Below, in pieces: positions 1 to 64,000 of a DNA stretch of 64,000 bases. The translations under genes and the position numbers were made by a program. The notes below the pieces were generated by a model. The model had not been told where the DNA came from, made no database searches, and worked only from the letters and a program-made list of their open reading frames with translations. Source of the DNA: an uncultured virus (IMG/VR IMGVR_UViG_3300026078_000030). Its lineage: Duplodnaviria > Heunggongvirae > Uroviricota > Caudoviricetes. The DNA lies in the IMG/VR virus record IMGVR_UViG_3300026078_000030. One strand, given 5' to 3'. The first letter of the stretch is position 1. The number at the start of each line of letters is the position of its first letter.

Positions 1-164
1 TACTTCCGGCTGTCAAAAACAAACCCGGCAACCTCCAGCGGGTCCGTCAGTCGAACAAACGGCTGCCGGAATTCGCTGTCCTCGGGGCGGTCGCTGCCAC
101 GGTGCACGATTCCGTGCGAGTCGATGTAGTCGCCGGCGATCGGGTCGATGGGGCGGGTTGACAT
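1..164 (-). repeat. Direct repeat of 63300-63463 (161/164 identical); partial copy of a 65-aa hypothetical gene
   Basis: 1-124 identical to 63300-63423; mismatches at 125, 129, 149; MSTRPIDPIAGDYIDS vs MSTRPLDPIAGDYVDS. Confidence 0.95.
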
Positions 165-200
165 GCGGTTTCCTTTCAAAAGTGGTTAAACGACTGTTAC

Positions 201-470
201 CTACGCCGCTGGCGTTTTTCCAACGACAACTCCGTCTCGAATGTGCAGCAGGTCGCCATCCTGTGCCGCAATTGTTTCGCTGGTCCAGATCCAATGCCCC
301 GCGTTGGAACGCTGCACGAGAACCGCACCAGTTCGCACTCGCCAGTAGAATTCCGAAGCGCGAACAGCAGCCAGCCCAGACGGCGAGACTTCGATTGTGG
401 CGAACTCCCCGGTGACAACGGCCGCTCCCCTGTAGCCTGACGCCGTGGCCGCTCCCCTGGAGGCGTGCTT
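201..470 (-). pseudogene. C-terminal half of a gene split by the 479-928 insertion
   Basis: Joins in frame to 929-1348 when the insert and one TSD are removed (...HIAWV-KHASRGAATASGYRGAA...). Confidence 0.85.
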
Positions 471-545
471 CACCCATGGATAGTGGGTAGATTTGCGTAC
501 GGATCGCGTTTTTCGTGGGAGCGGCGCTTTTGGGCCAGCCATTTG

Positions 546-776
546 TTATGCCTCGTCGTCGAGTTTGAGAAATGGAATCGGCTTCGCAGCCGCTTCGAGT
601 TCGCGTGTTGCTGCCCACCGCAGTCGTTCCCGCACCCATGCGGACATTTCAAGCCCAGTCAGTCGGGCACACATTGCAAATGCCTGCTTTTCCAGCGGAT
701 CGAGCCGGACCTGGAACATGATCCCCTTTGCACTATCCGAACCCTTTTTCGGTCTGCCGCGTCTGGTAGTTTTCAT
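546..776 (-). CDS. AT-hook plus ribbon-helix-helix DNA-binding protein (MobC/DUF1778-like)
   Basis: RRGRPKK followed by FQVRLDPLEKQAFAMCARLTGLEMSAWVRERL. Confidence 0.7.
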   Translation of the reverse strand: MKTTRRGRPKKGSDSAKGIMFQVRLDPLEKQAFAMCARLTGLEMSAWVRERLRWAATRELEAAAKPIPFLKLDDEA

Positions 777-782
777 GACGAA

Positions 783-849
783 ATTATACTGACAAAAAAC
801 TACAAATCAACCCCAACTCGCTTGACTGTCAGTTTTTTGTCAGTACAAT
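783..849. promoter_or_regulatory. Back-to-back sigma70 promoters with inverted 15-bp operators
   Basis: Minus TTGATT-16-TATAAT (810-783); plus TTGACT-16-TACAAT (822-849); TACTGACAAAAAACT (787-801) and its exact inverse (831-845) overlap the spacers. Confidence 0.75.
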
Positions 850-928
850 TTATCTAAATGCCTCGCGGCCGTCTCTGACTTACGTCCACAATTCAGACGT
901 TCCGTCGATTTCAAAGTTACCCACTATC

Positions 929-1348
929 CACCCATGCGATGTGCCCTGGCAGGATCATCGCAAGTGCATCAACGTATTTTCCGCAGAACACAACTTCCGG
1001 CGTGCGGCCGTGCTCCGGGTTCGGGACTGCCTTCACCTTGCCTTCGACCTCGATCACGTCGTCTGGATGCGCGCGGAACACGATCCAGCGGCCGGCATAG
1101 TTCGGATCTTTGCCTTCACCGAACGAGAAGCCCCAGGCCCAGCCGAACAGACCGCCGCTTTCGCAGGTCGGCTCGCGGCTCCATTTGTCTGGCGTCACTG
1201 GCCCCGATTCAGGCCATTGAAATTCTCCCCACTTCCCGCGCGACTTTCCGTCAGCGTCCGTGCATTTGAGTATCAGGACGTGCTCGCCGGCGTTGGTCCA
1301 GCGACTACGGGGAGTGATTTCCGGTACAGCCTCAATGACATCAGACAT
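929..1348 (-). pseudogene. N-terminal half of the split gene (related in type to 17506-18639)
   Basis: ORF stops 4 codons into the TIR (DSG*); FQWPESGPV...TCESGGLFGW domain. Confidence 0.8.
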
Positions 1349-1406
1349 CTTGCGCTCCTGTTAATTTTCCGTGTTTTCCGACCCTCAATGAACGACTGTT
1401 CTTTTC

Positions 1407-1787
1407 TCACGCCTCGACAGCCATGACCTCGATGACCAGCCGCGGATCATTTTTGTCGTAATCGATGACAACCGGCAAGTGGACTACTCCCGAATCATCC
1501 GCCCATACGCCTGCATCTGTGAATCCGTCCCATACCGCCTTGCACGAGGCGGCACAGTTGTCCTTGTCGCGTCTTGCTTTCGTCCGAAAGTAGAACGTCG
1601 CCTTGACAGTGGCCTCTGCGAAAGGCATTGACGCGACGATCTGTTTGTTAGTTTCGTCTCGCATCGCCGCGACTGCCGCCATGTTCGCCCAGTACCGCAT
1701 CTTGGCCGTCGCCTGCGCCTTGACTCGCCAGTGACAGCGAGCATTCGGTGACAGGTGCTCGTGCGGTAATGGAAGCGTGATCGTCAT
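1407..1787 (-). CDS. rusA: RusA-like Holliday junction resolvase
   Basis: LPLP..LSPN, RDKDN...KAVWDG...G.W.DDS acidic motifs. Confidence 0.8.
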   Translation of the reverse strand: MTITLPLPHEHLSPNARCHWRVKAQATAKMRYWANMAAVAAMRDETNKQIVASMPFAEATVKATFYFRTKARRDKDNCAASCKAVWDGFTDAGVWADDSGVVHLPVVIDYDKNDPRLVIEVMAVEA

Positions 1788-2018
1788 GTCGCCTCCCTTT
1801 CTCGGAGCACACTCACGATCGCCTGCACGCCAGACTCCAGGTTCGCCTGATGCTCCACGGCGACCGCCTGATACTTCATCCCCGAGACGTTGACCCACTC
1901 GTAAGGCACCGGCACGCGGCTCAACGTGACGTCGCGCGGCTCGCAGCCGTGTTCGTGGATGGTGACGATGACTCTCACTTCGATTCCTCCTTAACCGCCG
2001 CGTGTGCCACCCGCATTC

Positions 2019-2555
2019 TCAAGACTCCGAACCGAATGATTCAATACTGGCAATTCCTTCGTGCCTTATCTTCTCAAGCCATGATTCTGAAAATTTATGC
2101 GACAGCAGCCAGCCTTCAATTCCATTCCCGCCAACAATTGCACGCATTTTTATAAGATCAAACTCGGCCGGATCTCCCAAAGATATTCGTTTTTTTATTT
2201 TCGCAGCGATGCACAAAAGTCGGATTGACTGAGGCTCTCCTTTAATTCCATTGTGTACGAGCCTGTGCGCGATATGGGAAATCCGTATTAAGTTGGATCT
2301 TTCGTGTTGGCGACTTCCGTAGCTGAAGATGTGGTGGGCGCCTTTCTCTGGCAGGAAATACGGATTGGTCTTCGCTGGCCAAATGCGAGCGGTCCCGTCG
2401 TCCGTCCAGAACACGCGCAGCCATTCTCCAATCTCGCAGTGCCTGTTTTGTGGATCATCCGCATACGCGAAATATGCGGCCACGTTCGGCTTGCTCTTAC
2501 GCGGCTTCTTGGACTTGCGTCTGATCGCAGATCTCTTGAGCGGAGTTTTATTCAC
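2019..2555 (-). CDS. Putative HNH-like nuclease
   Basis: HHIF...SNLIRISHIAHRLVH; basic N-terminus. Confidence 0.45.
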   Translation of the reverse strand: MNKTPLKRSAIRRKSKKPRKSKPNVAAYFAYADDPQNRHCEIGEWLRVFWTDDGTARIWPAKTNPYFLPEKGAHHIFSYGSRQHERSNLIRISHIAHRLVHNGIKGEPQSIRLLCIAAKIKKRISLGDPAEFDLIKMRAIVGGNGIEGWLLSHKFSESWLEKIRHEGIASIESFGSES

Positions 2556-2838
2556 GGCTTCGCTCCTTCGTCATTGAGCCGCCAGACCCTGCAATCATGC
2601 AAGCCGTCCCGCAACAGCAGCACATCACCTTCACGATGCGCGGGAAGCGCGAATTCCTCAAATCCCGCCGCCTTCAGCGCCTTCCGCGCCTTGTCGAGCG
2701 GCGACGTCTCGAATGCCTTTAGCGCCAACACAAGTCTGTCGTGCTGGTTCGCCGTTGGCCATCTGAGTACCGCCAGCAGTTGTTCGACCGCCGGTATCAG
2801 CGTGCCCTCTGCGGCCATTGCTTCAAGTTTTGTGCGCG

Positions 2839-3438
2839 TCATGGGGTGGCTCCGATCCTCTTGAAAGACACGACCCAGACCCACGGGTTTGATTCCCATG
2901 AATGCCCACGACGGGCGTTCAACTTGTCCCATAGGCTCCTGAACCATTCGAGGCGAGACTTATCGCCATCCAGTCTGTTCGTTGGCTCCCAGGGCGTGCC
3001 TTCGAGGTCCATGTCGCCCATCGTCATATCCTGCAATCGCTCCGCACGAATCTCTGTGACTTCCAGGTCGATGCGGCTGGCCGATCGCGGCATGTGAATC
3101 GAGGGTTTCCAGAAACCGGGTTCGACAAACGGCTCTCCGTCGGCGCGATATACAAAATGTGCGATCGAATGCGGCGCGTTGGCATGGCCATACCCGAACG
3201 TCTCGCGGACCCATAGGTGGTCGCCAGCTTCTCCGTATGGGCATCTGGTCGCGTATGAATTGCGTGACGTGACTCGTTCCCAGTTTGCGCCGCCGATGTT
3301 GACTACCTTGACTATTCCTGAATGTGCGAGACAGCTTCGCGGCTCGATAACACGCCTCGTCATCGTCTTGCGCCCGCCCAGAATCGCTCTGACCATCGGT
3401 CCCGAAAACAAAATCGGTCGCTCCCTTACGGCTGTCAT
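2839..3438 (-). CDS. ASCH/PUA-like phage protein
   Basis: RPILFSGPMVRAILGGRKTMTRR...WKPSIHMPR...NPWVWVVSF. Confidence 0.8.
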   Translation of the reverse strand: MTAVRERPILFSGPMVRAILGGRKTMTRRVIEPRSCLAHSGIVKVVNIGGANWERVTSRNSYATRCPYGEAGDHLWVRETFGYGHANAPHSIAHFVYRADGEPFVEPGFWKPSIHMPRSASRIDLEVTEIRAERLQDMTMGDMDLEGTPWEPTNRLDGDKSRLEWFRSLWDKLNARRGHSWESNPWVWVVSFKRIGATP

Positions 3439-3502
3439 GCTCACATCCCCTCCCCGTGCTGCGGGCAATGCCCGAGATAGTCCGCTGCTGTCGTGCTCCC
3501 CA

Positions 3503-4822
3503 TCACTCCGCTCTCCTGGTGCTGTCCGCGAACAGATCCGCCAGCGATTCTTTGACGACCCGATTCGCCAGCCATTTTCCAACGACAAGATTCACCGCAT
3601 TGCCGAGCATTCGATACCGCGGGGAGTCTGCGATTTCCTTGCCTGCGTCATCCCATCGCGTCCAGTCGTCAGGGAATCCCTGGAGTCGTTCGCACTCTCG
3701 CGGCGTCAATCTGCGGACCCCGGAACGTGTCGCAACGTGCGGCTTGCTGTCGGCGTGCGTGCCGCCCTCTGCGCTGGTCAGCGCTCCGGTGATTTCATCT
3801 GGACCGCCGCGACCGTTGCGACCGTTGCGGGCGAATCGGGTTTGGAAGGTGAAGGGGACGCCGCTTTGAACGTCGGAATGTCCGGATCGAAGCGTTCCCA
3901 TTGGACCGACGTTTGAGCCTTGGCATTGGAATACAATCGGTGCTCCTCGAGAACGGTCGTCACTGCCAGTAATTGGACGCGATAAATCAGATTGTTCAAA
4001 TGTCATGTTGGCGTAATCGCTGGCATTGAACGCCACGGCAGGCGGATGCGCCCCGCTCGCCAGAGGATGACACGCATCTCCGGGCTTCGGTGCCGAATAA
4101 TTTCCGGGCGATGTGATTTGCGTTGTGTCAAACACGATATGCTCGCCTGGTTCCGTCCTGAATCCGCCTGTATTGCCGCCGCTGTTTAATGTGCCAGCGA
4201 TGAAAGTCTCTGAATCAAAATCGTACCGCTCATTCGCATTACACGCTGTCGCCAATTCTATTGGCCCGGTTGTGTTGCCCTCCCCCATAGGCTGCGCTGC
4301 TGCCGTTTTCAGTGCTGCTTCCAATGCTTTTGGCAACTCCCGCCCGCGCTTCTCCGCTCTTCTCAAGATCCCACGGCACGCTGCCGGACTCAAAAAGTAT
4401 TCGTATGGCACGTTTCCAGTCTCCAAGACATCCGACAATGAACACGCGACGGCGCCGCTGCGGGACTCCGAAGTGCTGAGCGTCAAGAATCCGGTAGCTG
4501 TACCCATACCCGCATTTTGCCAGCCCGTCCAAGACGATGGATAAGTCACTTGTTTCTTCCACGACCAATTCCCGTCCTCGTCCTGGACTGATTCCCAGCG
4601 AACTTGGCGAGTCGCCGGACCAACTGGACAGAAGGCCGGGCACGTTTTCGATAAGAACAAGTTCAGGCTTGACGAGAGCGATAATCCGACGAAAGGTGAA
4701 CCAGAGTCCGCTTCGGCTTCCAGCCAGTCCAGCACGCTTTCCAGCCACAGATAAGTCTTGGCAGGGGAAGCCTCCGCAGATAGCGAACGGTCGAACAAAC
4801 TTCCTTGAAACTCTGTCGGCAT
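3503..4822 (-). CDS. C5 cytosine methyltransferase, overlapping second polypeptide carrying the TRD and C-terminal motifs
   Basis: SLSDVLE...YFLSPAACRGILRRAEKRG; RRLTPRECERLQGFPD; YRMLGNAV. Confidence 0.8.
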   Translation of the reverse strand: MPTEFQGSLFDRSLSAEASPAKTYLWLESVLDWLEAEADSGSPFVGLSLSSSLNLFLSKTCPAFCPVGPATRQVRWESVQDEDGNWSWKKQVTYPSSWTGWQNAGMGTATGFLTLSTSESRSGAVACSLSDVLETGNVPYEYFLSPAACRGILRRAEKRGRELPKALEAALKTAAAQPMGEGNTTGPIELATACNANERYDFDSETFIAGTLNSGGNTGGFRTEPGEHIVFDTTQITSPGNYSAPKPGDACHPLASGAHPPAVAFNASDYANMTFEQSDLSRPITGSDDRSRGAPIVFQCQGSNVGPMGTLRSGHSDVQSGVPFTFQTRFARNGRNGRGGPDEITGALTSAEGGTHADSKPHVATRSGVRRLTPRECERLQGFPDDWTRWDDAGKEIADSPRYRMLGNAVNLVVGKWLANRVVKESLADLFADSTRRAE

Positions 4823-5021
4823 TCCGTGGCTCCAGCATGGCTCTCAATCGGTTCACGTCATCCATTCGTTCGGTGTTCGGGAAGTGTCGGCGCAACACGC
4901 GGTTGCAATCCTTATCGCGTTCAACCTGCAATGTGCATGTCATCCCCGCATCCTCAAGCGCCTTGCCGAATCCCTCAATGCCAGCAAACAAACTCCAGAA
5001 TGTCCCCAGCGATTTCGTCAC
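4239..5021 (-). CDS. C5 cytosine methyltransferase, catalytic part (motifs I-VIII)
   Basis: SLFAGIEG, GGFPCQD, ENVPG, QRRRRVF; GTG start overlaps upstream TGA. Confidence 0.85.
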   Translation of the reverse strand: MTKSLGTFWSLFAGIEGFGKALEDAGMTCTLQVERDKDCNRVLRRHFPNTERMDDVNRLRAMLEPRNADRVSRKFVRPFAICGGFPCQDLSVAGKRAGLAGSRSGLWFTFRRIIALVKPELVLIENVPGLLSSWSGDSPSSLGISPGRGRELVVEETSDLSIVLDGLAKCGYGYSYRILDAQHFGVPQRRRRVFIVGCLGDWKRAIRILFESGSVPWDLEKSGEARAGVAKSIGSSTENGSSAAYGGGQHNRANRIGDSV

Positions 5022-5329
5022 GATCGACTCCCATCCAGACGGCCAGACACGGCGAGTGGCTTCTTCCGAGTATCCATGTAGACTTCGAGCAACCTGTGGC
5101 AATCCAGAATTGACGGGTCCTTTTCTCCGTTCATGATCTTGTTTCCCCCCTTGGGGACTGGGCCGAATCCCACCTTGCCGGCAAGCTGCTCCCGGCTGAT
5201 CCCCAGGTCTTCGGCCAGTGCGTCGAAAAGGATCTTGTACCGCAAGGCGAAAGCCGACTGCGCGAGTTGCAGTCCAGTCTCGGCAGCCGCCAACCGCAGG
5301 AATCGACGCTCAAGGTTCTCGTGGATCAT
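5018..5329 (-). CDS. Hypothetical protein, possible HTH
   Basis: Coupled ORF; LGISREQLAGKVG. Confidence 0.5.
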   Translation of the reverse strand: MIHENLERRFLRLAAAETGLQLAQSAFALRYKILFDALAEDLGISREQLAGKVGFGPVPKGGNKIMNGEKDPSILDCHRLLEVYMDTRKKPLAVSGRLDGSRS

Positions 5330-5703
5330 TAGTACATTTCCCCGTCGTCGTCCCGATCGTTGTACGACAGCACGGCCTGTCGCGGCGGGATCTCCAGCTC
5401 GATCAACGGCAGCGGGTCCAGGTTGCGGGCCAGCTTCGTGACCGTCTCGGCGTCAACCAGCGTGATTCGGTAGATCGACGCCGGGTTAATCATCTGCGTC
5501 ACGAATCCGCCTTCAACCGGCACGTCCAGTTGCAGCAGCCCGGCTATGCCCTGCGACAACTTGCCGACGAGCTTCTTGTAGCCCATCATTTCCACGATGG
5601 CGTATTGCGCCGTCTTGAGTTCTCCCCGCGTTTCTGCCGGCTGTGCACCTGCAAACGCAGCGGCTCCGGCAATTGCTCCACCAAGAAATCCACGACGATC
5701 CAT
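5329..5703 (-). CDS. Hypothetical protein with Tat-like signal
   Basis: MDRRGFLGGAIAGAAAFAGA. Confidence 0.6.
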   Translation of the reverse strand: MDRRGFLGGAIAGAAAFAGAQPAETRGELKTAQYAIVEMMGYKKLVGKLSQGIAGLLQLDVPVEGGFVTQMINPASIYRITLVDAETVTKLARNLDPLPLIELEIPPRQAVLSYNDRDDDGEMY

Positions 5704-5849
5704 GATTCACTTCCTTTCTAAAAGCTCCGTCAGCCTCCCCACGATTGACGCGATCCGCGCCCAGCGATCACGAACACACGACCGGATTCCTCCCTAATTT
5801 TGGTGCTGACATACTTGACGCAGAACTTTCACTTGTGTTGCAAAATGTG

Positions 5850-7085
5850 TCATGAAAACAGGTCTCGCGTCTTTCGCGGCGTTAGACAATGCGGGCTGAA
5901 CCACAACCGCTCTTTCTTGCAGTTCGCCCGGCCTCCGGCTTCCTCATCATCGCCTTGCGATCCAAACCCGCCCGACGCCTTCCATTCGACGACTTCCCAG
6001 GTGTCCGGCATTTCGTGCTCCCCGTCGTATCCTGCCAGGCAAATCCGTAACTCCCGGTTGTCGCCGTTCTCAATTGCCCAGCGGTGCACGTCGTGGGCCA
6101 CCTGATCGCAATCCACGCGGTACAAATCGGCTTTGCGTCCAGCCGTGTCGGCGTAAGGCGGGTCGAGAAACACGGCAGTCAGGCCTTGCTTGACCGTGAC
6201 TGTCGGGCCGCAGACACGCGACCAGTCGCCAGAGCACACGCGAATGAGCCGGAATCGTTCCGAGAGAGCACGCATCCACTCGTAGACGCCTTCAGATCGA
6301 CCGGCGATTCCTACGCTGTCATTCGTCACGAGGGGCCGCTTGCGAGAGATTCCATCGGCCTCACCCACAACGCCGCGCGCCGGGCTGCCGTGATTGTTCA
6401 TGTGCGGCATCTTCCGGTTGACACCTTCAACTCCGGTCAGGGCGTCAATCGCAAGCGAGTCTGTCGTCTCTTGTTCGTAATCGGGGCCGCTTGCGGCCTC
6501 GACGTCCCGACCGGTGTCGCCCAAATGGACTAGCGTGCGATTGACGCCCTGACCGGAGTCGCCCAAATGGACTAGCTGGCGATTGACGCCCTGACCGGAG
6601 TCGCCCAAATGGACTAGCTGGCGAACGCCTGCGGCGTCCGCGACGGAATGCCACGGGCCTTGACCAGAACAGAAGCCCGAACCAATCCAGCAGCACATCC
6701 CCCAGCACCACCAGCCGGCAATCTTCGGGTCGTAGAATTCAAATTCGCCGTCAAGCCGCGTTTGCAGAGATTCCTTTTGGCCGATAAGCCAGACATGCCG
6801 CGCATGCAGGTCATTCTCATTGACCGGCCAGTCAGCGTGGAACGCCACGGCATCAGGATCGGCCTGTACCGCACGCCAGAAGTTAGACACGAGCCCGTCT
6901 TTGTCATTGACTGTTTCGACGCCGGTGAATGGACGTGGACGCCCCAGGAGGACCGCGCCAGAACCGAAGAAAGGTTCGACGTAATTCCGCACCGTGCCGA
7001 ACCGCTTCCAGATCAGCGGCGCGACCTTCGACTTGCCGCCGAAGTAGGGAAATGGTGCTTTCAATGGTTTATCAATTTGCGTCAT
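5850..7085 (-). CDS. DNA adenine methyltransferase (Dam/D12 class)
   Basis: PFPYFGGKS, YVEPFFGSGAV, FLDPPY. Confidence 0.88.
   Translation of the reverse strand: MTQIDKPLKAPFPYFGGKSKVAPLIWKRFGTVRNYVEPFFGSGAVLLGRPRPFTGVETVNDKDGLVSNFWRAVQADPDAVAFHADWPVNENDLHARHVWLIGQKESLQTRLDGEFEFYDPKIAGWWCWGMCCWIGSGFCSGQGPWHSVADAAGVRQLVHLGDSGQGVNRQLVHLGDSGQGVNRTLVHLGDTGRDVEAASGPDYEQETTDSLAIDALTGVEGVNRKMPHMNNHGSPARGVVGEADGISRKRPLVTNDSVGIAGRSEGVYEWMRALSERFRLIRVCSGDWSRVCGPTVTVKQGLTAVFLDPPYADTAGRKADLYRVDCDQVAHDVHRWAIENGDNRELRICLAGYDGEHEMPDTWEVVEWKASGGFGSQGDDEEAGGRANCKKERLWFSPHCLTPRKTRDLFS
6509..6624. repeat. About 2.75 x 42-bp in-frame tandem repeat in the methylase variable region
   Basis: RQLVHLGDSGQGVN repeated. 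Confidence 0.9.
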
Positions 7086-7112
7086 GTTTTTCCGTGGTAT
7101 GCGTCAAGTATG

Positions 7113-7394
7113 TCAGTGCCCTAATTTTCTGCGACGAACGCGGCTGACGTGCTGGACACTAACTCCTAGCTCGGCGGCAATCGCGACCCCAGAAATTCCA
7201 GAGTCGAGCATTGATTCGATCCGCTCGTTTGTGTCCGGCTTCCAGTCGCGAGGCAGTCGCGGAGCACGACGCGGCACGCCAGCCAATCGCAGCCAACGCA
7301 TGATCGTCGTATCCGAAACTCGATAGCGAAGCCCGAGACAGGCGAGTGTGCAGCCCTTGCGATAGTCGGCAGCGATTTCATCAATGAGGGTCAT
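7113..7394 (-). CDS. Double HTH protein; C-terminus altered by the cassette
   Basis: LGLRYRVSDTTIMRWL; GVAIAAELGVSVQHVSRV; stop lies inside the TIR. Confidence 0.7.
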   Translation of the reverse strand: MTLIDEIAADYRKGCTLACLGLRYRVSDTTIMRWLRLAGVPRRAPRLPRDWKPDTNERIESMLDSGISGVAIAAELGVSVQHVSRVRRRKLGH

Positions 7395-8167
7395 TGCTGG
7401 GCCTGCGATTTCCTGTATTCTGCCAGCCTGATGGCGGCGCGTTTCTTTTGGTGATCCTCAACCAACTTCCAGCGACTTTCCTTGACCGTCGAAACGAACA
7501 GTGCTATCGGCTTGTCGCCAACTTCCATCGACCTTTCGGCGACCCCCAAAAGCTCAAGGAATCCTTCATCGCCTGGCTTTACGTGGTCCGGCGCATCCTG
7601 TAACAACTTCTTGTGCAGGCTCTCAATCGCCTCATCCATCTTCAGGTGCGGCCCTCTCATTGCGTCAAGTGCCTTCAGTTTCTCCGGCGTCTTTCCCGGA
7701 CGTTTTCCAAATTCAAAAATCTTCCCGCCGCCATTAACCGGCGCCGGAATATTGTCTGTCTGTCTGTCCGGTTCGGTCGGTCGGTCGGTCCGGTCTGTGG
7801 AGGGAGACTTCTCCGAGTTGTCTCCGAGATGAAATGACTCAATCCACCTAATCTGTTTCGAGCAACACACTTCGATCGTTTCAGTGAACAGTGAAGACGG
7901 GCATCCGGTTTTTTCTTCCATGTCCTCTGCGGTTAAGGGACCATCCGTATCCGCCAACGTCCCTCGGGTTGGGCATTTTGCTGCGATCTGCACGAGCAGG
8001 CACCAGCAACCGAACAGCGCGGGGCCATTCGGAAGCCGGATCATCCGGCGGAAACTCTTGCCGTCGTGCTTTGTGGGAATTCCTACCCACGATAAGGCCC
8101 CCCCAATCCGCAGCGACTGGGATACCTCGAAGTTCTCTCTCCAGTTGATGATTCGATAGGCTGTCAT
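7391..8167 (-). CDS. Putative replication initiator / replisome organizer
   Basis: YRIINWRENFE, GPALFGCWCLL...GTL; internal 4-mer repeats at 7754-7798 could mark an origin. Confidence 0.55.
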   Translation of the reverse strand: MTAYRIINWRENFEVSQSLRIGGALSWVGIPTKHDGKSFRRMIRLPNGPALFGCWCLLVQIAAKCPTRGTLADTDGPLTAEDMEEKTGCPSSLFTETIEVCCSKQIRWIESFHLGDNSEKSPSTDRTDRPTEPDRQTDNIPAPVNGGGKIFEFGKRPGKTPEKLKALDAMRGPHLKMDEAIESLHKKLLQDAPDHVKPGDEGFLELLGVAERSMEVGDKPIALFVSTVKESRWKLVEDHQKKRAAIRLAEYRKSQAQQ

Positions 8168-8478
8168 TTGTCGGTCGGCACATGTGTTTCCCGATTGCTG
8201 ACCGACTTCAGAATTTGTCGCCCTTTTTCTGACAAATAGTTCCAAATTTCATTGCGAGTGTTGTCTGTTATTCTGAACCATTCCCCGTGCAGCCGTTCTT
8301 CTTTAAGGATTTTGTGCAGCCTGCGTTCAAGCTCTGGGCCACCTTCTGTATGTCCTATCAGAGTCAATGGTTCTGGCGACATTGACCGAATCTCGCGGAA
8401 CCTATTTTCTGGACCCAAAGAGAATCCGATTTTTACGGCCCTGGATCGCCTTGCGAGGATGAAATAGACTCGCTGCAT
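8164..8478 (-). CDS. GIY-YIG family (T5orf172/MUG113-like) nuclease
   Basis: VYFI...VKIGFS...ERRLH...GEWF. Confidence 0.85.
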   Translation of the reverse strand: MQRVYFILARRSRAVKIGFSLGPENRFREIRSMSPEPLTLIGHTEGGPELERRLHKILKEERLHGEWFRITDNTRNEIWNYLSEKGRQILKSVSNRETHVPTDK

Positions 8479-8799
8479 TACCTGGCCCCCTGAAGCTGGT
8501 TCAAGATGTCGGCGCCGACGTCACCCAGGCCGTCCGCATTGCACGCCTTTCCGATGCCTTCGAGAATCCAGTGGGGTGCCGCCAGCTCGACCTCAAAGAC
8601 GTCCGGCTGATCTCTGACGCACTTCTCCATCCACTCGGCGGCGCTGCGGTAGTTGGCGCGGCTGGATTCATCCTTGCGGCGGTCGCGCGAGCGTTCAATC
8701 AGCACCTGGCGGGCGCGGTGAACGTCGATGAACGAGAGCTTTATCTTGCTCTCGCGTGTGTCTTTTGCCGTCCGTGCAGTTGCCATCGTGGCGGTCCTA

Positions 8800-9075
8800 T
8801 TATCCGATTAGTCTGTATTCCCAGAGCCCGCTATTCCTATCGCCGCGGGTCCGTTTTTCAACGATGTGCGACCCGTTGCCTTCTTTCCGCAGATTCCTCA
8901 ACTGTGCCGAAATCGACGCGTGCCCGTCGCCTGTCAGCAGTGCGATCTCTCCCAGCGTTCTCCATTCGCCATCGAGCATCAGGTCGCGGATTCGCTTAAT
9001 CTGGCCCTTGAGTCGGCTGTAGTCGAATTCAGGCGAGTAGGTCGCGCCACTGAAGTTCAATTCCCCCTGGACCAT
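8800..9075 (-). CDS. Winged-helix DNA-binding protein
   Basis: WRTLGEIA...SISAQLRNLRK...WEYRL. Confidence 0.65.
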   Translation of the reverse strand: MVQGELNFSGATYSPEFDYSRLKGQIKRIRDLMLDGEWRTLGEIALLTGDGHASISAQLRNLRKEGNGSHIVEKRTRGDRNSGLWEYRLIG

Positions 9076-9728
9076 GACTCACTCCGATTCGACAATTACG
9101 ATTCCATCGTCAGTACCGCGCATCGCGAGCAGCTCGTCATACGGATATTTTCGTTCGTGGTCGTCGGCCGGGATTCGCGGAACGTCGTAGGACTCATTTC
9201 CTCCGAACTTCATGTTGTCGAGCCACGCCTGGACGGCAGACCGCGGATCGTGATTGACCAGCAGCATGTCGAGCGCCGCCAGTGCCTCCGGGCGTCCGTA
9301 GCTTTCGAGCTCCGGGAACCAGCGCAGCAGACACAGCTTGCATTCCGCGGCGGCTCGCGGCAACTGATGCGTGAAATTCTGGTCGTCCGTCATCCAATCG
9401 AGGATGGCATACAAGTCGCCGATGCCGTTGTCTCGATCATCACTGGCTTCCGTCAGTAGCCGTCCTGTCGTCACTGTGAGAACGACGCGAAGCGGGAATT
9501 GTTTGGTTTCTGTCATGGCTTACCTAAAAAAGTGAAATCTGTTTCGGTTTCTTCTCCACCGGCTTGCTCATTATCGCCAGCGCCGCACGTCCCTTCTCGG
9601 TTATCGACCAGCCGCGAAACTCGCCCGCCGGTTCGCAAACATACCCGTCGTACAGCAGGTCCAGCAGCACGTTTTCGCACAGCGCCGCGTCCTGCAATTT
9701 CAGCCCAAATTGCTCGGTGATTTGCCGG

Positions 9729-10013
9729 TCATTCAGGGGCCGAGATTGTTCCGACAGGTATCGGAGAATGCGGGCCGGGCTCATCCTTCAGGTCTCCGAA
9801 GCACTTTTCCACTAGCCAAATCAGGTATTCACACTCTTCCACGGAAAGGCATCGAATGTGAGAGTTCTCTCCGTATTTATTCAGGTTATTCGCGAGCCAT
9901 CGGTACGCGTCTCCGCGAGACATCAGGCCAGATTTCCAGAGTCGGTCGAAAGCCTTATGCGCTTTCTTGCGTGCCCCGGCAATCTGGCTTTTCCAGTGGA
10001 AGCGGTCGCTCAT
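9729..10013 (-). CDS. DUF3268 C-terminal-like protein
   Basis: RKKAHKAFDRLWKSGLMSRGDAYRWLA...HI. Confidence 0.5.
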   Translation of the reverse strand: MSDRFHWKSQIAGARKKAHKAFDRLWKSGLMSRGDAYRWLANNLNKYGENSHIRCLSVEECEYLIWLVEKCFGDLKDEPGPHSPIPVGTISAPE

Positions 10014-10203
10014 CCGTTCGCTTTCTCCAGGTCATCCGCGAGACACGCGACGACCCACGATCGCAGTTCTGGCGTCAACTCGTTCAGTTTCTTCAGTGTC
10101 GTCTTGCGCAGCCGCATCGCGGATTCCTGATCGGAAATTGGCGCAACTGGAGGCATGGTGGACTTGGGCTTGTCGCTCATTCGGTTTCTCCTTCGGATGG
10201 TGG

Positions 10204-11148
10204 TTAAAACATTCGATCCAAAATCTCGACCAGATAGGCCGAGTTTACTTTCTCAGGGTCCTTCTCTTTCAGCTTCTCGACGAGTTGGACGAAGTACGCC
10301 ACGTCCACTCCCGTCAATTGGTCTTCCAGAACCTTCAGGTCCGTCAGATTCAGCTCGTTGATCTGCATGATGATCTTCAGGATTTGACCAGCGTTCACCG
10401 TCCACTGGCGACCGATGAATTTGCGTAACCTAAAGATGCTGGCCACTGGATATTTACTGCCGACGTAACGCAGTTCCTTAGACAACAGAGATTCAAGAGC
10501 GGGCTGATGCAGAACGAGCTGGCCATCCCATGACGACCAGTAGTTCGTGCAATGCACGTAATCGTAGTTCTTGTGGATTTCATCCGGCTCTCCGTAGAAT
10601 CTGAGTACGATCTGCACGCGGTTAGCCAGAGTAATTGCGTTGGTGGACATGAAGATGGGACGGAAAGGCTTGCCTTGATCTTCCGGTTCTTCGAGTGCGG
10701 CGTGTTCCGTTTCTGTATATGCCTCTTCGATCTCGCCAGGGTCTTGCATCACTTCTCCGACATAGCCAGCGGCGGCGGTTTCTTCCGGGTTTCCCTCGAA
10801 GTATTCATAGGGCTTATCTGTTCCTTGTTCGCTGGCAATGCCTGCTGACTTGATGACGATCTTGCATCGCCCTTCACCGACATTGACGAAGATTTCGCAA
10901 GGGATTCCTTTGGCGTTCTTGATCTCGAACCGCTTCACGTAGTAATGCGCCAAGTCAACTACCGTCTGGAAGTCGCGCAAATATACGTCAAAGTCATTCA
11001 CCTTTTCTCGCAACAGCATGGATGCAATGCAGCCACCGGTGACAATGGTCGCTTTCTTGACGCGCTCGCGCAGTGGCTCGTCTTCAATTGAGTTCCACCA
11101 CTCGTTCATCTTCTTGAAGATGACTGCTTTGATCGTCTTGCCCTTCAT
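10204..11148 (-). CDS. Pol-beta superfamily nucleotidyltransferase
   Basis: IVTGGCIASMLLREKVNDFDVY (GG...DxD); YDYVHC. Confidence 0.7.
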   Translation of the reverse strand: MKGKTIKAVIFKKMNEWWNSIEDEPLRERVKKATIVTGGCIASMLLREKVNDFDVYLRDFQTVVDLAHYYVKRFEIKNAKGIPCEIFVNVGEGRCKIVIKSAGIASEQGTDKPYEYFEGNPEETAAAGYVGEVMQDPGEIEEAYTETEHAALEEPEDQGKPFRPIFMSTNAITLANRVQIVLRFYGEPDEIHKNYDYVHCTNYWSSWDGQLVLHQPALESLLSKELRYVGSKYPVASIFRLRKFIGRQWTVNAGQILKIIMQINELNLTDLKVLEDQLTGVDVAYFVQLVEKLKEKDPEKVNSAYLVEILDRMF

Positions 11149-12191
11149 GGCTCGGCATCTCCTGATTCCGATTCATCGGATTTGGTGGCCTTGAGTTGAT
11201 AAACTTCGTATTTCGGATAGCTCTTTTTCTTGGGGCGGTCGCGTCCGAAAAAGTTGCCGCTCTTGCAGGAAATATCCTGTCCGGTTTCCTTGACATGCTT
11301 CGCCGCCAGCTTAGAGAGCGCCGACGCCTGGGCCTCAAGCCCCACGATCTTGTCGACCCATTGCTCGGGCGTGCCTTCCGGTAGTTTGCTCTGGTCGCAC
11401 AGATGGGCGGCAGGGCAACAATTGCACTTCTCGACGAGGGGCCAGGCGGCGCACTCGGCAGGGTCTTTTCCGCGTGTGTCAAAGTAGGCTTTGGCGGCAT
11501 TGCGGACCCTGAACTTGATCGGATACAGGCTCTCGGCATCGAGCTTGAACAGGACTGGATACGTCAAACTGTTGAGACGAGTGTTCCACACCTTATATTC
11601 GAGGGCCTTGATCGTGGGGAACTTCTCGGAAACGAGCAGGGCGTGCAACTGAAATTGGAACGCCGATCGCACGTCTCCGTGTCGCCACAACTGCCAGCCG
11701 GATTTGAAATCGACCGCCGTCAAAACTTCAGGCGATTCCGAGTCGTGCAAAAGATCGAGTTCACTGGTTACGCGCAGCCCGAACTCTTCCAGATCATACG
11801 CCAGTTGCGACGAATGCTCGCCGCGCCCGCCGTCCCAGCAGCGGATGTTTTCCCAATGCAGCTCGTGCAAATACTTCGCGAACGCATACGCCGAACGCTC
11901 GCCGCCCTTTATGACATCCGGCTGCACGTCGGGTCGCGCCGCCGCGAGTCGTTGCAGGAACAGTTGTTTCGTGTCGTCGAACGAGACTTGCCCCCGGCTC
12001 TCGACGTAATCGCTGATGGTGTCGCTGAAGGCATCGTGGCAGCCCTGGCCGGAAGCCATCGCGAATGACGTGTTGAGCACCGCCTTGGTCTCTATGAACC
12101 TGGCCTGTCGCGGGCATTCTGCGGCAGTCTCCAGCGTGGAGCGGTCCGCGGGAGCGAGAACGTCCGGCTCTACGAACAATTCGGTTGTCAT
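11145..12191 (-). CDS. PD-(D/E)XK exonuclease (RecB/Cas4-like, Fe-S cysteines)
   Basis: ECPR, ELDLL, VDFKSG, FQFQLH, CNCCPAAHLC. Confidence 0.75.
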   Translation of the reverse strand: MTTELFVEPDVLAPADRSTLETAAECPRQARFIETKAVLNTSFAMASGQGCHDAFSDTISDYVESRGQVSFDDTKQLFLQRLAAARPDVQPDVIKGGERSAYAFAKYLHELHWENIRCWDGGRGEHSSQLAYDLEEFGLRVTSELDLLHDSESPEVLTAVDFKSGWQLWRHGDVRSAFQFQLHALLVSEKFPTIKALEYKVWNTRLNSLTYPVLFKLDAESLYPIKFRVRNAAKAYFDTRGKDPAECAAWPLVEKCNCCPAAHLCDQSKLPEGTPEQWVDKIVGLEAQASALSKLAAKHVKETGQDISCKSGNFFGRDRPKKKSYPKYEVYQLKATKSDESESGDAEP

Positions 12192-12558
12192 CGGCGTTCA
12201 TCCTCTCGCGGCAATCCGTCTGATGTAGGTCGCGTCATGCGAACGCGGAATCTTTCCATTGCTGGTCCAAAGTGCTCGCCTCTTCGCAGCAAATACCGCG
12301 CCCGCATGACCTTCAGCGACTCCCTATCAACAACCTCGCCGCAAACGTCAAAACGATCAGGCAGAACATCATCAGGAAAGAACCCATACGGCTTTACCTC
12401 CACGGCATCTTCATATCTCCCGCCGGCGTGCGCGATGACCGGTGAATACGAGACATCGAGCATCACGCAAGATAGAATGTGCGGCGTGATGCCTTCGGAC
12501 GCCAGCGAATCATCAATGTGTTTTCTTAACACGTTCAGCAAGTCGTCTTGAGTATGGC

Positions 12559-13575
12559 TCATGCTCCCCTCCTTCCCAATGCCTCATTCAATGCATCGTA
12601 ATCCGCCACCGACCAATCGCTCGGCTTGCGAACCTGCATCTCGGGACGGTGGCAACACTCGCGGACATAGAGGAACCAGTCGGCCTCGGTCTGCGCTGCC
12701 GGGTTCTCGCACTTGCGCCAACGTTCCAACAGGGACTTGATCTGCTCTGCGGTCACACGCTCGCCGCGCGGCTGGGCGGTGGGCGCGTCCTTGTTGGCTT
12801 CGGGGCTCGGGCGCTTCTCTGGCCCGTTGTCGCCCCCTGGCTCCATATCCTGCGTGAACAGGTCGCGGAGCCCAAAGGCGTTCAAGACGGCGCACCGTTT
12901 CGCGCTGTTCTCGGCCATCTTGATCGACGAGTTTAGTCCCATGAATTTCTCGCCTTCAGTTCGGCCACCACTCCCCTCGCCGATGAACTCGCCGGTGATC
13001 TTGGAGTACAGCTTGCACCGCTTCACGATCTTTCCGGGGGCCGATCCGAGTTGCTGCCACGTATCCATGTCGGCTTCATAGGCATCGCGGACCCAGAGGG
13101 CGTCACACACAAGATCGGCGCCCGCGAGCAACAGGTTGCGCTTGGGCAGGAACTCGGCAATCGGCGTGATTGTCCATTTCTGGTTCTTGCTGCTGTACGT
13201 CTTGGACGCCTGGGCTGACTCTTCATCACAATCCTTTCCGTCCAGCAGGCACCACTTCGGAGCGAAGCCAACAGCCCAGCCGTAGTGAATGCCCTCAACC
13301 ATGATGGACAGAAGCCACTTGCGGAACGCCTTTCGCCAGTCCGTGTATTCAGTCAACGCCTGAACCATGTTCGGCACGGTCATTGACATGAATCCCTTGC
13401 GGAATTCCATCAGCATTGGAGGCTGCTCCGGTGCCGGAGGTATCGCGGCAAGCGCCGTCTCGTGCGCGTCGAGTGCATTGACATAATCGCCGGCTGTCGC
13501 GGGCCGGTCCTCGGGCGTGAGCGGTATCTGGTATTCGGGTGGCTTGGGATCGAGTAATGTCGTTTGGCGTGTCAT
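12559..13575 (-). CDS. Putative single-strand annealing recombinase
   Basis: Next to exonuclease; GEGSG...NSSIKMAENSAKRCAVLNAFGLRDLFTQDME. Confidence 0.5.
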   Translation of the reverse strand: MTRQTTLLDPKPPEYQIPLTPEDRPATAGDYVNALDAHETALAAIPPAPEQPPMLMEFRKGFMSMTVPNMVQALTEYTDWRKAFRKWLLSIMVEGIHYGWAVGFAPKWCLLDGKDCDEESAQASKTYSSKNQKWTITPIAEFLPKRNLLLAGADLVCDALWVRDAYEADMDTWQQLGSAPGKIVKRCKLYSKITGEFIGEGSGGRTEGEKFMGLNSSIKMAENSAKRCAVLNAFGLRDLFTQDMEPGGDNGPEKRPSPEANKDAPTAQPRGERVTAEQIKSLLERWRKCENPAAQTEADWFLYVRECCHRPEMQVRKPSDWSVADYDALNEALGRRGA

Positions 13576-14357
13576 CGCAGAAACCTCGCAGCAAGTTTCC
13601 TAATTTCCTGGTCCCGTCCCGAATATTTCCGCAGCACGTCATCGCAGTTCGGTCGCCTACGAAAGCCGTCGAGAACTTCATCGAGCTCGGCCTCCGTCAG
13701 CGCCCGCGGATCGCACGGGCACCATGCCAGAAATTCTTCGGCCTGCCCCTGGCAATCTCTGCCAATGAACCCATGCCCGAACGCCGTTTCCGTCACGCTG
13801 TCATACAGCACGGAACGCGAGTTATCGGGGTCGGTTAGTATCCAGGTGCTCATGGTTTATCCCTCTCATATTCCATCTTCTGAATCTGCCAATCCTCCAG
13901 CCAATCCCTTCGCCCGACGTTGACTCGGGAGTATCGACGCGGCTTATCCGGTTCTTCATCGCGGGCATCGTCGTCGTCTTCGTCTTGTTCGTCACCCATC
14001 ACGACTCGACTCCCTGCAAAAGCCTCTCTGCATACCCGCTCTCCAGCAGCACGCCGAAAATCCTCAAAAGCTCGTCGTCCGTGTCAGCCCAGACATACGT
14101 TCCGCCGACTTCGTGGACGTCGATTTGCAATCCCCAGCCCCAGCGACGGCGCGTGACCTTGACGAAGCCCACAGCCTCGTCGCCATAAAACAGCCGTGCA
14201 TCCTCGCGCAGATGGCGGCGCAGCAGTCCGCGAACCGCATCAGCCACTTCGCAGGTTTCCAGTGATGGGTATTTCACGGTCGGTTTCCTTTCTGCGAAGA
14301 CCATCGCGATTGACGACAGGATGCCGGCGATAAGCCAGCCGAGGGCGGATGCAGCGG

Positions 14358-14864
14358 TCATGCGAATACAAAATTGCGTTGACTCTCGAATGGACTCTGT
14401 GGTGCCGGCAGCCGCTCTGTTTTCATCAGGAACGCCAGTAATCCTCCTTCAGTTTTTCCGTCCGGCTCAAACCCCGCCTTGATCCACGAATATCGCCACG
14501 TCGGCTTGCCGCGCCGCATCATCGGCTTAACATTTTCTGGGTCGATGAAAGTGACCATTCCGAATGCTGTTGGCTGTTTCCATTTCCAGACCGTCGCTGC
14601 GACAGCCTGCTCGATCTCTTGGCTCGCGCAGCCGTTGCCCTCTTTGCGATAGCAACCGCAAACCCAAGCGCCGGGCCAGCGATGCTTGACGTACTCTCCG
14701 AACGGCCACGACGAAACCCATAGCGATGTTCGGTCTCGACTCAACAATACAAAGCAGCGACCTGGCGGCACGAATTGCGGCGTTCCGGGCTTCTGCCTGT
14801 TGTAGTGACGATCAGCAAGCGGCAACGCTCGTTTGTCGGCACGATGAGAACCAGTCCAGATCAC
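14358..14864 (-). CDS. Putative Mom-like (GNAT-fold) DNA modification protein
   Basis: ADRHYNRQKPG...MVTFID...IKAGF; recognition by eye only. Confidence 0.45.
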   Translation of the reverse strand: MIWTGSHRADKRALPLADRHYNRQKPGTPQFVPPGRCFVLLSRDRTSLWVSSWPFGEYVKHRWPGAWVCGCYRKEGNGCASQEIEQAVAATVWKWKQPTAFGMVTFIDPENVKPMMRRGKPTWRYSWIKAGFEPDGKTEGGLLAFLMKTERLPAPQSPFESQRNFVFA

Positions 14865-15220
14865 TATTCCCCGACCGCCTTTCCAATCGCGGACCGCAGA
14901 ATCCGCTGAATCGTGACCGACTCAAATCCTGGTGGTTCCTCGTGATCTTCCATCCATTCAAGTGCCTCCATGCAAGCGTGCAGGAGATCCGGCGAGGCCG
15001 TCATCAACACCGCATTGGACAGCAATTCTGCCTCTTTGCCAGTTCGTGCATCCAGTGCGTACTGGCCATCGACATAGACGCACGCATGTCCTACTTCGCG
15101 ACCGCACGATCCCGGAAACGGACCTATCTTGTGGCAGATTCCGATCTGTGTTTTGACCGTTTCTAGGGTCCACGGCCGAGGAGTGTGAGCGACGTGTCGT
15201 TCGTTGATTTCGTTTGCCAT
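14864..15220 (-). CDS. Hypothetical protein, paralog of 18629-18973
   Basis: HTPxPW...ELLSNAVLMTASPDLL. Confidence 0.75.
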   Translation of the reverse strand: MANEINERHVAHTPRPWTLETVKTQIGICHKIGPFPGSCGREVGHACVYVDGQYALDARTGKEAELLSNAVLMTASPDLLHACMEALEWMEDHEEPPGFESVTIQRILRSAIGKAVGE

Positions 15221-15332
15221 TTCTCCCGTCCCTTCTCTGCCGCCTCTGGATACTGTTCAGTGAACCACGCCACGCACTCATCAACCGTCCCGCCTGAATT
15301 CGCACACCAATAGAAACCGCAACTGCGGCAGG

Positions 15333-15599
15333 TCAGATCAATTCACCTATCGAATGGCGGATAGCTGCCGTTCGGGTGGTCGCCGATTGCGTTTGGATCT
15401 CCGCAGACTGGACATTCTTCTCGCCAAGACATGATTTGGCTTCCCCTTCCTTGCGCGCCGTCAACTCGGCACGCCTGATCTCGACGTCGCCGGGCGCCGA
15501 GATGCCAAGTTGCACGCGGTTGCCTTTGATCGCGAGCACGCGGACCTCGATGTTGTCGATCACGATTGACTCATTCCGTTTTCTGCTGAGTACGAGCAC
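15333..15599 (-). CDS. csrA: Carbon storage regulator CsrA homolog
   Basis: [14 protein letters not shown]...[18 protein letters not shown]. Confidence 0.88.
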
Positions 15600-16130
15600 G
15601 ATTGCGATTCCTTTCGCTGGTGGGGTTCAATTCTGTTCATTCCGGCAGCACAGCCGGACGGGTTTCATAACTCCAATATGCATATGTCTGCCGACGAGCT
15701 TCGACGCAGGCGGTTCACCATGCTCGACAGCGATTGCCTCACAACGGGCACACAACAGTCGGTCTTTCGGCGGCTTGTCGGTGGGGCTGACGCCTTCGCC
15801 GTTCGTCATGTTGTTGCACCAGCATTCGATAGCGTCGTGGCTCACTTTGCCGCCGTTTATGATCGTGCAGCCGGACTTGATACGGTGAATCAGGACTCCG
15901 CGAGGATTGACGTTGAACGGCAGCGTGTGCGTCCACATCCTTGTCTTTGAGTATTCGCTTTCGCGATGTTCCAGGTGCCGCCTGATCGGATGACATTTGA
16001 CTTTCATGGGTAACTCCGTTTCAAACCAGCCGCTGCCGGCAAAGCACCGGACAGCGGCCGTCTCTTTCGCCGGGGCGCTGTTAAACCCCGACGGATACCT
16101 GCGGCGACACACCGCAGACGCCTCAAATTC

Positions 16131-16925
16131 CTATGGACGACCTCGAAACGCTGGGCACTGCACGCCGCCAGAGCCGCCGAGCAGCGCCTCGATGTTCGCC
16201 AATTCGGCGTCGATCGCTGCCTGCAACTGTCCCGGAAACGGGGTCAGCTCGAATTGCTGTTCCGCGAGATGGATCTCAACGTCGCAAACGATCTGCCGCG
16301 TCTCAATCAGTCCAGGATCGTCGAACACGCGCATCGACAGGATGATCGAATCCGGGCAATCGCCGCGATCTTTCGACTTGACCTGTTCCTCGATATCGCG
16401 CCCGAACGACGACCGATCCTTTGTGATCGTGCCAACGGAGCTCCCCTTGCTTCCGAACTCGCAGTCGCTCACCCAATCCAGGAGCAAGTTATTCGGAGTG
16501 CAACCGGCGAAATCGACGCGAAGCAGCCTGCGGAACTTGACCTGCGCGAACCGCTCTTTCGATTCCGCGATTTGCGACAGGCGAGCGAACTGTGGGCTGT
16601 GCGTGAACGTCGCGACGGCGATGTCACGGCGAGTCGAATCGTCGAGCACCACCACAACGCCGCACTCGTCGAACCAGACGACCGAATCATCCATGTTTCC
16701 CTTCGTATTGGCATAGGCGATAGCCTCTACCAGTCCGCTCAGGCGATGGGCTCGCGGCGCGGCAACGGCTTCGTGACGGCTGAAAGTACCGTCGGCTCTG
16801 ACTGCGGCATAAACGTGCGGCGGTTCGCCTGGCAGCTTGACGAACGCGACCTTGTTTTGCGAATCGCTCGCCTTGACGGCCGTGTCTTGAATCAGCTTCA
16901 ACGTGTCGCTCTGAAGTCCTTCCAT
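16131..16925 (-). CDS. YfdQ/DUF2303-like protein
   Basis: Size, context and pairing with the upstream small gene. Confidence 0.4.
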   Translation of the reverse strand: MEGLQSDTLKLIQDTAVKASDSQNKVAFVKLPGEPPHVYAAVRADGTFSRHEAVAAPRAHRLSGLVEAIAYANTKGNMDDSVVWFDECGVVVVLDDSTRRDIAVATFTHSPQFARLSQIAESKERFAQVKFRRLLRVDFAGCTPNNLLLDWVSDCEFGSKGSSVGTITKDRSSFGRDIEEQVKSKDRGDCPDSIILSMRVFDDPGLIETRQIVCDVEIHLAEQQFELTPFPGQLQAAIDAELANIEALLGGSGGVQCPAFRGRP

Positions 16926-16961
16926 TATGCTCTCCTGGGATTGATTGACTGGAATCTTGGA

Positions 16962-17309
16962 TTACTCGCCCATCGGCAGTGACGGCTGGTCGATGTCTGC
17001 CGGGTTATCGACATTAAAGAACAGCCCCTTCTTCTTGGCGTCGACGCCGAGCTTGTAGGTCGCGCTGGCGTGGTCAGGCACTTTTGAGCGGGCCTTTAGC
17101 GTCATGTTAACGGCATCGCATTCACGCGAGTCCGGGTCCAGGATCGGCTCGAATTCGATCTCTAAGACGACCTTGCGGAGCGTCTTGTCGGCGGGACGGT
17201 TCAGGCAGTCCTGCCGTGCGCGATCGACGTGGTATTGAAAGACGCCCTCGACGCGCGGGTCGATGTCCTTAATGGTGTCGAGCCTCAGTGTTTCCGTGAC
17301 GACTGGCAT
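16962..17309 (-). CDS. YfdP-like partner protein
   Basis: DCLNRPADKTLRKVVLEIEFEP. Confidence 0.4.
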   Translation of the reverse strand: MPVVTETLRLDTIKDIDPRVEGVFQYHVDRARQDCLNRPADKTLRKVVLEIEFEPILDPDSRECDAVNMTLKARSKVPDHASATYKLGVDAKKKGLFFNVDNPADIDQPSLPMGE

Positions 17310-17505
17310 TGCCGTGATTCCTTTCATGTTAAAGACAAAAAGTTGCTGCGGGCCGGGGTAACAACTTCCGGCGTCAAGTTACAAACACGTTGCAGGCACC
17401 CTCCCGTGTCAGATGGAATTCGTGATGCCTTGCAGCCGCAGCAATACGAAACCCGCCCTTGATGCACGTCAGCCGAAGCGAGCGGTGCGGCGGGTGTGTT
17501 GTGTA

Positions 17506-18639
17506 TCATTCGGCCTCCACGAGCTTGCCGTTCTCGATCCGATACCATGTATCTGCTTCAATGCCGTCTTCTCCGACGTAGCCAGTGACAACGCGGTTTC
17601 GTGCGCCATCATTCCAGCAGAGAGCGAAGCATCCGTTGTCTCCAGCTTTAGCTCGGCCACCAATCCCGGCCACCATCGCGACTGTGTCTTTGCCTTCCGC
17701 ACCTGCCGTGCTGGAGTTGCCGGCCGATGCCGCCCTGCTGGAGTCGCCCGACGATGCCGCCCTGCTGGAGTTGCCGGCCGATGCCGCCGTGCTGGAGTTG
17801 CCGGCCGATGCCGCCCTGCTGGAGTAGCCGGCCGATGCCGCCGTGCTGGAGTGGCCGGCCGATGCCGCCCTGCTGGAGTCGCCCGACGATGCCGCCGTGC
17901 TGGAGTGGCCGGCCGATGCCGCCCTGCTGGAGTCGCCCGACGATGCCGCCGTGCTGGAGTGGCCGGCCGATGCCGCCGTGCTGGAGTGGCCGGCCGATGC
18001 CGCCCTGCTGGAGTCGCCCGACGATGCCGCCGTGCTGGAGTTGCCGGCCGATGCCGCCGTGCTGGAGTTGCCGGCCGATGCCGCCCTGCTGGAGTTGCCG
18101 GCCGATGCCGCCCTGCTGGAGTAGCCGGCCGATGCCGCCCTGCTGGAGTGGCCGGCCGATGCCGCCCTGCTGGAGTGGCCGGCCGATGCCGCCGTGCTGG
18201 AGTTGCCTTCGGAAACCTGTGCTTTTGCATCAGCAGCCACGTCCGCAATCACCATCTTCATGAAACTTGCGAGCGGTATTTCTTCAAGGATGCGAATCGT
18301 CTGTGCTGCGTGCTTGCTGTCGTCGCTATGCGGAACAACGAGTCCCGATAACTCGACCAGCGCGAAACGCGCAAATGCCGGCCCATAATACGACCAAATG
18401 TCGGACGGTCGAGTGCAGGCGTGGAAACCCGATTGACAGGGGATCACTTCTCCGTCGTGTGTGTATGTTCTGCCGATTTCAAACTGGAATCCAAGGCAGC
18501 GAAAGTGCTCGTCGAAGCCCTTATAGGCAGTGATGACTTTGGGCGGTTCTGGCACGGCAGCCGTCACAGGCCTACTCTCTGGTTTCTTGCGGTCGGCGGG
18601 CTTGCGTTTCTTGGGCTTCGGTTTCGTCTTAGCGGTCAT
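17506..18639 (-). CDS. Phage protein with 9-aa repeat solenoid (DUF7666-like N-terminus)
   Basis: AYKGFD...CLGFQFEIG...CQSGFHAC; 18 repeats; GIEADTWY. Confidence 0.8.
   Translation of the reverse strand: MTAKTKPKPKKRKPADRKKPESRPVTAAVPEPPKVITAYKGFDEHFRCLGFQFEIGRTYTHDGEVIPCQSGFHACTRPSDIWSYYGPAFARFALVELSGLVVPHSDDSKHAAQTIRILEEIPLASFMKMVIADVAADAKAQVSEGNSSTAASAGHSSRAASAGHSSRAASAGYSSRAASAGNSSRAASAGNSSTAASAGNSSTAASSGDSSRAASAGHSSTAASAGHSSTAASSGDSSRAASAGHSSTAASSGDSSRAASAGHSSTAASAGYSSRAASAGNSSTAASAGNSSRAASSGDSSRAASAGNSSTAGAEGKDTVAMVAGIGGRAKAGDNGCFALCWNDGARNRVVTGYVGEDGIEADTWYRIENGKLVEAE
17705..18207. repeat. 18+ x 27-bp in-frame tandem repeat
   Basis: [NHYD]SS[RT]AAS[AS]G units. Confidence 0.95.
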
Positions 18640-18973
18640 CGTGTCCCCCTTCCGTGGCTTTCGCGATTGCGGCACGGACGAGCAGGAACAACGAGTCCCG
18701 AGGAATCCCGTTCTCGCCGATATGGTCGCCGCTCAAGACGGCTTGGCACGCTTGCAGAAGGTCCGGTGCGGCGGCGATCAGCTTGGCATTGGCCAGCAAT
18801 TCCGCTTCCTTCCCGGTTCTTGCATCCGGCGCATGCTGCCCATCGACATAAACGCAGGCGTATCCGACATCGCGTCCGCACGACCCCGGAAATGGACCAA
18901 TCTTGTGGCAGTGACCGACCTGCGTCTTGACCGTTTCCAGAGTCCACGGCCCAGGCGTGTGCTTCGTGTTCAT
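18629..18973 (-). CDS. Hypothetical protein, paralog of 14864-15220
   Basis: HTPGPW...ANAKLIAAAPDLL. Confidence 0.75.
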   Translation of the reverse strand: MNTKHTPGPWTLETVKTQVGHCHKIGPFPGSCGRDVGYACVYVDGQHAPDARTGKEAELLANAKLIAAAPDLLQACQAVLSGDHIGENGIPRDSLFLLVRAAIAKATEGGHDDR

Positions 18974-19163
18974 GGCTCACCCCAATCTCGAAAATGGCAA
19001 TCAACCCCGCAGCGAATTCCACCGCAGCGGGTACGCGCGCATCCCTGCCGTCCGGCGCCTCCGCGCCAGTCCTGACAACACTCGTTGATGCCCCTGTCCG
19101 TCCTGACATGAAAGAATCGCCTCCGGTGCCATGGCGCATCGTCGCGCCATGTTTGCCACAGTC

Positions 19164-19979
19164 CTAAACTTCTGTCGTGCTGCACGCTTCGACGCCGATA
19201 GCCTTCGCTATCTCGCGCACTTCCGTCAATCGAATCATGCGGTCGAGTAATTTGACTGCCGAATCTTGCAGCCGAGATATAGACGGATTCAATGCATCCC
19301 GTGCGGCAGCCCCTGCGGCAGCCCCTGCGGCAGCCCCTGCGGCAGCCCCTGCGGCATCCCGTGCGGCAGCCCATGCGGCAGCCCATGCGGCATCCCGTGC
19401 GGCATCCCCTGCGGCAGCCCATGCGGAATCCCGTGCGACATCCCGTGCGGCAGCCCGTGCGGCAGCCCCTGCGGCATCCCGTGCGGCATCCCATGCGGCA
19501 TCCCGTGCGACAGCCCATGCGGCAGCCCATGCGGCAGCCCATGCGGCATCCCGTGCGGCATCCCGTGCGGCACTTATAACCGGAACAGTCACGTCGAAGT
19601 TCGATTCATTGATCTCCGGCAATCCCCGGAGAATCGTCGCGTGCTGCTTCAGCGCCGGAGACAACGAAAGAAATTCGGCGGCACACTCTCGCACGAGCCA
19701 ATCGAATGCCATCCACGACCGCTGCAATTCGATTTCGGCACTCGCCCGCGTGCCTGGCAGTCGATAGACAAATTGCTGCAACAGTCGATCGCGGTCCTTG
19801 TCCGTCGGCAGCGCGTCATTCCACGATCGGCAGAATGCGCCGATTACCGGGCAAATGCATGGTGCAGAATCGCTGAACGCGGACCCCGAAATCATGGCCG
19901 CCGCTTCCATCACACACGTCCCGTCATCTGGCGATCTATGGGAACCACCAGACAGTCGAAATGTCCTCAGCTCGTCCAT
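19164..19979 (-). CDS. Phage protein with Ala-rich 4-aa repeats
   Basis: GSH...CVMEAAA...FSD..PCICPVI; AARDAAWA repeats. Confidence 0.75.
   Translation of the reverse strand: MDELRTFRLSGGSHRSPDDGTCVMEAAAMISGSAFSDSAPCICPVIGAFCRSWNDALPTDKDRDRLLQQFVYRLPGTRASAEIELQRSWMAFDWLVRECAAEFLSLSPALKQHATILRGLPEINESNFDVTVPVISAARDAARDAAWAAAWAAAWAVARDAAWDAARDAAGAAARAAARDVARDSAWAAAGDAARDAAWAAAWAAARDAAGAAAGAAAGAAAGAAARDALNPSISRLQDSAVKLLDRMIRLTEVREIAKAIGVEACSTTEV
19294..19571. repeat. 12-bp in-frame tandem repeat array
   Basis: gcggca(g/t)ccc(c/a/g)t units. Confidence 0.9.
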
Positions 19980-20175
19980 GCTTTTGCTCCTTGTTGATTT
20001 GCCACAGTCCTGTTGAGTCCCGATCGTCGCCGAGAGCAATCGCAAGTTGCCGACCGGGCCAACAATCGGCAATCGGTCATGCTCTCGGCGACGACGGGGA
20101 CTCTTCGGCTCGCCCCGTATCGCGCCGCACGTTACGGCGCTCGCGGGATAGAGCCACCATCAGCACGTTGCTGAA

Positions 20176-20247
20176 TAGTGCCGGCAGGAATTGCACCTAC
20201 GACCTCCAGGTTATGAGCCTGGCGAGCTACTACTGCTCCACGGCACG
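20176..20247 (-). tRNA. tRNA-Met(CAT), initiator-like; no encoded CCA
   Basis: CGTGCCGTGGAGCAGTAGTAGCTCGCCAGGCTCATAACCTGGAGGTCGTAGGTGCAATTCCTGCCGGCACTA; 1:72 mismatch. Confidence 0.88.
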
Positions 20248-20289
20248 TCAAACGCTTCTCGCGCTGGTCGGGCAGAGGCCCAATAAACA

Positions 20290-20343
20290 GCGAGTCTCAA
20301 ACGCAAAAACCGTCAACCGGGGGTCTAATTCCAATCGACGGTT
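20290..20343 (-). terminator. Leader terminator/attenuator with antisense target boxes
   Basis: 13-bp stem (G-U pairs work only on minus), loop AAUUAGACCC, U-run, then GAGACUCGC. Confidence 0.7.
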
Positions 20344-20346
20344 CGT

Positions 20347-20375
20347 AAGTTACCGTTGCGGTAACAATCTGTCAA
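20347..20375 (-). promoter_or_regulatory. Early promoter with palindromic operator
   Basis: TTGACA-17-TAACTT; GTTACCG-N3-CGGTAAC at 20349-20365. Confidence 0.8.
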
Positions 20376-20376
20376 A

Positions 20377-20586
20377 TCAATTTACCGCACTGCACTCGTT
20401 ATTTCGCAGAACCGTTTCAGCGATTTGACGCAAGTCCTTTTCGGACAAGAACCAATCACGCGCCAACTTTTTTCCGAATTTTCTTGGAGAGCGGTGTCCG
20501 CGGCAAATTTGGCGTACTCGCCCCTGCGTAATTCCGAGTCGTTCTGCTGCTTCTGTTGTGGAAATCATGGCGTTTTTCGCTTTCAT
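20377..20586 (-). CDS. Excisionase/Cox-like HTH regulator
   Basis: ISTTEAAERLGITQGRVRQIC...RDWFLSEKDL. Confidence 0.75.
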   Translation of the reverse strand: MKAKNAMISTTEAAERLGITQGRVRQICRGHRSPRKFGKKLARDWFLSEKDLRQIAETVLRNNECSAVN

Positions 20587-20598
20587 GGGTTGCCTTTC

Positions 20599-20626
20599 AT
20601 GTTATCGGTTCGGTAACTTAATGCAA
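20599..20626 (-). promoter_or_regulatory. Promoter of the HTH gene with a second operator copy
   Basis: TTGCAT-16-TAACAT; GTTATCG-N3-CGGTAAC at 20601-20617. Confidence 0.7.
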
Positions 20627-20630
20627 TACT

Positions 20631-20698
20631 AAAAAGCTCGCCCTTGAGGTTAGACCCGGCAGAGACTCGCGTAAGCGATGCCAGCAACAAGGGCGAGC
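20631..20698 (-). ncRNA. Candidate C4/CI-like antisense regulatory RNA
   Basis: 11-bp closing stem, inner stems, unpaired GUCUC and GGGUCUAACCU complementary to boxes at 20290-20328 and 28034-28109; U5 tail. Confidence 0.65.
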
Positions 20699-20701
20699 GG
20701 C

Positions 20702-20959
20702 TCAACTGCTAAGTGATCGAATTGCTTCCTTGACGATTCCGACAGCGAAATTTCCAACGAACCAGCCGGCGGGGGCCGAGATGATGCCAGCGACGAACAT
20801 TCCGAGCTTCGTCGGCCAGTCTTCCCGATGGGACTTGTTAATGGCGCATTCGAGGAGCGCCAGCGTACTCGCTGCGATCAAGACGATTCCGCCGAGAACC
20901 CAAGTCAAGGAAATAACTGCGACGGTCGACCCGAGAGAGAGTTTTGCGACATCCCACAT
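20702..20959 (-). CDS. Small membrane protein (2 TM)
   Basis: Two hydrophobic stretches. Confidence 0.55.
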   Translation of the reverse strand: MWDVAKLSLGSTVAVISLTWVLGGIVLIAASTLALLECAINKSHREDWPTKLGMFVAGIISAPAGWFVGNFAVGIVKEAIRSLSS

Positions 20960-21029
20960 GGCACTTCCTCGCTTGAAGTTGAGATTTATGAAACTCAACT
21001 CCCGAAAACACCACATAATAATTTACTAA

Positions 21030-21042
21030 TGGCGGGGACAGG
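21030..21042 (-). other. Candidate attP core resembling the 3' end of a tRNA-fMet
   Basis: CCTGTCCCCGCCA in AT-rich intergenic DNA about 190 bp upstream of the integrase. Confidence 0.45.
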
Positions 21043-21232
21043 CATTGTCGGCCACTGCAAATAAGATCGCAAGTCTGCGCAGAGTTTGCGGGCGGAATCA
21101 ATAGATGAACATGGGCGCCTGATTGGTTTCAGCTATTGCGAATTGTTACTTCGACGTTGAAATAAACAGGATAGGGAGTGAGGAGCGCGGAGGCGTATTC
21201 ACACGGATGGCTCATTAAAATGGGGAGCCACC

Positions 21233-22165
21233 ATGCACACTGTAAAGACGGTCCTCGATGAAACCCTGCGTAGTCATTTCGACGTTCTCTACCGCCCAAA
21301 AAAGCTGTTCGGCAAGAGCCCTGAAACGGTCCGGCTCTACGGGTACACGTTCCGTTATTTCGCCGATTTTCTCGGGCGCGAGCCGACGCTTGCGGACCTG
21401 ACCGACGAATCGGTTATGGCCCTGATGGAGTGGATTCGCGCGAAGCAACTGAGCCTGCGAACGGCGAACAAGACGCGCGACCAACTCTGCGCCCTCTGGT
21501 CGTTCTTGGCGCGCAAGGGACTGGTCAAGACATACCCAGAGGTGCCGAGCTTTCCTGAGCCTGAGCGGTCCCCGACCGCATGGACGCAATCACAGATCCG
21601 TCTGCTGTGGGAATGCTGCGCAGCGCAAGGCGGCTACGTCGGCGGGATTCCTGCCGGGCTTTACTGGCTGACGCTGCATTCGGTCGCGTGGGATTCTCTC
21701 GAACGGATTGGGGCGGTCAAGCAACTTTTGAAAACTGACCTGCAAATGGACTGGACCTGGCTGCACTTCCGCGCCGAGACGCGCAAAGGGCGCCGGAAGG
21801 ATTTCACCACGCGCATTCACGCGAGCACTACGCTGCTGTTGAATCGCCTATGCGCGTGCCAGCCGGAAGAACGGTTGATTTTCCCCTGGCCGTACCATCC
21901 GAGCTACTTCTGGATCAAGTATCGGACGATGCGCGAGCGGGCCGGGCTGCCGACGGACCGGGAGCACAGCTTTCACTGCATCCGCAAGACCGGGGCCTCG
22001 TTCGCGGAAGCGGCCGGTGCCGATGCGTCAAAGCTCCTGGGGCATTCAAGCCGGGCGGTGACGGAGCGGCACTACATCGACGTCACGGTGGCGCAGCGTC
22101 CGCAGGCGATGGACTTCCTGTTCCGTCCCAACGATTCCGAGCCAGAGCCGCCTCGGGCTGCGTAG
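21233..22165 (+). CDS. int: Tyrosine integrase
   Basis: N-terminal SAM-like domain; RIG, RK, HCIRK, LLGHS, HY catalytic residues. Confidence 0.9.
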   Translation: MHTVKTVLDETLRSHFDVLYRPKKLFGKSPETVRLYGYTFRYFADFLGREPTLADLTDESVMALMEWIRAKQLSLRTANKTRDQLCALWSFLARKGLVKTYPEVPSFPEPERSPTAWTQSQIRLLWECCAAQGGYVGGIPAGLYWLTLHSVAWDSLERIGAVKQLLKTDLQMDWTWLHFRAETRKGRRKDFTTRIHASTTLLLNRLCACQPEERLIFPWPYHPSYFWIKYRTMRERAGLPTDREHSFHCIRKTGASFAEAAGADASKLLGHSSRAVTERHYIDVTVAQRPQAMDFLFRPNDSEPEPPRAA

Positions 22166-22292
22166 GAAAGCGAAACGCAGGCCATTGCTGACCGGCGCTC
22201 TCCCGGCAATCCCCTGCCGGCGGGTGGGGTTAGTCGGTCCATCGCACGGTGCATTCGACCCGCAGTTCGCCACTGCGGCCAGTCGACAGCGA

Positions 22293-23626
22293 TTACTCGT
22301 CGGCGATTCGCAAAATTACCTGCGTGCAATCACCCATGTCGCGAATTGCATCGCACAACTCTTGGGGACTGAGCCCGTCCCCCCGTGCGGTCAGGTCTCG
22401 CACTTCGGCATGTCCGGGATAGCTCGTCAATCCGAACAGATCGACGTCGCAAACGCTGGTTCCCTGCACAGTATTCTCGACTACGAAATCCGCGTCCTTC
22501 GCGATGAAGAGCGACCAATCGGGAGTCCGTTCCTGCTGCGACAGGCCAGCAAACCAACCGATTTCGTCCATCGACTCCGCGAGGAACTCCGTGTCTGGGG
22601 GCTGCAACTCAAATTCATGATCGGCCAGCCATTCCCGCAAAGTTCCTTGAGTTTTCGTTTCCATTATTTTTCTCCTGACCCCGCCGGGTTGCCGGGTTGC
22701 CGGGTTGTGGATGGCGGGAGTGGGTTAGTCGACCAGTTCGTCAACGTACCGCATGGCCTCGCGTGCGGTCCTGAATGTCGGTCGTATTCGCTCGCCGGAA
22801 GAGTGGTATAGGAAATAGACGTGCCACCCGTCTCGCTCGCGAACCACGTCCCAATAGAGGCACATCCAATATCCCTTTCCCGGTTTGTGCCAATGATTCA
22901 TCATGGCCGGCAATCCTCTGGATGTCTGACCAGATGCAATGCCTCGCGTGCCAGCTTTAGGACGTTCCCAAGTTTCTCGGAATCGGTTCCGGGGGCGTCA
23001 AGCCAATACTGGACTTCGTGTTTATGTGCCTGATGGCAGATGTCAGACAGCAGTTGTTCGAGCACTTCTTTTGGCTCGACAGTTTTCTTCGTCGCAGTAG
23101 TCGCCATCTCTCACTCTCCAATCAGTTGTCAGGTGGGGTTGGTGGTTATGTCAATTGGGCCGCGGAGCCTGCCGGGTACAGGGGAGATACCGCTAGTTGC
23201 CGAACGCACCCACAATGTATCTACACTTCGCGGCCATCTCTGCATCTTTCGGGTGGCCGCGGCCAAGCTCCCAGTCCTCGGCGCAGAGAATCCATTGTGA
23301 ATATGTAAACCCGTCGAGGAGCGTGTATCCCATACCGGGAAATTTGGAACCACCTGGATACATTAGACCCCGCAATGATTGCAGCGGCATCCTCGACAGT
23401 TGCTCGATTGTCCTCATGATTCGAGGCACTCGATTTCGTCGGCGGTCATGTCGCTGCCAACCGGCAGCGTGTCAAGGTCGTCCTGCGTCGGGCAGCGCAC
23501 TGGCTCTCCGGCGCGATAAACCATGCTAATCGAGCCGTCTGAGCTGAATCGGATTTCTTCTTCGCGTTGTGCCGGCAGGGCGCGGGCCGCATTGGTCTCT
23601 TTGGCCTTCACGTCGTATTTAGCCAT
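22293..23626 (-). other. Cluster of five small hypothetical genes
   Basis: ORFs 22293-22664, 22725-22913, 22901-23107, 23193-23417, 23414-23626, partly coupled. Confidence 0.6.
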
Positions 23627-23905
23627 GATTTTTTTACCCGACTTTTACGGCCTGGGTCCGGCCGGGTCACTCCGACATTGCCGAGTCGGCCGGTTGCGGC
23701 GTTGTGCCGCGTCGCATGATTACGCACGAGCGAAGCAACCTGAGAGCCTGACTGAGTAGCTGTGCCGGTACTCGACTCGCGAGCCGCAACCCGTGTCTAC
23801 CTGCGAGCGAATCGCAGCGGTCAACAGGTGTACCCTAAGCTCGTCTGTGCTGCCGGTCGTGGCATCCGTCAGGTTCAGGTTGGTTCGTTCGTGCGTCATG
23901 TCCCA

Positions 23906-23933
23906 ATTTTACCAACATCGGCAATTATGTCAA
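23906..23933 (-). promoter_or_regulatory. Strong sigma70-type promoter, probably leaderless
   Basis: TTGACA-16-TAAAAT; ATG at 23899. Confidence 0.7.
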
Positions 23934-23972
23934 CCGGAAAACACACAAAATTCAAAGATTTTTCCAAAATCG

Positions 23973-24185
23973 TCATTTTCCGCAGATAATTGCAGCCTTT
24001 TCGAGTGCCGCCAGCCTGACGAAAGTGGACAATTCGCGAGAATCAGCCTTTGCCGCAGCTTCGATCCTCTCACGTTCTTCGTCGGTCAGACGCAAGGCCA
24101 GCCGGTCATTGCGTGGACCATCTTCGGAAATCGGACGGCCGCGTTTGCGGCGAGATTGGCGGGGTTGATGTTTTTTGGGTGGCAT
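23973..24185 (-). CDS. AT-hook plus RHH regulator
   Basis: RKRGRP...RLALRLTDEERERIEAAAKADSRELSTFVR. Confidence 0.75.
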   Translation of the reverse strand: MPPKKHQPRQSRRKRGRPISEDGPRNDRLALRLTDEERERIEAAAKADSRELSTFVRLAALEKAAIICGK

Positions 24186-24229
24186 ATGGAATCCCTTCTG
24201 ATTTTGCATGACGATAAACACACGAAATC

Positions 24230-24301
24230 AGTATCGTCCCCGAACGTGAGAAAGTCAAGCCCCTTCTAGATTCGACAACACGCCTGCCAGACGGATAGAA
24301 T
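24230..24301. promoter_or_regulatory. Divergent promoters
   Basis: Minus TTGACT-17-GATACT; plus TCGACA-18-TAGAAT. Confidence 0.5.
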
Positions 24302-24322
24302 CGACACACGAAAGGATGCACA

Positions 24323-24646
24323 ATGCCAGAGCACGAATTCGATTCATCCATGACCTGCAGCTACTGCGGTGTTTCGGAGTTTGGCACGAAACGCGGTGAA
24401 CAATGTCCATCGCGCACTCCGGCGGCGATATCTGCCGAACGAGAGCGAAAAATCCGAGAGCGATTGCAGGAAGACGCCGAAGCCGAGATCGCTCGCGGAC
24501 AGGGCGCAATGGCCTTCTTGCTTGGATTTCCTGATAAGCCGTCAACTATCGGGGCGGGCGAGCGGTATGGCGTGTACTGGGCATCTGGCTATCAGGGAGC
24601 TAGACTGCGGTTGCACGATGAACTGAAGTCTGCCGCAAATCATTGA
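24323..24646 (+). CDS. Hypothetical protein (moron)
   Basis: RBS AAAGGA; CxxC. Confidence 0.6.
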   Translation: MPEHEFDSSMTCSYCGVSEFGTKRGEQCPSRTPAAISAERERKIRERLQEDAEAEIARGQGAMAFLLGFPDKPSTIGAGERYGVYWASGYQGARLRLHDELKSAANH

Positions 24647-24695
24647 CGCCTCGCAGCTAGCACGCTCGCCGGGCAGTGCGTAGAATTCTGGAATC

Positions 24696-25049
24696 ATGGG
24701 AATCTGCTGGTACTGCTATTGGGGTTGGCCGAAGGCTGTTGCCGATATCTATCTCGAAGCTCTTGCGGCGCTCAACGGCGACGAAACGCTTCTCAAATTC
24801 GGCCCTGCACACATCGTTTGGTCCGACGAGAATTTCGACGGCGCCCAATGGTGCCTGGACCACTTCGACGAATACCGCCGCGAAGAATACAGCGATGCCG
24901 AACATGAAATAGTTCGCGAGTCTCTGCGAAAGCTGCTGCTTGTGCCGGAAGAACTCCGCGATTGCGTGCCGCATGATTACGACGACGAACACCCGGAGAA
25001 CTTTCCGCCTCCGGCGGGAGTCGAGGTCATTCGCAAGGAATCATTCTGA
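24696..25049 (+). CDS. Hypothetical protein
   Basis: ICWYCYWGW...GPAHIVWSDENF. Confidence 0.7.
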   Translation: MGICWYCYWGWPKAVADIYLEALAALNGDETLLKFGPAHIVWSDENFDGAQWCLDHFDEYRREEYSDAEHEIVRESLRKLLLVPEELRDCVPHDYDDEHPENFPPPAGVEVIRKESF

Positions 25050-25267
25050 ACATGACCGAATTGCAAAAAGACTCGTCCATCCCTATCGACGGCATCCACA
25101 GCGCTCCAGTTGCGCCCATCGACATCAAGAAGGGCGACACGCTCAGGATGACTGTCGCAGGCGGCGAACCGCAGAAGATCCTGTCGATCGAGCGCGATGG
25201 GGAAGTGATCTGGCGGGAATCAGAAGACGCTTGACGCGAGCCGTGGCGCCGGGGCAGAATGCGGGGC

Positions 25268-25462
25268 ATGAAGCTCGACCGCTGCTATTGTCAGCATTGC
25301 AAATCCGAAGGCCCGGCGCTGGGTAAAGGGCTCGTCTGGAACTGCACTAAATGCGGATCGCAGACTAAGCCGCCGGAATCTGCAATCACGGCGTATTGGA
25401 TCGTGCTGGCGATTATTGCCGGGGCGATGGTTGTGTGGCTGGTAAAGTGGTGGCTGGGATGA
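25268..25462 (+). CDS. Zn-ribbon membrane protein
   Basis: CQHC...CTKC plus C-terminal TM. Confidence 0.6.
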   Translation: MKLDRCYCQHCKSEGPALGKGLVWNCTKCGSQTKPPESAITAYWIVLAIIAGAMVVWLVKWWLG

Positions 25463-25758
25463 TTGCCAGCCGTTATTGCCGATCCTGTGGCCAACAGCGG
25501 GCCGCAGAATGGAGCGGCCCGAACCACGGCAAGCATTTCGTGCTGACGCTCGTCACCGCCGGGCTGTGGCTCTGGATCTGGCTGCCGCTCGCTTTGTTCG
25601 GCGGAAAGTGGATCTGCCGAGAATGCGGATCGACTTGCCGAGAAACATCAAGGACGACGCTCGCGGGATCTCTGGCGAAGCTGGCTTTTTGGTTGTTCGC
25701 GCTGGCGTTTTTCGCATGTGCGGCGTGGCTGGCCTGGAAAGTTAATCACGGGGGCTGA
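25459..25758 (+). CDS. LITAF-like Zn-ribbon membrane protein
   Basis: CRSC...HFVLTLVTAGLWLWIW...CRECG. Confidence 0.65.
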   Translation: MIASRYCRSCGQQRAAEWSGPNHGKHFVLTLVTAGLWLWIWLPLALFGGKWICRECGSTCRETSRTTLAGSLAKLAFWLFALAFFACAAWLAWKVNHGG

Positions 25759-25804
25759 GCGTCACTTCCCGGCGGACATGCCGCGCTGGGCGAAGTTCAG
25801 CACG

Positions 25805-25981
25805 TTAAGCCGCTTTGTGATTCAGCATCATCGCCACAATAATACACACCCCCAGCCCGCACGCTTCCGCAAAGAACAGTTCGTCGACTTCTCGCGGCAA
25901 CAAAAGGCGAGCCGCGAGAATCGCGCCAGTCAGCGCAGGATACCATGCCCGCAGGGCCTGTCTCGTCGTTGGCCACTTCAT
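25805..25981 (-). CDS. 58-aa membrane protein coupled to the pseudopilin gene
   Basis: ATGA overlap; MKWPTTRQALRAWYPALTGAILAARLLL... Confidence 0.5.
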   Translation of the reverse strand: MKWPTTRQALRAWYPALTGAILAARLLLPREVDELFFAEACGLGVCIIVAMMLNHKAA

Positions 25982-27993
25982 TTGGCCACCAGAGATTGAA
26001 CAAGAGTCGATTCCTTAACCTGCTTCGACGTGCGATCGTAGAACGTGACCTTGATCTGGATGGCACCCAGAGGAATTGGCCCGTCGTCTGAATTCGGCCA
26101 GCCGATTTCAGAGGCGTTATCGGTTATCCCGTCGAGGTCGTCATCGATGTTGGCATTTCCGGGTCTTTTGTCCAGTCCGAAGCTGAACGGCCGGAATGGC
26201 GGGCAATCGCGAATGCCGTCGTTGTCGTGATCGAGCATCGGGTTCCAGGTCTCGTACCGATTCACGTTCGCCGCTGCGTTCTGGTAGCGTGGATTTGGAT
26301 AAGAGTATGCGTTCAGCGTCGAAAGCAGCGTCGGGGCCGACGGCACGTTTTGGTACTTCATCGTGACTGGCACATTCGATGGACCAGCAGTGCGCCCGGT
26401 CCCTGCATTCGGCCCAGCGCAATAAAATCCGGTCAATCCGAGATGCCCGATATCGCGAAAGTCGCCATCGTCAGAATTTGGCCAGCCAAGTTCGGAGTTG
26501 TCATCAATCGTTCCGTTGTTGTCGTCGTCAATGCCGGCAATGCCCGGTGCCTCATCTGGACCTGGCGAACCTGCGGGATCGAAAACCTTGATGTCGAATT
26601 TCAGGACGTTCGTCATCAGTACGTCTTCTCCGCCGCGTGGTCCTATGAAGTTGCTCACCAGTCCGGTCGTCGTATTGAAGTTCAGGAACGTGTTGTTGTT
26701 GGTCGGGTCGGTCGAGACATTTCCGGGATAGCCGAAGTTTACGGCAGACGTTTCCGCGTGCGTGAACCGGCCAATGAAAAACGTTGAGCTGGCCGGGGTT
26801 CCGGCCGGACCAGTCGAGATGAATTCTCGCGGCAGCCCGTAGGTCGGCCCCGGAACGGGATTGCCGCCAACAGTCACGATCGACGAATCGAATCCGAAGC
26901 GATACGCAGGATTTCCCAGTACGAATGGATTTATAACTGTTGTCGTCGCGCTCAGGCTGTTTGTCTGCGTGCCTACACCATGAAATCGCATCATGGACGT
27001 GCGCCCGTCGAAGTAAGCCGAGTAATCGAAGTCTGTCAAGAAATTGCGAGTGCCGTTCGTGTACGTCGCTAGACTCAATGCGGCTGATGGCGCTGGAGGA
27101 ATCAGACCGTCAGTCGTTGGCGTTCCGTCAACAGGGTTTGGCGTGACGTTCGGCTGGCGAATGAGGACGACACGACGATACAGCGTGCCTCGCCGTAGGA
27201 AATAGCAGACTTCGGCATACTGCGAATCACCTACTCCGTTCGGCATGCCCTGAAGGTCGTCGAACTCCGGTTGGTTCGGATAATACTGCTGACCGTTGCC
27301 GGGCGAATTTGCCGATTGAAGCGTGCCAGCGCCTGGAGTCGGATATGGCGACGCGCCGGGGGTTGGATTGCCGGGACCGAAGCTACCGGAACTATCTGGA
27401 AAAACCGTTGCGGCTTTGCCGAAATAGGCTTCAGACGATCCGGCCGGAAACCGGACGGTCATCGCGAGCACGTCATCGGTATCGTCATTCGGGTCGTTCT
27501 CGGAAATGTAGAAGTAACCGTCGCGATTCGTGAACGGAGTTGGCAGGCCGTCAATTTCGTCTGGTCCGAACGGGATCATATTCCGAAACGTGCGGTACGG
27601 TCTCGTCAAGTCGTTCTTGTCCTGCGTGTTGCTGTTAAGGTCGTTGCGCAGTCGAGTCAGCACCAGCCGCACACGCTGGTCATTCTCGGCCAGCCCCTTC
27701 TGTGTCGACATGGCGTTTGTGGCCATTTGAAAGATCGTGGCAAACAGCGTCATCATCAGTATGACCAGCGCTACGGCGACGAGCATTTCGACTAGCGTGA
27801 AGCCGGCGCGGCGTTGACCGACCGCTTCCTCAAGTGATTCGATATGCCGTCGCTTTAATTCCAGCCGCGTTTCATACGACATGCTCGATTGCGGTATACG
27901 AAGAAATCGCAGATATGCCTCGACTCGCTCGCGTAGCGTCGTGTCGCCAACATCGTCCGCTTCTCGTTCCGTCATTCGATTCATTGCGATCAT
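25978..27993 (-). CDS. Large prepilin-type (PulJ/PilW-like) minor pilin or pseudopilin
   Basis: RRAG/FTLVEMLVAVALVILMMTLFATIF class III signal; DDDNNG-type repeats; start chosen downstream of the terminator. Confidence 0.85.
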   Translation of the reverse strand: MIAMNRMTEREADDVGDTTLRERVEAYLRFLRIPQSSMSYETRLELKRRHIESLEEAVGQRRAGFTLVEMLVAVALVILMMTLFATIFQMATNAMSTQKGLAENDQRVRLVLTRLRNDLNSNTQDKNDLTRPYRTFRNMIPFGPDEIDGLPTPFTNRDGYFYISENDPNDDTDDVLAMTVRFPAGSSEAYFGKAATVFPDSSGSFGPGNPTPGASPYPTPGAGTLQSANSPGNGQQYYPNQPEFDDLQGMPNGVGDSQYAEVCYFLRRGTLYRRVVLIRQPNVTPNPVDGTPTTDGLIPPAPSAALSLATYTNGTRNFLTDFDYSAYFDGRTSMMRFHGVGTQTNSLSATTTVINPFVLGNPAYRFGFDSSIVTVGGNPVPGPTYGLPREFISTGPAGTPASSTFFIGRFTHAETSAVNFGYPGNVSTDPTNNNTFLNFNTTTGLVSNFIGPRGGEDVLMTNVLKFDIKVFDPAGSPGPDEAPGIAGIDDDNNGTIDDNSELGWPNSDDGDFRDIGHLGLTGFYCAGPNAGTGRTAGPSNVPVTMKYQNVPSAPTLLSTLNAYSYPNPRYQNAAANVNRYETWNPMLDHDNDGIRDCPPFRPFSFGLDKRPGNANIDDDLDGITDNASEIGWPNSDDGPIPLGAIQIKVTFYDRTSKQVKESTLVQSLVAK

Positions 27994-28004
27994 GTGGCAC
28001 CTGT

Positions 28005-28049
28005 AAAAGTAAATGCCGGCGCAAAACTTGGAAGAGTCTCGCGCCGGCA
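28005..28049 (-). terminator. Intrinsic terminator with GAGACUC in its loop
   Basis: UGCCGGCGC-GAGACUCUUCCAAGUUUU-GCGCCGGCA-UUUACUUUU. Confidence 0.75.
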
Positions 28050-28112
28050 AGTTGGGGCCGGTAAAGGCCCGCTCGTTTGGCATGCGTCTTCCACCGCACG
28101 CCGGTCTAAACG

Positions 28113-28871
28113 CTAGGATACCGCCAGTGGTTCACGAATCGCAAGCATTTCTTTTCCGTAAGGCTTCAATCCGCATTTTTCCAGCGATTTTCGCCAGTGT
28201 TTCAGTGATAGCGTGATGTTGTCTCGCCAAAAATCCAAGTTATATAGATGGGCCGTGTTCGCATTGTCATAGAACAGACAGCCCGATTCCTCAACCGGCA
28301 CGATTCCCGGCCACGCCTCGACCCCCATGAAATCCTGGTTTATGTTGCGCCAGTCAAGTTCCCCGAAGATCCGCGAATTCCGAAACGTGAACCACGTCCC
28401 GGCATAGTGCCAGTTGTGATAACCGGGGAACGACCAGAGCCCATGACTGCGAAAGGCGCCCACGATGTTCTTGCCGCTGGCGAAAAGGCATTCGAGCAAC
28501 TGCGGATAGTCAAGATTTGCCGCTGCCATGCCGTCGCACCAAAGATGCGAGGCGTGCCCGTCTGGTTGCGTTGCCCCCTTGCAATGCACGTAGGTCGTGA
28601 ACTCGTCTGGATCGCGAGACTCGACGCGCTCCAGCATTGGCACGAACGACGCGACCTCCTGCAACGGCCGGTCGTTCGGCTTGATGATGATTTCGCAATC
28701 CGCTGGCCATTCTCTCGCCACTTCAGCCGGGGCGCTGCAACATTCGTCATGCGCGATTGTGATGATCTTGCGGCCGGTGAATTGACCCCAAGCCCGCTCC
28801 AGATGGCGCAGGGTTCGCCGCCACTTGCCGGATTTGCGTGGGTAGCAATGCACGATCAGGTTGCGGATCAC
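28113..28871 (-). CDS. Putative glycosyltransferase-like protein
   Basis: YVHCKG, HYAGTWF, EAWPG; gene context. Confidence 0.45.
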   Translation of the reverse strand: MIRNLIVHCYPRKSGKWRRTLRHLERAWGQFTGRKIITIAHDECCSAPAEVAREWPADCEIIIKPNDRPLQEVASFVPMLERVESRDPDEFTTYVHCKGATQPDGHASHLWCDGMAAANLDYPQLLECLFASGKNIVGAFRSHGLWSFPGYHNWHYAGTWFTFRNSRIFGELDWRNINQDFMGVEAWPGIVPVEESGCLFYDNANTAHLYNLDFWRDNITLSLKHWRKSLEKCGLKPYGKEMLAIREPLAVS

Positions 28872-29398
28872 TGTCCAACCCTCCGCAGAACGGTCAGCCC
28901 GTGGCTGTTTCGGTACTCGGCCACGATCCGCCATTCGGAATGCGCCGCAAGAAACTGGTTGATTGCCGGCGCGAGCCCCCGGCCGCCGTCTTCCCCTACG
29001 TCACCGAACGTCACGGTATCATGCAGCACGATCCAACGTCTGACATTCACGGAGTGCCGTTCAAGTTCTGCTGACAACTGCGCGAACGTGTGCAAGCTGT
29101 CGATTAAAAGCAGATCGGTCGGCACGATGTCGATTGTCAGCGTGTCTGCCTGATGAATGTCGAACAGAGTTTTTCCGGCGAACGGCTTTAGTGCTTCAGC
29201 CGCTGGCGACGGGGCAATATCGAACGTCTCCAACGTGTCAGGCTGCGCCGCCAGGAATGCGGTAGTCGAAACGGCGTGGCTCGTTCCAAACTCTGTCACA
29301 TTTTCGCATTCGCTGGCCAGCAGCCGCAACGTCGGACAGTGTTCACCGATGTTCGGACCGGAGCGCCAGGCTTTGAAGTAGAGGTCTTCGATGCTCAT
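28868..29398 (-). CDS. Class I SAM methyltransferase (Methyltransf_24-like)
   Basis: VTEFGTSHAVST, DLLLIDSLH, IVLHD. Confidence 0.8.
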   Translation of the reverse strand: MSIEDLYFKAWRSGPNIGEHCPTLRLLASECENVTEFGTSHAVSTTAFLAAQPDTLETFDIAPSPAAEALKPFAGKTLFDIHQADTLTIDIVPTDLLLIDSLHTFAQLSAELERHSVNVRRWIVLHDTVTFGDVGEDGGRGLAPAINQFLAAHSEWRIVAEYRNSHGLTVLRRVGQ

Positions 29399-29751
29399 TG
29401 AACCAGCTCCACGCGACAGCCAGGGCAGCGTTGTCGAATGATGTCAGCCTGTTGCGGCACGTCTTCGTAGAATTCGGTCACGCCCAGCAGGTTTATCATC
29501 ATGGCCTTCCACTCGCCGGCGGATTGATGATCTCCGTCAACGCCGTTCGGCCGGCAGTAAACCGCTGAACAGATTCCGACTTCAATCAGAGTTCTCGGGA
29601 ATTCGTGAATCCGCCGGCCCGTGATGACCACGTAGGGATGAACCGGCTGCACCTTTCGGGGCACGAGTACGCCGTCAACATCATAACCGCGAAGAATGCT
29701 CATCGTCGCCACCATAGCCACGATAGAATTTTGTTCAGAAAAATACGCCAC
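29395..29751 (-). CDS. HAD-superfamily hydrolase-like protein
   Basis: YDVDGVL, ITGR, K, FYED. Confidence 0.6.
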   Translation of the reverse strand: MAYFSEQNSIVAMVATMSILRGYDVDGVLVPRKVQPVHPYVVITGRRIHEFPRTLIEVGICSAVYCRPNGVDGDHQSAGEWKAMMINLLGVTEFYEDVPQQADIIRQRCPGCRVELVQ

Positions 29752-29803
29752 CGCGGAACTTCACAGCCTCCTTTACGTGGCTGTCAATATCGAATCGTGC
29801 GAA

Positions 29804-30172
29804 TCATTTTTTTCTCCACGGCCAGCAAATCGGCCAAAGCGGGAATCGAGAGTTGAGCCGCGCCTTGCGGGAATTGCAGGTAGAGCACGGCACAATGCGG
29901 CCAAACGTCACGATGCGAATCAGCCACGCGAGTAAATCGCCAAGGCCGATCTTGAATTGCGGAATGTGGCCTTCCTCGTGATAACACGGCGACTTGCCTT
30001 GCTCGTACCCGAGGTAGTAGTCAAGTCTCGTTTTGCAGAGATGGAAGTAGTGTTCATTTTTTGGGCATCCTGGATGCCGGGAACACGCAAAGGGGAATTC
30101 AGTCGGCACGCATTCGCATGGCGAACCTTCGTCGAGGGAAGCCGCTTTAATTATTTTGTCGCAGCAGCTCAT
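29804..30172 (-). CDS. Cys-rich phage protein
   Basis: GLGD...CSTCNSRKARLN. Confidence 0.6.
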   Translation of the reverse strand: MSCCDKIIKAASLDEGSPCECVPTEFPFACSRHPGCPKNEHYFHLCKTRLDYYLGYEQGKSPCYHEEGHIPQFKIGLGDLLAWLIRIVTFGRIVPCSTCNSRKARLNSRFPLWPICWPWRKK

Positions 30173-30765
30173 AGTGTGATCGTGACCGTTAGGCTCTTGC
30201 CAGTGCATGTATCGATGCCGGTAATGGCAATCGAAAATGGAACACATTGCACGACGATTGTTGCAGCGACCGAGGGAGAAAATGTCGTTCCGTTGCTGCA
30301 AAAATCTACCGGATCGAGTCCGCATGTGCCTGCTTGATTCTCGAAGAAAAAAGTGTAACAGAATCCATCAGTGCACGTGTTGCCGACGGTGACACACGGC
30401 TTATCGCATTCAAAATGAACCGGAAAAGTCGCGTGGCTCACCGAGTCCGTAAATAAACCCGACCAACCACCAAATGCGCGAGTAAGTACGACTGTGGCGT
30501 TTCCGCCGGTAAAGTTATGCGTTGTTGCCGCCGGCCCAGAAGCAGTGGCGTGCAAATTCGACGTTCCGAGTCCGCAGCACGCAATTGGCGCTGACGGCGG
30601 CGAGGACGGGGCGGAGCAGCACTGGCAATTCCTGACAAACGACGTGCCCTTCCCCCACTGCGGAGGCCACGGCAAACCGAGCCATCTGGATAACGCTAGG
30701 CTGGGCACGTATCGGTCTCCACGGCGAACCAGTTGACGCCCGAATTGGTTTTCGAGATCCAGCAT
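30169..30765 (-). CDS. Cys/Thr-rich putative tail-tip protein (true start probably downstream)
   Basis: Position and beta-rich composition. Confidence 0.4.
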   Translation of the reverse strand: MLDLENQFGRQLVRRGDRYVPSLALSRWLGLPWPPQWGKGTSFVRNCQCCSAPSSPPSAPIACCGLGTSNLHATASGPAATTHNFTGGNATVVLTRAFGGWSGLFTDSVSHATFPVHFECDKPCVTVGNTCTDGFCYTFFFENQAGTCGLDPVDFCSNGTTFSPSVAATIVVQCVPFSIAITGIDTCTGKSLTVTITL

Positions 30766-31448
30766 TCCACCATTGCGTTCGCTGCAATCGCGCCGAATCG
30801 GGCGAGCACGCTGCCCATCGTGACGCTCGAATCCGTTTCGCTGCCGAATGTTCCGGTGAAAATGTTGATCGTTCCCGTGCTGCCCTTAGCAATTTGAGAG
30901 CCAGCATTTTTTCCGTAGAAGTGATCCATTGAAACAGCCTCGACCAGCGCATAATGATTCGTCGAATCATAAACGTCGATGATCCGGAACCCGCCGGTGT
31001 TTTTCTTCAGCAGATATGTCCCTGACCTCGGCCCCCAGGCATCCCCAGCAGCCGGCGTGCCGTCAGAATTGTCATACGCCGCGATAAACCGATTCGGCCC
31101 CCAGGGGCCGATCCCCTGCGCAGCGCCGCCCTTGCCGTGCGTCACGCCATCCTCGTTAGCAATCAGGAAGTTCGTCTGGCAACCGTAGGTATCCGGGCGC
31201 TTGCCGTTGATGATGAGTCCCGAACTGGTCGAGTGCGTGCCGTTGTGGAGCATGATGCCGAACGCCGGGCAGTCAGCAGATGCCTCGCCGTTCCAAAGGC
31301 CGACGACGGACAGGTCGTCGCCTCCGACGATGCCCTGCGGGCGCGGTGTGCGGTCGTTGATGCGGTCCCCGGCCTCGATGGTGCGCGCAGCCCTCGCCAC
31401 GCGATTGAAGTCGTCCATCGAGCCAAAGCCAATGATCTTCGTGCCCAT
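30696..31448 (-). CDS. Putative tail/virion protein
   Basis: Position after tape measure; Gly/Thr-rich. Confidence 0.55.
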   Translation of the reverse strand: MGTKIIGFGSMDDFNRVARAARTIEAGDRINDRTPRPQGIVGGDDLSVVGLWNGEASADCPAFGIMLHNGTHSTSSGLIINGKRPDTYGCQTNFLIANEDGVTHGKGGAAQGIGPWGPNRFIAAYDNSDGTPAAGDAWGPRSGTYLLKKNTGGFRIIDVYDSTNHYALVEAVSMDHFYGKNAGSQIAKGSTGTINIFTGTFGSETDSSVTMGSVLARFGAIAANAMVECWISKTNSGVNWFAVETDTCPA

Positions 31449-31450
31449 CG

Positions 31451-32410
31451 TTACTGCTCCGCAATGCGGGCCTTCAGCGAGTGCAGGCAAAGCTCATAAG
31501 TGTCGGCCGCGGACGTTTTCTCGATGTGCGCCAGCAGGAAGAACGGCCCCACTGCGGCATTCACGTTAAACACGGTCGAGGCCAGCACGAGCGCCCCGTT
31601 GACGTAGATTTGCACGTCAGCCGGATTGCGCATATCAAACCAGACGTAAACGCGGTTTGCGACCGCCGAGCCTTCGGTGTAGGTCTTTGTCGAGTCTGTT
31701 GCCGTGACGGTCGTTGTGCCATCCTTCGACTGAAAGTTGATCGCGGTATTATTCGCGTCCAAATGGCAGAAGACGTGCTCCGTAATCGAATCGGCGTCTG
31801 TGGCGTGAGTCGCATTGGCCACGCCGATTGACACGTCAACGACGGTTCCGGCGCCGTCGGATGGCACCGTAAAGACCGCTTCGACAATCGCATTCGCCGC
31901 CACTGCAAAGCCGTCCACGCTCAAGATGTCGAGCTTCTGCGCTTCGCTGGTCGAGCTTATGACGAAGTTGCTCGCGCCACCACGGCGGAAGACGCCCATC
32001 GTGTTCCAGCCTTGCGTTCCCACTGGCACCGTAAGCACGGCATCTCGGGTTACATCGACTGTCCAGCTTGGCCGCACGTTGAGATTAACGTCAACCTGCG
32101 TACTCGTGCTGGTCTGGTCGCCCACGGCCGTACCCACGAAAAAGTCACGATCGTTGACCGGCAGATACGTCGCCGAGCTTGCGGAATGATCCCAATAGAC
32201 TTCGCCGCCGGAGAGAATGACGACGCCCGACGTTTTCGTCAGCCGCGCCACACCAGCAACCTGGATCTGCCCAGGATCTCCGGCCGTGACGCTGTTCGGC
32301 GCATATCCAGCGCGACCGTCATTGAGCTGGACGACCTGCCCTTGCGACAGCGAATTCTCGGCAATGATGTCCAGCAGATCAGAACTGTGTCGCGCGGTCG
32401 CATCGGCCAT
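31451..32410 (-). CDS. DUF2190-like (capsid-cement fold) virion protein with C-terminal beta domain
   Basis: GQVVQL...AGDPGQIQVAGVARLTK...GGEVYWD...FVGTAV. Confidence 0.65.
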   Translation of the reverse strand: MADATARHSSDLLDIIAENSLSQGQVVQLNDGRAGYAPNSVTAGDPGQIQVAGVARLTKTSGVVILSGGEVYWDHSASSATYLPVNDRDFFVGTAVGDQTSTSTQVDVNLNVRPSWTVDVTRDAVLTVPVGTQGWNTMGVFRRGGASNFVISSTSEAQKLDILSVDGFAVAANAIVEAVFTVPSDGAGTVVDVSIGVANATHATDADSITEHVFCHLDANNTAINFQSKDGTTTVTATDSTKTYTEGSAVANRVYVWFDMRNPADVQIYVNGALVLASTVFNVNAAVGPFFLLAHIEKTSAADTYELCLHSLKARIAEQ

Positions 32411-32423
32411 GATTCATTCTCCC

Positions 32424-33365
32424 TTAGATATTTAGTCCCGGCAGAACGGAAAAGTCTGCCGCTTCGATAACGTCAAAACTCAATTCCACCGCGTTGTCCG
32501 GAGACGGGTTGTCGAGTCGTTTTCCGTTGCCGTCCAACGGCCACGGCCGCTTGACTTCTTTGGGTGGAACGGCATCGTCTTTAATGGCAATGCGCTTCGT
32601 GTCGTCATTCGGATCGAGCTGCCGCATCCCCTGGTCGAGCAACTTCAGCGCCCACGTCTCGCGGCGAAATTCCAACGTATAGGCGAAGACGAAATATTCG
32701 ACAATGCGCGTACCTCCCTCGCCGTCATCAAGGGTTGCCGACTGAAGTTCGCTGATGTCCATATCAGACACTCTCGCGACCTGCGAGTCGACCGGAACGC
32801 CCTGGATTGTGAACGGCCCAGAATTGATCGGGCCACCTTCTCCGAATTCCAGAATGAAAGTAGGTATCGCCGGCACGTTTGTCGTCACTGTAGCGGTCCA
32901 GCGGAATAGCTCCTTCTCTGGAGGCGGGTCGAAATATTCGCCCGCAGAATTCATAATGGCCTGGCCATCCACGTCTTTGTGGATGGCCTTGTTGTATTTG
33001 CTGGTCTTCCACTTATATGTCGACGGCCTGTCAAGCGGATTTGGCGATGCCTGCTGATTCTTCTCCTGCTGTCCGACTGGCTCGCTGGAATATTCTGCCG
33101 AAACGATGTAGTGCAGTGGGCTCTTTTTGTCCTGCGCAATTGAAATCTGGCGGCAGAGCAGCGGAATCAGCGAATTGACGCCGAAGATGCTGGTCACGTA
33201 GGGGATCGGCAGGATGTTATTCGACCAGCCATATTGAGTGATCGAGTAATCAGTCTCATATCGGCTCGTCGAGCAGCACAGCCATTCCTTTGTAGCTTTG
33301 TGCTCCAACGGCTTTCCAAAGTCGCTCTTGCGCCCACTGAGCGGCCGGATGTATTGGATGGTCAT
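32424..33365 (-). CDS. Putative distal tail/baseplate protein
   Basis: Directly follows tape measure; NSAGEYFDPP, LLDQG. Confidence 0.55.
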   Translation of the reverse strand: MTIQYIRPLSGRKSDFGKPLEHKATKEWLCCSTSRYETDYSITQYGWSNNILPIPYVTSIFGVNSLIPLLCRQISIAQDKKSPLHYIVSAEYSSEPVGQQEKNQQASPNPLDRPSTYKWKTSKYNKAIHKDVDGQAIMNSAGEYFDPPPEKELFRWTATVTTNVPAIPTFILEFGEGGPINSGPFTIQGVPVDSQVARVSDMDISELQSATLDDGEGGTRIVEYFVFAYTLEFRRETWALKLLDQGMRQLDPNDDTKRIAIKDDAVPPKEVKRPWPLDGNGKRLDNPSPDNAVELSFDVIEAADFSVLPGLNI

Positions 33366-34963
33366 ACGCCCCCCACGCCGAACTCGATTTCTCCCAAGCC
33401 TTGGATCCCTAACGCCATGTCGCCAAGAAATCCAACAGCCTCCTCTGAGGCGTCGGCATTTCGTTCGGCTGCCGCCAAAATCTGCTCCTGCGTAGTGTCG
33501 CCCTTCGATCGCATTGCCGAGAAGATGTTGGACAGCGCCTCTTTGCTGTTGAACTGGACGGCCTCGACGGCCTTTATTTCCGATCCAGCCTTTGCGCCCG
33601 GAAGTTCCGGCGCTATCTTTCCGCCCTTGCGTTCTGCATCGCGCTTTTTCTGGTCGCGATCGCCCTCAACCTGCCCGATATCGCCGAGCAGTTTGTCTCG
33701 CCGCTCGCGGAGCTGGTCAGCCAGCCCGCCGCCCGGTTCGGCAAATCCAGCGAGGGCGTCTCTGCGCGTTCTATCGAATGCCGCGCCGAACTCGGAAAAT
33801 GGATTTTTCGCCTCAGCCGTGTCGGCCTGAGAGGCGAGCGTGGACATGAAGGCATCGGCAAACGAACTTGCCGCATCTTTGAAGTTGCCGGATTTGACTT
33901 TCTGCCAACCCGCCTCCATGCCAGCGATCAGCGCCTGAAATACGTTGCCAATTTCCTTGAATCCGCCCATTACATTATCGGCGAACGCGCCGAATCCAGC
34001 TTTTGCCCCTTCCCAAATCGCAATGATATCCGCGCCCAGCTCCTGAAACACGCCTTGCATTCCGGGCACAGCGTCGATAATTGCCAGCTCCATGTTCACG
34101 CCGGCAAGTTCAAAAATTGAATTGAAATTGCGAAACGTCATCGCAACTTCTTCTCCGAACGCCTTGAATTGTTCGGTAGCGTTCTGGATCGGCGTGGCCC
34201 AGTCCGTGACGACGGAAACGACTTCTTTCAAGACCGGCAGCAGCGCAAAGCCGATGTTTTCCGAAATGTCTCCAATGATGTTCTGGACTTGCTTAAACGG
34301 GCTGGCCATCGCTTCCGCGGCACCGCCGAACTTCGATTGCATCGCGTCCAGAATAACCCTCTGCGCGCCGACCAGATCGCCCTGTTTCTGGAGAGTGGCA
34401 ACCTGTTTTTTCTGTTCTTCCGAGAGCTGCACGCCTGAGCGCGCCAGCTTCGCCATGCCGTTGACGGGATCATTGAGCGCCTTGCCAATGAGCATAATGG
34501 CAGAGGGCAGGTCCGTCTCCATAACCGTCGCCATGTCCATCGCGCCTTTGACGGCATCCTTGAACACATCGCCACGGATATTCGTGAATGTGGCCAGCAT
34601 CGCAGCCGCAGCCGTCGTGGCGTCATCCTCGAAATTGGTTGTCTTCTGGAGCTGGCCGGCGAAGTCCTGCATTTCCTTAGTCGTAATTCCGGCAGCGCCA
34701 CCCGTCGCATCGACAACTGCCTGAAACTTCTTGGCTGCCGCCGCGGCCTCTCGCGCCGAATCCACGACATGCTTAAATGCAAACGCGCCGGCGATTGGAG
34801 CTACAATCGACATAAGCGGAGCGAAGGCGCCGGAGATCTTGCCGATATTCGATTTCACGTCGGCCGCAAATGAGGCCGTCTGCTTGCGCATGTCAGCGAC
34901 AGGCTTTGTGAAGCCCTGCGTGTTGGCCAAAAAGTTGGCCACCAAATTTCCGACTGAGGCCAT
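33362..34963 (-). CDS. Tape measure protein
   Basis: Ala-rich helical; IGKALNDPVNGMAKLARSGV. Confidence 0.88.
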   Translation of the reverse strand: MASVGNLVANFLANTQGFTKPVADMRKQTASFAADVKSNIGKISGAFAPLMSIVAPIAGAFAFKHVVDSAREAAAAAKKFQAVVDATGGAAGITTKEMQDFAGQLQKTTNFEDDATTAAAAMLATFTNIRGDVFKDAVKGAMDMATVMETDLPSAIMLIGKALNDPVNGMAKLARSGVQLSEEQKKQVATLQKQGDLVGAQRVILDAMQSKFGGAAEAMASPFKQVQNIIGDISENIGFALLPVLKEVVSVVTDWATPIQNATEQFKAFGEEVAMTFRNFNSIFELAGVNMELAIIDAVPGMQGVFQELGADIIAIWEGAKAGFGAFADNVMGGFKEIGNVFQALIAGMEAGWQKVKSGNFKDAASSFADAFMSTLASQADTAEAKNPFSEFGAAFDRTRRDALAGFAEPGGGLADQLRERRDKLLGDIGQVEGDRDQKKRDAERKGGKIAPELPGAKAGSEIKAVEAVQFNSKEALSNIFSAMRSKGDTTQEQILAAAERNADASEEAVGFLGDMALGIQGLGEIEFGVGGV

Positions 34964-35609
34964 TACTTAATCAACCCCGGAAACATCTGTGCCATTGACG
35001 CCGCCGCCGCATTGGGCGACACAAATTCGTCCGATTTCTGTTCATCTTCGCCGGCCATGTACTGAATGAGTTTGTTCGGGTCGGGCGGCTCGCCAACCGT
35101 GAGCGCCCCCATGATGTTCGCCGTGTTCCAGGCGTCCCGCATGTCGGCGCGCTTATCGCCCCACGGTTCGATCTTGGCATAAGCCTGAAGCACACGCAGG
35201 TCATGAAAGGTCAATTCCTCAAGCAGTTGTTGCCATTTGCTCAAGCGACCCTCTGACAGCGCCAGGCGCATCACGAACAGAATCAGGGGGTCGCGTCGGA
35301 GTTTTTTTCGAGTGCCGCCACGGACTTGGATTTAGCGAGATTGCCGATCTTGTCACACAGCCCAGGAATGAGGTCCATCGGAACGTCATTGATCGCCGGG
35401 TCTTCAGGATTCGCGAACATCTGCTTGCCGTCGTCCTCCAGCATCGCGCTTCCGAGAATGAAGTTCATCGACTCCTGATGCTTTCCGGCTTCGCTCAGTG
35501 CCGTGACCTGAATCGTCTCCGCGATTGTCAGTGCCCTGACCGTAAATTCTTCGCCGTTGACTTCCACTTTACAGGGCCGTTTTTTTAATAGCCGTTCTCG
35601 TGCCGTCAC
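34963..35609 (-). CDS. Tail assembly chaperone pair (G/GT) with -1 frameshift
   Basis: Slippery A AAA AAC at 35301-35307 links 35283-35609 into the frame of 34963-35274. Confidence 0.8.
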
Positions 35610-36031
35610 TTGTCGTCCTCCTCGTCTTCATCGTCTTGTGCTTTGGCAGCAGCCTGCGCCGCCTTGAAATTCGGCCCCGGCTTCTTCGTGCCGTCCGCGT
35701 TGTACCCCGCCATGATTCCGGCGTCGAAATCGGAGAAGTCATCGGGATGGATGCCCAGCGCCAGCCGTTCGTAAGCCTTCTTCGCCAGCCGAATCATTTC
35801 GGGCGTCATGCCCGCGGCGATGCGGCATTCCTCGTCGGCAGGCACAGCCACGCCCATCTCGACCAACATGAAGCAGTTTTTCTCTTCGAGGATTGCTCCG
35901 CGCTTGAAAAACGGCACGTCCTGCATGCGCTTGTTGCGCATGACGTTTCGATATTCCCAGGCCGGTTCATGCCCTGGCGGCAAGTGGACCAGCGAAACCT
36001 CGATGTCGTCGCGGATGATTTCGCACTTCAT
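35606..36031 (-). CDS. Hypothetical tail-module protein
   Basis: Coupled ORF. Confidence 0.6.
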   Translation of the reverse strand: MKCEIIRDDIEVSLVHLPPGHEPAWEYRNVMRNKRMQDVPFFKRGAILEEKNCFMLVEMGVAVPADEECRIAAGMTPEMIRLAKKAYERLALGIHPDDFSDFDAGIMAGYNADGTKKPGPNFKAAQAAAKAQDDEDEEDDK

Positions 36032-36042
36032 TCAGTCACCAA

Positions 36043-36471
36043 TTATGGGTGTGAAAATCCGGGATCTCCGGTGATGTCGATGTCGAATTTGCCCTTGAGC
36101 CCGCTGCCCATGTCGACTGTGACTCCGAATCCGACAGCCGCAGCAGTGAAAGCCATAACCGTCGTTCCGGCATCAACGAACGTCAGCGACATGGCATTCT
36201 GCGCGGCAGGGGTCGTCGAATAGCCCATGAGCCCGGTCAGGAACTTATGCCCGGCGAGATTCGGGTCATAGAACAGCTCGCCGGAGATTGCGCCGGGCGC
36301 TGAATATCCGGTAAGATCGAGCGTGTCGAAGACAGGGCCATCCAGCGTATTGGAATCATATGTATGCGCCTTCGCCCCGGAGTGCTCCAGGGAAATGACC
36401 TGCGCGACGGCGGTAAGCGATGCCGAGATGGTCTGCTTGAGCGTGGTGCCTTTGCTGACGACTTTTGCCAT
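36043..36471 (-). CDS. Major tail tube protein
   Basis: Position; GTTLK...GAISGELFYDP...ITGDP. Confidence 0.75.
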   Translation of the reverse strand: MAKVVSKGTTLKQTISASLTAVAQVISLEHSGAKAHTYDSNTLDGPVFDTLDLTGYSAPGAISGELFYDPNLAGHKFLTGLMGYSTTPAAQNAMSLTFVDAGTTVMAFTAAAVGFGVTVDMGSGLKGKFDIDITGDPGFSHP

Positions 36472-36484
36472 GACTCAAGACTCC

Positions 36485-36901
36485 TTAAAGTGTGACGCCC
36501 GTGGCGATTGGAACAACTTGCAGAACCGTCGTGCTGGACGCCCAGCCGACAAGGCAGGGAATGAATCCGGTCGTGTAATCCGAAACGAGCGTGATGGCTC
36601 CCGCTGTATCCGAGAGAATGTAGAATTTTCCGGCGACCAGCGTCCCGCCGATCGTGATGGGGCCAGCGCTCAAATAGTCCACCGGCTGGCCAGTCAGCGC
36701 GGCGTGCAACGCGAAGCCAGCAAACGTCGCCGTCAATGTGGTCCCGTTTCCGTCAGCCAGCTTGAGCACGCTGCCGTTGGCCGTGTCGATGTACAGGGCT
36801 TGTCCGGCAGTGATCGAAGCGCCGGCAGTCCCGAGAACTGTCGTAGCGCCAGAGCCCTTGAGCACCGATGCCGCAGTGATCGAAACATCATTGGCTGCCA
36901 T
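36485..36901 (-). CDS. Virion decoration-type protein
   Basis: AGASITAGQALY...LKLAD...GFALHAA. Confidence 0.55.
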   Translation of the reverse strand: MAANDVSITAASVLKGSGATTVLGTAGASITAGQALYIDTANGSVLKLADGNGTTLTATFAGFALHAALTGQPVDYLSAGPITIGGTLVAGKFYILSDTAGAITLVSDYTTGFIPCLVGWASSTTVLQVVPIATGVTL

Positions 36902-36903
36902 TG

Positions 36904-37350
36904 TTATGTCCCATTCGTTGGCTGATGCTGGATCGTTACCGAAATCGACTGCACATGTTGCCTCTGATCGCCGCCCTGTTCCTCGACAACTTTGTCATAT
37001 CTGCGGCTCTCAAAAATCACTGCCTTGATCGTGTCGCTTGGCCCTGCCGGTCCCGTGTAATCCTTGATGAAACTCTCAACCAAATCTCCTAGTTGTTCTG
37101 CCTCGGGGAAACTCCGCGAATAGCAGTCGAAATCGAACTCGTTGGACCGGAGCCCGTAAGTACCGTCGAGGGCGACAAGCGGATCCAGATCGGTCTGGCT
37201 GATGAGCACGAATGCAGGCACGACGCCTTGCGATGGATATTCATTGAAGACTCCCGAAAATGTGATTCCGCCGATCTTGCGCGGTTTGGCAATCGCCGTG
37301 ATGTCCGACCGCGTCAGAAGCAATGAGCGTAGTCCTGTGGTGATGGGCAT
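36904..37350 (-). CDS. Tail terminator (DUF3168-like)
   Basis: Position; FDFDCYS. Confidence 0.7.
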   Translation of the reverse strand: MPITTGLRSLLLTRSDITAIAKPRKIGGITFSGVFNEYPSQGVVPAFVLISQTDLDPLVALDGTYGLRSNEFDFDCYSRSFPEAEQLGDLVESFIKDYTGPAGPSDTIKAVIFESRRYDKVVEEQGGDQRQHVQSISVTIQHQPTNGT

Positions 37351-37875
37351 TCATGGCCTCGCCAGCCCCGCGAGTTTTTGTCGTGCCACGTCGATAATCT
37401 TCTGCATGACGCTGGCTTCAGAGCGCTGGAAGCCATCTTGGATGGGGTTCATCTGCGGCGGCATTGATCCTGTCGAACGCCCGCTCTTTTTCTGCGTGCG
37501 GTTCTTCGTTCCCAGGATGAACCACATTATATTCCGTGCGCCGATGCCGACTCCCGGCCGATTGCCGCGCTTGGCTTTCTGCTTCTCGGCCTGCGCTGCG
37601 ATCCGCTTGGCCTTCATTCCGACAGCAGCCCCCGCCTTGGCCATGACGGTTCCCGTGCGCTGGCTCTTGCCGAACCGGGAGCCGATCGCTTTCTTGGCAT
37701 CCTTCATGTTTGCCGGAACAGCCGCCTTCATCGCCTTGGCAGCGGCGCGCAGTCCGGCCGAGATCGCCGGGCGCATGACTTTCTTGACGGCCCCGGCTTC
37801 CATGCTAGCCAGTATCTTGTCGATCGCCTTGTCGCCGGTCACGAGGTTCACGAGCCCTCCTTGACTTCGATGCAA
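37351..37875 (-). CDS. HK97 gp10-like neck protein
   Basis: Basic; position; WFILGTK. Confidence 0.65.
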   Translation of the reverse strand: MHRSQGGLVNLVTGDKAIDKILASMEAGAVKKVMRPAISAGLRAAAKAMKAAVPANMKDAKKAIGSRFGKSQRTGTVMAKAGAAVGMKAKRIAAQAEKQKAKRGNRPGVGIGARNIMWFILGTKNRTQKKSGRSTGSMPPQMNPIQDGFQRSEASVMQKIIDVARQKLAGLARP

Positions 37876-38228
37876 GCGAAGACGAGGGAATGGTCGTTCT
37901 CGTCGATGTTGCGCGGCGGTTCGGCAATGTTCAGGGTGCGACCCTTGAACACGATCTTCATCTTCTCTGTGATTCTGCTTGAATCGCTGTTGAACAACAT
38001 TTCGACCTGGTGGGTGATGTCTGCTGCCACCTGCTCCCGGCGAAAGAACTCCCTGCTTCCGCGCGGATTAACGGAGCACCACTGGCGGGTAAATATTTCC
38101 CAGTTTGTTGAATCGCTCTCATCGACATGGCCGCTGGCATCCGGCACGGATGACGTTTTCAGGCGCTTCACAATCACCAGATCATTGCGGACTCCGGCGG
38201 GCGCAGGTGTAAGTTGCGGTGCATACAT
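37848..38228 (-). CDS. Head closure / head-tail adaptor
   Basis: WCSVNPRGSREF...ITEKMKIVFKGRTLNI. Confidence 0.8.
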   Translation of the reverse strand: MYAPQLTPAPAGVRNDLVIVKRLKTSSVPDASGHVDESDSTNWEIFTRQWCSVNPRGSREFFRREQVAADITHQVEMLFNSDSSRITEKMKIVFKGRTLNIAEPPRNIDENDHSLVFACIEVKEGS

Positions 38229-38833
38229 CAGTAAAACGTCCTGTAACTGTTCAGGTCCAAGAGCGCTTTGGCTGCAAATGCGATTTCCCCTGTCGCCATT
38301 CCCGTCGCTTCCCGGTTGCGATACCAATGTGCGACGAGAAGCAGAATCGCCTGCCGAGTCGTTATCGGCACGGAATCGCCAGTCGAGCCCCAACCTGTGA
38401 CGTAGGTCACTGTGACATCGTTGATGTAGCAGCGAGTGGCGGGCCACGGCAGAGTGAATGCCGGGACGATTCTGGCGGGCTTGGAATAAACGTCGGCAGT
38501 ATATTGCGTCGTCGGAGTGAGCGTCTGCGTGGCGCCCGACGTGTCCACATATTGAAGCGTTGTGACTGACTGCACTGGATTCGGCCACAGTTCGATCGCT
38601 TTCCCGCAGGGGAACCGATCCAGCCGCATTACATGCGTAGCCGAGATAAGCTGCGACCACTGATATTCCTGCGCATAGGCAGTAGCGGCAGCAATCAGCG
38701 ATTGAACCTCTGTGTCCTCGTCCGATCCGCTGATCCGCGCATGCAGCTTCGCCTCGTCCAGCGTCACGGGATAATCCGTGGGTGCTGTCGAGACGACAAC
38801 CGATTCTGGCTTGAGGTGCGGATAAGGATACAA
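38228..38833 (-). CDS. Head-tail connector (gp6-like)
   Basis: PVTLDEAKLHARI...AILLLVAHWYRNRE. Confidence 0.88.
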   Translation of the reverse strand: MYPYPHLKPESVVVSTAPTDYPVTLDEAKLHARISGSDEDTEVQSLIAAATAYAQEYQWSQLISATHVMRLDRFPCGKAIELWPNPVQSVTTLQYVDTSGATQTLTPTTQYTADVYSKPARIVPAFTLPWPATRCYINDVTVTYVTGWGSTGDSVPITTRQAILLLVAHWYRNREATGMATGEIAFAAKALLDLNSYRTFY

Positions 38834-38839
38834 TGATCG

Positions 38840-39988
38840 TCAGTCTCGCTTTTGCGTTTCCGGGTAATTGCGTTTTCGCCATTCGCCAACGTGATAGTGC
38901 TGCGGCTGCATGTGCGCGTCGAACTCCGACACCATCAATTCCAGGTGGCCAATGCTCACGTCCGGCGCGACATAGATGTTTTTCCCGGCCAGCCGCCACT
39001 GGTGCCAGAACCAGATATCGTCATCCAGTTTGTTGTCGTTCCATTCGCCGTTGATATCGGGCTGTCCCTTAAACCACGGCTTGGGAATGTCCCGCAGGGC
39101 GTCGACGCGGAGCAGAGTCAGCCCGAAGTGGGCCGTCGTCACGAGCATCGGTTCCCAGCCGACTTCTGTTTCCTTTTGGCCCGCCACGGTCATCAGCGGA
39201 TAGTGCTGGCCGCGGCGCATCTGGATTGGAGCCAGCGCATCAATGTCCGGGCGCTTGCCGAACCAATCCATCATGCGACTCAGATGTTCCGGCTTGACCA
39301 TCGAGTCATAGTCAATCGCCAGAATCCAGTCGATTCCGTCCTCCAGGGCTTCGCTGAAGGCTCGCTGCATACACTGGCCCCAGAACACGCCGTCAAACGT
39401 GCTGATGGGGATCTTGAACGGCCGCAGCGTGTCGACGATCGTCTGCCAGGCGTTGTTCCAGCCAATGCGCGGAACGGACATGACGGCGCGGATCTTGACT
39501 TCCTGCGTCTCGGGTTCGCTTGGCTGCGGCTTGAACGCCTCCAGATTGAGGCTGATCGGATGCGCCGCTGTGTCAGTATTCGGAGATTCCCAATGATTGA
39601 TGTTCACGAGCCCGGCATTGACGAGATACGCCGCAAGTCGCCCTTCGTCGAACACGGATCGGTGAAAGTCTTCGTCGTTCTCCTGGCCACCCATGAGGTA
39701 GTACGGCCATGCTGGATCAAGGTCGGCAGTGCTGGAAATCTTGGCGAAGTCGGGGACACTCAGGCGAATTCTTCCGCCCGGCCTCAGAACGCGCTTCCAT
39801 TCCTCCAGCGCCTTTGGGACGTCCCGAAACGAAAGGTGCTCCAGCATGTGCGAGCAGCGGATCTCGTCGACGGAATCGTCCGCATACTGCGGCAGCGGGA
39901 ATGCTTCGGTTCCGAATCGACGGTCGATTGGCGTCCATCCTGGAATTATTGTCGGCCCTGCGCCGATATTCAGCTTGATCTCGCTCAC
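38840..39988 (-). CDS. SAM methyltransferase fused to a glycosyltransferase-like domain
   Basis: KLNIGAG, SHMLEH, RVLRPGG; IDYD, HFGLTL, DDDIWF. Confidence 0.7.
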   Translation of the reverse strand: MSEIKLNIGAGPTIIPGWTPIDRRFGTEAFPLPQYADDSVDEIRCSHMLEHLSFRDVPKALEEWKRVLRPGGRIRLSVPDFAKISSTADLDPAWPYYLMGGQENDEDFHRSVFDEGRLAAYLVNAGLVNINHWESPNTDTAAHPISLNLEAFKPQPSEPETQEVKIRAVMSVPRIGWNNAWQTIVDTLRPFKIPISTFDGVFWGQCMQRAFSEALEDGIDWILAIDYDSMVKPEHLSRMMDWFGKRPDIDALAPIQMRRGQHYPLMTVAGQKETEVGWEPMLVTTAHFGLTLLRVDALRDIPKPWFKGQPDINGEWNDNKLDDDIWFWHQWRLAGKNIYVAPDVSIGHLELMVSEFDAHMQPQHYHVGEWRKRNYPETQKRD

Positions 39989-40590
39989 AGAATCTCCGTC
40001 GCCGCAAACAGTAGATTGCAAATCGTTTTCGCGAGCGGTTCGTATCCTTTCTCGCGCCCCAATCTCTCAATTGCCTTGAATGTCGCCTGCCCCTGGCCGT
40101 CCGGTTCCGGCGTCCAGTCGGGCTTGTTTTCTGATCCGTAATCGAACTCGACCAATAACAACCGCGGCCGAAAATTTTCGAGCCCGTCCCAAATCCAGTA
40201 ATCCTGTCCGTCAATGTCGATAACCCCGAAGTCGATGTCTGCCGGCACTCCGCATTCAGCTAGAATCAGATCGAGCGAACGCGGTGTGATGTGCTTCGGG
40301 ATCGTCCAGATTGTTTCACTGCGGATTTTTTGCAGCCGGTCGTACTGCTCTGCGTCTCCTTCGATGAGTACAGTTTTCCAGCCTTGCTCGCGGAGCCGCG
40401 CCGTGTTCGAGAAAAAGGTTCCGTCAGCAGCGCCAACCTCGAAACACCAGCGATTGACAGACCCGAAATTTTCAAGACACGCCTCGATCAGCCCGTCTTC
40501 GCCGAACTGGCTGGTATAGTTAGCCCCGCGGCCGACCAAAAAGCCGGCGCGGGGCGATAAAATCTCGATCCCGTTGCCGTAAGGGACCAT
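39985..40590 (-). CDS. FkbM-like methyltransferase
   Basis: SQFGEDG, FEVGAADG, IDIDGQDY. Confidence 0.75.
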   Translation of the reverse strand: MVPYGNGIEILSPRAGFLVGRGANYTSQFGEDGLIEACLENFGSVNRWCFEVGAADGTFFSNTARLREQGWKTVLIEGDAEQYDRLQKIRSETIWTIPKHITPRSLDLILAECGVPADIDFGVIDIDGQDYWIWDGLENFRPRLLLVEFDYGSENKPDWTPEPDGQGQATFKAIERLGREKGYEPLAKTICNLLFAATEIL

Positions 40591-41033
40591 TACTTCGTAA
40601 ACGCCGTGTCGTTCGTCGAGCCGATGAGCGCAGCCGTTCCGGGACTCGAAACTGCCAGTCGCCCAGTAATGCCAATGGCGCTGGCGGTGACGTTGTCATT
40701 GGTCGCAGTCGCCGTGGTCAGCGACAGACGCAAGTATCTCTTGCGCGTCTTCGTATCGACGTTCCAGACGATCTGGTGCGCTGTCGTGATATCGTGCGCC
40801 GTCAGGCTTAAATTGGAATCAAACGTGGCGAAGTTCGTCACCGTCGTATCGTCCGATTCGAGCAGCTTGATCGTCGGGCCAACGGCGCTCGTGTTAATCG
40901 CCGATGCCAGAGGAATGATGAACGTGGCATAGTCGGCGCCCAGCGTATCGAGATTCGCCGTGCGGGTCGCCGAGTTCGTCTGGCTCGCGGGAGCCAGCAG
41001 CATCGTGGTTTTTCGGTTCAGGGCACCAATCAT
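40590..41033 (-). CDS. Putative capsid decoration protein
   Basis: Follows the MCP; KRYLRL. Confidence 0.55.
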   Translation of the reverse strand: MIGALNRKTTMLLAPASQTNSATRTANLDTLGADYATFIIPLASAINTSAVGPTIKLLESDDTTVTNFATFDSNLSLTAHDITTAHQIVWNVDTKTRKRYLRLSLTTATATNDNVTASAIGITGRLAVSSPGTAALIGSTNDTAFTK

Positions 41034-41235
41034 CAGACAGTCTCCTTCTGGGATCGACGGGTTTTTGGTTTCTCGGCTTCTGTAACTTCGTCAGCGACCC
41101 ATTCGGCCGTATGTTTGTGATTGACCAGCGCATCCATGACTCCGTAGTCCAGGGTCGAGACAATCGCCCCCGACTTGAACTGATGCCAGTCACGAGTAAA
41201 CCGAATGGATCTCTGCATGATTTCCCTCGCTACGA

Positions 41236-42741
41236 TCAGGCGGTGGCAAGCCCGACGATCGGGCCTGCCGCGGACGCCGTTCCGCAGCCGTGGACGTTCA
41301 AGTCAAACCGCTCCGTGCCACGAATCGCGATCTGATTGCGCTCGAAAACGCTCTCGCTGTTGACGCTGGCGTGCTCGCTGAACGCAATCGAGGTCTGCAT
41401 ACGGTCTCCGAACACGGCTCCCAGCGAGAAGTCGCCCAGGAGGCACATGACACCCGTCGTAGCGGTTGCGGACGGCATGACCTGCGAGAACGTGACCGGA
41501 TATCCCAGGAACAATGGACGCGGGCGGCGATCGCCGACAGAGACTTCGTTCGCCGTCACGCCGCCGGCAGCCAGTTCCAGCTTCTGCATGACCTGTGCGT
41601 AGAAGGTCTTGTGGGCGACCCAGGTCGTATTCGGAGTGTCCGCAAACTGCGGGAGCACGCTCACGACCTTGTTGAAGTCCGCCAGAACCATTGCAGACCA
41701 TGTGTTACTGCTCCCCTGGATGACCTTGCCGAGCGAGTCGGTTCCCGCATTGTCAACATCGTCAAGCTGCTTGGTGCAACCATAGATGCCGGCGTAGGTG
41801 CTGGTTCCGTCTCCGACGAATCCGCAGAGGTCCTCTTTGTTGGAGAAGGCATATGACATTTCGCCGGCGAGCGTGTCGCCGATGCTGATAACGGCGTCCA
41901 TCGACAATTGAGCCGACATGCGCGAGAGGCACACGAGGTCTTTGGCGATGAGCTGCACGTCCTGCCATGTCATATTGGATTCGGTGGCAGCGGCATTTTC
42001 CGCGACGAAATAGGCCGTCAAGCCCGTCAGCCGCTTGGGAATGTGCTTCGTGTCGCTCGTCATCGCCTCGCGGCCGAACAATTGCCGCACGATGCCATAG
42101 CGTTCGCGGAGCACGATTAGGTCGGAAGAGAATTCTTCGGGAACCAAGACGTTTCCGCCGGTCGTGCCGTCGGTTTCCCCGTGGGCCGTATTGAGCACGT
42201 CGCCCATGTAGTTGCTGACGAACTCGCGGGCCTGCCGGAAGTTGTACCGACCGGGCAAGTCCTGCGCCAACTTGGCCAGCGCCCACATGCCGAACCGATA
42301 GGCACGCTCGTTACCGTTCATCCCGTCGATGACGCCGGTGAAATTCCGGGGGGAACCGACGCGGAGGGCTCGGGCGGGGATCTTGAACCGGACGCGGGCT
42401 TCGCCGTTGTCGGCCGTATTCGGGTCAACCTGCTGGCCGGGAACCGTCTTGACGATCTGGGCAGCGGGAGCAGCCGCGGCGGCAGCCGCACGGCGGGGCA
42501 GGACGGCCGGCTGGAGCAGTTCGGCGCGGCCGGCACGCGAGGCACGCATTTCAGCGTCCTTTTCGAGCTGCAACTTCTCGGCAATCAAGGCGTCGAATTC
42601 GCCCTTGAGCGTGGCGTAAGATTCGCGCTGCTCCTGAGAAAACTGGCCGCTGTTTTCCAATTCTGCGGAACGTTCGATTTCGTCCTGCGCGGTGTCGATT
42701 TCGCGGCAACGGGCGATGATTTCCTGAATGCGTTTTTCCAC
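41236..42741 (-). CDS. Major capsid protein (HK97 fold)
   Basis: Coiled-coil delta domain; GGNVLVPEE; LFLGYPV; FERNQIAIRGTERFD. Confidence 0.93.
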   Translation of the reverse strand: MEKRIQEIIARCREIDTAQDEIERSAELENSGQFSQEQRESYATLKGEFDALIAEKLQLEKDAEMRASRAGRAELLQPAVLPRRAAAAAAAPAAQIVKTVPGQQVDPNTADNGEARVRFKIPARALRVGSPRNFTGVIDGMNGNERAYRFGMWALAKLAQDLPGRYNFRQAREFVSNYMGDVLNTAHGETDGTTGGNVLVPEEFSSDLIVLRERYGIVRQLFGREAMTSDTKHIPKRLTGLTAYFVAENAAATESNMTWQDVQLIAKDLVCLSRMSAQLSMDAVISIGDTLAGEMSYAFSNKEDLCGFVGDGTSTYAGIYGCTKQLDDVDNAGTDSLGKVIQGSSNTWSAMVLADFNKVVSVLPQFADTPNTTWVAHKTFYAQVMQKLELAAGGVTANEVSVGDRRPRPLFLGYPVTFSQVMPSATATTGVMCLLGDFSLGAVFGDRMQTSIAFSEHASVNSESVFERNQIAIRGTERFDLNVHGCGTASAAGPIVGLATA

Positions 42742-42956
42742 GGCTGTTCTCCGGTTTAAGCCGGTGACAGCCGCGAAAATGAAAACGCCGGCGAGGCACC
42801 GGCAGGTTTCTGATTGAAACTCTGTCGGTAACTCGCCGGCGCAGTCGCGTCAGTCGGAGCTAATTTCCTGCGATCCCATGTGCCGCAGTCGCGTCACCAA
42901 GAATCGGCGGATTTGTGTGTTGACGATCAGTTTCGTTTCAGGCGAAACCTTGTCAA
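42742..42956 (-). promoter_or_regulatory. Structured capsid-gene leader
   Basis: TTGACA at 42951-42956, 13-bp direct repeats, long terminator hairpin, RBS-sequestering hairpin. Confidence 0.6.
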
Positions 42957-43099
42957 GCGGTCTTTCTAAGAATTTTGTTCACGGTGTTCTTCGAGACAGC
43001 GACACATCGAGCAATCTCCTTCGCCGGCTGTCCAGCGCGTGCCATTTCGACGATGCGTTGACGCTCACGGTCAGTCAGCGGCCTCCCAGGCGTGGCCAT
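42953..43099 (-). CDS. 48-aa HTH protein (absent from the ORF track)
   Basis: MATPGRPLTDRERQRIVEMARAGQPAKEIARCVAVSKNTVNKILRKTA. Confidence 0.7.
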   Translation of the reverse strand: MATPGRPLTDRERQRIVEMARAGQPAKEIARCVAVSKNTVNKILRKTA

Positions 43100-43295
43100 T
43101 CCTAGTCCTCCAGAGTCGGTTCTGCAATATGCGCTCGGTAATCCAGAACGCCCACCTTGAAATTCGACTCCATCCGCCGGACATAGGCCGCGAACGCCAG
43201 CTTGAGCTTGATCCGCTGGTTTCGCAGGCGCAGGTTCTCGCGCACGAGGCGGATGTTGTCCTCTTGGAAATCGGCTAGAAGCTGGTCCTGGGTTC

Positions 43296-44600
43296 TCATG
43301 CCACCTCCTCGCCCATCGGCATCAGGTCGTCTTCGCAGCAGTCCTCCAGCATGGTTCCGTCTGCCTGCATGACGCAGTACATATAGCCCAGAGTCGAGGA
43401 TCGGACTTCCCCTTGGCCGACCGGCTGACCGTCTTCCATGACCTTGACCATGTCGCCTACGTCATACATGGGACCGCCCTGCGCCAATGGCTTTGATCGG
43501 GAACCAGTCGATGCGTTCTCTTTCTGCGGCAGATGCGTCTCAAGATGGGCCTGCGCCTTGGCTCTGTCGGAAGCGGACATGCCCTGCACTTGGTTGAGCC
43601 GGGACAGTGCGGCGCGGACGCCTTCGAGGCTTGGTTTTCCTGCGCTCGAATGATTCGGGCCGAAGTGATGCCCCAGGTGCAGGTTTCCGAAGGACGCGAG
43701 GTCCGAATACCACGCGAAATATTTGGCGTACTGGCGTCGTTGCGAATCGTCCAGCGCAGCCCATCCCTTATCGGTGAAATCTTCGGCGCGGAGTTTGTTC
43801 CACGCCCCTTCGACGCCAGTTCCGTTTCCGCCTGGCGGGTTTTCGGGAACGACGTTTCTAGCTGCTGTCAGCGCCGTAGGGGCGAAGAGTTCGCGTCGGG
43901 AGCGAATTCGCTGCAACTTAGCCGACTCGACATAGGATAATCGCTGTTCGGCTTCGGATCGCAGGTCGGCAGCACCCATCGCAATCGGATTGCCGTTCTT
44001 CAGCGACAGAATCTCGTCGATAAATCCGGCATCCTTCGCCTCTCGCGCGGTAAATACCGTGCCGTCCGTCTTGCCCTTCATCAGCGACATGATCTTGTCA
44101 TAGGCTTTTCCGGTCTTGGCTTTGTAGGTCCGCGCGATCGCATCGTCAATCTTGGAGAGCCAGTTCTTCGCCTCATCCATCATGTCGACATTGCCGATGG
44201 CGATTACCGAGGCCCGATGGATGAACAGCTGCGCATTCTCGTACATTTGGAGTGGCTGGCCAGCCATTGCAATCACGCTGGCGGCCGATCCGGCCATTCC
44301 GTCAATGATGCACTTGACCGGCCCGTCGTGAGCCAGCAGGGCGTTGTGGATGGTGATTCCGTCATAGGCCAGACCGCCCGGCGAGTTCAGCCGCACATTG
44401 ACCGCTTTCCCCCGATTGGATCGCAGGAATGCAGAGATGCTGCGCGCGTCGCATCCCTCGAATTGGTCCCCGATCTCGCCGTAGATTTCAATTTCGGCCG
44501 GGTCGTCATTCGTTGCGTTCTTGATGCCCACCCTGAACGACTGCGAACTAGCCGCTTTCTGCGCTTCTGCGGAAAGCTGGATTTCGATTAACTGGCGCAT
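43296..44600 (-). CDS. ClpP-type prohead protease with C-terminal extension
   Basis: LNSPGG, GSAASVI, FIH, GFIDEI. Confidence 0.88.
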   Translation of the reverse strand: MRQLIEIQLSAEAQKAASSQSFRVGIKNATNDDPAEIEIYGEIGDQFEGCDARSISAFLRSNRGKAVNVRLNSPGGLAYDGITIHNALLAHDGPVKCIIDGMAGSAASVIAMAGQPLQMYENAQLFIHRASVIAIGNVDMMDEAKNWLSKIDDAIARTYKAKTGKAYDKIMSLMKGKTDGTVFTAREAKDAGFIDEILSLKNGNPIAMGAADLRSEAEQRLSYVESAKLQRIRSRRELFAPTALTAARNVVPENPPGGNGTGVEGAWNKLRAEDFTDKGWAALDDSQRRQYAKYFAWYSDLASFGNLHLGHHFGPNHSSAGKPSLEGVRAALSRLNQVQGMSASDRAKAQAHLETHLPQKENASTGSRSKPLAQGGPMYDVGDMVKVMEDGQPVGQGEVRSSTLGYMYCVMQADGTMLEDCCEDDLMPMGEEVA

Positions 44601-44874
44601 GTATCTGTCTCCTTTTTGATGACGTTTGCGGCATATTCGCCACCGAATGGCAATGTGACTACGTTTCCGGCTGGTCGTTCTTTTGGAGCAGGGGTTACTG
44701 ACCATCCATCGCGCTTCCATTGCGCGAGTTTATCTTCCATTTCTCGGCGCGCTTGCGATGCATCGAATTTAACCGCACGCTCAGGCCGGACGAATATTCG
44801 CCTGAGATATGGCCAAATTCCGTTCACTGCCGCGATTAACAGAAAGCGTGTGGGCACGAACCAATTAAGAGTTC

Positions 44875-46926
44875 TCACGCCGCGCCTCCCTTCAGCAGTT
44901 CAGCCGCAAACCGCTTCGGCCTGTCAGCCCATTGGCTTGTGATTTGTTTGAACCTGTCATGCCGCTCCTTCGCATCCGCGTCGAACACCGGCTCTAGCGC
45001 AACCAGCGATTGTCTGCACCACTCCGAAGCGGCTTCATCTGGATTGAAACTGGCGGATTGCGTTCGCCTGAGAGCGATGGCGAACCGTTCCAGTTTGCCA
45101 GCCAGCTTGGGAGAAAACTCGGCGTAGAAACCGGAACGCCATCCGCCAAACGTCTTGGCAGATGCTTCGGCGCGGGACGCCCTGTCGCCTTGCCCGGATT
45201 CATAGAGCATCATGCCATTCAGGATCTCCTCGATCGCCAGTTGCAGCGCGTCGCGGCATTCTTGAACGACGGAATCGGTTTGCGTGTTCACGCCGACAGC
45301 AGCGATGCGAGCCATTTCGGACATTGACTCATGCATCGCAGGCTCTCGTTCGGCAAGAGCCTTTTGTGATTCGCAAAAGACCTCCGATGGCGTGGCCGTC
45401 CCTTCAATGGCGACCATGAGAGCGGCGTCACGCTCGGCAACTCGATCGGCTTCTTTCTCGGCACAGGCCCGCAAGTCATCGGTCGCCGCCTTGACGTCAT
45501 CGACGGTCGCTGTCTTAGAAAGCGATTCGAGGATCAGTCGGGATTGCTCTTGCTCGAATGCAAGCAACGCATTCACGGTGTCTGCGGTCTGATCTGGCTT
45601 GGCGTCTGCCGGAGGTTCTTTCTGCGGCGCAATCGGAGCCGGCGGCGGCGCGGTCAGCTTGTCGATCTGCGCCTGCGCCATCTCCTGAACCTTATCGAGC
45701 GGCATGTAGTTGTTGGACTGGACGAAATAGGTATCGCCGCCCTCGACCGGGTTCTCTCCGTCCGTAGCTCGAATGTCGTTCGGGGAAGCGCTGCCGGTAT
45801 TGAATTTGAACTGCATATATGCCGCCCTCGCCGCCGAGTCGGCCTTGAGCAATTTCTTTATGTCGAACTGGAAGAACATCGACTGTTTTTCTTTTTCCGT
45901 CAGTAGCTGCCGTTTGAGCGCCCTGACCCATCGTTCCGCCCACGGCGATAGCGAGTAGATTACGAAATCCAGCGACTGCTGCTCGATGTTCGAGAACGTT
46001 GCCCGCTCCAGGTCGCCCAGCATGTGCGGCGGCAATCGCAACCAGCGTGCAATTTCATTAGGGCCGAACTTTCGAGATTCAAGTAGCTGCGTGTTTTCCG
46101 GGTTCACGTCGATCGGAAACGGCTTCATGCCTTCTTCGAGAACGAGCGTCTTATAGTGGTTATCCGCTCCGGCAAATTGCTGTTGCCACTGTGCTCGCAA
46201 TCTCTCTGCGGTTTCCTTGCCGACAACCTTGTCAGTCGTGAGCGCCATATTGGACGCCGCGCCATTGCGGAAGAATGCGCCAGCGTGACGCTCCGTAGCG
46301 ATGATAATGCCCAGCGATTGCGCTCCCCACTTGATGATCGACTGTCCGGTGATTCCGTTTTGCGATAATACTCCCGGAACATGCAGCATGTCGCTCGCGG
46401 GGATCGGCGTCTTGCTGCCGTCATCATTACTAATCCAATAGACGATCTCGCCCGGCTGCCCGGCCTGGATGTATTGCAAATCGCTGACCGCCGTCGAGTT
46501 GCGGACAATGTTCCGCAGCGGAATTCGGCTCGGATGAATCGGCCAGAGCGCGATGATATTGCCGGTTGAGTCGCGCTGGATCTCGGCAAATGAGTTTCCC
46601 CAGCTCGGCACGAACGCGGTCTGCATGTCGAACCAGCACATCGAATCCTGTTCGCGGTTGGGTTGGTCGAGCAGCAGGCGATAGAGCGGATGGTCTTCGG
46701 CCTGCTCGGTGACTCGATTCCCGGAGTGCCGCACGAGTTGACAGGGCAGCATGGCCAGTGTTTCGGAGATGATCCGCAGCCCGCAGAACCATGCGCTGCA
46801 CGTCATGGCTATGTCCTGATTGACATTCACGCCAGACGACGATGGCATAATGCCCCCCATCAGCCCGAACCATCCACCGCCCGGTTCGGTCATATTCCAA
46901 TCGTTGCGCGGTGCGAATAGCTTCAC
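44875..46926 (-). CDS. Portal protein (HK97 family) with long C-terminal extension
   Basis: WGNSFA, EIARWLRLPPHMLG, TFSNIEQQ, SPNDIR. Confidence 0.93.
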   Translation of the reverse strand: MKLFAPRNDWNMTEPGGGWFGLMGGIMPSSSGVNVNQDIAMTCSAWFCGLRIISETLAMLPCQLVRHSGNRVTEQAEDHPLYRLLLDQPNREQDSMCWFDMQTAFVPSWGNSFAEIQRDSTGNIIALWPIHPSRIPLRNIVRNSTAVSDLQYIQAGQPGEIVYWISNDDGSKTPIPASDMLHVPGVLSQNGITGQSIIKWGAQSLGIIIATERHAGAFFRNGAASNMALTTDKVVGKETAERLRAQWQQQFAGADNHYKTLVLEEGMKPFPIDVNPENTQLLESRKFGPNEIARWLRLPPHMLGDLERATFSNIEQQSLDFVIYSLSPWAERWVRALKRQLLTEKEKQSMFFQFDIKKLLKADSAARAAYMQFKFNTGSASPNDIRATDGENPVEGGDTYFVQSNNYMPLDKVQEMAQAQIDKLTAPPPAPIAPQKEPPADAKPDQTADTVNALLAFEQEQSRLILESLSKTATVDDVKAATDDLRACAEKEADRVAERDAALMVAIEGTATPSEVFCESQKALAEREPAMHESMSEMARIAAVGVNTQTDSVVQECRDALQLAIEEILNGMMLYESGQGDRASRAEASAKTFGGWRSGFYAEFSPKLAGKLERFAIALRRTQSASFNPDEAASEWCRQSLVALEPVFDADAKERHDRFKQITSQWADRPKRFAAELLKGGAA

Positions 46927-47261
46927 TTGTCACCAACCTTTTTATTCCGTGGCCCAGATCCGCGAAGCATCGACAACACTGGCGGCAGCGCCAGCATTGA
47001 GCCGAAGCAGATCAACCCTGCGCCGGCCGACGAAAGTCCCGCGCCGATGCCAATGAGCACTGCTGCTGCGAGATAAAGTCCGTCCTCGAAATCCATTTCA
47101 GCCTTTCCTGATAGCCCTGCCGCGCGTCGGGACCACAATGATCGCGAAGAATCCCGGAGGCGAATATGTGCTGGCGACGGTCGCCGCCTGCGTTGCCGCG
47201 ACCGTCGCCGCAACCGTGGTAGCAACACACTGCAATTTGATAATCCTCACTGGTCGTGCTC

Positions 47262-49070
47262 CTATCCGATAGAGATGAATCCGCGATGTTCGCGCTCATA
47301 TACGGACTTCCTGCCATCGCTATTTGTTGTCATGCTGACCCCTACCGCCATCGTTGCTCCGATAATTCCGTCGATCTTCTCTTTCGATTTCTTTTTGCTG
47401 AATTTGAGAGGCGCATCGGCTCCTGCGTGTTCGCTCTCGGCAGCCGCATTGCCGGCCATCCAACGGAGAATCGGATTATTCCCATGCCGCAGCTTGCCTG
47501 CCGACACGAGCTCCAGAAATCTCCTGGTAGGCGCTGCCATCGAGATGTAGCCCTGTCCGAACGCGAGCACGTTCAGGCCGTCGCGCGTCAAATCCTGCAA
47601 GAGCTGCGCACCCTGGAACAATCGGTCGCCGGCGATCGTATGGATGCCGTAATCGTTCGCCAGCCTGTTGATGTCCTGCCGCACGAACTGATAGTCCGTC
47701 TCATTGCCATCAGTGAGCGCTAGGAAGCCTTGCCGCGCCCAAGTCAGATACGGCACGCCATCTTTCTTTTCGCGAACAGTGGCGTTCTCTTCCGGCCCCC
47801 AGAAGAACGGCAGCAGGTCATAGCCTTCCTCGTCGTTGCCGAACACCAGGGCGAGCGACGTCAGGTCCGATACGCGGCCCAGGTCGAGACCCCCGGCGCA
47901 CTGCTGGCCCTTGAGTGATTCGAGCATTTGCTTACGCCATTCGACGGGGTTCGCACCTTCGCCGCACAAGTCCCACTTGTCCATTGGGATAACGCGGGCG
48001 TCTTGGGCAGTCTTTTGGTTCAGGTGCAGGCGACGGAACGTGTTCTCATATGCCGGATTCTCTTTCGCCTTCTGGCACTCGCGGCGCAGGTAGTCGCGCG
48101 ACACACTCACGTCGAGATTCGGATTCGCCTTCTCCCAAATCTTTTCGTCGGTCCAGTCTTCATCAATGAGCGTTTCGTAAATGACCGGCAGGAAGGACGG
48201 ATCATATCCCGGCTGCGATTTGTCGCACTTGTTGTCGCGAACTCGGCACGCCCGCTCGTGCATTTCGTTGCAGATCGACTCGCGGTCGAAGTCGGCCGTT
48301 GTGATGCAGATAAACAGCGGGTTCTTGCGGTTCTTCGACGCCATTGATGTCGTGAACACGTCGAACAGGTCGCGGTTCGGCTGGACGTGCAGCTCGTCGA
48401 TCATGGCCATGTGCGTATTGCCGCCATGCTGCGTATCGCCCGAGGCCGCGATGACACGCAGGAACGATCCATCCTCTTCTCGCACGAGTGACTTAGACTG
48501 CCCAGCCGCGGCGGTCCCGCCGTAGATCCGGCAGCGGTCCTTTAGCTCGGGCTCCGCATTGACCATGCCCTTGACGTGGCGAAACAGCATCCCGGCCTGT
48601 TCGCGCTCGCCGGCTGCGATGTAATCCTGTTGCCCGGCCTCCTTGTCGCAGAAGAAAATATAGCAGGCGAGCCCGGCGATCAGGGGAGTTTTTCCATTCT
48701 TCCGCGGCACATAAATCAACGCCTCGCGATACCGGCGAACCGTCCGGCCGCTCTCGTCGATTCGGAACCAGCCGCAGATATTCGCGATGATCGACTTTTC
48801 CCATTCCTCCAATTGGAACGGTTCGCCCGCCAGTGCGCCTTCGACGTGGTGCAGCATCTCGGGAAAGAAGTCGAGAGCGTTCTGTGCCGCCTGCGCATCG
48901 AACCAGCAGCCTTCGGCCTGCGCGAATGGATCATAGCCGGGAATCAGTCGCAATAGTCCGCGCCACTGAGCAGCAGAGCGCGGTGTCCCGGCGGCATTGC
49001 GGACAAACGCTAACGCCGGGTCACGCGCCCGCTTGGATTTCTTCGGTTTCGATTTGGTTGCCGCGCTCAT
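47262..49070 (-). CDS. terL: Terminase large subunit
   Basis: VPRKNGKT, IDELH, ITTA, GLDLG, KIDG. Confidence 0.95.
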   Translation of the reverse strand: MSAATKSKPKKSKRARDPALAFVRNAAGTPRSAAQWRGLLRLIPGYDPFAQAEGCWFDAQAAQNALDFFPEMLHHVEGALAGEPFQLEEWEKSIIANICGWFRIDESGRTVRRYREALIYVPRKNGKTPLIAGLACYIFFCDKEAGQQDYIAAGEREQAGMLFRHVKGMVNAEPELKDRCRIYGGTAAAGQSKSLVREEDGSFLRVIAASGDTQHGGNTHMAMIDELHVQPNRDLFDVFTTSMASKNRKNPLFICITTADFDRESICNEMHERACRVRDNKCDKSQPGYDPSFLPVIYETLIDEDWTDEKIWEKANPNLDVSVSRDYLRRECQKAKENPAYENTFRRLHLNQKTAQDARVIPMDKWDLCGEGANPVEWRKQMLESLKGQQCAGGLDLGRVSDLTSLALVFGNDEEGYDLLPFFWGPEENATVREKKDGVPYLTWARQGFLALTDGNETDYQFVRQDINRLANDYGIHTIAGDRLFQGAQLLQDLTRDGLNVLAFGQGYISMAAPTRRFLELVSAGKLRHGNNPILRWMAGNAAAESEHAGADAPLKFSKKKSKEKIDGIIGATMAVGVSMTTNSDGRKSVYEREHRGFISIG

Positions 49071-49073
49071 CCG

Positions 49074-49577
49074 TTAGCCCGCGAAGAATCGTTTCTTTTT
49101 GTCGGCCGGCTTATCTGCCGGTTTTGCCGTCGCCCTCGATTGGCTCGCCGGCGTGATGCAAAGCTCGGCCATATAGGCTTTGATCTGTGCCGTGCAGTCG
49201 CTCACGATCGCCACCTCCGGCCGCTTTTGTTCGCCCTTCTCGATTGTCTCCTCATCGCCGTTCTGCCGCCGGATCGTTTTGACTTCGACGGGCTGCGTTA
49301 GGCCGTGTTCATCGAGTGCCGCCTGTGCCTTGGCCAGCCTGGAGACAGTGATGCAGAACCCGGCCAGCAACCAGCGGTGCACAGGCGAGAGCGTCCGCAT
49401 GTCCGACATCTGCGATACGGCCAGATTCCATTCCGAGAGCGCGACAGGATCGGCCGACACGATGGCCGGTGGCTCTGGCGTGCCTTTTGGCGCAATGGGT
49501 TCATCCTTGCGGGTCTTGCCGCGCCATGATCCCCTGAGCTTCAGGACTGGAGTCGGCGTCCTCTTACGGCCTTTCAC
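49074..49577 (-). CDS. terS: Terminase small subunit (P27 family)
   Basis: GRKRTPT..LKLRG...ELCITPASQSR. Confidence 0.88.
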   Translation of the reverse strand: MKGRKRTPTPVLKLRGSWRGKTRKDEPIAPKGTPEPPAIVSADPVALSEWNLAVSQMSDMRTLSPVHRWLLAGFCITVSRLAKAQAALDEHGLTQPVEVKTIRRQNGDEETIEKGEQKRPEVAIVSDCTAQIKAYMAELCITPASQSRATAKPADKPADKKKRFFAG

Positions 49578-49584
49578 CTAAATT

Positions 49585-49670
49585 CTCCAATTTCGTGAAA
49601 AAATATGCGCGGTTGGCACGCGGTTTCCAGCCTTAATCACCCAGAGAATTGGCCCACCCCGCCCATATGG
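49585..49670 (-). other. Probable cos packaging region
   Basis: Between HNH and terS; G-run...ACCGCG...TTTTTTCACGAAATT layout. Confidence 0.5.
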
Positions 49671-49723
49671 TTTACCGCCACCACGGCAATCCTCCACATC
49701 TACCGCCACATGAGCATCGTGGA

Positions 49724-50038
49724 TCACTTCCCAAAGCTCCCATCTTCCATCGCCGTCTTTCTACTGTGGCATTGCTGGCACAACGATTGAAACGGCCCGA
49801 TCCAGAACAACTCCTCATTCCACCTGTGCGGCTCGACATGGTCACACTGATTTGCCGCCGTCACCAGTCCTTGCTTGCCGCACTCTCTGCATAATGGCTC
49901 GTCTCGTAGTTGCTGTGCCCTGATTGCTCTCCATCGTGCCGTGTTGTACCAGCCGCGTCCCAGTGCCTGCCTGCTGGCCCACTGCTTCTCCTGCTGGGCT
50001 TTGGGGACGAGGCGGAAGATCTTGGGGGCTGTCGGCAC
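49724..50038 (-). CDS. HNH endonuclease (terminase-associated)
   Basis: PLCREC, DHVEPH, LCQQCHSRKT. Confidence 0.92.
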   Translation of the reverse strand: MPTAPKIFRLVPKAQQEKQWASRQALGRGWYNTARWRAIRAQQLRDEPLCRECGKQGLVTAANQCDHVEPHRWNEELFWIGPFQSLCQQCHSRKTAMEDGSFGK

Positions 50039-50743
50039 TATGCGGACTCCCTGGAATCACCACAGCGAATTGCATCGAACTCCCAAAAATTCACGTCCTC
50101 TCGGTTGAGATAGCAGAACTGGGCCGGGTCACTGAACCCGAAAATTGCGACCCATGTCCCTGTGCCGCGCTTTCGTCCCTGGAACATCGTCACATCTGTG
50201 CAGCCGTTCGGGTGGCGCAATTCGCAAATGCCGCGGTCATCGCTCCACCAGATGGTTTTGTCGCCTATCATCGCCAGCCTCCCAGCAACAGCCCGAAGAT
50301 GAACGCCCCGAATCCGTCCGACGATTCCCGCTTTGGCCTGCTCATTCTATTCACCCATTCCGGCCGCACATATCGAACGCCTTTCGGGTTCGGCGGCGGG
50401 GGCGAAGTCGGACGATCCTCTGGCCAATTGACTGGTGGCGGCGGCGGATTGTATCCCATATCACTCCCCATCCTTTCCGCAGCACGTCTCTCGCGGTTCA
50501 ATTTCAATCAACTCTGACTTGACGACCCTTCCCGGTCGCGTCGATCTAAAAGCGCTGTCAAGTTCAGACACGTCATAAGCGACGTCAATCAGCCTTTCGA
50601 TGCGGATTGTTGCCACTTCGCCGGTAAAACATCGCAACTCGAATCCACGAATTCCACGCGGATCAACCCCCATTGCCTTGAGTATGTCCAGTCCCAATTC
50701 TCTGCCAGTAGCCTTAATAATCATGGCTGCACCACATTGATAA

Positions 50744-51169
50744 TCACGAACCCACCACCGGACTTGCCACACCTTCATAAGCAATGCACCATGTCGTCGC
50801 GGCCGTCGTCGTGAAATAGAACTCCATCAAATACTTATGACCGCCTGTCGGGAAATTGGTTCCCGATAAATCGCAGCGGAAGTTATAGCCAACTTCGTCC
50901 AGATCCCAGATCAGCCCATCCGTGACAGGCGTATCGAGAATCACGCTCGAGACCGTCGCCGTGGGCGTGGCAATCGCCGTGTCTGGCGTCGAACTCGACC
51001 TGTCGAACACCTTGCACGTAATGCTCGTCAGATCCGCCTGCTTGACCCAGTTGCCTTCCCCAGAAATGCCCGTCGCGGCTCCGGTGGCATCGCGGGCGCA
51101 GACGCGGGCGAGAGCAGTGGCGCTGCCGTCCTCTTGCCATGTGACGGTGATTTTGTCGAGGGTTGTCAT
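50744..51169 (-). CDS. Putative Ig-like virion protein
   Basis: Thr-rich beta composition. Confidence 0.45.
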   Translation of the reverse strand: MTTLDKITVTWQEDGSATALARVCARDATGAATGISGEGNWVKQADLTSITCKVFDRSSSTPDTAIATPTATVSSVILDTPVTDGLIWDLDEVGYNFRCDLSGTNFPTGGHKYLMEFYFTTTAATTWCIAYEGVASPVVGS

Positions 51170-51664
51170 GTGATCTGATGATGTAGAGTTAGCCTAATGT
51201 AAGTAATCGGGCCGGGCTCATAAGTCGCGCATCCATTTTCGTCGCCGGCATATCTCGGTGGACGGCTGCATTCTGCGGTCACATGCGATGACTTGCCCTT
51301 GAGTCCTTTTAATCCCTCGATTGCCACATCAATTGCTGCATCCGCCTGCTTGCGCAAATCTGGCGGTATTAACGATTTGACACGCTTCTTTTTGGCTGCC
51401 TTTTTCACCCGCTAACCTCCCCGGCCATCATCCCTGGTCTGTAAATCTCGCCCTGCTTTGCCCCCGGTCGATAGGCTGCGCCTAGCTGCATTCCGGGGCG
51501 GTAAATACAAGCGGCAGGGAAGATCAAGGGGCCGTGGACAGGCGCGGCAGCCGCAATCAGCGGCGCGGCCATCCGTCGAAGTCGAAATGGGAATGGTTCC
51601 CTTAATCGAGAACGCGGATAAACCCAGCCCGGCGTCCAGTAGTTCACCGCTGAATAGTGCTGCA

Positions 51665-52132
51665 TTATCCGATCTCGCGGAATTTGACTTGAATGATCGC
51701 ATCGAATGCCACGCCGGGCGCGACCGGCACGTACATGACCGCCGATCCGGCCGGTGGGATCAGTGGCCTCTCTTCAGGCACGGGAGAAAAGTTATAGCCA
51801 TTCAGGCTGGCGAATCCCTGATGATCCAGATTGACGCCCTTCGTCGTAACGTCCGTTCCGCCAGTCGCCGCCACGCTCAAGACGGTTGAATCGGATGCTT
51901 TGTCGCCGACCTCCTCCGGGTTCGGAGTGATCGACGTTCCAGTAGGCGATCCCAGCGTCGTTACCCGCGTAATGCAGGCTTCCAACTGCTGATTCGTGAC
52001 GTTCGTCCCGACGTTTCCAATGTGAGCCGAGATGATTTCGACGGCCTTGAGCGCGGGGGCCTCGATCAGGATAGCGCTCTTCGTCGAATTGAATGATGCG
52101 ATTTTGATTTCCGCCGTATAAACGCCACGCAT
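51665..52132 (-). CDS. Putative virion protein
   Basis: Beta-rich; adjacent to the beta-helix gene. Confidence 0.5.
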   Translation of the reverse strand: MRGVYTAEIKIASFNSTKSAILIEAPALKAVEIISAHIGNVGTNVTNQQLEACITRVTTLGSPTGTSITPNPEEVGDKASDSTVLSVAATGGTDVTTKGVNLDHQGFASLNGYNFSPVPEERPLIPPAGSAVMYVPVAPGVAFDAIIQVKFREIG

Positions 52133-52137
52133 GGGAG

Positions 52138-53676
52138 CTACCTGACCTTTCGTATTGAGCTGATTAAAACCGGAGGTGGCAAGACGGCCGCGCCGGGGAA
52201 GCGGCGGATCGTCGTCATTGTTCGAGACACATAAACCCGGCGTGGTGGGCAAAGGATGTTGGCGAAACCGACCGCCTGCAACGCCCCAATATCCGAAAAT
52301 CCCGCCGCCGCCAGTCCAGGAATCGATCCCGGAAATCCTGACGCCTTGCACGCCGCGCCGCCGCCAGCCGTCGAGTTATTCGTAAAATCGTTGCCGCTGG
52401 CGTTTGTATCCGGGTCGGCCGTCAATGTCACGTCATTTGTTCCCGCCGCCAGGTTGTTACGCGGGCCGCTGGTGTTTGATCCGTATGCGTTGTTGCGATT
52501 CACGAAGATCATCGCCGCCGCATTCGTGATGTTGACCCCGTAGCCCGAGTTTCCGTAAATCTTATTGTTTTCCAGTGCCAAGATAACCAGCTTTCCATTG
52601 GCAATGGCAATTTGAATTCCGTCGTTCGTGTTGCCGCGAATCACACAGCGGGCAACGTCCAGGTAAGGGCCGTTGGTAGCAGCACCACCAGCGGCCGACT
52701 GGATATAGATGCCACCCAGAGAGTTGCTATAGACGACAGTGTTGCGGAACACGACAGGATAGGCTGAGTTGGTTGTCGTTCTTCCGACCGTCTTGTATTC
52801 AACACCATAGCCTGAATTGCCGTGCAGATAACAGCCGTCGAATGTCATCTTATCGCAATTCAGTACGGCGTCATTCGTGCAGCCGGTAATTTCGGAATTG
52901 ACGACGGTCAGATTCGTAAGCTGATTGTAGGTAAGGACGTCGCCGATGACGCCATTCTTGACTCCGTGGATGTAGCAGTTAGAAATCTTCCAAAACAGCC
53001 CCAGGCCGGACACGGTTCCCCCTGTGAATCCATTTCCGGGAGTGCCGGCCGTGCTGCTGATTTCCAGGTTGTCGAAGATGCGGAAGACCAGGTTGGAACT
53101 CGCCGCGTTTCGTACAATGTCCACGCTGTTCGTCGCGCTTGTGAAAATCGGCCGCGTGCCGTCGTGATCCCCGCGCGTCGTGTGATAGCCGGCCACCGTG
53201 ATTGGCCCGCTCGTCGAGTCCCCCGTGGCCGAGAGGATGAAATTCGTGGTGAGCGTCGTCGTCCCTGTGGCTTTGATCCAGAGCGTCATGCCAGCCGTCA
53301 GGAGCGGTTCAGCCGTGGCCCACAGATCCAGCGCACCGCCGATATTGAGCGTTACGCCCGTGCCAGTTACAAGCCCTGTCGAACGATCGAGCGTGATAGA
53401 CGTTCCAGTGACTTGCGAGAGAATCTGATACCAGCCGCCGGTAATCGAACCGGTTCCGCCGGCTACGTACGTAATGTTGCCCACCATGTCGGCGACAGCA
53501 GACGTAGTATTGATTGTTGCGCTCCCGGTCGTAGCGCTGCCGTTAGTCAGGGCATATTGCGCAGCATTCTGTTGCGACCAGTCGGTGCCAGACGAACCGG
53601 GGACGAAACCGCCGCCGTTGGTTGCAGAGCCAACGCCGGGGCGCGCCTCAAAGACTGTAGTTGACGCCAATGCCAT
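52138..53676 (-). CDS. Right-handed parallel beta-helix protein (spike/fibre, putative receptor binding)
   Basis: Repeating I.NC.I.G, HGNSGYGV, YGNSGYGV units. Confidence 0.7.
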   Translation of the reverse strand: MALASTTVFEARPGVGSATNGGGFVPGSSGTDWSQQNAAQYALTNGSATTGSATINTTSAVADMVGNITYVAGGTGSITGGWYQILSQVTGTSITLDRSTGLVTGTGVTLNIGGALDLWATAEPLLTAGMTLWIKATGTTTLTTNFILSATGDSTSGPITVAGYHTTRGDHDGTRPIFTSATNSVDIVRNAASSNLVFRIFDNLEISSTAGTPGNGFTGGTVSGLGLFWKISNCYIHGVKNGVIGDVLTYNQLTNLTVVNSEITGCTNDAVLNCDKMTFDGCYLHGNSGYGVEYKTVGRTTTNSAYPVVFRNTVVYSNSLGGIYIQSAAGGAATNGPYLDVARCVIRGNTNDGIQIAIANGKLVILALENNKIYGNSGYGVNITNAAAMIFVNRNNAYGSNTSGPRNNLAAGTNDVTLTADPDTNASGNDFTNNSTAGGGAACKASGFPGSIPGLAAAGFSDIGALQAVGFANILCPPRRVYVSRTMTTIRRFPGAAVLPPPVLISSIRKVR

Positions 53677-53677
53677 A

Positions 53678-54031
53678 TTAGGTCACAGCCCTCACACAGG
53701 CCCGATTAAGAACCGCCCACGTCGATCGCAGCGTCGCCGCATCTGCTGCATCGTTTCCGCCCGTATTGACAATTTCAAGCAGCGCCGTGATGAAGGCGTT
53801 GTAATTGAGCACATCGTCGGGATTCGCGGAGTTTCCGGCCTGCAATAAATGGGGGGGGCCATCATCGCGAGCGTCGGCCCACGCTGACACACTGGCGGCC
53901 CTGGCATACTCATCGCCGATACTCGCCTTGTCGTCTGCGATTTGGGCCAAAAACAGCCGGAACGCTTCAGCACGCGGTCGAATGCGCGTGTCGCAATAAA
54001 CCTGCATCTGTTCGTTAGTTGCATCTGGCAT
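53678..54031 (-). CDS. Hypothetical protein
   Basis: Adjacent to the beta-helix gene. Confidence 0.6.
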   Translation of the reverse strand: MPDATNEQMQVYCDTRIRPRAEAFRLFLAQIADDKASIGDEYARAASVSAWADARDDGPPHLLQAGNSANPDDVLNYNAFITALLEIVNTGGNDAADAATLRSTWAVLNRACVRAVT

Positions 54032-54073
54032 AATCGCGGACCTTTCCCTCGCAGATCAGACTGAAAAACTCGG

Positions 54074-56130
54074 TTACTTCCAATCTCCTACGCTGTACAT
54101 AACGCCTATCGGATACGCCGCTACCTGGGAGAACCGCCAGCTCGGCCCCTGCCGCTTCGCCCGCGGTTCCTCCACGGGCTTCCTGATCCGTGATTTCTCC
54201 ATCATCTCCAGCAGCCTCCGTCGCACGGCCGCCAGCCCTACGAAATCAGAATCAATCTCGTGTGTCTCGCGTTCCTTGTCATAGCGGATACAGGGTGTCG
54301 GGAGCGAATAGACCGCATGGGTGTAAATCGCTTTCAGGTCGGGAGGGAGGGCAACGGTCATCAATCGGCGGTCTCCGTAGATTCGTAAGTCGCTTCAAAA
54401 GCCTCTTGGCTGCATACGTGCTTGTCGCCGGTGATCCCGCTGATGATCCAGTCGCCCGGCCTGAGCACGATGTTGTCATTCGTTCCGCCCGTCCGAATCA
54501 TAAAAATGTTGCCGCCGAATTCAGGACCGAATCCCTCGCCGAAGCAGTAGATGTCGCCCCGTTGGAGATAGTCTGGTGGACTGACTGAATTGCCTTTGCG
54601 ATGGCTGACCATTGCGGGATCGTGTCGTTCATCGCCCGGTGGCCACCACTGGACGGCATCGAGATCAATCGGTTTCTGTCGAATCTTCATTAGTCACTCC
54701 CGTGGTCGTCACTGGCTCAACAATGTGCGGCTTGAGGCACGCATCCTCATACATTTCCTCAAGAATCACGTCGGCCCCATCCGCATCAATTTTGCCGTCA
54801 CCACTTCCCGTTTCGCGAGAATCAACGCCCACGAGATGATTGCGAAGCACGTTGACGAACTCATCTTTGAGCATCCCGCATACAATCGCCACTCCCTTGC
54901 TGTCGGGCCATTGCTCAAACTTCAGTGGCACCTCAAATTCCTTGTCGCCGTAGAAGTCATGCAAGAATGTTCCGGGCAGAATTTGCTCGATGCTGAATCC
55001 AGATGGCGCATCGCAATACACACACGCCGACCGAAGCGCAAGCATGTAAAATGAGCCGTCGGGACCGGGGAACTTGTACCGATCCGCATTTGATTCACAG
55101 CCACATTCGCACATAGGTCGCTCCCATCTTGTCGAAACGCCGCATCCAAAATCGCCCGCCGAGGCGCATGCAGCGTCATGCTGCCGGCGGGCGACGGCAT
55201 CGTGCTTCCTCAGAAAACTCGTTGAGTAGTCATTCCAGCCTCTTGCCAATGTCGCTGGCGTTTATTTCCAGTCGCTTCAAATCACTCGCAAGTCCTCTGA
55301 GATCCGCCGCTGCCAAGTCCGTTCTCCTGCACTTCCGGCAGCGCTTGCCGGATCGTCCCCAGGCATAGCAGCCGATGCCGAAGACCACGATACCAGCGAA
55401 CCAGAGGAATATGCTGGTGGCTTCGGTCATGCTGGGGTAACTTCCGACTGTGCCGCAGTCGTGGCCGCCACAAGCGCGTCCTTCGCAGCCTGAACGGCAA
55501 CCAGATCAGCCGGTGAAACCGTTCCGGCCCTGAGCGCGGCTGCCACCGCATTCAGTGTCGCCACCGCGCTGTTCGCGGCCGTTACTAAGTCCTGAACTTG
55601 CTGGATCATATTCGCCTGTCCTTTTTCGAGGATCGAAACTCGGGATGTTAAGCGTTCAATGTGCTGGTTGATTTCTTCCGACCATGACAGCCAACCGTGC
55701 TGCGACATGGGTTATTCCTCAACAGGGATGGCATGCGCCGCCACGAACTCGGCTTGACGCTCATCGACTTCCACGCGGGCCGCGTCCAGCTCCTTCAGGA
55801 GACGGCAGTGTCCGTTGAACGAATCGACGACGGCCAGTTGCTTTTCGGTCAAGGCGCTCATCGCTTTCGTGAGCGCCTGTTGTGACTGCTTCGGGGTCAT
55901 TGCGTTGCTCCTGATTGAATGAGTTTTCAAGCGGCCCGAAGTTTCCGAAGTCGACGCTTATCTCCGCGCGACCTGCGGGCGCGAGCATTGGCGTTGACGA
56001 TCGGACTTGTGTTGTTTTTCGGACCCATGCTGTGGAATTTCCAGCACCATTTCGGCGTCGGCTCAAAAGTCATTGGATGAAGCCCTTCGGAGCCTTCCGG
56101 TATGAATTGACTCTTTTGCGAAACGCTCAT
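54074..56130 (-). other. Cluster of small hypothetical genes
   Basis: Coupled ORFs including 54361-54690 (IRQKP...LRPGDWII...FEATYE). Confidence 0.55.
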
Positions 56131-57165
56131 TGCGTTGCTCCGGGGGGAGGGTCGATTAGTAAGTCGGCTTTCACGCCGATGTTCTGATCCGGCGCTGTTG
56201 CAGCCGGGGGCGATACTGGCGCCGCCGCAGGCTTGTTGAACATCGCCGGCAAGAGAGAGCCTGCCGCCAGAAGTGCCGGTCCGCCCAGGCCCAGCATGAT
56301 GCCCTTGGCGATCGGACTGGAAAGGAATCCAGAAACAGCCGGTGCGACTCCTGCGCTCGGGCTGGGATTCGATGCAGCGGGAGTCGTCGCCGGCATGTTG
56401 AAGACGTTGCGGGTGATGCCCCCGGATTGATTGCCGGCGGCGTTCAGCGCAGCGTTCATGTATTTGAGTCCCAGGTCTCGCATCTCGCCTACGGAGTCAT
56501 CCCACGACGAGGGAGACTGCGCTTGGCCATTATTTGTGGCTGCCATGTCAGGCTCCTTTGATAAGAGGAAATGTCACCGCACGTTCGGCCATCTTGGCCG
56601 TCAGCTCGGCGCGGCTCTTTTCGGAATCGGCCAGAGCCTGCCTGCCACGGTCGATCAGGGACACGGCGACGGCGATGCTGGCTTGATCGACCGCTGCTGC
56701 TTGCGTGACCTGGATCATCGTTGCCAAGAGTCCAGCCTGAAGTTTGTCGAACTCGGATGCCGCGGTAACGTCCGTCGGGCGAAACTTCGGCAGCGTAAGA
56801 ATTGTCTGTTGTAAACTGCCCACGACGCCCTGAAGCCGGTCGGCGTTGGGCGTCGTGGGATCGAATGTGTCTGACATGGCCGGGGTTCCTTGTCAGAGGC
56901 GTTACTTGGTCACAGCCGTCGGGGTCGCTTCCTGCGCCTGACCGGGCGAACGGGGCGTCACGTCGGCGAACTTCAGGTTCATGCCCTGCTCGGGAATGTT
57001 GGCCTGCAACAGGTTCGACGAAATCGCCGCGCCGATCGAACGGCCGTCCTGCATCAGATTGCCGCGGTTGAGTTCGGTCAGGAACTGCGCGCCGCTGGTC
57101 ATGTCCTTGACCTGCACGCCGAAAGCCTGGTCCAACTGGTTCACAATACTCGGGTCGATAGGCAT
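56127..57165 (-). other. Three small Ala/Gln-rich genes (56127-56546, 56548-56877, 56902-57165)
   Basis: Tandem ORFs with RBS; one has a TM segment. Confidence 0.6.
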
Positions 57166-57225
57166 CTCAAAAACTCCAATTCCGGGGGACGAAAACTATT
57201 CAGGGCTACGCGCCCTGCAAAACAC

Positions 57226-57576
57226 TTACGATTCAGGGGTAGCATCGCCTTGCGGTGCGGAAGGCTTCACTTCGTCGCGATGCAGCAACTCGAAATGATC
57301 GGCTTGCCCATATTCGAGGTCGTACCTGACCTTGCTGAGACTGCCGTCATTGTGCGCGTGAAGCTGGCCCGGCGCAACATTATGTGCTTGTGATGGCAGG
57401 ATTGGCTCGACGAGCACATGGGCCAGCTTGATATTGCAACTCGATGCGCCGGAAGTTACGTCAAGCAATCTGCCAACCAGGACAGCCGGCTTGCCATCGG
57501 CGCCTTTGACGTTGTAGCCGGTTCCCTTAACCAAATCTCCGACGTAGGCCGGAGTTCCATCTTTGTAATGCGGCAT
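57226..57576 (-). CDS. Hypothetical protein
   Basis: HYKDGTPAYVGDLVKG. Confidence 0.65.
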   Translation of the reverse strand: MPHYKDGTPAYVGDLVKGTGYNVKGADGKPAVLVGRLLDVTSGASSCNIKLAHVLVEPILPSQAHNVAPGQLHAHNDGSLSKVRYDLEYGQADHFELLHRDEVKPSAPQGDATPES

Positions 57577-57595
57577 CGCTCACTTTCCTTTCGAT

Positions 57596-58741
57596 TCACG
57601 GGGTATTTGGCGCGATCGTCGCGCCCGACACGTTCAACGGAATCCGGGCCGTTGAACCTGACTTGACGTTCGGGACTTCCCTGATGACCTTGCCGCTGGC
57701 GTTATCGATCAGACGAATGGTTACAATTCCAGGAGGCCCGGCTGGACCCGACATCCCCGGAATGCCTGGAGGCCCTTGCGGACCAGTTTTTCCAGCCGGG
57801 CCAGTTTCCCCTGTCTGGCCTTTTTCTCCGGGGACGCTTGCGCCGGGCTTGATTCCGGCGATCATTCGTTTCAATTCGGAAATCTGCTCTTGTAGAGCCG
57901 AGACGTCGGCCTGTGTCACTCCGGGGGGGCCGGGCTGCGGAGGATCGACATTGTTTGGCGGCGGTGGATTGGCTTCTGGCTGCGGCACGATGTTCGGCTG
58001 CGGCGATGGCCTTGAGTAGACCTTGCGCCCCTTCGGCGGTGCTTCAGCCGGCGGTGGTATCGTCGTCTTGCTGCGCTGCACAATCTTGATCTTGCGGCAT
58101 TTACCACCGAAGCAGTTTGTCCGGTCCTTCTGGGAGAACTTGTACAGGCTCTGGTAGTCGCACGTCAGCATGTACGATGTCGGGTCGTTGCTGGCCGAGA
58201 TCACCCCCACGAGCTTGCCGTTCTGGACGACCGACCCACCGGATGCGCCGTTGCCGAGGGCACCGGACAGCTTGAACTTGAACAGCCTGATCTTTGCTTG
58301 TTCGTCTGCGAAAAACTGGCTGCTGTCGTCAAGATTGCCTTGCACGGAAACGAACTCCGCACCACCGGGAAACCCGGAAATCGTGACGGGGCAATTCTCG
58401 TCGAAAGGCTCGGTTGAAATCGGTATCAGGTCGATGGCTGGAGCGCCTTTGGCGAGCACGGCGAACAGGGCAATGTCCGTCTGGTGGTCGATGTCCAGAA
58501 GCGTCGCGCGCACGTTTGAGCCGTCGAACGCCTCGATGTCGAACTTGCCGCCGATGATGCCCTTGAAGCCGTGCGCGCAGGTAATGCCGTAGATGCAATC
58601 GGTGTCCCGCGCGACGAATTGGCCTGAGCCGACCCGACCGCCGTTGGTGAATATGACCGACGCTTCACGGATGCCGGCTTGGCAGCACGAAGCCACCAAA
58701 ATTATGCCCAGGCATAGCGCGCCATAAGTTTCTCGGATCAT
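57596..58741 (-). CDS. Secreted trypsin-like serine protease with Pro-rich linker and collagen repeats
   Basis: Signal peptide; TCAH, DIALF, GASGG triad motifs; Gly-X-Y run. Confidence 0.8.
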   Translation of the reverse strand: MIRETYGALCLGIILVASCCQAGIREASVIFTNGGRVGSGQFVARDTDCIYGITCAHGFKGIIGGKFDIEAFDGSNVRATLLDIDHQTDIALFAVLAKGAPAIDLIPISTEPFDENCPVTISGFPGGAEFVSVQGNLDDSSQFFADEQAKIRLFKFKLSGALGNGASGGSVVQNGKLVGVISASNDPTSYMLTCDYQSLYKFSQKDRTNCFGGKCRKIKIVQRSKTTIPPPAEAPPKGRKVYSRPSPQPNIVPQPEANPPPPNNVDPPQPGPPGVTQADVSALQEQISELKRMIAGIKPGASVPGEKGQTGETGPAGKTGPQGPPGIPGMSGPAGPPGIVTIRLIDNASGKVIREVPNVKSGSTARIPLNVSGATIAPNTP

Positions 58742-58797
58742 GGTGACACCTTTTCTGCTGACTTTCGACAGGGACACGATTCGGAGTGCAGGGCCGA

Positions 58798-58968
58798 TCA
58801 TCCGCTAGAAATCCTGAATACGAGATAGTCGTGGCCTTCAATTGTTTTCTTATAACAGTCAGGAATTTCGCCAGCGGTGGCGACTCCGGGCGGCCGCGAT
58901 TGGGCGCAGCCGGCGATGGCGAGGCAGAGCAGGAGCAGGGATATGATAATTGAGCCAATTCGGGTCAT
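58798..58968 (-). CDS. 56-aa lipoprotein (absent from the ORF track)
   Basis: MTRIGSIIISLLLLCLAIAG-C lipobox; ATGA overlap with upstream gene. Confidence 0.65.
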   Translation of the reverse strand: MTRIGSIIISLLLLCLAIAGCAQSRPPGVATAGEIPDCYKKTIEGHDYLVFRISSG

Positions 58969-59204
58969 GGCTTTTTCTCCACGGGCGGATCAACCGGCGT
59001 CCGCATTAACGAGCTTTTCAGGACCGCCACCACGGCGATCGCCGCGACCTGAAGACAGTCGCCCTTGAACTGCTCCAGGCTGTAGGAATTGATCTCGGGA
59101 ATGCGGACGATCAGGTAGGCGCCGACAACTGTCCAGGCGACATGCACGTCGCGCTTGAATTCGGCGGGACCGTAGCCGAAGTCTAAGTAGTCTGAGAGCT
59201 TCAT
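58965..59204 (-). CDS. Holin-like 2-TM protein
   Basis: Two hydrophobic segments, charged C-terminus. Confidence 0.5.
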   Translation of the reverse strand: MKLSDYLDFGYGPAEFKRDVHVAWTVVGAYLIVRIPEINSYSLEQFKGDCLQVAAIAVVAVLKSSLMRTPVDPPVEKKP

Positions 59205-59473
59205 TATTGCGTCCCCTTGTGCAGACGCCACGTCGGCGCCTGCGCCTCTAGCGTCGCGATCTTGATGCCGTGCTGGTCCATCTTCGCGTCCCCCTTGTTC
59301 AGCCGATTCCAGACTTCCTTCCGGTCTCGGCTGCAATGTTCGTTTTCCTCGTTGAGCGAACGGATGTCTGACTGCAAATCCCCGAACTTCTTACCGATCC
59401 AGAATGACTGCACGATTGCGGCCACAATGATGCCCGCGATCGTGATGGTGATCTGCAACCACTCTGGATTCAC
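59204..59473 (-). CDS. Holin-like TM plus coiled-coil protein
   Basis: N-terminal TM followed by heptads. Confidence 0.5.
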   Translation of the reverse strand: MNPEWLQITITIAGIIVAAIVQSFWIGKKFGDLQSDIRSLNEENEHCSRDRKEVWNRLNKGDAKMDQHGIKIATLEAQAPTWRLHKGTQ

Positions 59474-60003
59474 AATCGGCCCTCCGTAGCCGGGAGAGCT
59501 GGGAGTTCGGCCCAGTGGGTCACGGCAGATATTTTCTCGCTGAATCCTTCGTCGCTGACCGACCAATGCGGATTTCCATATTCAGCGATCACCTCACCGC
59601 GATAGCGGCTTTCTGGATCGACGTGAATCAAATGACCGAAGCATATGCCGCCATCCGACATCACAAGCATGACTCGTTTTGACCAGCCTCCGGCGACATC
59701 TTCCGGCAGGCGCTCCGTCACCGGAATCCAGCGGATGACAGCGAGATCGTCGCCAACCTCGCCGACCTTCTTCCACGGAATAAACGGGTGATCGGCATCG
59801 CGCTTGACAGAGAGCCACAGCCCAGGCGCAGGCCCAATTGATCTGCCACCACTGGAATAGTCGACGCAAACATTGCGGCCGGGCGTGCCATCTGGGTTTA
59901 GCGGACTCGCCTCCGCTGGCCGCGCCAACCATGCCGAGAGCAACGGCAGGGACGCCAGCCAGGATGCGGCGGAAGCGAAGAAAGAGCGGCGGTTTTCGGC
60001 CAT
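59470..60003 (-). CDS. Tat-like signal fused to a DUF551-like domain
   Basis: NRRSFF...AEA; RWIPVTERLPE...VTHWAELP. Confidence 0.65.
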   Translation of the reverse strand: MAENRRSFFASAASWLASLPLLSAWLARPAEASPLNPDGTPGRNVCVDYSSGGRSIGPAPGLWLSVKRDADHPFIPWKKVGEVGDDLAVIRWIPVTERLPEDVAGGWSKRVMLVMSDGGICFGHLIHVDPESRYRGEVIAEYGNPHWSVSDEGFSEKISAVTHWAELPALPATEGRL

Positions 60004-60167
60004 CGTGGCACCCACGGGAATCTGTCGTAGACTCGACCGGGCTGCCTGAAATGCAATCGCGGTCGCAGGACTGATTCTCAGGCACTCCGAAGAATGCTTG
60101 GGAATCAATCCCCGACCGCTTGCTTTGTGTCGCGCGCGTTGAATATCAGGGCTTGACTATGCCTGTT

Positions 60168-60197
60168 ACTCTAACCAAGTTTCTTAGCGAATGTCAA
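60168..60197 (-). promoter_or_regulatory. Candidate late promoter
   Basis: TTGACA-18-TAGAGT upstream of the lysis/packaging operon. Confidence 0.5.
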
Positions 60198-60204
60198 CGC
60201 CTAA

Positions 60205-60236
60205 ATGCGAAACGCCGCCCATTTCTGAGCGGCGTT
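60205..60236 (-). terminator. Terminator-like hairpin ending the early operon
   Basis: AACGCCGC/GCGGCGTT stem, short U tail. Confidence 0.5.
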
Positions 60237-60439
60237 CTCCATTGAGTTCTACTTGCCAAATTGGGTCTACATCTGCCGGCAGTCGCATCGCGAAGCTCGG
60301 CATTTGCCGGTGACGGGTGGTTCCAGAATTGAAACCCCTGAGCCACCTGATCCCGGCGCTAGGAGAGCATGATGCTCACTACCACATGATTCATTCCTTT
60401 TTCGTGGGACACGCTTTCGCGTTCCTTTCCCAGAGGCGA

Positions 60440-63400
60440 TTATTGGCTCACGCCGCTCGGATTGTCAACGTTAGTTATTGTCAAAACCGCTCGTTTCGAC
60501 GAACGAACCAGCTTATCGCCGATCTTCACTGGCTCGCCTTTGCGGACGAGAATCTTCGCGGGGCGTTTCTTCCGTGCTGTCCGTGCCTTCTGCGCCATAT
60601 TGACGTTCCTTCCGTGATTATTCACTGGCAGGTTGTCTTTCGAGCCATCCGGGCAGAGTCCGAAAATCGCCAGTCCGAAAGGAGGTATGCTGCCGGAGAA
60701 CCGATTTCATATCCAAGGCCATTTTCTAGATGCCTGCTGGTGAACACTCCAAGGATTCGATCGCCTCTGATCTCGGTTACTCGAAACCGATACGTGTTCC
60801 AAGGAGACGCGATCTCGTCGCCGACACGAACGTCCTCGATAGGTATTAGTTCAGACATGATATTGACGTTCCCTCTGTGCGTCCGTGTCAGTCCGACTTC
60901 GCCTTCGCGTAAACGCAGTACGTTTCGTTTATCACGACATGGCCGCGACTCAATCGAATGCCTGCGCCACGAGAGAGGGTGCGCACAACCCGCGCCATCG
61001 CGCCGCTCCTGCGAATTTCAGCGGCCTTGGCCTTCGCCGCCTCTTTGTCGGTGCCGTGTCCACTCTGGTATTTATAGCCATCGCGTTCGGCTTTTCGCCG
61101 TGCCGTATTCTTAGGTGTTTGCCATGCGTACATTTTCGTCCCCAAAAATCCCCGTCAGTCTCGCCGCGATGATGGACGACGGCTACTTCTTCTTGCGATC
61201 ATCGAGTTGATACAGCGCGTCGAGAACGCAGTGCTTGCACCAATGGCCGTTGTTCCAGGTTTTTCCTATGTCGTTCGATGTGCCGGTCATTACCTCGACC
61301 ATGAGAACTTGGCCGCGTTTCTTTATCTCTGTGCCAAGGCGGGATCTCGACGCCGTGCTTCCAGCACATTGGTTTTTCGGCGTGATTTCTTTTCCGCAGC
61401 CGTCGCAAAAATACTTGGTCATTGCCCGTCCTTTCAGTGCGGCCCTCAGCCGCCGTTAGCCATCTCGGCATGGCCTGCGTCGAGGCGGTCGGCGATGGAA
61501 TTAAATCCGCCGAACCACGCAGACCAAGACTCGATTGGAATGTCTGGACTCGTCAAATCTCTGATTTTCTCCGCACACTCCTGCATCGTCTCCCGCAACG
61601 CCTGGATCTCGCGGTCTTTTTCAACCAGCGAATCGCGGATATTGAAATATCGCTCCGATTGCCAAGTGTGACCACCATTCGGTGATTCCAGTGGGGCTTC
61701 GCATTTCCGGCCCTTGGCTTCTGATGAGAATTGCACGCCGCATGAAACGCAGCGTGATGGCCGTTCCGGTATCGGCTCCTGCTCCGCGACGGCGGGAGGC
61801 TTGGTGGCGCGGAAGTCGTCTCCGAACTCTAACCTCAACGCAGTTTCTGCGGCATCGGCAGTAACGAATAATCGAGGATGACCCAGAGGATGTCCGTTTG
61901 TGCCAATGGCAAGGAAGTATGAAGTTGTGGTATCTTTTCGCACATGCGGAATTCCCGCCTCTTGCTGCACCGGCTGGCACGCGGGGAGCGAAGGGAGATT
62001 GCGGATTGTGTTCGCCGCGTGCCGTAATTCACAGACGATCGCTCTTCTGATGTCGCTATTGCCTGGTCCATCGAAAAGGTCGGCCTCGCGATCGCAGACG
62101 GCAGCGCATCGCTCGCGGTCGTCTACCGCCGGCACCGCCGCCGATTGCAGCCGGGCGATCTCGGCCTTCAGCCTCTCGCATTCCATTCGCAGCTCCTGCT
62201 CGTTCGCGACGCTCGCGGCCTGCTGGGCGGCGTAGTGGGCAGTCTCGGAGGCGAGGCGGTCGCGGTCGGTGCGGAGTTCGCGGATTTCTGACAACAGACT
62301 ACCTGCCTGCTTTGGAATGAATCCAAAACTGAAGCGTAAATACTGCTCTACTTTTTCAAGGTCATTCGTCGACATCGTCGTCTCTCCGGGGTCGTGTTGG
62401 GGGTGGGGGTCAGTCGTCAACTTCTGGCCAGCGGTGACTCATAACTTTCTTCAGGTATTCGCCGGCCTTCTTGTAACCGGGATTCTTAGGCTCCCTGCTG
62501 AATCCATAGCCATCGCAAACACCATTGCGATAGGCCGCTTCGCTGTTCAAGTACGCCATGAATGCGAACGCCAAGAACATTGCCAAAACCTCTAGGCCGT
62601 CAATCATGTTCATCCCCCTTTTTCTCCGGCCCGGTCAGCCGTGGTGACGGGTGGCGGGAGTGTGCCGTCCAAAGCTCGATAGAGTGCGAGGCAGCGACTC
62701 TTTGCGTCCGCATTCACGCAATGCCAATATTCCGGCTGGTCCATTACATCGACCAGCTTTGCTCCCCAGTCGATTGGCAGACTCTCAATTGCGTGGCTAA
62801 TGATCTTTGGCCACACGTCCCGTTGCCGTCGCGGCTGATTTTCAGATGCGCAGCCAGAATGTAGAACGGCCGGCGTAGGTCTTCCTCGCGGTGAAGATGT
62901 TCTTCGTTCGCCCGTCGCACTATTTCGTAGGCGTGGCAGGCTGTCTGGGTGATTAGTTCGTCGTGCATAAAAGACCTTTCGTCATTCGCTGTCTTGCTCG
63001 TCTTCGCCGCCGTCCAGTTCACACGCTGGACATTCAACGTCATCGCCCATGTCGCAGGCGTCGCACTTCGTAGACCCGCAACGCGGGCAGTTTTTCAGGT
63101 AATTTGGCTCAGGGCATCCGCAGGCATTGCACGCCGGGAGCTTCGTCTTTGGCTTCGCTGACGGATGGTCCCGTCGCCCGCGTTTCTCGCCGACAATCGC
63201 ATCGAAATATCCCGCTGTCTGGCTCTTCGGGCTCTTTTTTTTGGACATGAGCGTCTGACTCTTTCTTAATGCTGGTTCTGCGGAATGTTTTGCGGCAAGT
63301 ACTTCCGGCTGTCAAAAACAAACCCGGCAACCTCCAGCGGGTCCGTCAGTCGAACAAACGGCTGCCGGAATTCGCTGTCCTCGGGGCGGTCGCTGCCACG

Positions 63401-63953
63401 GTGCACGATTCCGTGCGAGTCGACGTAATCGCCGGCGATCGGGTCGAGGGGGCGGGTTGACATGAGCGTCCTTTCAAAACTGGTTGACCAAAACTCATTG
63501 CTACTTCATCCCGGCCAGTACCTCGATCGCCTCACGTTCTCGTGACAGAGCATTATCCCGCTCCAGCCGAGCGAGCCAAACGGTGTGTTGCTCTTTGGCG
63601 AGCCTCCTCTGCAAATCAGCAATTTCCGCGTCTTTATCGGCGCCGGCCTCGACGACTTCGAGCATCCGGTCCACCTCGGTTTTGATGTCCCGGAGACCGA
63701 TCCGCAGACAATCGTCGCAAAGATGGCATTCGTCGTTCGGTCCACCGTTCCGGTAGACGCACGCACTCACGATCAGAGAATTGCCAATCGACTCCCATGG
63801 GTAATTCCCCTCGATCAGCGGCACTCTCGCGGTCGGCAGATTAGACCCCCATGCTCTGCGCTGTGGCTCAAGGGGTCCACGTTTCTTGCCGCACGTCGCG
63901 CAATACTGCGACTGATTTTTCCGAACGTCCATCCATTTTTCGTCGACGGGCAT
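60440..63953 (-). other. Array of small early hypothetical genes, several with CxxC pairs
   Basis: Tightly packed minus-strand ORFs. Confidence 0.65.
63266..63463 (-). CDS. 65-aa hypothetical protein (duplicated at window start)
   Basis: Repeat with 1-164; RBS GAAAGGA on both copies. Confidence 0.7.
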   Translation of the reverse strand: MSTRPLDPIAGDYVDSHGIVHRGSDRPEDSEFRQPFVRLTDPLEVAGFVFDSRKYLPQNIPQNQH

Positions 63954-64000
63954 GATCCAATAACTCCCAAATGGTCTGCGAATAACTAAACGTCAGTCGA

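Follow-up and report, generated by a model that had tools for sequence, protein, structure and literature searches.

Does the short non-coding region ahead of the early genes of this phage hold an RNA that regulates those genes? Most of what is known about RNA-based immunity comes from a handful of enterobacterial elements – P1/P7, P4 and N15-type – and an earlier note on the 64,000-nt stretch of DNA analysed here (the window) had proposed a further case: a structured minus-strand RNA, called R below, whose unpaired segments would bind three boxes in the leader of the early operon and so control its terminator. The evidence set out below leads us to a narrower reading, which we hold tentatively and place a little short of an even chance: lineage-specific RNA–RNA pairing that would act on early transcripts reading through the terminator, and that would work in the manner of the C4 RNA of P1/P7 or the CI RNA of P4 while standing outside that family.

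The window is a temperate phage genome of ~63 kb. Its closest record, a 63,113-bp virus record rated complete, is identical to it across the region of interest, and the sequence is present in 13 runs, all of them DNA metagenomes, from rhizosphere and soil. By Pfam, virion genes (among them terminase, portal, ClpP-type protease, capsid and tape-measure) lie on the minus strand from ~49.6 to 29 kb, and early-type genes – a PD-(D/E)XK nuclease, two DNA methylases, RusA and a CsrA homologue – from 20 kb to 1 kb. Read along the minus strand, the switch region comprises the 104-aa ORF, R, P1, the HTH gene, P2, the leader terminator, the leader box, hairpin 2, tRNA-Met and then the early genes (Table 1). 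The integrase has weak Pfam matches to SAM-like N-terminal domains; the sole Pfam match of the 104-aa ORF, 'Sensor', falls below threshold. The tRNA-Met gene starts 4 nt past leader hairpin 2 and 42 nt past the leader box. Pfam detected no S24-peptidase or CI-type protein among the ORFs searched (107 in the minus-strand set and 26 on the plus strand), in agreement with the claim that the phage lacks a peptidase-type CI repressor.

Table 1. Features of the switch region in window coordinates, followed by the core/box pairs of the window and its relatives.
Feature	Position	Strand	Description
Tyrosine integrase gene	21233..22165	+	PHROG phrog_1 integrase, E 1.5e-27; divergent from the switch region
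104-aa ORF	20702..21016	-	apparently a membrane protein; from the ORF list; stop codon 3 nt before the R hairpin
R element	20631..20698	-	compound hairpin RNA; outer stem 20698-20688/20646-20636, inner hairpin 20684-20656, U tail 20635-20631
R core GCGAGUCUC	20662..20670	-	complementary to the leader box; GCGA in the apical stem, GUCUC in a 5-nt bulge
GGGUCUAA, 3′ internal loop of R	20650..20657	-	partner proposed for the terminator-loop box
P1	20599..20626	-	promoter-like site of the HTH gene, TTGCAT-16-TAACAT; read from sequence
O1 palindrome GTTATCGGTTCGGTAAC	20601..20617	.	inside P1
HTH gene	20377..20586	-	69-aa winged-HTH protein, likely operator-binding regulator; Pfam HTH_59 27.5 bits (cut-off 27)
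P2	20347..20375	-	promoter-like site of the early operon, TTGACA-17-TAACTT; read from sequence
O2 palindrome GTTACCGTTGCGGTAAC	20349..20365	.	inside P2
Leader terminator	20299..20344	-	14-bp stem 20344-20331/20320-20307; 10-nt loop AAUUAGACCC 20330-20321; bipartite U-tract UUUUUGCGUUU 20309-20299
Leader box GAGACUCGC	20290..20298	-	complementary to the R core at every base; directly follows the U-tract
Leader hairpin 2	20252..20304	-	CUCGC (3′ half of the box) pairs in cis with GCGAG
tRNA-Met (CAT)	20176..20247	-	phage-borne; Rfam tRNA 58.7 bits; ARAGORN
Core/box pair, window	20670-20662 with 20298-20290	-	core GCGAGUCUC, box GAGACUCGC; perfect 9-nt match
Core/box pair, L002			core CGCACGUCUC, box GAGACGUGCG; perfect 10-nt match
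Core/box pair, L011 and L013			core ACAAGUCUC, box GAGACUUGU; perfect 9-nt match in each

A comparative approach depends on relatives. Those of the HTH protein fall into five clusters in a set of 5.8 billion proteins, and DNA of 17 loci was obtained. Identity to the HTH protein of the window is 96% in L016 (a MAG contig), 83% in L002, 67% in L003 and, over part of the protein, 77% in L004/L015; for L011 and L013 it is 36% by tblastn and 32% in alignment. Loci L005-L010, which have no R, P2 or terminator, and L014, L017 and L018, which have no credible ORF, were left uncounted, as was L012 because its contig ends 24 nt past the HTH gene (seen by eye, an R-like hairpin follows a tRNA-like 3′ half in that contig). 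Scans of viral contigs with Int, with a gpE1 alignment and with two HTH alignments yielded no new relatives, and one further HTH scan returned L015 only. Searching with DNA patterns was equally unproductive: the R-core pattern found no new relative, the P2/operator pattern gave five matches (the known L015 contig and four unrelated), and none of the 32 matches in IMG/VR to a pattern of operator, gap and TTTGAGAC was related. The sole matches by blastn of 19100-22200 to 50,697 phage records were to a repeat ORF and the tRNA-Met, and 401 genomes from the phylum of L016's MAG contained one HTH context, L057, which is unrelated.

R is a structured RNA element, conserved and with an intrinsic terminator at its end. 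Folded with RNAfold, the minus-strand RNA 20705-20626 forms an 11-bp outer stem that encloses an inner hairpin and is followed by UUUUU, at a free energy of -34 kcal/mol and a z-score of -3.3 (0 of 200 shuffles are as good). The hairpin and U tail that had been described for 20698-20631 are therefore present, but the inner stem is 6 bp (CUGGCA/UGCCGG) and the 5′ bulge of R consequently 3 nt. Because GCGA, four of the nine core bases, pairs in the apical stem, only the GUCUC of the core is exposed. The 11-bp stem followed by UUUUU is a feature of intrinsic terminators that recurs in L016, L003 and L011; a simple terminator scan misses R since the enclosed part exceeds the scan's 8-nt loop limit.

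The structure has been maintained while its sequence changed. Between the window and L016 – 90-92% identical across the inner part of R, P1 and the HTH gene – 7 of the 22 bases of the outer stem differ, and all 11 pairs are intact in both; three of the changes are two-sided and one is from C-G to U-G. At the same place as R, both L003 and L011 carry a stem-closed element with an inner hairpin and a U tail, and the folds of L016, L003 and L011 are R-like (z -3.2, -5.7 and -2.6, respectively). The inner stem stays paired despite sequence change (CUGGCA/UGCCGG in the window, CCCGC/GCGGG in L011 and GCGGCG/CGUCGC in L003), and in L003 and L011 a homologue of the R core occupies the 3′ part of the inner-hairpin loop. 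The hairpin of L002 is degenerate (z 0.56), with the core and the 3′ half retained, and L004/L015 have none. A covariance model, R1, made from the window and L016 picks up L002 at 19.4 bits and gives L011 just 12.1 bits, amid generic terminators; because of this low score, and because an alignment of five hairpins by MAFFT/RNAalifold was poor, distant members were compared manually.

R stands at the 3′ end of a co-directional unit in the window and in L011, where it directly follows a tRNA-Leu gene, and not in L016 and L003, which are missing the 104-aa ORF and in which int abuts the hairpin. As int is divergent, the hairpin of L016 and L003 has no co-directional upstream gene, and R would therefore seem to do more than end the transcript of the membrane ORF. 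A consensus scan listed no promoter on the R strand in any locus; L003 has a good int promoter match between int and R. Two further candidate identities were rejected: an attP or tRNA-derived site within R, the 10/12 match to the 3′ end of tRNA-Met being at noise level, and a MITE-like cassette with terminal inverted repeats, for which the sequence reveals no target-site duplication.

The leader that R would bind is itself highly structured (20344-20248 folds at -40.8 kcal/mol, z -4.8), and L002 and L011 have a hairpin and U-tract equivalent to its terminator. The promoter site TTGACA-17-TAACTT from which the leader was said to be transcribed can indeed be read at 20375-20347 of the minus strand. 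A script likewise recovered all three of the proposed complementarities: 9 nt (GCGAGUCUC/GAGACUCGC), 8 nt (GGGUCUAA/UUAGACCC, the latter at 20321-20328) and 5 nt (GCUGG/CCAGC). Of 6323 other 86-nt windows in the 64 kb, 12 contain a colinear 9+8 match to R and 131 a single 9-mer match; the complementarity is thus uncommon in the window, yet after a free search it is not decisive. Besides 20290-20298, GAGACTCGC occurs on the minus strand at 24916-24924 only – a copy that we take as chance because it lies inside coding-like sequence – and there is no complementary copy upstream.

It is in the relatives that the three boxes part ways. The 8-nt box UUAGACCC, within the 10-nt loop of the 14-bp hairpin that precedes the U-tract, has no counterpart in the terminator loops of L002 and L011, and this although its partner in R, GGGUCUAA, is kept in the window, L016 and L002. 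The 5-nt box CCAGC (20263-20267) is trivially short and sits in the 3′ strand of leader hairpin 2. On these grounds the split-target design of three boxes is not supported: covariation, which was expected of the boxes, holds for the 9-nt box in three lineages and fails for the loop box, lost in L002 and L011. The place of the surviving box also bears on what pairing could do. Since it lies 3′ of the U-tract it would, by the standard mechanism, not yet be transcribed when termination is decided, so that the usual route by which pairing might control the leader terminator, as the earlier note had envisaged, is probably closed.

The case for the 9-nt box is a different matter. Core and box match perfectly in all four loci whose leader comprises P2, a terminator and a U-tract (the window, L002, L011 and L013), with runs of 9, 10, 9 and 9 nt, and in each the box starts at the first base past the U-tract. 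GUCUC/GAGAC is constant, while three of the four variable pairs have changed on both sides (G-C to A-U twice, A-U to C-G once) and none is broken. The four loci represent three independent lineages, L011 and L013 being near-identical here; among the three, HTH identity goes down to 32% and the surrounding non-coding DNA is unalignable. When the 30 nt past the U-tract are shuffled, the observed run is attained in 43, 36 and 94 of 20000 trials. Pairing between R and leader runs to 9-10 nt in cognate combinations and to 5-7 nt in non-cognate ones, and of the 32 chance matches in IMG/VR to the operator-gap-TTTGAGAC pattern none has a cognate core within 600 nt upstream. We take the pairing of R core and leader box to be a selected feature, and the fact that the two change together in relatives suggests RNA-based control. 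The pairing is most likely between RNAs, because the core lies in the loop or bulge of a covarying hairpin, because the G-U pairs and U tails of R fit the HTH-sense strand only, and because the match is perfect, sharply bounded and cognate-specific.

Not every observation is so clear-cut. Co-folding yields a ddG of -14.5 for L002, -0.9 for L011 and 0 for the window, where the need to open two structures, R's apical stem and leader hairpin 2, leaves no net gain. The leader box is absent from the 6-kb loci of L016 and L003, and from the whole 32.8-kb contig of L016, while R is kept in both. Downstream of the HTH gene, these two loci carry another hairpin and, after it, a homologue of the window ORF 17327-16962. 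Their integrases share 36% (L016) and 35% (L003) identity with that of the window, the former aligning only from residue 91 of the window protein and the latter stopping early; the HTH gene of L003 and the gene next to it read as one ORF. Both loci look mosaic or decayed.

A switch made of RNA only is not supported: the MerR-like HTH gene, together with a palindrome shared by both flanking promoter-like sites, points to a conventional protein layer. In addition to HTH_59, the 69-aa protein has weaker Pfam matches to HTH_3 and HTH_17 and weak PHROG matches to repressor or excisionase. Its AlphaFold model (pLDDT 79) runs helix-helix-beta hairpin-helix, which is a winged helix plus a C-terminal helix; the best PDB folds are RacA and the MerR-family HiNmlR, at TM 0.66-0.69 and E>=0.057, with none <=0.001. 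The palindrome common to P1 and P2 is GTTAYCG-N3-CGGTAAC. Allowing up to two mismatches, GTTACCG-N3-CGGTAAC has two sites only in the 64 kb, against 0.05 expected, and 0 of 100 shuffles reach two; the HTH protein probably binds both palindromes. The position and palindrome of P1 are kept in L016, L002, L004/L015 and L011. P2 has counterparts with TTGACA in L016, L002 and L004/L015 – in the last of these directly followed by a CsrA gene – and with TTGCAG-17-TAATTT in L011. A stricter promoter scan lists neither P1 nor P2 since their second hexamers match at 3 of 6 positions, and both assignments accordingly come from reading the sequence and from conservation.

How might such an arrangement work? 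R lies just upstream of what would be the self-regulated promoter of a small MerR-like HTH protein, and would be made as the 3′ end of upstream transcription, through the 104-aa membrane ORF in the window and through the tRNA-Leu gene in L011. A segment NNNN-GUCUC, 9-10 bases at the 3′ side of the inner loop of R, would pair with GAGAC-NNNN in the leader, each phage's R being predicted to recognise its own leader and not the leaders of other lineages. R would act in trans on those early transcripts that escape the leader terminator, and its pairing would compete with hairpin 2, which forms in cis. Its effect would most probably be negative, as in immunity, and would come on top of control by protein at the two operators. 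Accumulation of R as an RNA, its action in trans and the sign of its effect are what we infer; the proposal of an immunity RNA survives to the extent that a structured, terminator-ended element lies upstream of the early region, that one of its segments is complementary to the leader and that compensatory changes are seen in three lineages, but its three-box design finds no support.

A bolder version would make R the founder of its own class of phage immunity RNAs, one that is independent of C4/CI and unrelated to them in structure. Its seed would be held in a terminator-closed hairpin, made by transcription from outside (a moron gene in the window, a tRNA gene in other lineages) and hence constitutive in lysogens, and the four to five variable seed bases would form, with the box, a heteroimmunity code that determines which related phages have their early transcripts silenced. 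We regard so strong a claim as unlikely, if by no means fanciful.

A central issue is whether the match of core and box need concern RNA pairing at all. The two are also inverted repeats of 9-10 bp that flank a segment of ~363 bp (P1, HTH gene, P2 and terminator), and could act as DNA, either as the crossover sites of a recombinase, as in fimS, or as lineage-specific protein sites. The segment bears promoters and lies 550 bp from a tyrosine recombinase gene; moreover, parallel changes would likewise be expected if recombination partners had to stay identical or if both sites co-evolved with a protein. O1 and O2 of the same loci do in fact change in parallel between lineages, and a co-evolving DNA-binding protein can therefore drive the parallel change of two sites; these operators, however, match each other imperfectly, unlike core and box, whose match is perfect in every lineage. 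Judged from the letters, the repeats cease abruptly to be identical after 9-10 bp, and there is no dyad symmetry within either site. Furthermore, the repeat cuts through a hairpin with a covarying outer stem, so that inversion would destroy the R hairpin, L011 has no recombinase within 3 kb upstream, and the five assemblies that carry both repeats (the window, G001/L001, L002, L011 and L013) all have one orientation. Inversion joints are absent from the contigs of four runs, such contigs being prone to drop rare variants and leaving 20271-20331 uncovered in X2-X4; the contigs of X2 and X3 span the hairpin with 0 differences. A function at the level of DNA appears improbable to us. Should it prove true, the control region of a phage would contain an invertible or looped switch, which would itself be unusual.

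Less probable again is that R is nothing but an intrinsic terminator or insulator, shielding the HTH promoter and ending a tRNA or moron gene, and that its complementarity to the leader is the functionless remnant of an inverted duplication. The G+C-rich stem and U tail come 3 nt past the upstream stop codon in the window and directly past tRNA-Leu in L011, R is kept in L016 and L003 where there is no box, and the plus strand of the leader repeats GCGAGTCTC, CCGG(G)GGTCTAA and TAAGTTACCG in the order in which they occur from R to P1, which on our reading suggests an inverted duplication. A remnant, though, would decay, and three lineages keep perfect 9-10-nt matches with two-sided changes; the conservation of the inner hairpin and its loop motif exceeds the requirements of a terminator; and L016 and L003 offer no co-directional gene for it to terminate. 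The pairing might, alternatively, be between RNAs and yet occur in cis, if a transcript that reads through R and the leader terminator folded back over ~370 nt; this could create a processing site, make the HTH/early mRNA more or less stable, or affect how the downstream tRNA matures. Both partners are on one strand and in the same transcriptional direction, the leader is strongly folded and its hairpin 2 ends 4 nt before tRNA-Met, and there may be an analogy with IsrK, whose read-through and short isoforms interact according to the relevant passages of PMC4825925. Such folding nonetheless requires read-through of two strong terminator-like hairpins, the transcripts from P1 and P2 do not contain R, and L002 has no tRNA past its leader: we rate it the slimmest chance among the explanations considered here.

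If pairing in trans on read-through transcripts is what selection has preserved, several consequences follow. Soil phages would provide an example of RNA immunity structurally unrelated to those known. Its specificity would be a readable code of four to five covarying bases, and the case would show that RNA controls can sit beside a protein repressor with twin operators. The module is small, about 450 bp.

Comparison with known systems helps to define what R may and may not be. The fimS switch has 9-bp repeats, and FimB and FimE are tyrosine recombinases. The present locus is like fimS in that inverted repeats of 9-10 bp enclose a promoter-bearing stretch, some hundreds of bp long, close to a gene for a tyrosine recombinase; it differs in that the inverted form is not seen in the contigs or in the five assemblies, that the repeat lies inside a covarying RNA hairpin and that L011 has no nearby recombinase.

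In C4, two unpaired segments (a′ and b′) are directed against two target sites, masking the icd ribosome-binding site upstream of the antirepressor gene, and the RNA is cut out of the operon transcript that it controls by RNase P processing. Citron and Schuster are said to have reported in 1990 that RNA and target differ in a matched way between the related phages P1 and P7. R, as predicted, would have features in common with the C4 of P1/P7 (RF01695) and the related c4 motifs: a structured small RNA encoded on the sense strand, an exposed segment of which pairs with a downstream site in the immunity or early region, and the matched differences of RNA and target between related phages have their parallel in core and box. 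But R has one supported pairing segment where C4 has two, its target comes after the U-tract of a terminator, with no overlap of a ribosome-binding site, and neither Pfam nor PHROG recognises Icd or Ant genes downstream of it. R, moreover, has a terminator of its own at its end and precedes the promoters of the transcripts that it would target. Membership of the Rfam families C4, c4-2 and c4-a1b1, for which the earlier note had suggested a search, receives no backing: cmscan of the whole window at gathering score gives only tRNA, and at E<=10 over 20100-20800 it gives tRNA and chance-level hits to Plastid-ycf2 and Bacillus-plasmid, with C4-type families absent. The function of C4, in the portion of PMC8201110 that concerns it, is that of an antisense RNA regulating ant expression.

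The CI RNA of P4 offers a second comparison. Its seqB pairs with seqA upstream and with seqC downstream in the same leader, and the passages of PMC4825925 on P4 link this pairing to termination. On that account, P4 CI and R would share the principle of an RNA factor that pairs with its complement in the leader of a replication or early operon. The two targets of P4 flank the RNA gene, whereas here one supported target lies downstream, with no upstream copy; R lies outside the P1 and P2 transcripts, and cmscan at E<=10 detects no similarity of sequence or model to P4 CI. The same source describes IsrK of Gifsy-1 as a terminator-ended short RNA whose read-through transcript carries its binding site, and as a structural homologue of P4 SeqA that activates translation of a downstream ORF (PMC4825925). 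A short RNA ending in a terminator is what we would predict of R also, although R has no similarity to IsrK by cmscan at E<=10. As every testable feature of membership failed, the resemblance of R to the RNAs of P1/P7 and P4 is functional only; within that limit its design, so far as the relevant portions of PMC8201110, PMC4825925 and PMC2864571 describe them, resembles that of the sense-encoded immunity RNAs of these elements.

The octamer TTAGACCC, whose copies include the terminator-loop box of the early-operon leader and, on the opposite strand, the site of its proposed partner in the 3′ internal loop of R (the compound terminator-ended hairpin RNA), is present four times in the window against an expectation of 0.55, a count reached in none of 100 shuffles. 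Three of the four sites share the 10-mer ATTAGACCCC, and two lie within ORFs, where they are read in different frames. The 5′ part of R has a complementarity of its own: CUGGCAU can pair over 7 nt with AUGCCAG in the start-codon region of a conserved early gene, and at L016, the related locus whose HTH protein is 96% identical to that of the window, this part of R carries one more C and the start-codon region of the same gene contains the 8-nt complement GAUGCCAG. This complementarity may be due to chance.

Coordinates of features in the window and at related HTH loci
Feature	Locus	Position	Strand	Remark
TTAGACCC	window	20321-20328	-	terminator-loop box
TTAGACCC	window	20650-20657	+	opposite strand of R 3′ internal loop
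TTAGACCC	window	23363-23370	+	
TTAGACCC	window	63841-63848	+	
Complement of R 5′ part	window	17303-17309	-	7 nt
Complement of R 5′ part	L016	about 3293-3300		8 nt
Repeat-rich early ORF	window	17506-18675	-	
Repeat-rich early ORF	window	19164-20072	-	
CsrA homologue	window	15336-15599	-	
CsrA homologue	L016	4570-4749		
CsrA homologue	L003	4835-5107		
CsrA homologue	L004/L015	just after P2		
tRNA-Met (CAT)	window	20176-20247	-	Rfam, 58.7 bits
Inverted repeat, 24 nt	window	20015-20038 / 20080-20103		arms 92% complementary, spacing 41 nt
Integrase gene	L016	2156-2827	-	
Integrase gene	L003	1727-2512	-	
HTH plus next gene, one frame	L003	2869-3630	+	
Near-palindrome GCAAGTCTGCGCAGAGTTTGC	window	21069-21089		between int and 104-aa ORF
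Operator-like half-site ATTGTTAC	window	21142-21149		between int and 104-aa ORF
tRNA-like 3′ half, hairpin, HTH promoter	L012	about 2850-2960		

The loci L016 and L003 look mosaic or decayed. Some 90 N-terminal residues are missing from the L016 integrase, whose identity to that of the window is just 36%, yet the adjacent HTH gene product is 96% identical; this puts the breakpoint of a recombination event at the 5′ border of R. At L003 the integrase stops early, and HTH and the next gene are spanned by a single open frame. In the window itself, GCAAGTCTGCGCAGAGTTTGC and ATTGTTAC are possible features of int control or of the attachment site.

L012 has what resembles the 3′ half of a tRNA, although ARAGORN does not call it; next come a small U-tailed hairpin and the operator-bearing promoter of an HTH gene, an order shared with L011. 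As for the window ends, the first 124 nt are identical to 63300-63423, and beyond this point the two copies (1-185 and 63300-63485) diverge. They have the look of a pair of paralogous small ORFs or of strain variants, and not of the overlap by which a circular contig closes.

The early leader contains a phage-borne tRNA-Met, 4 nt 3′ of leader hairpin 2; in this tRNA the 1:72 position is a C-U mismatch, and the T-loop, UGCAAUU, is unusual. The inverted repeat is situated between this tRNA and the start of the nearer repeat-rich ORF. A CsrA homologue belongs to the early operon in every lineage examined, and is the first gene behind P2, the early-operon promoter-like site, in L004/L015. L016 is without the leader, the tRNA-Met and both repeat-rich early ORFs, whose repeats are long and of low complexity (AASAGxSS and AARDAAW types). 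Of these ORFs, that at 17506-18675 carries DUF7666, and the DNA of that at 19164-20072 is similar to gp36 of Burkholderia phage Bcep176 (79%).
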